A DNA stretch of 64,000 bases from Amoebidium appalachense (Eukaryota; Protista; Ichthyosporea): positions 8,971,408 through 9,035,407 of the forward strand of contig CAVNZM010000009.1 of assembly GCA_963693365.1 (NCBI GenBank), given 5' to 3'. The notes under the pieces are model-generated. The model was not told where the DNA came from and made no database searches. It saw only the letters and a program-made list of their open reading frames with translations. The position numbers and the translations under genes are program-made. Positions 1-64,000 of this stretch are shown here, in pieces; positions within the stretch are counted from its first letter, which is position 1, and each line of letters begins with the position of its first letter.

Positions 1-220
1 TTTGCTTGAAATTGTCACGTTTTGTTTGTTTTTTTGTTTTTTCCCGGCACTGTACTTTTTATTTTAGAAACATTACTACTCCTTCTGTTCCCGCAGGAGA
101 CCCCTTGGGGTTACGCCTCTTCCACACAGCACCGACTACACTCTATTTAGGGTGCTCACGGTGCAATCAGCTAATAATGGTCACTTACTTTTTCTTTTTC
201 TTTCCCCCCCCCCCCCCTCC

Positions 221-281
<61 letters not shown>

Positions 282-295
282 TGACTTAAGCAAAT

Positions 296-620
296 TACAT
301 GGACGACCCAGTGATATCGTAAACTCGCTGAGTGTGGAAACATGGTTTGATGCCACAAGGAGCATCATATGTGTTGTTATGTGGTCGTCAGGCACTAAGG
401 AGCAATGCCGTCTAAGTCAAAATTAAAGCTTCGTGTACTTGATTGTGGGTCCGAAAGCATCATCGGACCTAGAAAACATGTGAAACACATCATTTTTTTC
501 CTCTGCAATGATCGAGTTTAACCTGAGAGGATAAACCGTTTGCGCCGTATTTGTACCATCCAACTGCCAACAGCAAACCAGCCCGTTATACAATGTGCAC
601 GTCCGCGAGGAAGATTCTAC

Positions 621-655
<35 letters not shown>

Positions 656-728
656 GGGGGGGGGGGTGTAGACGGAATATTAGGAAAATTAGTGTCCGGG
701 GGCGATGGTCGTCCCCATAACCTCTTGT

Positions 729-796
<68 letters not shown>

Positions 797-905
797 GGGG
801 TACTGGGAGAGGTGGGCCGGGTGTGTGTGCACGTGTGTGTGTGTGTGTGTGTGTGTGTACCGGGTGGGGGAGGGGGGGGGGGGGGGGGGGGCCGGGGGGG
901 ACTGA

Positions 906-938
<33 letters not shown>

Positions 939-1230
939 GGGCAAGTGTCCAACAGCCGTTTGGAAAGAGAGATACATAATGGTGTAATGCTTCCGAACTT
1001 GATTTAGGGGGGACACACGCGTCTAACCTGAAGTGAACTGGGTTGGGGTGGGTGGGGGTGTGGGTGGAGGGGGGGAGGGAGGGGGGGAGCATGTTAAGCT
1101 TAGGTTTACACCCTTACTTCCACTTAAAAGCATCTGAATACTGCACCATCACACGATCATGGTGTACACGTCCACAGCACACATATTGGTGGGGACACAG
1201 TTAACGTCGCCAGTAAAGGAAACATCAACT
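296..1230 (-). CDS. possible spliced gene fragment (candidate exons near 1120-1190, 978-1028, 558-617, 299-394), product unknown
   Basis: Complex-sequence islands bounded by minus-strand AG/GT signals between poly-G/(GT)n tracts, e.g. ...SDAFKWK|LDACVPPKSSSEALHHY|NLPRGRAHCITGWFAVGSWM. Phases are not fully resolved and no family was recognised. Confidence 0.3.
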
Positions 1231-1416
1231 ACAGCGTCTGTCGTTGCCGGGGCACCCCCCCCCTAGCTCTTACACCCACACCTACACACACCCACACACA
1301 CACACACACACTCACGCACACAAACACACACACACGCGCGCGCGTGCACACACACACACAAGCACACACACGTGCGCGCGCACACACACATACATACACA
1401 CACACACACAGGCATG

Positions 1417-1485
<69 letters not shown>

Positions 1486-1633
1486 GCGCGCACACACACA
1501 CGCACACACACATGCACACACACACACACACAGGCACACGCGCGCGCACACACACATCCACACACACACACACACACATACACGCACACGCGCACACACA
1601 CACACACACACACACGCAGAAACACACACACAT

Positions 1634-1708
<75 letters not shown>

Positions 1709-2061
1709 CAGACACACACAAACCAACACACACACACACACACACACACCGTTACCCTTTTTTGTCCTGATGCGGCATCAATCAAACGTTGCGTGGAAAA
1801 CCTGGCCACCTTCAGCTTTTTATGAATATCTCTAGCATTTGTTTTACTATTTAGACAGCTGAAGTAGATTTGTTTACACATTATGGACAGACCTCAGGAA
1901 ATCCTCAATTGATTTGATCATGTGTGTCATTACAAAACATGCCTGGGGTGAAGGCGACTTGGTTCTATAACCCTTTTCCTTTCTTGCAGGGGAGAGGGGA
2001 GAATGACCGGTGTCGATGGTGTGTGTGTGTGTGTGTGGAGGTGGTGGTGGTGGTGGGGGGG

Positions 2062-2109
<48 letters not shown>

Positions 2110-2459
2110 GGGGGGAGTTGTTGAATTCAAAGTACATAAGCGACTGTATGATGTACCGCTTACAACGAATGTATTTATGTGCTTGTCCAGTGTGTGTGCG
2201 TGCTTGCCTGTGTGTTGTTTTGCGTTCTTGTCTGTTGTGCAGAGAGAAAAAGAGGTAAGGGGAGGGGAGGAAGCTGTGTGAGAGATCTATCATTGATATA
2301 CAGGTAGAGAAGATGAGAGGGTTACATACACAACGAGAGAGAGGGAGGGCGGGGGGAGGGGGGGGGGGGGAGGAGAGAGAGAGGGGGAGGGAGGGAGAGG
2401 GAGAGTGTGTGTTCGTACATCTGTGTGTAGAGGAAGGAGTTAAAACATGGAGACCACAG

Positions 2460-2547
<88 letters not shown>

Positions 2548-2695
2548 ATGTGTGTGTGTGTGTGTGTGTGTGGATGGGTGGGTGGGTGGATTGGTGGGTA
2601 GGGGGAGGGGGGGGGGGAGGGGTTTAAGAAGAGCCTCGGATGTCTGTGTGTGTCTGGTGTGTCATGCACGGGGTGTGTTTGTGCGCGCGTGCGTG

Positions 2696-2757
<62 letters not shown>

Positions 2758-2761
2758 CACG

Positions 2762-2793
<32 letters not shown>

Positions 2794-2803
2794 GCGTGCG
2801 TGC

Positions 2804-2844
<41 letters not shown>

Positions 2845-3034
2845 CGCGTAACAGTTGAGTTTATGCCAACTAACTTGCTAACACGGTACGAGCTGTTAGC
2901 AACTCCAAGAACATACTAACTTACACACATTACAGGTATCTTTTCGAACAGCTACTGCTTGAAGCGAAACATTGTGATAAACGTTGTTGAAAATAAAAAC
3001 CAAAACTACATCCATATATATGGTCATCCCCCCC

Positions 3035-3065
<31 letters not shown>

Positions 3066-4002
3066 ACAACCCCCCGTCCCCCCAGGGGCACTGCGGAAAG
3101 TATATGCCCGTAGATACTATCGCCACCAAGCCAAATGACGCCAGATTCTTCCTCCCTCCCCCCCCCCCAAAAAAAAAAATTACTATAATAAAAATAAAAA
3201 TAAGAATAAAAAGAGAAGAAAAGAGCACAGACACACAAACACCACATTGCCGTGCCCCGCACTTTTACAAAAATATACACCAACACACACACACACACAC
3301 ACACCCGCGTGAATCAAGGGCGGGTATGTCTGGTTAATGTTTTGCACTCCACAGTTAGGGTGCCTGAAATGATAGCATACAAAGTTGACTTTGACAAATT
3401 CTATACTAGTTGTACAGTACAGTAGACAACTAGGTAACTTTTATTGATGTGCCTTTTAATCTTCTATTAAAATTTATGACTTACGTGGGCATTCCCGTCA
3501 TTTACACTATACCAACATTACGTTCATACACATAATATCATAATTCGTGGATGATACATTTTCTAAAAAGCTAAATTTTAAGACACGTTATACGGTGCGT
3601 CACAGTCACTACTCAATCGCTATTAATAGTAAAACCTATGCACACTGTGCACCTCTAAGTTAACACCCCTGAAACTGTGGCATACTGTATTAGTATAGCT
3701 CATATTCAGACTCTGGCTAGAACTCTAAGGCAGTTACTGATGGATATATCTAAACAGCCCACATTCTACCCATGCCACTATTCTCCAAATTCTACAATGA
3801 ACATCTACACAACAGGGTCCGGTAAAATAGTTATAGCTAAAGCACAAAGCGCCCCGGCTTACTGAGAATGAAAAAAAAAAAGAGGCCTAATATATTGACC
3901 TGGAGGAGCAAACCAGTGCACAAGAAAAAACCAGACAAACAAAACAACGGCTTTAAAAAAAAAAAAAAAACGGAGAGGAAAAGTCTGTGTCATGGAATTA
4001 AA

Positions 4003-5366
4003 CTACACGCAAAAAGTCCATGCACAATTTGGATAAGGAGGGGGTGGTAGCATCCCCACATCAAGCCCCCCTGGGTATGCGGACACACCAACCACAGTGC
4101 GTTCAAATACACAAATATGAAGTGGTTTCTCAAGTTGATATGAGCAACATCGGGCAGAGGTGCCCTCTTACATTCCTCAACAATAAACGGGGACCCAACA
4201 TGTTCGTAGAAAAACGGAGCAGGGAGGCTAACCACCAAGTCGTTCTTGTTCACAGCGCGCAGCGTCTTGGGCAAAAGTCCTAAAACCTGCTCATAGTAAT
4301 TTTTAAACCCCCCATTTCCTACTTTTGGTGAAGCGAACGCAAACACTCCCCTCACATCCCACCCCAATTTGCTAAACCTTGCACCAGCTAGAATTGTGAC
4401 AGCAGCACCCAAACTATGACCGGTTATGAAGATGGGGCAGTTCATAGGGGTGCGGCCCATTGATAAGCATGCTTTAGCCACACCCACCTCCAGACCCTTT
4501 TCAGCCAGGTCAATGTACACGAGGTTGTATCCGGCGTGCACCAAAGCAGAAGGACCACCTCCATAAATTTGGTCGGCTGGCTTGAGAGATATACCCATTA
4601 AATTGGGCGTGATATCCTTCATATCCTGCGAGCCTTGGATAGTAACTATCACCATATTTTCTGTACGTAGAACCGCAGCCTGGCTCTGAAGACTTGTCAC
4701 AAAGAACTGAGTATCGCGGACGCCCATACATGACTACCAGTTTTTCTGGTTGTCATTCAGAACATAGGCCTGAAACGCGATAAGGCCCATTAAATACACG
4801 TTGTTATTGCTGTTTATCCCCGCCTTCACATTCAAAACATCGGGCTGGTTGAGGACTTCTTTGAACGCGTATTTGTCACATTGAGGGAACGCTTGAAAGA
4901 AAAATGGTCCTTCTTTAGGGTCGGATGGGAGCGGCAGTTGAACGTTATTTGCTACAGGAACCTTGGAGTAATATTGAGACGTCCAATCAGTCACATCTTG
5001 TGCTCGCGGAGGAGCCCGTGTAGGGGGAGGGGCGCATGGACACGCACCGTCACATCTCTTCACTTCTCCCGCTCTCAACTTGAGACAGTCTAGATTTCTA
5101 TACTCTCTGTTCTCTGTGCTGCATACGTGTGCTTCGGGGCCTTGGTTACAGTTGTTCACTGAACTTTTAGAGGGCAAACCTACGTTGAACACGCTGCTTG
5201 CTGTTTTTTGAGCAAAATCGACCACCTGACCTATGGGGGATGGTTTGAAAAAGTTTATGACTCTGTCTAGGAAACCCCAGCGCTTTTCACGGTGTTTGGC
5301 TTCGACAGCTAGGGTAAAGAAAGCCAACGTGAAAAGCAGGAACAAACGAAAATGTCGAGCCCCCAT
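4003..5366 (-). CDS. secreted class-3 lipase with N-terminal Kazal-like module (copy A); in-frame TAG at 4734-4736; conserved C-terminus in the -1 frame after G6 at 4066-4071
   Basis: Signal peptide, REKR|W dibasic site, VCSTENREYRNLDC...CDGACPC, VHAGY, ITGHSLGAA, FASPKVGN, NKNDLV, NH. ORFs 4734-5366 and 3990-4727 are in the same frame and colinear with the paralog at 7046. Confidence 0.85.
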
Positions 5367-5725
5367 GATGCATATGCATGGAATCAGCTAATTTGTAGTA
5401 AGCTTAAGTGTTGTTTGGGTTATAGATGCCATGTACTACGTGAGGGAACCAGCTCGCTAGAAACATTACGTTCAATTACTAGTTTCTCTGTTTCAGACTA
5501 TCACCATGCTTTGTATGTTGACACAGAACTACTTTGACTGAGCAGTGAGCACATGCTCACTGACACCCCCGGGGGAGGCCTGAAGTAGGGCTGATCCGTG
5601 GGGACTCTTTTTAAACATTGGAATGTATAGACAACCAATCATCTGCTCCGAGCTTATCAGAACTAGATAGTATCATAGTTCGCATCTCCGAATCAATGGA
5701 AGCCCCGACACAAAACGCTGGATAA

Positions 5726-6131
5726 TGAGTCCCTTCGCGTGGATCTAAATATCTAAATACTCGGCGAATTTAAAGAACGAATGTCGTTCTCTAAAACGAA
5801 TGTCGTTCTCTAAATGTCGTTCTCTAAATATCTAAAAGTCTGCTCGATTCGTGTAGAGTAGTTTAGAAACTAAATTATCTAGATAGTTAATCGCGATTCT
5901 ATTGGATAAGAGATAGTTAGGCGAGTTCCAAGAACCAATCGTCTCATCCCAGACATCTAGAAGACCCCCCCCACCCCCTCTTCCAGATGCGCCCATCTGG
6001 AAGAAGGTCGAAATCAATCTAGATTTTATGCAATTTTTAAACATTTAACAGATTGATTGGATTGCAACAATTTTATACGCAAATTTAACAATCTAGATAT
6101 TTAGATATCTAGATTCACGCGAAGCGGCTCA
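5726..6131. mobile_element. MITE-like element with ~35-bp imperfect terminal inverted repeats
   Basis: Left end TGAGTCCCTTCGCGTGGATCTAAATATCTAAATA vs reverse complement of right end TGAGCCGCTTCGCGTGAATCTAGATATCTAAATA. Internal AATGTCGTTCTCTA x3. No coding capacity and no clear TSD. Confidence 0.65.
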
Positions 6132-6388
6132 ATATTCGTAGAGGGTAAAAACGTAAACACTTGTCTAGCACTGTGTTTATAACTGGAAAATATTTATTAT
6201 ATGATACGTACTACATACATAAATCCCTCCCAAATTCTGTTCGAGCTTCCAAGTTTTCGAGAACTACCACCCTTTATCCATCGCAGGTGGAATGTAAACA
6301 ATGCACGTGCCAACACCGTTAAAAAGCGTTCATTTTGATTCGCTAAAGCCGCACCACGCAAAAAAAACGCGTCAACTTACATCATACG

Positions 6389-6454
6389 CTAACACGTACT
6401 GACGTGTTGCCGCACGTGCGACGTTTAGTGCATAGGCCGGCACATAGGCATTTT

Positions 6455-6489
<35 letters not shown>

Positions 6490-6986
6490 AGACACCGCCC
6501 CAGTAGGTGGTAGCATCATACGGCACCGTGATGTGGTGTGCTCAGTCGACGTCAGCGTGTAGCCCCGTGGGAGGCTCCTTTGGAGTGCGGCACTTGGCCC
6601 GTGTATGTATGCCTATGTGCCGGCCTATGCACTAAACCCGTCCACACTCCAAGTTATCAATGATGCATATATATATATGGCCACACTAGCCACATTATGA
6701 TATGCGGATATGATATTGCTGTGTTCTCACACCTAACATCGTAGGTACACAGTGTACATGATGTACGTAATATCGTTGTGCTCGAAAATAGTTATGAAAG
6801 CGTGCGAGGTTTAGGGGACATTTTATTGAAGTGAAAATTTTCATTAATACAGTAACTGCCTACCACCTACTGAGGCGGTGTCTCCTTTCTTTTTATTTTT
6901 TTTTATTTTTATTTTTTTATTTACTTAAAAGCCGCCTGAGTAGATGTTAAACGTCGCACGTGCGGCAACACGTCAGTACGTGTTAG
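6389..6986. mobile_element. non-autonomous foldback/MITE-like element with ~125-bp TIRs and a nested inverted repeat
   Basis: CTAACACGTACTGACGTGTTGCCGCACGTGCGACGTTTA...A-run...GGAGACACCGCC.CAGTAGGTGGTAG (6389-6513) is mirrored at 6858-6986. 6424-6451 is mirrored again at 6609-6636. Confidence 0.75.
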
Positions 6987-7045
6987 AGTAACTGCTGTAC
7001 TTACCATAACCGTACGTACAGTAGTACAGCTTTGAACTTAAAAAA

Positions 7046-8604
7046 ATGGGGCCTTTTCGGCGCCTCTATGTGCTCCTTCTGTGCATTCTAGCCTTTTCTA
7101 CGATAGGTGTCGATGCCAAAAACAGAGAAAAGCGATGGGGTAACTTCTTTTCAAGAATTGTCAATGCCGTGAAAGAAAGTAGCGTGGTGACAACTGTTAG
7201 CAACACAGTGCAACAGGCAAAGGCATCGATCACAAACACCGACACGTACAAATCAGCAGCAAACATAGTGAACTCCGTTGCTGAAAGCATACAGCAAAAA
7301 AGCACACAAAAGCCAACTTTTTCAGCGGCAGATGTTGGAAATGCCGCACAAAATCTCCTACAAGAGATAAAAACAGTGGTCGGGACGGCAGCTCAAACCG
7401 TATCGGAGAAAGTACAAAACTCGGCCGTTTACCAACTGGGAGAAGCAACTGCTCGATGTGTTTCCTCACCGGAGCTGCGTGTGTGCAGCACAGACAATCG
7501 CGAATTCAAGAACATTTACTGCCTCAAGATAAAGTTGGGTGAGGTGAAAAGATGTGATGGTGCATGCCCGTGCGTTCCCCCTGTGACCAGGTCTCTTCCC
7601 AGGCAGAAGTTTACGACTGATTGGACATTGCTTTATTACAGCAAGGTCCCTACCTCTAACACAATTACGGACGTGACACCCCCAGAACCAGCAGAGGGCC
7701 CATTCTATTACGCGCCATTCCCCCAGTGTGAAAAATACGTATTTAAAGACATTTTTAACCGAGCGGACGTGTTTGATGTGAACGCAGGCATCGGCAGCAA
7801 CAACAACGTATATTTAATGGCGCTGATTGCCTTCCAGACCTACTCCTTCACACAGAACATGAAGGTTTGGTGGACGTGTTTGGGTGTCCGCAACATCGAC
7901 ACGATTGAGACTCCCGGGGCTAACCAGGCTGTTGTCCTGCGTACGGACTTAGCGGTCATTGTTTCTTTTCAGGGGACAAAGGATTCGGAAGACAACACAT
8001 CGAACTTTGACGGCATACAACCCCGCGCAAACCAAGCAAACTACGGCGGGGGCCCGGATGCTAAAGTACACAACGGGTATGACGATGCATTTATGGACCT
8101 GCAGAACAACGGCAAAATAGAATGGAAAGTACTGTCCGCATGTGCGCAGTTGAACAAAAGTCCGCAAACTTGCCCAATAATCATTACTGCACACAGTCGC
8201 GGGTCTGCGTTGGGTACCTTAGCGGCCGCTAGATTTACACTTCTGGGGTGGTCGGTGAAAGGTGTGTTTTTGTTTGCTTCTCCGAAAGTTGCAAGCCCCA
8301 CATTTAGACGTTATTATGAGGATACACTAAAACTGAAGGACAAAACCTTACGTGCGGTGAACAAGAACGATTTGGTCGTTGGGCTTCCTCCGGCCTATTA
8401 CGAACATGTGGGGAATACAATGATTGTGGAGGAATGTAGACGTGCACCGTTGCCCGATGTTTCCTACTATAACTTGCGACATCACTATGCGTGGGTGTAT
8501 CTAAACGCACTGTGGTTGGTTTGTCCTTTTGCAGAGGGGGGCTTGACATAGGTATGCTGCCGCCCCCGCCTTATCCAAATTGTGCCTGGTCCTTCTGCGT
8601 GTAG
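7046..8604 (+). CDS. secreted class-3 lipase with Kazal-like module (copy B); 0-frame ORF stops at 8551, conserved -1-frame tail ends at 8604
   Basis: 501-aa ORF with signal peptide, REKR|W, VCSTDNREFKNIYC...CDGACPC, VHNGY, ITAHSRGS (GxSxG variant), FASPKV, NKNDLV, HH. Confidence 0.9.
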
Positions 8605-9003
8605 CGGTTCTTCGAGTAGTGATTGGATAAGTATCATCCGGACTCTAATCAATTAGCACATAGGACTAAGCCGACATTTTTCTATATGTGCAGGTGGTGA
8701 TTAATATCAGCATATTTTGAATTTGAGATAAATAGCGCTTTTTCTTTCTTTCTTTTTTTTTTCCCCACAAATCATAGACCCTACCAACCCTGGAATTTTT
8801 AGAAAACCGGGGGTGGGTGGGTGTGGGGGGGACGGGGGGAGGGGGAGGGGGGAGGTTGGGCACCACGATGATACGAACAAGGTGACATGCTGCGCGATTG
8901 AACTTCACGAATGCAGCATGCAATGCTTAGCTTTCCCACCTTAACGCAATTATACGTCTACGTGTGATGCCACGCTTGGCTCCTCAGAGGTTTCTCCTGC
9001 CAA

Positions 9004-9056
<53 letters not shown>

Positions 9057-9443
9057 TTAACCCACCCCTCCCCCTGCCCACGTCCCCCCCGTTCTTCGAA
9101 CCCCCACCCCGGCACAGTCCCAAGGGACAGGCACCCCCCGAAACAAGATTCTTATCATTAACCCCCTCCCCCCCCCCCCCCCAACACACACACAGCCCCC
9201 TTCTTCGCTCCTCTTCCTCCCCTTTCTCTTTATACCATGCAGCTCATGCCACACATTTTGTGAAGATATCTCTGAACTTCACACTGTAGAAAGGATGGGA
9301 TTCATAAGGAGCGATGGTGTGCGGATGTGTGTGTGTGTGTGTGTGTGTGTACATATGTGTGTACATATGTGTGTACGTGTGTGTGCGTGTGTGTGCGTGT
9401 GCGTGTGTGTATGTGCGTGTGTGTGTGTGTGTGTATGTGTGTG

Positions 9444-9490
<47 letters not shown>

Positions 9491-9826
9491 GTGTGTGTGT
9501 GTCAGAGACGGGTGTCGTGTTTGTTTTGTAGTGTATCAATGTGCACGGTCGTGTGTGTGGGGGGTTGGGGGGGCTGTTTTGTGTGGGTTTTGGAACGTAG
9601 GAGAGGTGGTGGTGGTGGTGGTGGGGGGGGGGGGGGGGGGGGAGGTGGGGAGAGAGAGAGAGAATAGGAAGGAGAATCCCTGCATGTCTGGGAAGTGTGA
9701 AGTTGAGGGGGAAGGGGATGTCGAGAGCTCGAAAAAGAGGAGGTGGGATTAGCTATAGGCACGGCATTTCTGGTCTTTTTATTATCTATCTCTACGAAAT
9801 TTGAGCTTATTAATGGGGTTCACTTT

Positions 9827-9876
<50 letters not shown>

Positions 9877-11519
9877 CCCATCAGAGCTCTCTCCGTTCAC
9901 AGCTCCCTCCCCCTCCCTCTCCCCCCCCCCCCCACGTGTGCACGAACCCAAACCAGGGAAACTCATGCGCCAAACCCCCTCCCCGGCCCCTCTCCAGTGC
10001 CTACTACTACACACACGTACAAACATCATACAAACTCGCACACACACAGTGTCACACACACACACACACGTGCACACACACGCGCGTACACACGCGCACA
10101 CATGCACACACGCACGTACGCACACACACATGCACGAGTGGGTCTCATGCGCACACATGCATCCACACACGTGGAAATGACACGTTACGTCATGCATAGG
10201 CCACATATATGTCCCCGCAGGCCCAAAACTTAGCACCGTTCATTGGCCCACAGGGCTGGTGCCTTTTTTTGTACGTTTATGTGTTTGATTTGAAATGATC
10301 ATGTCATCTGCCCTATATGCTAGCATATTATTTTTGGTCTCGTTATTAGTAACCGGAGCAACATTCATTCCGAGTAGTAGTATTTGTAGGATTTTTAGTG
10401 CACACTCATGGCTAATGTGATGTGCATGCGCACGGCCGTTACCACGTTTGGCGGTGGTTGAACCGGCCGCGCCCGGGTCTCCCCCCCCCCCCCCCCTCCC
10501 CTTCAGGCCCTCCCCGGGCCCCCCTCCCCCTCCCAACACCACCAACGTACCCTGCGGCTTCATGACCATGTCCTGTTTATTGACAACGTCTGCACTCGTA
10601 GGAAGCGTGCGCGTGTACGTGTGTGCAAGCAGACACACGTGCATTTCGCGAGAGAAAACACTGTGGTGATTCCACCGTCAAATTGTTATCTATGTACTTC
10701 TGAATAGATCTCACCAAAGATCTATCATGGATCTACGCTTCTATTGGTTGCGCTGGAGAAGCCTTCTTCCAATCGAAAACAGCGTAGCGTGTCAGCTGAC
10801 CTAGGGGGACCCAAAAACGTCACCTTAGATCCTACAACTGCCTGAGTATTGTAGTTCAGTTTTCGTAGAATTTCGTACTACTAATGAATCTTACAGCTTA
10901 CAGTAAATATCATCTGATATAAGTTTACAAATGATAGATGCATTTATGTTTTTTCTGTCACATTATATATAATTAAAAAACTAAATACATGTCAGCTTCT
11001 TACATATTGTATTGAGTAGTAAGAAGTAGTAGTTCTTAGTAAGGAGATTTAATTTCTTGAATAAACCCAGTCAATTGCAAAAGAAAAAAAACATTTCTTG
11101 TATAATTTTCTTTTTTGTATAATTCGGAGAATCCCCCTTGCAAGCCAGTGAGCCAATCGCCGCATGCAGAAATATGCCGCCTTTTTTTTTTTCCTTCTCA
11201 CACACTGTCACCAAGGCCTCCTTATCACCCGGGCCTAGAAAAGGAGGGGTGCGAATCGGAATGCAAAAATGGAATCGGCCGGGTTTGAGACTTTGATGCG
11301 ATCGAAAGGGTGTCCGTCGAGAGGAGCTCCGACGCGGTCGCTGCAAAGAAACTCGTCGGCATCGCGTGCATGCATGCGCATGCGGCCGGAGCGGGTGTGG
11401 TTGATTTCCATCCCAGGGTGGGGTGGGTGGAGGTTTGGGAGTTGGTTCGACCATTTTGTTGGGGACTTATTCCGTTTTCGCTTGGGTAGCGGCCCCCCGT
11501 GAGATCCATAAACCGGGCG

Positions 11520-11571
<52 letters not shown>

Positions 11572-12486
11572 GAGGGGAGGGGGTACGGGGGAAGGGGGCA
11601 GCTGAGCACCAGAGGCTTCGGCTGCCATGCCGGCATACATAATCCTTATAAACAAATACACGTGCATATGCTCAACCTTTCAGTACCTATTGAGTAAAGC
11701 GCTAGCGAGTGAGAGATTGTGAAACGACGCATGCCCACGCCGGAGACACACAACCTTCGAATTCAGGAAGACACAAACGCAGTGAGCTCGCACGCGCGCA
11801 CACACAAACTACACTACACCGACAACACCCAAACACGTAAGCACACCTAAGTAGTTCAAGTAGCACATACACACGCCCACACGACGCGCCCGCATAGGCT
11901 GTGAGTCAGGCACACAAACACATACCAACGCCCCGCGCACAGACATATACACCAAGGGCACGTATAAGTTTTTGCTAGAATAATATTGAAGTTTGCTCAA
12001 CACGAATATGTGAAGAAAAAGTTGGTAGCTTAAGGTGTGGGAAGGGAGGACGGAGAGGAAAAAAGATAACGGTTTTGGAAGAGGGGACCCATGACCGTCA
12101 ATGAGAGATTCGGTGGGGCTCGTAATTACAAACAGCAAACCACACGCTTAGCTGGGGCTTAAGGTAAGAAGGGGGAGACACACTAACCAAGAAAGTCAAC
12201 GAAACACAAAAGTAAAACGTGAAAAACAGCTGAAAAGTCGAAGCGGCGATTGGCTAATATTCCCCCCAAAACCGGCCTGTTACTATTTGTGGAACAGGGG
12301 ATGCCATTTTCGGAACAGGCATCACTCCGGCCTGACCCGGATTTCAGCTGCAGATCGTGACGTTTCCGTTTCCAGGCCCGGGTGATAAGGAGGCCTTGAC
12401 AGTCACACCCGTAGTCCCGTACGGCAAAGGCTAAGTTCGTCCAGATTCTTTTGTTTGCGCCTGTTTCTCCTCATCACACACCAACA

Positions 12487-14710
12487 ATGTGTCAAGTCAC
12501 CAGCACACCCGCCCCTCTTAGGGAGCTTGCAGCGCGGCTTGCACCCCACCTACCCCCCGACAATCTTCTTTCGGAGCCGCAAGCCCCCTCAACGCTTTCT
12601 CCTGCGGGCGAAAAGCTCTGGCTTCTCTACGCGCTTGCCTACGAGGTGCATATGAACGCGAGCCCCATCTCTGCGTCCATGATTGGTGATTATCGCTACA
12701 ATGACCAAATTGGGGATCGCTCACGTGAGGGGTTTGACAAGGTCAACCGTTGCTACCAGAACATTCTTGAAGAGGCTGAGAAGATTGACGAGAAAGATCT
12801 GAGCGAGGAGGTGGAGAACTTGCTGTTCTTGAAGGAACTGTGCAAGTCTGAGGTTCTCAAGTGAGTGCGCAAGATCTTCCGATTCCTTATTCTTTTTTTT
12901 TCTTCTTTTCTTTATAAAGGCTTTTGCAGGCTTTCCTGCCTTCGGCTGTTGAATTCTTGCCTGAATTTGAGGTAACTAGGGTAAGGGCTAGCAAGATTTG
13001 GGAGGGCGGGGATCCAGGTTTGATGTGTAGTAATACAATGGAGAGTCTGGAAAGGGGGAGGAGGGGGGGAGGGGGGGGGGGTTGGCGGGATAGGTTCCAA
13101 TAACAAGAAGTAAACAGGATTCTCTAGTGATAGCATGGAGGCAGACCCCTTTCATAATAATGCATTTGAGACCCCATCCATTACCTCTTTCTTGCTTCTT
13201 CCCTCATACATCCCCCCCCGGCCCCCTCCCCCCCTCTATTCCCTACCTGCAGCTCCATTCGTCATAATACACACTTTAACACACACTAATCACGCACATA
13301 CCCATCTAACAGGCACGAAGATTGGCAGTACGCCATCCCTCTGACGCACATGTTCGGTGCCTTCAACACGTTCATGGGCCTGTCCAACTTCAGCCCTATA
13401 CGCGATGCTAAAGATGCGGCTGACTACCTGAAGCGCATTAGGCAGTTTCCCCTACTGGCAGATCAAATCATCGAGGCGTTCAAGTTTGGGATCAAGCAAA
13501 AGACCACCCTCCCCGCTTTTTCCATCGAAGCCATCATCTCCCAGTTCCAAGCACAAGTTGACACCCCACCAGAAAACATCATTATGTACAAGGGGAAGGA
13601 GGCAAAGATGAGAGAGGTGGGTGCCGATGCCGAGGCAGATGGGGTTCTCATCTCCCTCCGGGATGAGTTCATTCCCTCTTGCAAGAAAATTGTCGAGTTT
13701 TTGCGGGCTGAATACCTGCCTGTGGCCCGCGAGTCGGACGGGTTGTGGTCTTGGCCCGACTTTGAGCGTATCTACAAGGGTACACTCCAGTTCTGGACCT
13801 CTACCGATCTGACGGCTGAAGAGGTTCATCGTCTTGGTAGAGTCATCCCTCCCTCCTTTCCTGCACCTCCCCGCCCCCCCCCCCCCCCCCCCCCCCCAAC
13901 CACCCCCAGACACCATCCCCCCCGCACCCCCCCTCCCTTACCCCTGCTTCCTCCCTCCGCCCCCCAAAAGTAGAAAACTGTCATCCCCCTCGCTCCCTCC
14001 CTACCCCCCCCCCCCCCCTCCCCCACGCCCTCTCCCCCCCACCACACACACCACCACCAAACAGCAATCCCCCCCCCCCCCCCCCCCCCCCCCTTACCCC
14101 CCCACCCCCCACCCCTCCCCCCCCCCCAAAAAAAGGGAAAAGATAGCCATCTCCTCTCCCTCTCTTACCCCCCCCCCCCCCTCCTCCCACCCCAATCCGG
14201 CCCCATCGTATCGTCCTCCTCGCCTCACAGCATTCCCCCAATCCTCCCCCCCCCCCTTACCCCCCCACCCCCCACCCCCCCCCCCCCCCCAAAAAAAAGG
14301 GAAAAGATAGCCATCTCCTCTCCCTCTCCCCCCCTCCTCCCCCCCCCCCCCCCCCCCCCCCCTCCTCCCACCCCAATCCGGCCCCATCGTATCGTCCTCC
14401 TCGCCTCACAGCATTCCCCCCCCCCCCACCCCCCTCCCCCTCCCCCCCCCCCCCCCCCCCTGAAAAAGGAACAATGGCATCATGCGCAAAATGCGTCCTT
14501 CTTTGCTTTCATTACCCCCCCCCCCCCCCCAAAAAAAAAAAAAACAAAAAAACAAAAAAAAAACGCGCCGTTGCCCATTTCCAACACCCCCGACCCATCT
14601 ACCCACATTATTGCCCTCCATTTCCCCTCCTGCCTCCCGGGTGCACGGGGACCACCTACCACCTACCGAGCGATCAATTGCCTTAATTGTTTTCCTGGAT
14701 GCTGGATCCA

Positions 14711-14742
<32 letters not shown>

Positions 14743-14935
14743 ACTCACACACGTCCCACCCCACCCCTTCCCCCGGCATAAAGTTCCACCTTGCCCCTCC
14801 CCCCTCCCCCCTCCCCCGCCACTTCCCTGCCCGGTTCCCGGGAAGAGGTGTGCATTCCTCTTTTGATCTTCAGATCGACTTAAGGTTCTTGTTTTGTGTA
14901 TTTGCGTTTGATGGGCACTAACAAAGTCCCCCCCC

Positions 14936-14966
<31 letters not shown>

Positions 14967-14985
14967 ACAGATGCACACACACACA

Positions 14986-15051
<66 letters not shown>

Positions 15052-15302
15052 TCCCCCCCCACATACACAACATAGACAACATACACACGCAGCATACGCA
15101 CACACCATACCGTGGTAGACATTACCAAGCACGCACCAACACACAATAAGACACACACACGCACACACACACAACACACACACACGCACACACACACACA
15201 CACACACCCATCACCCCCTCCCATCCCCAGCCCCCCCACCCCACCCATCACCCCCCGCCGCCCCCCTCCCCACCCACACCTACCCCGCCCCACCCACACC
15301 CA

Positions 15303-15333
<31 letters not shown>

Positions 15334-16340
15334 ACACACACACACACACACACACAGGTTTGGAGCAAGTGGAGCGTATCAGTGCTGAGATCGAAAAGAT
15401 GAAAAACAAACTTGGCTACAACGACCTCTCCCTCAAAGCCTTTATTGATGTTGTGCGTCACGATGAACGGTTTGTTCCCACCAGTGGCGAGCACATTCTG
15501 GAAGAGTACAGAAAGTGCATCGAGAAGGCTAAAGAGGCTGCACCTGGCCTGTTCAACAAGATGCCAAAGGCTGAGTGCGAGGTGACTTTACCAACCCTTT
15601 CTACACCCCCCCCCCCCCCCCCCCCTCTCTCGCTCCCTCCCTCTCTCCCCACCTCCTCTCTCCCATTTCATTGATTGTGTGATTGGGTTGAAACTTGGTA
15701 CTGTGGATGACTCCCCCCCTCCCCCCGCCGCCACCGCCTTGAGGATGGGCTCTGCTTGGGACCCGTGTCGTTTGTGTGATATACACTCAGTTCCTGTGCG
15801 GTCCATCATGAATGTGCACTTTGTATACTCTAAACCCCCCCCCCCCCCCTCCCCTTCACCCCCAACACACACACTTAACACTTTCATTTCCCGACAGGTG
15901 CGAGCCATCGAAGAGTACCGCCACGCCAGCGCCCCGCCCGCTCACTACTACCCGCCCCCCACGGACAACTCCCGTCCCGCCATTTTTTACGCAAACACAT
16001 ACAAACCCGAAACCCGCCCCCTTTTCACTACGGAGAGCATTGGTCTTCACGAGGCAATCCCTGGTCATCATTTCCAACTTGCCCTTGCACAAGAACTTAC
16101 CGGGCTTCCACGGTTAAGAACACTCTCTGCCCATTTCACCATGGGCTACTGCGAGGGGTGGGGGCTCTACACGGAAAAGCTCGGTGGGTGTTCTTATCCT
16201 TGGATACACCCTACTCATTTCCATTCCTCCCCCCTCCCCCCCTCCCCCTCTGTGCACACATCCCTCCACTCCGTATCAAACACACAGGTGCCCGTACATA
16301 AGGCCACACAAGGCATACTTCTGTTCCTCTCTTCCCCCGT

Positions 16341-16371
<31 letters not shown>

Positions 16372-16727
16372 TCCCCCCACCCCCTCTCTTCCGTGTGTCC
16401 CAGGAAAAGACGTTGCCCCTTCTCCCCCCCCCCCCCCCCCCCCCCCCACAAGAAAAAAAAAAAAAAAAACAAACAAAAAAAACATGCCCCATACCTCTCT
16501 CCATCCCTCCTTCCCCTCTCCCCCTCCCCCCTCCCCTCCCCCCCCCCCCCCCCCCCCCCAACACACACACACACCTCCCTCGCCGACACGTTTAGGATTT
16601 CCGTACCCTCCTAATCCACCCCAAGAAACGTCAAATGTGAGATAGCTTATGACCCCCTCCCCCCCCCCCCCCCCCCCCTCCCTCCCTCCCTTCCCCTCCC
16701 GCAACACACACACACGCACGGGAGCGC

Positions 16728-16815
<88 letters not shown>

Positions 16816-17088
16816 ACTGGAGATGGGCTTCTACACCGACCCCTACCAAGACTTTGGCCGTCTGAGCACGGAGATGATGCGGGCCATCCGATTGGTTGTC
16901 GATACTGGCCTACACCACTACAAGTATTCCCCCCCCCCCCCCCCCCCCCCCCCCCCCATATCATCTTAGACGTACGCAAACACAGACACATGCAGGCGTG
17001 GACACACATACCTTCACTACGACCCCACCCTTTCCTCTCTTTTTGTAATGTGATCGATTTTATCGTACGTTTTTGCCTTCGAGTGCAG

Positions 17089-17125
<37 letters not shown>

Positions 17126-17737
17126 CGCTCTTCCAACCCAGACCTTATTCATGTTTCGGCTTGTTAACCCCCCCTCGGGCCCACCACCACCACCACCACA
17201 CACACTCACACACACGTCGCCTACTCTCCGTGTGCTGGGTTTTTCTACACCATCCTGCACGTACTCATTCCCGGCGACCATGTCCACACACCAACACACA
17301 CATACACACACGTACACACACGCACGCGCACACACGCGCACATGCACACATGCACACACACACACACACAGGTGGACCGTGGACAAGGCCATTGCCTACT
17401 TCTCCTCCCTGTCTGCCATGGGTGATGTCGACATCAAGAACGAAGTCTATCGTTACTGCATTTTCCCCGGCCAGGCTTGCAGCTACAAGGTGATTTTGTT
17501 TTTCTTTACTCGTACACACGCATACGAAAAAGAGACACAGAAGAAGGGGGGGGGGGGGGGGGGGGGGGAGGGGGGGGGGGATGGGGTGATGGACGCAGAG
17601 AGGGGCATCTTCTGTGGTAGGGTTGCTGCTTCCTGTTTTGTTTGAGCGTTTGGGCAGAAACCATGTTTTCTGCCCAAAGTACAACAACCCCCCCCCCCCC
17701 CCCCCCCCTGCCCGGAGGGAAGAACGTCAAGGAAAAG

Positions 17738-17776
<39 letters not shown>

Positions 17777-17819
17777 CGGCCGCCAGCTCATTACTACTCC
17801 TTTGCTAGAATGCCCCCCT

Positions 17820-17851
<32 letters not shown>

Positions 17852-18077
17852 CTCTTTTCCTTTTTTTGGCCATATTCGGTGAACTAATCATTGATGCGCG
17901 CACGTGCAGGTGGGAGAACTCAAAATCCTTGAGCTGCGCAAATTTGCAGAGGATGAGCTGGGGTCCAAATTCAACATCCGTGAATTTCACGACACCGTGC
18001 TGGGGTCTGGCTCCCTGCCCCTCTCCATGCTCGACACCATTGTGCGCCGCTGGGTGGCCAAGGTGAAGGCCCAATAG
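12487..18077 (+). CDS. DUF885-family protein (metallopeptidase-like), 7 exons: 12487-12860, 13313-13836, 15358-15581, 15898-16183, 16815-16923, 17372-17489, 17910-18077
   Basis: All six introns are GT-AG and phase-compatible. Motifs [52 protein letters not shown] and [17 protein letters not shown] are typical of DUF885. Confidence 0.93.
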
Positions 18078-19036
18078 ATTTTAGCAATTTGTAGCCTTTT
18101 TTGGCTATTGTAGCTAAGTGACGGGCTGCTAGTTGCTGTATGGAAATGTATTTTACGAAGTATCTAATAGGAGGTTTTGACAGCCTGGGTTAGACCTTAG
18201 GTGGTTTCTGAGTGCCACTGGAGACTCAAATTAGTGATGGTCGGGTTGATGGGTGTTGTGTTTCAAATTTAAAGGTGCTGATGAATGTGTGAGTGGATGC
18301 AATTCTAATTAATTAGTTTTGTACATATCTGGACTACATACATACTGTAGTACACGAGGCATATTGGTATGTCTTGGTGTAACTAATAGTATAATATATA
18401 AAAAATTGCAGTGAGCAGTCCTAATTTTTTTTGTGAGTGTCACGATCACTCCCCATGATTTTGCCCCTAAACACAGGCGCGCGCACCTACACACACACAC
18501 GTACATGCGCACAGGCACACATGTACACACACACACACACTCACGTACAGCGTGACGCACAGATATCACTAAACACACATAAATATGCGGAGGTGCCCGT
18601 GCATGGCAGAGATCCTTATGCATTGCCGGAGTGCCACGTATTAATCTTTCATTCCAGTAGACACACCCAATAAACTCTTTTGTCACACACCCTATATTTA
18701 TTTAATATAACACTTAGTTATCTTTAGAATGTGTCGGCACCTTCGAATTCATTTGTTCTAGATCTGTGGAGACTGGCCGGCCTGCAGGCCTGCATTCGAT
18801 ATGCTTCATGAAACTGCACGTGTATGTACATGTATACCCGGCACGTCAAACATCTGTGCCAAGAGTGTACATATATCCTGCGCACGCGGCGTTGTACACT
18901 TAATACATACACGTGCCAGGGCGAGCCGAGCCGCGGACGGACATGATCATGCGCCAAAAGATTTTTTTGCCTTTTTTTTTCCCCACTAGGGAAATTTTTT
19001 GTTGTTGTTGTCATTGGAAGACACTGTGTGTGTGCA

Positions 19037-19080
<44 letters not shown>

Positions 19081-19848
19081 AGGAGGCCTGCCGGAGGAGG
19101 GGGAGGGAGGATCCATGCGGGCGCGGGGAACGAGGATTAGAAATATGTATTCAACGGCGATGACTGTTCAGTCAGCACAAATCTGCGTGATATCTTATCT
19201 GCATGCGCAGGGAAAAAGGAGGTGGATTCATTGGGATCATACAGAAGATAGTCCCAGACTTGAACTTTGCACGCGTCGCCAGCTTGCGTCTACTTCCACG
19301 ATGACGATAATTCCTAGAAACTTCGCTTATTTATTGCATTGTTAAGGTGATTCAGAGCACCGAGCCACCCACTTGGTGAAAGAAGAGGTGTGGTAAAGCG
19401 CCATCATCAGTGAAGCAAGCACCTCCCTGGTTCTCAGGAGTCAGAACACCCCGCGGCATTCTGGCCGTGGTATGTAGGCATCTCAGCAGATGACCCCTCT
19501 GGCAACACCATACGGAATTCATAAAGGCGAGAGCGTGCTGTGGAACAAAAAACTATGCATGCAAAAAACACCAATTTGAACTTTCTAAACGTTTGCTAAG
19601 GATATTTTTTCACTTTTTGGCTTGGAAAAAAATATGTTGCACCACAATTACATTACATAGTATCTTGGTGAATTCAAAAAGATTGAATCTGCAGCTGATA
19701 GATTATGGGCATGCGTTCGCATTCCTCAGATTACCATTTTATCCAACTATATTTTTTTAAAATTTACCAGGGCTCCAATCATATGGTTAGATCCTAGGTC
19801 ATCTACATTCCATGGGAGATCATGTCACATTCCAATCAACCCACTGGG

Positions 19849-19857
19849 GTATATAAA
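19849..19857 (+). promoter_or_regulatory. TATA-box-like element upstream of the protease gene
   Basis: GTATATAAA ~80 nt before ATG 19937, with CCAAT at 19775 and 19831. Confidence 0.4.
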
Positions 19858-19936
19858 CAACCCAACGCAGTGCTCTTCCCCAACTGCATAGAAACAAAAC
19901 AACAACAAAGCAACCACCATTCTTCTACCCAACAAA

Positions 19937-21022
19937 ATGATCTACATGCAGCTTTTATTAGCCGCCTATTTGGCTGGAATCACACTTGGCGCTGTGGTTG
20001 AACCGACCCGCACAGACCAACTTGCCGAAGGGAACCCCACCGACCAGGTCGACTCAACAGACACCGTTGCGGAGGCTGACGATGGTTTTGCCTTTGGCGA
20101 AAAATGGCAGGCACTGAACGTGTTTGGCGGCCAGTTCAAGTCCGTGGCGCGCACGGCTGAGCTGCAAGAACGCACGCTTTTTACGGGTGTATTCAAGGAG
20201 TTAGACCCCAACCGTCCGTTCAACAGTGATAGGGCAGGAGACGACAGGCGTGAGGTCGACCTTCCCTACGAGGAGTTGCTCATGCGCGCTGCATTTGACT
20301 CCGTTGAGGCCCCGAAAGAACCCGGCGTCCCCTCCGTGGTGCAGCGCACTGTGCTCGACCCAGACAGCAGCGAGGCTAAGATGGCACTCTATGAAATGCT
20401 TAAACGAATGGCCGAAATGGAAACCCTGCACTCCTACGGCGCCGTGCCCAAAGACTCAAAGGAGCCTGCAACGAATCCCACCGTGCAACAGCGTGTAAGA
20501 CGGTTTATTTTTGGTGCTGACGACCGCACACATGTCGCAAACAGCAAAAACTTCCCCTACCGCACTGTGGGCATGGTCGGCAACCACTGCACGGGCACAT
20601 TGAAGTTGTTCCTTAATGCCCTTATCACTCTCGAAGAGTCTCCGAGCGTCGGGTGGATGTCGTTTGGCTGGCACACAGGCATCAGCTCTGGGTGGAACTT
20701 TAACATTAACGGATACCCTGGGGACAAGCCGTGGGGGCAAATGTTTAACCACTTTGGGGCACTGATTGACGCAAAGAGCAAGCAGCTGCGCCACCGCATG
20801 GACACAGTACCAGGCACAAGCGGGTCGGGCATGTACGTTAAGTTTGACAGCGGGTTAAGGCGCATATATGGTGTCAGCAATGTGGAGGCTTCGAAGGTTG
20901 TTATTGAGTGGCCGTGGTTCTGGAACTGGCACTGGGAGAAAGACTACAATGCGGGTGTGCGTGTGACAGAGAGTCGCTTTGCCCTGATTTGTGGGTGGAT
21001 GAATGAACCGTCTGTGTGCTAA
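19937..21022 (+). CDS. secreted S1 (glutamyl-endopeptidase/V8-like) serine protease precursor lacking the catalytic His and Asp segment
   Basis: Signal peptide, long propeptide, RVRR|FIFGADDR, FPYRTVG, CTGTL, GYPGDK, DTVPGTSGS. No TAAHC or DYAL-type Asp. No introns. Confidence 0.85.
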   Translation: MIYMQLLLAAYLAGITLGAVVEPTRTDQLAEGNPTDQVDSTDTVAEADDGFAFGEKWQALNVFGGQFKSVARTAELQERTLFTGVFKELDPNRPFNSDRAGDDRREVDLPYEELLMRAAFDSVEAPKEPGVPSVVQRTVLDPDSSEAKMALYEMLKRMAEMETLHSYGAVPKDSKEPATNPTVQQRVRRFIFGADDRTHVANSKNFPYRTVGMVGNHCTGTLKLFLNALITLEESPSVGWMSFGWHTGISSGWNFNINGYPGDKPWGQMFNHFGALIDAKSKQLRHRMDTVPGTSGSGMYVKFDSGLRRIYGVSNVEASKVVIEWPWFWNWHWEKDYNAGVRVTESRFALICGWMNEPSVC

Positions 21023-21685
21023 GTTTGCTTGGATTCCGAGAATCGTGCCTATATGTGACAACCCATTTATTCGGTTAACACAACAAGTTGCTTCGTTGTA
21101 GCCTATTTCAAAAATAATTCTTTTTAAATTTTGGTGTTTATTGAAAACAGCTAGAAGCCTTCACGGATTTGCAAAATGTCGATTCCACAAGAATAACTTG
21201 GAAACAGTTCAAAGGTAACTGCTATAAAGGTTAGTGTAGGCTAATGTGTCGATCTCCCTATGATGTGTAGTTATGTCACTAGACCCCACCAATACCACTG
21301 CCACGGGCCTTAAGGTGAAGTTGGGTGTATTGGTGTTTAGACGGTAACCGCACAAATGTTGTATTGGTCTTCGAAAAAACGAAGTGCAGTATGCTATGTA
21401 TATGCGCGCCAATTCTACTCTCAGCCACAATAAATAAAGGGTATGCATATGAAAAATGGATATTAAATCGGTGATAGTATAATAATTCGTGTTTTTTCCA
21501 CAAAAAAAGTTTAGCCGTGTTTGTTAGTGACTGTCAAATACAGCACAAAAACCGCATTTTTTGAAAATTAACCCCCCCCCCCCCCCCCTCCCGGGCCTCC
21601 CCCCGACATTGTGTGCACGTGTGTGAACGTATGTTTGTGTTTGTATCTGTGTATGTGCAAGGCCCTTCCGAAGGTTTTTTTTTTT

Positions 21686-21726
<41 letters not shown>

Positions 21727-22049
21727 GGGGGCAGGAAAAGAGGGGAGGTGGAGGCGGGGGATGTGTGGGTTGGTGGGTAGGGAGGGGGGAGCCGGGGGGG
21801 AGAGGGTGATCTATATATATAGGTACTCAGACTTCCAATATGTGGAAATAGAAGTTTGTGATGTCGACAGATAAATGAATAACTTTGTTGGGAACCCATT
21901 GTTCATACATAATTAAAGATTTATAAGCGCATTTGATATTGGCACTTCAGACTGTGAAAATAGCATTATTGGTATTTAGCGACTTTGCTGTAGGTTAAGT
22001 TATTACACTGATGTATTCAATGTAGATAATGGGAACCGTTGATGGCATA

Positions 22050-23790
22050 TAAATAGTACTCCGGGACGTCCAGTTACGGATGCAGTTGTTCGTTCAGCAC
22101 AAGATATTGCCGATACAATGCGCTACTTGCATCCCTCCTATGCTGCCCGTAAACCAACCCCCCCCCCCCCCCCCTCCTTCCTCCCCCTCCTCCCCTCCTT
22201 CCTCCCCCCCCCTCCCCCCCATCCCCCCCCTCCCCCCCCCTCCCCCCCCTCCCCCCCTCTCTCTCTCCCCGGGGATCCCCTGCTGCCTTCGTGCCCCAAC
22301 ATGGTTAATTGGTCGAATCAAATTCTGTAATCTACCCCTCAGCCCTGACTGCTGCCGGCGGTTTTGTTTGTGTTTGTAGAATGGGGGGGGGGGGGGGGGT
22401 CTAACAGTGCTTCAGCAGAGCACGGAAGCGACCAGTTACTCAGTCAGTGGCGATCAAGGCTGCAATCGACATCGGGATGGACCAGATTGCCTCGTGATTG
22501 CTCACCTAGGCAGAGTTCGTGTGGTAGTCGCCCAGCAATCAAGGACTTGACTCGTGGGAAGGACTCTCAAAGGGTTGTAGAATGACCGTGGGAAAAAGGG
22601 GTTCTAAAGAGAGCGGGGTTGGATGGGGAGGGGGGGGGGGGGGGGGGGGGGGGGGAGAATGGAGGTTTGAGTGGGAGTATTTTTTTGTTGTTATTCTTCA
22701 AGTTGTTTGTTTGTTTGTTTGGTTGGTTTTTTTTGTTTTCTTTTCTTCTGGTCGGAAGGGGGGGGGGGAGGGGGGGGGGGGGAGGGGGGAGGGGGGAGGG
22801 GGGGAGGGGGCAGGTGTTAATACGATCACCTACATTGTATACTATAATAATTGGCACTATGTCATACACATATGTTGAAGCAAAGACCTCCGAGCTTTCT
22901 ATCACATTTTCAAAAATTTTCAGGTCAGCAATTCGTCTCATCCGATTCAATGTGCTCCCTCCACCACTCCCCCTTCCCCCCCCGGCCCCCCCCTCGCTTC
23001 CCTGCTCCTTCCCCCCCCCTCCCCCCCCCTCCCTCCCCCCCCCCCCCCCCCCCCCCCTTCTTCCCCAAAACTGGCCCAACTCGATACCAAACGGGGGGAG
23101 GGGAGAGGGGGGGAGGGGGGAGGATGCTTCCTTGCTGCTTCCTTCGTGCCCCAACTTGGTCTCCGGACTGAGTTATCTAGACCTCTCTGCCACTCCATCC
23201 CCCCCCCACCTCCCGGAGGGGAATAACATGATGTAATGTACCCCACGGCTGAGGGCAGTTAACTCTTTGAATTATAGACCCTACCGCGGCGGATTTACCT
23301 AAGATTTAAAAGTGAGCGGCCTCTGTATGGGATAGCTCCTGTGTATCCTACAGTATGTGCTAGATTGTGTACACATTTGCCCTATCGTTATGGGCTAGCT
23401 CGCATGTGTCTGTCTTGCTGCCATTCTCTTAGGGCACTGGAATTGTTGCAAGAGGATGACGTCACACTGCCACTGCTGCCAGTGCAGTCCTGTCGGCCCA
23501 TTGGGCCGAGAAAGGTGGACCAGTACACAGGCAACGGTTGGGGGCTGGTGGGAGGAGGGGTGGGACTACGAGACCTTGTGTGTGGGAGGGAATGCGAAGG
23601 AGAAGGGGGGAGGGGGGGTGGGGGGGGGGTGGGAGCGGGGGTTTTCTGTTTTACCTCATTATCAGTGAGAGGGGGAGAGAGGGGGGGGGGGGGGGGGGGG
23701 GAGAGGGGGGGGGGGGAAGGGGAGGGAGAGAGGTAGGGAGAGAGGGAGAGAGGGAGGAAGGAATAAAGAGAAGGGGGGGGGGGGGGGGGG

Positions 23791-23821
<31 letters not shown>

Positions 23822-24066
23822 GGGGGGGGGAAGAGAGAGCGAGAGAACGAAAGGGAGAGAGAGAGAGAGAGAGAAACATGGACATTGGAGGAGACTGAAG
23901 TATTTTTTTGTTTTAGATTCTTGGTTTTCTTTTTTTTTTCTGGGGGGGGAGGGGGGGGGGGGGGGGGGGAGGGGGGGCAGGAGGAATTGGGGGGGGGGGG
24001 GGGGGGGTTGGCTTACCACGTAAGATTATTGCACGTAATTTATGTACTTGATTGGTCGGGGTGGGT

Positions 24067-24111
<45 letters not shown>

Positions 24112-24254
24112 GAGGGGGGGACATGGGAACCTCAAGCTAGGTGCAAGGGACCCAAGAGAAAAGGTGCCTTTTACTTATATTGCCCAACGTTTCTTTAAAT
24201 TTTCTTCATGCTTTTTTTCCGAGAGGGAGAGAAGGGGGAAGGGAGGGGGGGGGG

Positions 24255-24288
<34 letters not shown>

Positions 24289-24582
24289 GAAAGGGGGGGG
24301 GGGGGGGGGGGGGGGATGGTAATAGCGTTACTAAAAGTAAAGGAAATACACACAACATGCACACAAACGCGCAAACACACACGTTGTGGCATGCACACAC
24401 AAAGAAGCAGACACACAACACTCGCGCTTAAACACGCCTTCTCGGACCCAAACACGCTTGCGCGCCTGTCGCACGCACACCTGCAAGTACCCTTTCCTAA
24501 ACCATTCCAATCCACGGCCCACACATCCGCCTGTTAGATTTCCCACATGCTCCCCTCCTCCAGGACCTCCTCCCCCCCTCCC

Positions 24583-24654
<72 letters not shown>

Positions 24655-24953
24655 ACATACATACATACACGCCAGAGACACACCACCACTAGCACGTACA
24701 AGAATAAAACTCACCCTTTGCATTGACCTTGTGCTCACCGACACATTTAAGCATTATTCAGAAGCAACAGGAGGGCACCGAGCTATGCTATATGACTGTC
24801 ACAGGCATCATGTCTGCAGACCGAACGGCTAATGTTGTGTCATGCATTGACGGTCAGGATTCAAAGGTATTTTTTTCTTTTTCGGTGGTGGTGGGACGAG
24901 GAGGAGGAGGAGGGAGGGGGGGAGGGGAGGGAGGGGGGGGGGGGGGGGGGGGG

Positions 24954-24992
<39 letters not shown>

Positions 24993-26032
24993 ATCGTATG
25001 GGATTGTTCCTGTATTTAGAAATACAAGTGCACGGAGTGTGGAGTGTGGCTGCTGCCGGGTTGGTGTTTTTTTTTTTTTTTTTTTTTTTTTTTTGAGGAG
25101 GGGGGGGGGGAGGGGGGGGAATTTCAGCAGTGTTTCAGCAAAACAGTTTTCTTGATAGTTCAACTAGGCAGTGTTCATTGGGGTGGTCGGCCAGCAATCA
25201 TGGACTTGGTCATCGCAGGGTTGCAACACTAAAAATTTCACACAGGAGCTTTCTCGAGTCCCTTGTGGAGCACAAGGAGGAATTTAGTTGCTGAGAGAGG
25301 GAGAGGGAGAAGGGGAGGGAGAGGGGCAGGGAGAGGTACAGGTGGAAGGAGAGGGGGAGATAGATAGAATGAGATAGAGGGAGAGTGACAGAGAGGCAGA
25401 GAGAGTTACAGTCCTAGAGAGAGAGAGAGGAGGGGATGGGAGGGGGGAGGGGAGGGAGGACTTGGGGGAAGGGGGGGGCCACGCTTTTTAGCACTGTTAT
25501 AGTTCCAGCAGCAGCAGATGGAGCGACCAATCAACTTGAATCAGAGCATCAGTAATACGATGCACAGCAAGAATCCACTGGATTATGTGGCACAGACAGC
25601 AATTGCTATGCCTAGTGATATTTCAACTGGGCAATACACTAGGTCGGATTGCCTATGTGAAATTTTCAATGGCTTTGCTTCGCTCCTCTTGGAATGATGA
25701 CGTATTGAAGGGCTGGGGGAAGGGCTACCCAATATACCAAATGACGCTTTAAGTAATCAAAGTTAAAAATATGAATAGAAAACAGGTTTTGGTCAAATAT
25801 TTTTATGCATAACGCGACACACATTTATTGTATAAGCAACATAGGGTGTCCGCCGCTTATTTTATGGTGAAAACTAGAAACATCCATGATTTTGTCATAG
25901 ACGATCGACCAGGGCCCTGACGGTCGGAGCCTTAGCCGGACGGTTTCAAGTTGCCGATTTTGACGATGAGGGAAGCGTCGGACATCACGGGCACCCTGTA
26001 TCATTATTACGCGTTTTTTCATTTCCTTTTTT

Positions 26033-26117
<85 letters not shown>

Positions 26118-26912
26118 AGCAGATGAGGAATTCCTGCAGCTACAGGCACAATTCACGGATGGCTGCCGCTGGGTGGGTAAGGGGCTGGGGAGAAGGAAGG
26201 CGAGAGGGGGGAGAGGGGAGGGGGGAGAGAGCGAGTTGAAGAGAGAGACAGGAGAAAGGTGGGGGGGGGGGGGGGGGGGGGGGGGGGAGACTCTCTGAGT
26301 GGGGGGGGGGGGGGGGGGGGGGGAGTTGTCTACGTACTAGCAATGCTTCAGCAGAATAATACGGGAGCGACCAATCATGAACGATTGTGAGTGGTGCGCT
26401 CCGCACCATACAACACTGCCAAGTGGGTCTGCCAGTCTGCATCATGACACCTCATGATGATCAGCTAGGCAGGGATCAATGGGTTGGTCGCTCAACATAC
26501 GGGGACTTGGCTCACAGGAACACCCCTCTAACAAGTCGGCTGTAATTGTGGGACAAACGGGTTGGACTCTAGTCATGATGTGGTAGCCGCATGTTTTCTT
26601 GCTAACGTTGCTAAATGACACGTAAGCATGCATCAATGTGCGAGAGCCCGGGCCTCGGCCCATTCATAGCTACGTTGCATTTCAACGGCCAGGGAACTGC
26701 AGGATATGACAGATATGACACAAGGGTGTTTTTGTCTACCATTATGGGCTATAGGTTGTGTGTATCTATGCAGCAGGCACGGCTATGACGTCACACTGCC
26801 ACTGCCCCAGGCACAGCCAGTGTAGTCCTATCGGCGCATAGGCCCGAAAAGGGCCGGCGAGTTCACAGGCAAGTTGGGGCCTGCCGGGAGGATCCGGAGG
26901 GTGGGGAGAGGG

Positions 26913-26964
<52 letters not shown>

Positions 26965-27035
26965 GGGGAGGGGGAGGGGGGGGGGGGGGGGGGGGGGGGG
27001 GGAAGAGAGGTGAGCAGCGGGGGGGAGGTGAGCAG

Positions 27036-27068
<33 letters not shown>

Positions 27069-27108
27069 AGGCTTGCCACATCAGTATGTACACTTTGGGT
27101 GGGTGAAT

Positions 27109-27143
<35 letters not shown>

Positions 27144-27406
27144 CCTTCTTTTTTTTTCTTTTTTGTTTCGAGGGGGTGGGGGGGGGGAGAGGGGGAGGAG
27201 GGGCGGATTTGGATCTAAAAAGGGGAGAGGGGAGGGGGGGGGGGGGGGGGGGGAGTGAGAGAGAGAGGCAGAGAGAGGGAGGGAGAGGGTACAGGGAGGG
27301 AGAAAGAGAGGGAGGGGGAAGAGACTCGGGGAGGGGGGGGGGGGGGAGAGAGAGAGAGAGAGGGGGGGAGAAAGAGAGGGAGGGAGGGAGGGAGGGAGGG
27401 AGGGAG

Positions 27407-27470
<64 letters not shown>

Positions 27471-27490
27471 CTGAGTGAGCTTTCGTACCC

Positions 27491-27521
<31 letters not shown>

Positions 27522-27972
27522 TTCTCCCCCGGGGCCACCTCAAACCACGTCCCCCCATCACCCCCCGTGTGTTTTTTGCCTTTTTGCCTCATTTTATTTA
27601 TTTATTTATGTATTTACTTTTTTTGTTTTATGGGGGGGAGGGGGGGGGGGGAGCGTGGGGGGGCGGGAGGGGAGGGGGAGGGGGGGGGGGGGGGGCTGCG
27701 TTTCCACGCTGTATCAACGGTACTACGTCGGTCGAAAAGGGGGACGGGTGGGGGGAGGGGGGTAGTATTAACAAGAATATTGAGAGGCGTTTTAAGGGTT
27801 CTTTTTTTTTTTTTAAGAAAAAAGGATCTTTTCTCTTTCTTTTTTTTTTTTGGTTGGGGGGAGGAGGGGAGGGGGGAGGGGGGAGGATTGGATACTAGTA
27901 GGGTATGGGGATATTCTGTGTCAGCAACAATTGCACGGAGTATGTATGGCTGCTTCCGGGTGTACACGTAAA

Positions 27973-28004
<32 letters not shown>

Positions 28005-28430
28005 GAAGGGGGGGGGGGGAAGGGAGGAGCTCACTTCTAGCCGGGTTATAGTTTCAGCAGAACATATGGAGTGACCAATCATGTCAGCGGTCCGCGGCAC
28101 CATTCCCGGAGGCAGATAAACCTCTGCCTCGTGCTACTTCATGCGTAGCTAGGCAGGATTCATTGGATGGTCGCCCAACCAGTAGAAACCTGGTCCACAG
28201 AGAAAGGAACTCTCAAAGGGTTCGAGTGTGATTGTGGGACGGGCACAGGGGTTTAGATCTAGCCATAATGTTTGCAGCCTGACCGGTGTTATTTGTTTTT
28301 TGATGGCTCACGTGGGAACGTGCAAGAGCCCAGGACTTAAGTCACAACTATAGACATGCATGCCATATCCCCCCCCCCCCCCCCCCCCCCCCCCTCTCCG
28401 GGGTTGTTGCCCGGCTCGTGCACTTTACCG
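22050..28430 (+). ncRNA. tandem array of diverged structured-RNA-like units: U1 ~22270-23540, fragment ~24010-24160, U2 ~24770-25230, U3 ~25485-25660, U4 ~25900-26900, U5 ~27700-28430
   Basis: Colinear shared blocks: TGCACGGA..TGGCTGC, T(T/C)CAGCA, G(C/T)GACCA, TGCCT..CTAGGCAG, TGGTCGC, GGACTTG, CTCTCAAAGGG, GAGCCC, TTATGGGCT, TGACGTCACACTGCCACTG. No reading frame is conserved. Helices are retained by compensatory and G-U substitutions. Confidence 0.6.
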
Positions 28431-28619
28431 GTACCAGCAGCCTGCAAAATTGAATATCGCCTATATACGCATCTGCCAATTACACAAACGACATTGCAGC
28501 AATTGAATATTGATATTTTCTTTCCTCGCATTCGAGATCTTGGTTTCGAAATTGTGCTCCTTGAAATTTCTTATGAGGTCCCCGACCTCCTTAGCCTTCC
28601 TCCCATATGCATGCCCCCC

Positions 28620-28650
<31 letters not shown>

Positions 28651-28695
28651 AAAAAAAAAAAAAAAAAAGCACCACCAACACCACCACCACCACCA

Positions 28696-28731
<36 letters not shown>

Positions 28732-29961
28732 CACACAGAAGCCACCACTGCAATGTTCACCCGGCTCTTTATTTGTGATTAATATTCCTCGTTTCTGTTT
28801 TCAGATTCAGAAAAGGTACTTCGGTGCCCACTGGCATTTGCAGCACCATGTTAACACACACATGATCATGTTCATGAAGTCTTCTGATTCGAGTTTATCT
28901 TAGCACCCCTTGACCATTTTCTCAAGTCCCGCATTACAACTGGTGCAGACAGCTCGACAATTTAATCATTTACAATGCATTATCAGAATCTCCCCCTATC
29001 AACCTCCATCCTGCCACACGTAGAGAGCCACATAGGCCCGCCCGCCCACACACGCATGCATGCTTGCCCGGCCGCCCCACAACGCACAAATTGTGGCACA
29101 ACACACAGGGCCACAACCGTTGTAAATGTCAGAGAGCCACATGTACATCGGGAACTGTTACGGGGTCTGCAATCTCTGCAAGTGCAACATTAAAAAGTTG
29201 TGATCCTTGAAACCGTCTGTAGTTTTTTATTTACTTATTTCTCAACTGCTTACTTCTCACATCACAAGGGGTGGCTTGGAGTCACCAAAATGTGTCCAGT
29301 GAGCGATTACCGGGAAAATGAATTACCTGGAGGTTGCATGTGTTGCATCAATACCATACGTGCCTATTTCCTTCACAAAAATACCGAAAATCGCTCCAAC
29401 CATGCAACCCGGCATCTGGTAACCTAAGCGATGGCGGCCCTATCATTGAAGGGGGGTGAGGTATTCAATCGGTGTTGAGATCTCTCGCAAGGCAAATATG
29501 TGCAATTTAGGTGTTATTACCATACGTCCCGTTTAAAACAGACAGAACAATCATTCATACATAGAACTAGAAAAAAGAATGCTATTTGCAATTTTAGATA
29601 TTTTCACGTATTATCAGAGGGCCAAGATCATAACACTCCATGACTAATAAATTGACAAGCTACCAATATGCACCTAAAGCAAATGGTTTTGTGCACCAAA
29701 GGCCTTGTATCAAGAGTTACGCATCGTGGATGTGTGTGTGGTGTGTGTGCGTGTGTCGTGTGCATGTGTGTGTGCGACACACATGTACATGTAATCATGT
29801 GTGCGTGCCCGGGGCGCACGAATGTGCGGGTGTGACACGTATATTCGTTGCAGACAAATCCCACGAGCCTATCTTCTCTAATATTGGAATGCTCAATCTC
29901 TTCGACCCGTTTCTGGGGGGGGGGGGGGGGGGGGGGAGGGGCTGCAAGCTTTTTTTTTTGG

Positions 29962-41930
<11,969 letters not shown>

Positions 41931-42783
41931 GTTGCCAACTGTGCGGACAGGTGATGTTAGAAAAGCAAAGAATGCGGTGGGGGGGGAGGAGGGGCGAGTA
42001 AATGCAGAGGGAAAAGGACCCGCTCAATTTCTTTTTGTGGGGAGGGGGGGGGGGGGGGGGTGTTGCCACTCACGAAACCTTAAGGGGGAGGGGGAGAGAG
42101 GGGAAGGGGGAGTGGAGATTGGGGCGTGTTATGTGTGTGAAGAAGGAAGGTAGGGAAAGGACACTCTAACCCTTGAAGCACGAAACTCGAATACAGGATG
42201 CAAAAAAGTAGGAGAGGGAGAGAAAAGAAGCGAAGCCGGAAGAAAGAGGGGAAGAGAGACGTAGTAGGTGTACACCCGTACCCGTGTGCGATGTTGTAAC
42301 ATCACATGCGGATCCGGAAGCGCATGCAACACCCCCTTCCCCCCCCCCCCCCCCCCCCCCCCCCCCGCCCCTACATGAACAACTGTAAACACAAGTTTAA
42401 CGAATGCAAGTACTTGTTTGAGTATATGTGTATATATTACAGTTTGCTTGTCAACTCCCACCTACATGGAAAGGGCTAAAAAAATATAGAAACAAGACCA
42501 CTAAAAAAGCTCAAGCCCATGCTGACACATCGTGGCAAAAGACATGTCCAACCTCTCTCTTCCTCTCTCACACCTCCCCTTCTCACCCCTCCCCTCCTCC
42601 CCCCCCCCCTTCTCCCCCCCCCCCCCCTTCCCCCACGCGCCCCAAACACACAAAACACACACTCGCTTGACAATGCAACCACAATTCCCCAACCCGCTCC
42701 CAACCACTGTGCAGCTTCCAAGCACACATCAGACATATTCTGTGTGTAAAAATCCCAGTGTACAGACACACACGAGTCTCCTT

Positions 42784-42818
<35 letters not shown>

Positions 42819-42853
42819 CACGCAGGCACACATGCGCACACGCACACAAACGG

Positions 42854-42918
<65 letters not shown>

Positions 42919-44439
42919 CCACGCATACCCACACGCACACACACACATGCACGCACACACATCCCCCCCCCTCCCACACACACACACACAGCCCTCTTGA
43001 AAAAAAGCACACAGATGTTGCCCTTTACCGACCTTCAGCAAATAGGCAGCTTGTTCTCACTTCACTGATTGCATCAAAGCATCTTTCTAACCCGTTCACC
43101 AAATCGTCCAAAATCAAACAACCGGCCCGGCGTCGCACTAGTAATTCCTACTCAAGGCGCCTTTTCTTCTATTGCACACCATAGAAAGGAAAAGTCGTCC
43201 CCATCGGCTTTAGATTCTATATGACTAAAGTTCCAACCGACAACTTGCCGGAAAACATATGCATGCTGAGAAGTTCAACGGTGCTTTTGGTGTTTGGGTC
43301 AGACTTTCGAAACTTTTTGAACAGGGCCGCGGCTTTTCTAGCTTGGTGTGCAAAGATTGCGCCTCCGGTACCGATGCCATTGGCGGTCATAATAGCCATT
43401 TATGGTTCGTTTCAGCTAAATTGTATTGCTCTCCTCCCCCCCTCCCCCCCCCCCCCCCCCCACCCCCGCCCACTCCCTCCCCCCCCCCGGGGGCTCCCCC
43501 CCTCAAGTCGAACCAGATCCTCCACCCAGTCCAGCTCAGCTGTCCAGCTCACCTCCTCCTGGTATCACCCACCAAATACCACGGCACTACAACCACAAGA
43601 AACCACGTGGGCAACAAAACATGCACACACAGCACACAGACCACCGGTGACAACCAAATATACACGTGTGTTTGCGTGAGGCTGTGTTTTGAGTACCAGT
43701 CACGGGATTTGTGCGTGTGTGTATGGGGGTGTCTGCGCGTGTGTGTGCGCGTGTGCTTCATGGTGTTGCACCAGTGGTGGTCACGTGGAGTATGTAAGCA
43801 TGTGTGTGTGTGTGAAAGGGGCGCGAACGGGTGGGGGAAGGATAGGGGGGATGAGATGGGGAGGATGGGGAGGAGGGGGGAGGCTGGGACCGGGGAGGGG
43901 GGGAGGGGGGGGGGAGGGGGGTGGGAAGACAAGGAACTTGCTATTTGTATGATGTGGATTCTGTCTTTCCTGGTTGATATTCATACACGTATTGTGCGCA
44001 ACCATATATGCATGGTCGTATGTACAAGAAACATCCCAAGGCCCATAACTACGGTATATACATGCATAATAAAACTTTAATAAAAAAAGCAGGAATATAT
44101 TGCCCTTCACACACAAATCTATTTGGTATTCTACTAATAAGTCGAAACCATAAACTCTAAAAAATATCAGCTTCAGGTCTCACGTCCAAAATGCAACATC
44201 TATATGGCGCAACATTTCCCAACCAATTGACATGTAGATTCGTGCATATATCAAATATTAAGTTCTGGCTCTCTCATAATTATAATAACAATACTCCTTC
44301 GTGATTGTAATGTCGAAAAAGCTAAACCCTGCAATGATTCTAAATTCGACAGAATAAGTTTGCCCGCTTATTATAAAACTCCGTCCAAAATGTAATTTGT
44401 CTAAATTTTCAGCTGCACAAAATATTTGTTGCCGCTCAT

Positions 44440-44971
44440 TCACATAAACATGTTGCCGTAGCCGGGAGGGGGCAGGTGGTCCGGATCGGGGCTGAAGTGT
44501 GAGGGAACATGTCAGCCCCGGATCGGATTGCTACGCCTATATAATCCCCCCCCCCCCCCCCCCCCCCCCCCGTGCTCCCCCTTCCCCCTGGGCGCCCGCC
44601 CGATTCCTAATTTGATATACCCCCCCCCCCCCCCCCTCCCCTCCCTCCCTCTCCCATACTCACCCACACCCACACCCATACACTCTCTCTCCGCCCCCGT
44701 CTCTCTCTTCGACCCCCCCCTCCCCCCCCCCCCCTTTTTTTCCCTGGGGCCCTTCACACACACACCTTCACCAAGATCACCAAATTTCACTATGGTGCAT
44801 TACATGTATTATAATGCTGCAGTTGACTAAACAGTAAACGACACTGGAATGCATTCTCTTGTGTGCACGCGTGTGGAGGGGATGGAGGGGGCGTGGAGGG
44901 AGTTGGGGTACCATGAATTCCACAGCATGAAGGAAAATACAAAAAAGCACTCAGCAGTCTACCCTTTTTTT

Positions 44972-45006
<35 letters not shown>

Positions 45007-45418
45007 GGGAGGGGTTGTGGAAGAAGGGGGGCACCCACTCTCCACGTCCACCACGGGCGTTGCGTGGATTTCTCGGGTCGGGTGGGCCAAACGGGTCGAA
45101 TCGAGCACCAGGAGGGACAGCACCTCTAAAAAATGGAAAGCGGCTTAAGTGAATAAACCCCTCTCAAAACTACTTCCCCCCCCCCCCCCCCCCCCCCCAA
45201 AACAAACTCATGACCAGAGTCTTTGCCATCTGTTATCCACTATCCAATGTCGACATGTCAAGCAAGGGTTGAGTGTGGAAAGTCATTGTTTGGGGGTTGT
45301 TTCCTTCCTTCTTTCGTTATTTTCTTTCCTTTCCTTTTTTTTCATTCTTTCATTTTTCTTTTTTCCTTTTTTTCCTTTTCTTTTTTTCCTTCTTTCTTTT
45401 TTTTTTGAGTGGGGGGGG

Positions 45419-45451
<33 letters not shown>

Positions 45452-46112
45452 CGGTCCTTCAACCCTGGCGGGTGAAGGCAATAACACAGCACCAACAAGG
45501 AAAGCCCACACATTTGACTTCGCTGAACCACTGAAACGAACCACTGAAACGAGCAAAAGAAATGGGGGTATGGGGAACAGGGGAAGACAGGGGGGGGTGG
45601 GGGTAGGGGTTGCGGGGGGGGGGGGGGGGGGGGGGGGGTTTGAAACCTAGGCATGCCGTAAATGTCATCTTCCCCTCCAAACCCCCCACGGCCACCAATA
45701 CCCATGCCGCCAGGGGGGCCCATGAACATGCCTCCTCCCCTGTAAACAAGAAAGGTTTTTAGACTGAAAATGCACGAATAAGAACAAATTGTAAAAATGC
45801 AAGAAAAAAAAGGAAGATGCCCCCCCTTTAGCCCCCCCCCCCCCCCCCCCCCCCCAGGGCGCCCCCCTCCAACTCCCCCTACCTTTCTCTCTTCTCTTCA
45901 AACCCCCTCCCCCTTCCCCCGCACAGTGGTCACCTCCATAATGGCACCCACCACCTGCCCATGACCGCTGTCGAAAACTACCTGTCACCCCAACCCAAAA
46001 AAATCGATATGAGCCCAGAATCCAAACAAATAGCTGCTTCCTGCCATTAATTCCGTAGAATATTTATATTGTTTGTTGTTTTTGACCTTCTCCCTTTTGT
46101 ACAGGCTTCCTT

Positions 46113-46153
<41 letters not shown>

Positions 46154-47335
46154 CGCCCTCCACAACACACACGCACACGCATTCATACAGACACGAACAC
46201 CATCACCATTTCACAGCCGGGCAAACTCAAACGAAAGGGGCAGGGGGGGATGGGGGGGGGGGGGGGGGGGAAGGGGAGGGGTCATGTACCCAGGCATCTG
46301 GCCAGGCACAGGGAAGCCACCACCAAAATGAGGGAGTCTGTCGGTGTCACCGTAGCCTCCATAGGGCCCACCAACCATCCCTGCACGCCTGTAGTGAAAA
46401 GAGAGCATGAATATGAATATGTTAGTCTATGCCTACTCATTTGATTCATCGATTGCTATAGAAATAAGGTATGTCAGATGAAATGGGTGTATCTGTGTGT
46501 GTAGGTGAGTGCGTGAGTGTGTGTGAGCGTGTATGTGTGCCGTGCGTGTATGTGTTTCGTGTGTGCTGGATGTGTGTTCGTGCGTCTCTGTATGTGTGTA
46601 CGTGTGTGTGTTTGTGTGTGTGTGTGGGGGGGGGGGGGGGGGTACGTGTTCGTGTGCAAGTGTGCATGGGTGGGTGTCTGGGCAAGAAGGGGGGAGGGGG
46701 GGGGGGGGGGGGGGGGGTATATATTATAGCTGCGCACATACCCTGGGCCCATAGCCAAGGGATCAGCCAGTGGGTCGATAGGCCGGCGAGGTGGCACCCT
46801 CAGTGGGTCGGCATGAGCGGGCTGTGGTTTCTTCTGTTTCTCATCACTGTGTGCAATGCAACATGAATTAAATTCGAGGGTTTATGTGGGATTTTACGGT
46901 GTGAATTCATTCTTATACGATTTTTGCGTGACATTGATGTCAGATTCAGTGATAGGCGGACCTAAACATCCTCATTTGCCCCATTCCTGTTATTCACCTC
47001 ATTCAACCTGTTTGAGGCTTCTTCAATAAAAAAGGACCTCCCCCCCCCCCCCCCCCCCCCCCCCCCCGGCAGCATACATATATACATATCCATAAATAAA
47101 CAAAAACAACTGCACCTTCTCCTGGTTTCGCCAAAAGCGATACAAGAGAAGAAAAATTGGATTTCGAAATACATACGACGTATGGAGTGCCACACACGCT
47201 TCTCCCCCCCCCCCCCCCCCCCTCTTTCCCGTCCCCTGACCACCTTTCCCCTTCGCGCTCCCCCCCTCTCCCTCGCCCCCCCCCCCCCCCCCCCCCCCCC
47301 CCAACCCCCCCACTCCCCTCCCAAAAAAAAAGAAG

Positions 47336-47395
<60 letters not shown>

Positions 47396-48534
47396 GTCAG
47401 CAGGCTTTGGCTCCTTCCTCACATCCATCTTATCGAGCATAGGGCCCACCATAGCTCTGACCCTACTTGGTGCCACCTTGCCCCCCACCACACACTGGCC
47501 AACATCTATCTCACAGCTGTGCACTGTCTCCCCTGAAAGCACATGCACGAGAAGCTTGCTGCCCATCTGTGGATGGAGAAAAGGGAGGAGGGGGGGAGGA
47601 GGGGCGGGGGGAAGAGAGGGAGGACGGGAGACCGGGGGAAGTTAGGGAGGAGAGGGTAGGGAGGGATGAAGGGGGGCGAGGGGAGGGGGGGGGGGGGGGG
47701 GGAGAGGGAGGGTGGGTGGATGGAAAAAGGGAAGGAGGGAGTGAGGGAGGGCAAGAAGGTGCGAGGGAGAAATAGGGAAAGGGGGGTTACGGCAAAGAAG
47801 ATGGTGATGAACACGAACGCCAAAAAGAAGCAGAACAAGGACACCGGGGGGGGGGGGGGAGGAGGGGGGAAGCAGGCAGGCGCCTTGGGGGGGTTGGATT
47901 TTTTTTTTTTTTTTTTGGAGGGGGGGGGGGAGGGGGGGGAGGGTGGGGAGGGGGAAAGAAGGGGAGGGGGGAGGGAGAAAGGGGGGGGGGGGGGGGGGGG
48001 GGGGGGGGAGGGGCACAAACACGTTTTTGGATAGTAAAGGGAAGGTGAAAATGACTTTGGAAAGTGAGTGGTGGCAAAAAGCAATTTGGGGCGGGGGAGG
48101 GGCAGTGTAAATACTAAACGTGAGGTGTCTGAGGGGAGGGGGGATTGAAAGAAGGAGGACGGGGAGGGGGGAGAAGGCGGGGGGAGGGGGGGGGGGAGGG
48201 ATGCATGCATTAGAGTGGTTGGAATAATGGAACTTCGGGAGACATAAAAAGAAAAGGCACAAAAAACCGTCATCACAATACATAAAACAGAAACAAACAA
48301 AAAAAAAAAGCAGGGGAGGCACACTTACACAGAAAGGGCTCAGAAGGGGGGGGAGGGGGGAGGAAGGGGGGAGGGGTAAATACCAGCACAGCCTTGAGCG
48401 TGTAGACTGTGTCCTTTGTGGATGGGTGGCGGTAGCAGAGTGTCCACACGTCACTGTAGCTGTCCCAGCCAACCTGATGAAGGTGGATGCGAGAAGAATA
48501 AGTGTATGGGGGGGGGGGGGGGGGGGGTGTGTGA

Positions 48535-48607
<73 letters not shown>

Positions 48608-48763
48608 GCGCGCGCGTGTGTGTGTGTGTGGCCATAGCTGGGTGAGACGGGATGTAAAGAGGTGGAGGTATGAGGTGGACGATACACGATAAAATGATGG
48701 GAAATATGAGTGGAAGACGTGTACAGGGTGCGGGGGGTGGGAAGAAGGAGGGGAGGGCAGGGG

Positions 48764-48794
<31 letters not shown>

Positions 48795-48995
48795 AGGGGG
48801 CGGGACCGGAGATGGGGGAGCAGATGAGGTGGTGGTAGTGGTATATGATCATATATTATTTTTAGGAGATTTAATACTTCTCACTCTATTTTTAACTTGT
48901 GTACTATTTATTTTTCTGTTCTTTCTTTATTTGTTTATTTTACTCATTTTTTTGTGTATTTTTTTCATTTTAGTTATTCATTCATTCAATTATTT

Positions 48996-49049
<54 letters not shown>

Positions 49050-49277
49050 GGGGTTTGCAAAATAAACACCAGAGAAAGCAAGCCAAACACATATACAACA
49101 CATCCCTCCGCCAGGCATGTGTGGAAAGGATGTCGCTGTTCGCTGGCTGTGCACTTAACAAAGTATTTATCGTTTTGCCTTCCCACAAATATGAGTTTGG
49201 TCGTCTAGGTAAACCAAAAGCTCTATTATTGTAATTTCTAGGAAAAGGGATAATGGAAAAGGCGAACTACGAAAAGA

Positions 49278-49310
<33 letters not shown>

Positions 49311-49489
49311 TGGGGGGGTGGTTGAAGGTGGGGGTGAAGGTCCTTGGGGAGGAGGGGCGGGGGAACACTCACAGGAAGAGTCTTTGAGCCAGGACCATCT
49401 TCTGGAGTCTCCAAACCGACACAGAGATACCCCTGTGCACTGAACAAGTCGTGTATGGACTGGAATACGTTCTTGGCGTCCTCACCCAT
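44440..49489 (-). CDS. PSMF1: proteasome inhibitor PI31, 8 exons: 49489-49373, 48473-48384, 47566-47394, 46846-46742, 46388-46290, 45739-45647, 45126-45039, 44491-44440
   Basis: Phase-compatible splicing gives LPVGWD..DVWTLCYRH, DPLRVPPRRP, YGDTDRLP, GGMFMGP, GAVPPGARFDPFGPP and DPDPDHLPPPGYGNMFM*, which are the PI31 hallmark motifs with an HbYX-like end. Confidence 0.93.
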
Positions 49490-49830
49490 GTTGACGTCAC
49501 GAGATAGGGAAAGATGTGTTAACCTTTCGTATTGGGTATGAGCAAACTGCCGAAAGAATAGCTGGCGTTAAGTAACAAAGAGGTGAGTTTTGAGTCTGAA
49601 AAAACTAGCTATAGAATACCTTGACTAGCTCTTTCGAAAGATCAGGTCCTACTTCAGCGGTACGAATCCTTGTTGAACGAGTGGAATTCCGTCAAAAGTT
49701 CCAGTGGGCTTCAAAAAGGTGAGCGAGCTTTCGTGAGAGCCTCAGGGTGAGCTCTGTCACAGTGACGTCATAAGTGGCTCATGGGCTAGAACATGAGCGA
49801 GGAAGTTTAAAGCGGAGTTCCGGCTTACGT
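49490..49830. promoter_or_regulatory. probable bidirectional promoter with two CRE-like TGACGTCA palindromes
   Basis: TGACGTCA at 49492 and 49763 in repeat-free DNA between divergent PSMF1 and the RBR gene. Confidence 0.45.
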
Positions 49831-50338
49831 AATCCTGAGACTTCATAAAACCGGCTGAAGTTTCTGAAGCAGGCACATTGAAAAAAAAATTATAACGACT
49901 TTATTTTTTTTTATAAGCAACAGGTCCTAGGAGTTGAATGTTCTTTAGGGAAGCTTCGTGCAGCTCTAGGTTTTCAGTCGGATCATCTCACGGACAGTTC
50001 ATGCTTCTAAATCCGTGGTTGGTTATCTATTTTTGCAACACTGTGCATATCAATTGATATGCTGTTGAAATTTTGAACATCCTTCCGCCTGTTTAGGCTG
50101 TTGTAAAGATGCGCAAATCGGTGACGAACCCCCCCTCCCTCCCCCCTCCCTCCCCCCCTCCCCCCCCCCCCTCCGGCCCCCCTCTCCTCCCCCTCCCACG
50201 TGTAAACTTGCCCCCTCCCCCTCCCCTCACGTTCTTTTTTCTTAGTTCTAAGATTGTGCCCACTTGTTGGGCCCCCGAGGCATTTTTACGTCCCAGTTTT
50301 TTGCCGTCTTTCCTTTTTTCTTTTCCTCCACCCCCCCC

Positions 50339-50369
<31 letters not shown>

Positions 50370-50881
50370 TTTCTTTTTTGTTTTTGTTCTTTCCGATCCC
50401 CTTGATCCACTTAACTTCTTTGCATTCTGGCCACAGAACATTCATGTTTCTCAAGCAGTAGCGGCGAATTCTACTTTGTACCGCGAATATATTCAGTTCA
50501 TCCTCCTCCATCACTCAATGCATGCCGCAACCGCCAAAGCGACTCACGACTACCTCTCGTTTTGTATTCACCTGAGTTGCTTGAGTTCCTTGACACAGGG
50601 ATCTACTAATCTAAGAATAGAACTATCCATCCCCATTCAATCCCATCAAAGTGCTTTTGTCTGTACACTTGGTGAATCCTTTATAGAAAGTAAACAAAGA
50701 TTGAAAACTTGCTAACTTTTTTTCTCCCACAATCCCACAGTCGCGGAGTTTGACTGCTAACCTCGAATGTAGGGGCCCCTAGCCTCAGCACGAGTAGCCA
50801 ATTTCAAAATTAGCCTGGTTTCCGTCGGAATGTTTGCCCGGGGAGAGGGGGAAGGGGGGAAGGCGGGGAGAGGGGGGGACG

Positions 50882-50917
<36 letters not shown>

Positions 50918-51243
50918 GGGGCAGGGTACGGGAGACGAGGTATTGAGTAAGTGGATGGGTGGGTGGGGAGGGGGGGGAGGGAGGGGAGGGGGAGCAGGGG
51001 TGTAGGTGGAGAGGGGGCCGGGGTTGCCAGGAATAGCTCTAGGTGTCTGTCTCTTCCCCCCTTCCCCTCCCCCCCCTTTTCCCGCCCCACACACCTTTTT
51101 TTCCTTCCTACTTCCTTGGTCGTTGTGTGGTTCGGGGAGGATTTTTTTTTTTTTTTTTTTTTCTCTCTCTCTCTCTCTCTCCCCCCCCTTTTTTTTTTTT
51201 TTTTTTGAAGGGAAAGGGGGGTGGGAAGGGTTTTTTTTTTTTT

Positions 51244-51274
<31 letters not shown>

Positions 51275-51464
51275 GGGGGGGTGGGGGGATGATATATCAG
51301 GATGGATGGACTGGCAGGGTGTGCACTCTCTGGTTATGTGGCAGGAAATGGGTCACAAATGAGTTGAAGGCTGATGAAATTAGACGAGTGTTGGTGCAGC
51401 TTTCATTTTTTCAACCCTCCATATCCCTTGCTTCGTGCTTCCTGTTTATTGCTCCAACGCGACA

Positions 51465-51526
<62 letters not shown>

Positions 51527-51551
51527 CGCGCGCGCGCGCGCACGCACACAG

Positions 51552-62473
<10,922 letters not shown>

Positions 62474-63038
62474 TATTCAGCCAAACCCCATGGGTTTTGA
62501 AAAATCTTTTATTTCTTTATTTACACCTTTTTTCAAACCATCCTACTTACATTGTGTGCGAAATATATTTTGTGTGGCTATGATGTTAATTGTGTGTTTT
62601 TCGGCCAATCAAAACACTCGGGCCAGCCTAATTGGGTTAAATTTTAAATTCCGAGGTTGCGAATTAAATTGATCTCAAGTGATATCCCTCTTCCATTTTG
62701 CTAACCAATCATCAATTACCATGTTCGTTTTTGTCCAACAATCTTGATTCTCAAGGTGACGAAATAATTCAGACATACCATAACGAGAAAGGTGTACTTG
62801 GCATTCTTTTTGTAGTGCTATGGTTACTGTGAATGTGTACGCTCTCAGTCACAATCATATTTATCTGTAATTTTAAATATCGGTATTACTGTGTTTGTCT
62901 GTATTTACTAAGTTTGACACTTTATCTGTATTTACGGTGTTTGACACGAATAGATATACCCATATATAGATATACCCATCAGCTGGGTAATATATATATG
63001 CTACCCAGAACAAACATCTTCGCACAGTCACAGATATC

Positions 63039-63227
63039 ATGGGGTGGTAAGAGCAAGAATCGTGTTTTGACGACATGGGGATGTGAGCCGAATGTCCAAA
63101 GTTTGCCTCGATTTGATTGGTGGGGTTCAATGGCTGACATGCCGAACCAATCAAATCGAGGCAGATTTCACCATGTGGCTCACATTCCAATGTCGTCGAA
63201 ACACGATTCTTGCTCTGACCACCCCAT
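63039..63227. mobile_element. ~190-bp near-perfect palindrome (MITE or hairpin-RNA locus)
   Basis: ATGGGGTGGTAAGAGCAAGAATCGTGTTTTGACGACAT..TGTGAGCC..TTTGCCTCGATTTGATTGGT pairs along its length with the right half, leaving a ~25-nt centre. Confidence 0.75.
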
Positions 63228-63452
63228 AGTACTGGCCGCTTTTGTCATCTGACTCTGTAAATGTAAATGCACATTATCAGAGATGGAATTTTGAATCCCC
63301 AAAGCAATGCTCAGCCTATGTAAGTGTGCACCTCAGTTGGAGCATCAGTATGAAGTTGTGTAAATAAACGGCTGTGTATGGGAATCTTGAAATTGCAACT
63401 GTGGAACGTATTGGTTTTTTTTTTTGTTATTGTGTTTTTTGTTTGTTTTTTT

Positions 63453-63484
<32 letters not shown>

Positions 63485-63523
63485 GTTCTTTACACTCGGT
63501 TTTCTCCTCAACGCCAAGCACTT

Positions 63524-63564
<41 letters not shown>

Positions 63565-64000
63565 TCACTCTCTCTCTTTCTCTCTCCCTCTCTCCCTCTC
63601 TCTCTGTCCCGCCCTCCCCTCCCCCTTCTCCCCCTCTCTCTCTCTGAAGCAAACACTGTGCATTAATAGTCAACAAAGCACTCACATGCACATACATAAA
63701 CACGCACACGCACATGCCACATTAGACGTCCTCGGTTACGGTAATGTGACACACAACTTAAGCGCCGTAGGCACGGCAACACGTGAACACACACATACAG
63801 ACGAATAGTCACACGCATTTGTACATGCGCATGCTCGCAGTGTTACGCACACGCACATAAATTCGTGCACACAGGCACACACAGGTGCACACGCACATGC
63901 ACACACGCGCACACTCACATGCTCACGCTCACGATCACACACGTGTACGCACACGCACACGCAAACACAAAGTTCACACGCGCACACACGCACACACACG

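Follow-up and report, generated by a model that had tools for sequence, protein, structure and literature searches.

Two class 3 lipase genes of Amoebidium appalachense raise an unusual question of decoding. In the assembled sequence, each of them carries its conserved C-terminal tail in the −1 reading frame, directly behind a run of six G's. A first-pass annotation of this DNA proposed four explanations: programmed −1 frameshifting at G_GGG_GGC, transcriptional insertion of a G, removal of a 14-nt micro-intron, or a systematic consensus error that turned G7 into G6. We asked which of these accounts for the two genes, and examined the runs, the tails and their homologues in turn.

Two divergent lipase paralogs in the window

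The window, by which we mean the whole stretch of 64,000 nucleotides that was analysed, contains two lipase paralogs in divergent orientation and free of introns, named A (+) and B (−) (Table 1). They are identical at 254 of 454 aligned positions. The Pfam domain Lipase_3 (PF01764) matched residues 305-450 of A with 56 bits and the part of B downstream of its premature stop with 60.2 bits, the cut-off being 22. The motif AHSRG in A and GHSLG in B is presumably the Ser-containing elbow. When A and B were aligned with the four homologues described below (P0002-P0005), the Ser, Asp and His columns were conserved; these may be the catalytic triad of an alpha/beta hydrolase fold, as is typical of lipase class 3. 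Paralog A has a hydrophobic, signal-peptide-like N-terminus, which suggests that the lipase product is secreted, and the encoded enzyme is predicted to be an active acylglycerol hydrolase.

The nearest solved relatives are the fungal secreted lipases 1tgl, 3uuf and 1dt3, all of them weak matches (E 3e-5 to 6e-4). Unlike other class 3 lipases, the proteins belong to a small subfamily in which the N-terminal part is longer and partly Cys-rich, and in which the C-terminal tail is rich in Pro. A word-indexed search with paralog A gave no match, and the same kind of search with part of paralog B gave three distant lipases. A protein atlas search returned generic Lipase_3 clusters only, and a search for exact database entries of three window proteins found none.

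Table 1. Features of the lipase locus, in window coordinates.
Feature	Position	Strand	Details
Paralog A, class 3 lipase	7046..8604	+	one unbroken ORF; 519 aa once the G run is seven
Paralog B, same family	4003..5366	−	454 codons with G7; premature stop in this strain
Site A, G run	8536..8541	+	G6 in the window; extra G behind 8535 in X1, X4, X7, X9 and X10 (5/5 covering runs)
Site B, G run	4066..4071	−	six in the window; extra C behind 4065 in X1, X4, X7, X13, X9, X10 and X11 (7/7 covering runs)
Last 20 codons and stop, paralog A	8542..8604	+	9/11 differences to B at third positions; aligns with the tails of P0002-P0005
Last 20 codons and stop, paralog B	4003..4065	−	compared with the A tail; homologue alignment
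Coding G6 in paralog B, internal control	4308..4313	−	no indel in bridging contigs; called correctly
Genomic premature TAG, codon 211 of paralog B	4734..4736	−	strain-specific; run contigs

The C-terminal tails are coding

As written in the window, site A reads G6 on the forward strand and site B reads C6, that is, G6 on the minus strand. In these letters, the frame 0 similarity between A and B stops behind the G6, and the −1 frame carries 20 near-identical codons up to a common TAG. Both runs and both tail translations are present as the first-pass annotation had described them, and its comparison of the two tails was reproduced: 11 of 63 bases differ, nine of them at the third codon position and two at the first (I/V and S/T). 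The third-position bias of these differences is beyond chance (p = 0.0014 for at least 9 of 11 on one named codon position). Upstream of the G6, the coding pattern is that of frame 0, again as claimed, with 15, 7 and 19 differences on positions 1, 2 and 3 over 44 codons, a weaker bias than that of the tail. The similarity indeed ends at the common TAG, past which only 13 of 60 bases are identical.

Both runs contain seven G's in the DNA

To judge the run lengths, we compared the window with 8 of the 24 public sequencing runs listed for the paralog A region. All of these are contigs and not raw reads; such contigs drop rare variants, and the platform is not on record. X1 and X4 are flagged as possible sources of the window DNA, X9 and X10 represent a second strain with many substitutions relative to the window, and X13 and X14 are RNA by guess only, X14 reaching neither gene.

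Every run that covers a site carries one extra base there (Table 1), and at both sites the depth with the extra base is the full depth. Site A lacks coverage in X11, X13 and X14, and site B in X14; the X9 contig at site B has a depth of just 3.7. With X1 and X4 set aside, the extra base is found in 3/3 runs at site A (X7, X9 and X10; studies P2 and P3) and in 5/5 runs at site B (X7, X9, X10, X11 and X13; studies P2, P3 and P4), and the second strain also has G7 at both sites. Over window positions 6960-8760, the X1 and X4 contigs show 0 substitutions and one gap. Both G runs in the DNA are G7, and the window letters are one base short at each.

The first-pass annotation had named genomic G7 at both sites as the finding that would speak against its observation; G7 at each is what the DNA contigs show. 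The discrepancy is a one-base indel within a run, and independent data from this very strain contradict it, as expected of a homopolymer consensus error. With G7 in the DNA, the tail is therefore in frame, as the ordinary end of each ORF, and no recoding is required. The earlier claim that the −1 frame is under selection thus holds in one part: the tail does encode protein and is subject to purifying selection, but with G7 it lies in frame 0.

A true G6 run is called correctly

Single-copy contigs of the same strain extend over 4,851 bases, in which there were 0 substitutions and all three differences were one-base changes in runs. These contigs bridge 10 runs of at least six bases, of which three differ (3871, 4066 and 8536) and seven agree. 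The true G6 within paralog B (4308) is correct in the window, while both true G7 runs are written as six.

In-frame runs elsewhere in the window (C6 at 15955, G6 at 39914 and C7 at 56564) had been cited as weakening the case for an error. The two six-base runs sit within continuous Pfam matches (DUF885 and ZZ, respectively); the C7 was examined in translation. The six-base controls looked normal because a true G6 is called correctly; they fit true six-base runs and say nothing on the calling of seven bases.

The remaining difference lies in an A11 run (3871-3881), whose length is reduced by one base in X11 and by two in X10, and reflects either a run error or real length variation; among the same-strain contigs, it was found in X11 alone.

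Homologues carry the tail in a single ordinary frame

A scan of 1.84 billion protein representatives gave four matches at E<1e-30 (P0002-P0005), two of which are Amoebidium parasiticum proteins (EukProt). In 4/4 homologues, the Pro-rich tail PP-[YF]-P-[NE]-G lies within a single ordinary ORF. When the run was translated as X so that each frame continued past it, A and B aligned to these tails, with no gap against P0002 and P0003 between the last conserved Cys and the tail, and the Cys-to-Leu spacing in these two homologues is exactly that given by G7.

We also aligned the tails with the last 45 residues of the four homologues. The match of the A tail was reached by 0, 47, 0 and 1 of 2000 shuffles, and that of the frame-0 tail of B by 413, 1612, 274 and 1329 of 2000. 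For P0003, the similarity of the tail is weak, with 47 and 41 of 2000 shuffles reaching it.

A probable homopolymer under-call of both G7 runs

Taken together, we regard it as nearly certain (probability about 0.98) that the apparent frameshift is an assembly error, with G7 in both genes and the window one base short. Among the four options raised earlier, the systematic G7-to-G6 consensus error is the correct one, given G7 in 5/5 and 7/7 covering runs. In the proposed course of events, a long-read consensus would have under-called each G7 as G6; we infer the long-read origin because the window spans many C/G runs of 20-70 bases. With seven G's, each frame passes directly into the conserved tail and stops at the common TAG; the tail is the normal C-terminus of a class 3 lipase, probably a secreted one. 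The two paralogous sites share an equal run length and near-identical flanks, and one systematic error may in this way have struck both copies. An under-call can mimic conservation here because the paralogous sites have like run length and context. The word "systematic" refers to 2/2 true G7 runs, two cases that establish no genome-wide rule.

In PMC8011154, frameshifting indels in homopolymers are described as the chief systematic error left uncorrected in nanopore assemblies. The lipase runs resemble the long-read homopolymer errors of that account in every respect compared, namely a one-base change in a run, a shift of frame, and absence from independent data and from homologues. We see no difference in kind from the errors described there; in the present case two paralogs are affected at a homologous position, so that the change seemed conserved.

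Alternative readings of the two runs

Mononucleotide runs are mutable, and G7 tracts might slip to G6 in living cells. The assembled culture could then truly have been G6 in both genes and have made truncated lipases. As contigs drop rare variants, a minor G6 population could escape the comparison. Against this, two independent deletions would have to fix in one culture, and the possible source runs X1 and X4 read G7 at both sites and otherwise match the window across the genes, which leaves a real G6 culture very improbable. It is just as improbable that the G7 tract, kept at equivalent positions of A and B, constitutes a slippage switch, of which the assembly caught a G6 subpopulation; if it did, that subpopulation would make lipases without the Pro-rich tail.

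The tail could also be restored from a genomic G6 by programmed −1 ribosomal frameshifting or by transcriptional G insertion, and the window letters, taken by themselves, speak for it. Programmed −1 frameshifting and polymerase slippage occur at G or A runs and need a genomic frame break. The DNA of the lipase genes is without one, and the likeness to such systems goes no further than a conserved ORF that seems to continue in the −1 frame past a run. Frameshifting at G_GGG_GGC is contradicted by the DNA, in which the tail is not out of frame (G7 in all covering DNA contigs, from two strains), and a transcriptional insertion by the presence of seven in both the DNA contigs and X13, which is RNA by guess and informative for paralog B only. 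The homologues, too, have the tail in frame. A literature search combining Ichthyosporea with programmed ribosomal frameshifting found no paper. Recoding of either type is accordingly even harder to credit, and we consider its likelihood minute.

Least credible of all, to the point of a vanishing likelihood, is a 14-nt GT..AG micro-intron removed just upstream of the run: the letters offer such boundaries at 8523-8536 and 4084-4071, and cutting out the 14 nt joins the frames of the window letters, but with G7 the same removal breaks the frame and costs a Cys present in 4/4 homologues. X13 spans 3956-5543 with 0 substitutions and the extra base as its sole difference, so this contig, RNA by guess, shows no skip at site B, site A being in no RNA-like contig. 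A second-strain change at 4079, inside the putative intron, replaces His with Tyr, where paralog A has Phe. On paralog A, X13 consists of short pieces of low depth that lie elsewhere than at the run and have no bearing on expression.

A strain-specific premature TAG in paralog B

Independently of the G run, paralog B contains an in-frame TAG that the first-pass annotation had not mentioned. It lies upstream of the lipase domain, and paralog A has TGG at the corresponding codon. At this codon of B, no letter other than those of TAG was seen in X1, X4, X7, X13 and X11, and TGG was seen in X9 and X10 of the second strain. X13 (RNA by guess) spans the entire paralog B with the TAG unchanged. Most likely, this TAG makes one copy of a duplicated gene an ordinary null allele, specific to the strain.

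Two other explanations of the internal TAG were considered and rejected. An alternative genetic code is at odds with the TAG that ends both genes and with TGG in the DNA of the second strain; A-to-I editing is at odds with X13, which shows no other letter, and with the same TGG in DNA.

The second strain also differs in the first 36 codons of B (5261-5330, −), where its four listed changes alter the residue in 4/4 cases. One of the residues altered there is the Trp of a KRWG motif that is also present in paralog A.

Repeats and other features of the window

Upstream of paralog A, there are two opposed copies (6380-6513 and 6860-7003) of a very high-depth repeat of ~135-145 bp, which contains an A/T tract in its interior as well as short segments in inverted orientation. 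Both copies are missing in X10; the second is missing in X9, whose contig stops short of the first. From these absences, the copies seem to be recent insertions, of a small element that is non-autonomous. Another dispersed repeat of high depth is located between A and B (5720-6130), and here the window differs from most compared contigs at many bases.

Runs purely of C or of G, 20-74 bases long, are very frequent across the window, as are long CA/GT repeats; both apparently lie in introns and intergenic DNA, and the lengths given for them should not be trusted. Further downstream, a gene in several pieces (13290-16611, +) has a Pfam DUF885 match in a eukaryote-like context; DUF885 is a family described as bacterial. 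At 19892-21022 (+), there is a 376-codon open frame, for which Pfam gave no match and the database search no exact entry.

Implications

The lipase "frameshift" is an artefact and not a real feature, and, as found, it has no biological consequence. A homopolymer error can strike paralogs repeatedly at their homologous site and thereby imitate conservation, and in-frame runs of six bases are not a valid control for an under-called run of seven. For this assembly, frame breaks at G/C runs need to be checked against independent reads.

Follow-up and report, generated by a model that had tools for sequence, protein, structure and literature searches.

An uncatalogued, decaying tandem family in the genome of Amoebidium appalachense that shows some constraint and includes one copy with a predicted stable fold

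What kind of element is repeated, in diverged and mostly broken copies, in the gap between two protein genes of Amoebidium appalachense? The array lies within 64,000 nucleotides of contig CAVNZM010000009.1 (positions 8,971,408 to 9,035,407; this whole stretch is referred to below as the window, and all coordinates are those of the window). An earlier note had described it as a tandem array of non-coding units with a conserved multi-helix fold, i.e. as a structured RNA of up to about 1 kb or an RNA-based mobile element. The present analysis revealed that the array is an uncatalogued, decaying tandem family, which shows some constraint and contains one copy predicted to be well folded.

Organization and genomic setting of the array

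Comparison of the region with itself by blastn and island alignments identified six copies of one repeated unit between positions 22270 and 28365, all placed on the same strand: three near-full (U1, U4 and U5) and three partial ones (U2, U3a and U3b). The earlier note had recognized three near-full and at least two partial units with ordered sequence blocks, and the 18 motif positions quoted there that we searched for were all found in place. The similarity between the copies is well beyond chance (blastn E values of 3e-15 to 6e-5; z of 7–29 for the island alignments), and the cores of U1, U4 and U5 are about 61% identical. The repeat is therefore genuine and the six copies share a common ancestry.

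The best-preserved copy, U4 (26118–26905), is composed of a 5' block, a purine tract (about 26172–26332), the core and a 3' block. U1 (22270–22612) contains the 5' block, a G/T tract (about 22355–22402) and the core; in U5 (27905–28340) the 5' block is followed by a (GT)n/G tract (about 27960–28034), the core and the start of the 3' region. Among the partial copies, U2 (23118–23565) joins a U1-like 5' block to a U4-like 3' block (z of 12.2 vs U1 and 26.9 vs U4) and has no core; the covariance model gave no match to it. U3a (24998–25230) carries the 5' block, a T/G tract and the core, with an internal deletion that has taken away the left arm of the central helix together with hairpins one and two, and U3b (25486–25652) consists of the central domain alone. 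Internal deletions are present in three copies. A TATAAA(A/T) sequence, the sole + strand match between 19 and 30.5 kb, is located upstream of U1 (22048–22054) and might be linked to the array.

The gap occupied by the array is 9 kb long. On the upstream side it is bordered by an intronless open reading frame (19937–21022, + strand) that comes closest to trypsin-like protease clusters of the Atlas (scores of 0.91–0.93), and on the other side by a − strand gene, EF-hand-like by our reading, with its 3' end near 30360; a ZZ finger exon lies at 39855. The DNA of the window is eukaryotic and contains many introns. Two RNA runs match a DUF885 gene (+ strand) with 0 mismatches and show it to be spliced at GT..AG; its introns are rich in poly-C and (CA)n, and the intron style of the organism is reminiscent of ichthyosporeans.

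Within the window, no additional copy was detected by profile and covariance models (5.4 bits for the next-best sequence vs 53–201 bits for the five training copies). Three extra island pairs (24010/27070, 23540/26876 and 25269/26118) were marginal (41, 36 and 43 of 1000 shuffles, respectively), and seven of the ten candidate pairs tested, including a suspected copy at 24750, were attributed to chance.

A multi-copy, non-coding, folded unit with truncated copies might also be what is left, after local duplication, of a SINE- or MITE-like non-autonomous mobile element. However, the copies form one cluster in one orientation, with none elsewhere in the window, they match neither tRNA nor 5S or 7SL RNA, and a B-box-like motif is present in one copy only. 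Terminal repeats or tails were not seen by eye, which, together with the absence of dispersed copies from the remaining 57 kb, also goes against the RNA-based mobile element of the earlier note. We consider an origin from mobile-element remnants the least probable of the explanations weighed here.

Coding potential

Stops and indels were seen in the reading frames of the units, in agreement with the earlier statement that every frame is broken. A test of coding potential revealed no codon pattern in the substitutions (32 blocks, P=0.89 for codon periodicity); 16 of 38 gaps have lengths that are multiples of three. At the Pfam cut-off, no match was obtained for any of the 115 scanned frames, those of the array among them. 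The absent coding signal and the homology of the copies support the earlier view of a non-coding unit amplified in tandem. When two array frames were used in protein searches, one gave no match and the other a single one (E of 8e-4), which was dismissed as a 14-residue match to a translated tandem repeat.

These results bear on the idea that the units are pseudogenized exon blocks of a multi-exon protein gene, in which the tracts would be old introns and the pairing incidental. Such an origin would account for the tracts, which look like introns and are bounded by GT/AG on either strand, and for one + strand frame that stops at a common place in U1, U4 and U5 (22583, 26543 and 28229). Nevertheless, it seems unlikely, given the absence of codon periodicity, the lack of Pfam matches among the 115 frames, protein searches of two frames that returned nothing credible, and a block conservation (see below) that is not produced by uniform decay.

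Conserved blocks

In the alignment of U1, U4 and U5, 37 invariant columns fall in runs of at least five, compared with a mean of 11 in neutral simulations, which assumed uniform rates and a star tree. Such clustering was reached by none of the 295 identity-matched simulations and by 9 of the 783 simulations in total. The runs correspond to six short blocks, all of which, by our reading, are placed on arms of the modelled helices. This conservation pattern is the strongest result pointing to constraint; it could equally be explained by DNA-binding sites, splice signals or uneven mutation rates.

A further block of 21 nt (26785–26805 in U4) is identical in U2 (from 23456) and contains the palindrome TGACGTCA; it is a possible transcription-factor site of the bZIP/CRE type. 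The palindrome occurs five times in the window; one of these sites (49763) is flanked by the 5' ends of two genes that seem to be divergent. Its presence in the longest identical block fits a different explanation of the array, i.e. duplicated regulatory or other non-coding DNA, acting, if at all, as DNA. In that case the helices would be palindromes derived from one ancestor, the invariant blocks would mark sites of protein binding or relics of splice signals, and the stability of U4 would be partly a local gain. We regard this origin as possible, if on balance doubtful; the location of the invariant blocks on modelled helix arms speaks against it, as does the behaviour of the central domain of U4.

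Stability of the central domain

The central domain of U4 (26362–26496, + strand) is predicted to form a 12-bp helix (26365/26493) around three hairpins. These central 135–140 nt, a window picked post hoc, have a z of −5.29, which was equalled by 0 of 200 shuffles. The domain is also the third-best locus of a window-wide fold scan (1372 strand-windows ranked by energy residual, with z calculated for the top 40). When the U4 domain was put through one branch of neutral change, of the extent seen among the copies, z fell to a mean of −0.67, and z ≤ −5 was kept in 1 of 278 simulations. A z of −5, rare in the window and lost by neutral drift, is not readily expected of DNA that merely inherited its palindromes.

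Judged against shuffles, the stability of the domain is strong in U4, weak in U5 (z of −2.09 and −2.7) and U3b (−1.7), and absent in U1 (−0.92 and −0.5). Jointly, the three latter domains (z of −2.7, −1.7 and −0.5) were more stable than neutral descendants of U4, with P of 0.089 for one branch and 0.015 for two. The central helix and the terminal hairpin are predicted in all four copies that possess both arms, with hairpin registers that vary from copy to copy; the hairpin claimed for U5 at 28124 does pair. Conserved 7-bp helix windows numbered 13, vs about 2.6 expected (P of 0.04 and 0.06). A fold common to the copies is only weakly supported.

Covariation and consensus fold

The claim that pairing survives sequence change did not hold beyond chance. 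In a 35-pair model two pairs showed a double-sided change, a number reached by 134 of 500 shuffles; 85.5% of the 131 cells were paired vs 84.2% after shuffling (78/500), and the covariation score was the same as the shuffle mean. The central helix contains no double-sided changes at all and is kept by identity, along with one-sided changes and breaks. Accordingly, the covariation check suggested earlier gave no significant result on the five in-window copies, which, being few and mostly broken, provide low power. Paired columns were more often invariant (45/70 vs 43/114); this excess was not counted, because the helices had been picked from these same sequences.

The consensus fold of U1, U4 and U5 has an energy of −23.6, matched by 30 of 497 column shuffles. 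Sets of neutral copies folded equally well in 42 of 138 simulations started from U4, 40 of 149 from U5 and 14 of 175 from U1. In other words, when the ancestor resembled U4 or U5, about 30% of the simulations arrived at an equally good consensus fold by neutral inheritance, and this, like the absence of covariation, favours the origin from duplicated DNA. Of the earlier proposal of a structured RNA, what stands is the stability of the U4 domain and the block-like conservation, but not the covariation.

Competing helices in the 3' region

A 3' domain is predicted at 26504–26563 (+ strand), with helices 26504/26563 and 26511/26552 and with counterparts in U1 and U5. All of its 36 cells are paired, with seven one-sided changes and one double-sided change; its stability is no greater than that of shuffles. 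In U1, U4 and U5 all 21 cells of the local 7-bp helix 26511/26552 are paired. The long-range closing helix described in the earlier note can be formed on paper, but its 3' strand doubles as the 5' arm of this local helix, and a third helix vies for the other arm. A second long-range helix, 26148/26549 (22301/22589 in U1), looked compensated in U1, but it required a shifted alignment and was not recovered by the helix search, and it was rejected. Windows with two double-sided changes arise at a mean of about 0.9 per neutral simulation.

Against shuffles, the 3' blocks gave z values of +0.59, +0.42 and −0.42 in one calculation and of −0.07 and −1.43 in another. Since these regions fold no better than shuffles, the claimed RNA of about 1 kb is without support, and folding support is limited to about 130 nt.

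Low-complexity tracts and strand

In four copies a low-complexity tract occupies the equivalent position. All four tracts have GT...AG ends on the + strand, and the U1 tract shares its acceptor end with a confirmed intron; an intron reading of the tracts is possible on either strand. The earlier note had favoured the + strand. Folding does point to this strand (a consensus energy of −17.2 was obtained for the − strand), yet the central helix can also be formed on the − strand, as would suit an element acting as DNA, and in polarity the poly-G tracts are like those of − strand genes. The G9:C9 ratio is 441:97 in the array, compared with 383:159 and 180:110 in − strand genes and 21:347 and 191:318 in + strand genes.

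Homologues and expression

The proposed search of Rfam (Rfam 15, gathering score) was run and yielded 0 matches; at E ≤ 10 there were sub-threshold matches alone, nearly all within low-complexity tracts. Several sequence collections, which contain few eukaryotes, were also searched: viral contigs gave two coding-like pattern matches (12 and 7 bits vs 53–201 for the training copies) and none to the 3' block, metagenomes gave 0 and 0 matches, phages and plasmids none, and none of the 70 pattern matches in prokaryote genomes was upheld by the covariance model.

Among the 24 runs listed, none contained more than 0.07 of the words of the region. Two of the assembled contig sets (X22 and X23) cover exons of the DUF885 gene with 0 differences and a GT..AG joint, and thus represent RNA from this organism. 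Neither these nor X24 and X1 cover U4 at 26325–26915, a result that was counted neither way, as a filter discards contigs and U4 alone was compared. The element has no description in the parts of the literature that were searched (including PMC11244446, PMC5560861 and PMC6206976), the supplements of which may carry repeat annotations.

A putative birth-and-death cluster of a structured RNA gene

We tentatively favour, at somewhat below an even chance, the view that the array holds copies of a mid-size structured non-coding RNA gene that contains an intron-like tract and evolves as a cluster by birth and death, U4 being the likely working copy. The unit would be transcribed as a non-coding RNA, from which the tract might be excised as a spliceosomal intron, unless the RNA tolerates it as a loop. 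About 300 nt would be left and could fold into a scaffold with several branches, the invariant blocks supplying protein-binding helix arms and the enclosed hairpins being free to vary. U4 would be maintained and the other copies would be decaying, with turnover of the cluster by local duplication followed by deletion and drift. The explanation by duplicated DNA comes close behind this RNA-gene reading.

A more specific proposal, which we consider very unlikely, is that of a new class: a spliced scaffold or switch RNA of roughly 300 nt, encoded by a protist tandem gene family. One of its strands would alternate between the local 3' helix and two pseudoknotting long-range helices, and its variable loop would be a spliceosomal intron.

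Mid-size structured RNAs are poorly catalogued in protists. Should the family prove to be real and new, it would be a valuable addition, and its fold would be easier to solve with paralogues of 60% identity. If the array is decayed DNA, it illustrates that, among a handful of paralogues, the semblance of a conserved fold can arise from inherited palindromes and G-U pairs.

Comparison with known RNA systems

The unit without its tract (about 300 nt) is similar in size to SRP RNA (7SL), and the S domain of the latter likewise has a long helix leading into a junction with two or three hairpins. In contrast to SRP RNA, the array lacks the helix-8 motif (a conserved internal loop and a GNRA tetraloop) on both strands, the loop of its last hairpin is unconserved, and there is no Rfam SRP match. 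RNase P/MRP RNA is of like size, and two of the competing helices of the array would cross each other, giving a pseudoknot whose 3' strands are separated by a small hairpin, which is reminiscent of this class. However, formation of the local helix 26511/26552 would preclude the pseudoknot, the one CR-I-like match lies outside the units, CR-V-like matches are at non-homologous places, and Rfam gave no match. As the defining motifs are absent and Rfam is concordant, the element is a member of neither family.

Group I and lariat-capping ribozymes also have a multi-helix fold and a possible pseudoknot, but by our own mapping the strand order of the array does not fit P3/P7 of group I. The motifs of the group I S element, group II domain V and the hammerhead core are absent, with no Rfam match. 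Telomerase templates of the TTAGGG or TTTAGGG type are absent from either strand, although the organism's own repeat may differ. Suspected likenesses to LSU rRNA, 5S, 7SK, U3 and hammerheads gained no support from Rfam or motifs.

Tandem non-coding RNA clusters that evolve by birth and death include snRNA, vault RNA and SL RNA arrays. No Sm site, box C or B box common to the copies was found by motif search, and the copies of the present array differ in being about 60% identical and mostly broken. The array nevertheless resembles such clusters in its arrangement, with clustered, same-strand copies and truncated members.

Other features of the window

Transcript contigs assembled from two RNA runs of the organism (X22 and X23) define the 5' end of the DUF885 mRNA differently. 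In the X22 contig (depth 864), window position 12503 is preceded by 28 extra letters, and the joint falls exactly at an acceptor-like CAG; an X23 contig continues unspliced through this 5' end to position 12470. The 28-letter sequence was absent from the whole window when searched at up to 3 mismatches. On the basis of one gene and one contig, it is possibly a trans-spliced leader, and we consider it a candidate for such an element; it may also derive from an exon lying far upstream, or may be an artefact of assembly. Further upstream of the gene, 32 nt at 12368–12399 match a different transcript contig, in X22 and X23 alike, which suggests a repeated promoter or UTR motif.

Within intron 2 of the DUF885 gene (14080–14430), visual inspection revealed a local duplication of approximately 190 nt with poly-C at its flanks, which shows that short tandem duplications arise within these tracts. 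Throughout the window, the sense strand of introns mostly carries poly-C and (CA)n, and the antisense strand poly-G. This polarity is usable as a strand marker for the A. appalachense genome.

Two intronless class-3 lipase genes form a divergent pair, at 3990–5366 (minus strand; interrupted by a stop at about 4734 and thus split into two ORFs) and 7046–8551 (plus strand). A database search with the intact lipase gave no homologue. The intergenic region between these genes (5480–5840, and 6380–6450 with 6940–7000) showed stable folds in the window-wide scan (z of −3 to −4.7 relative to shuffled sequences). It also contains short direct repeats (approximately 5778–5830), and the segments 6380–6450 and 6940–7000 display similarity, recognized by eye, in inverted orientation. 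The inter-lipase region is possibly a small mobile element or a duplicated promoter.

The first-ranked locus of the folding scan, at 63030–63232, was an almost perfect hairpin approximately 200 nt long (−139.8 kcal/mol; z of −16.2; matched by none of 200 shuffles). An Rfam search with this hairpin returned a miRNA as the sole match, below threshold. The mismatches and bulges inside the hairpin are consistent either with a long precursor of miRNA or siRNA or with an element of the foldback type.
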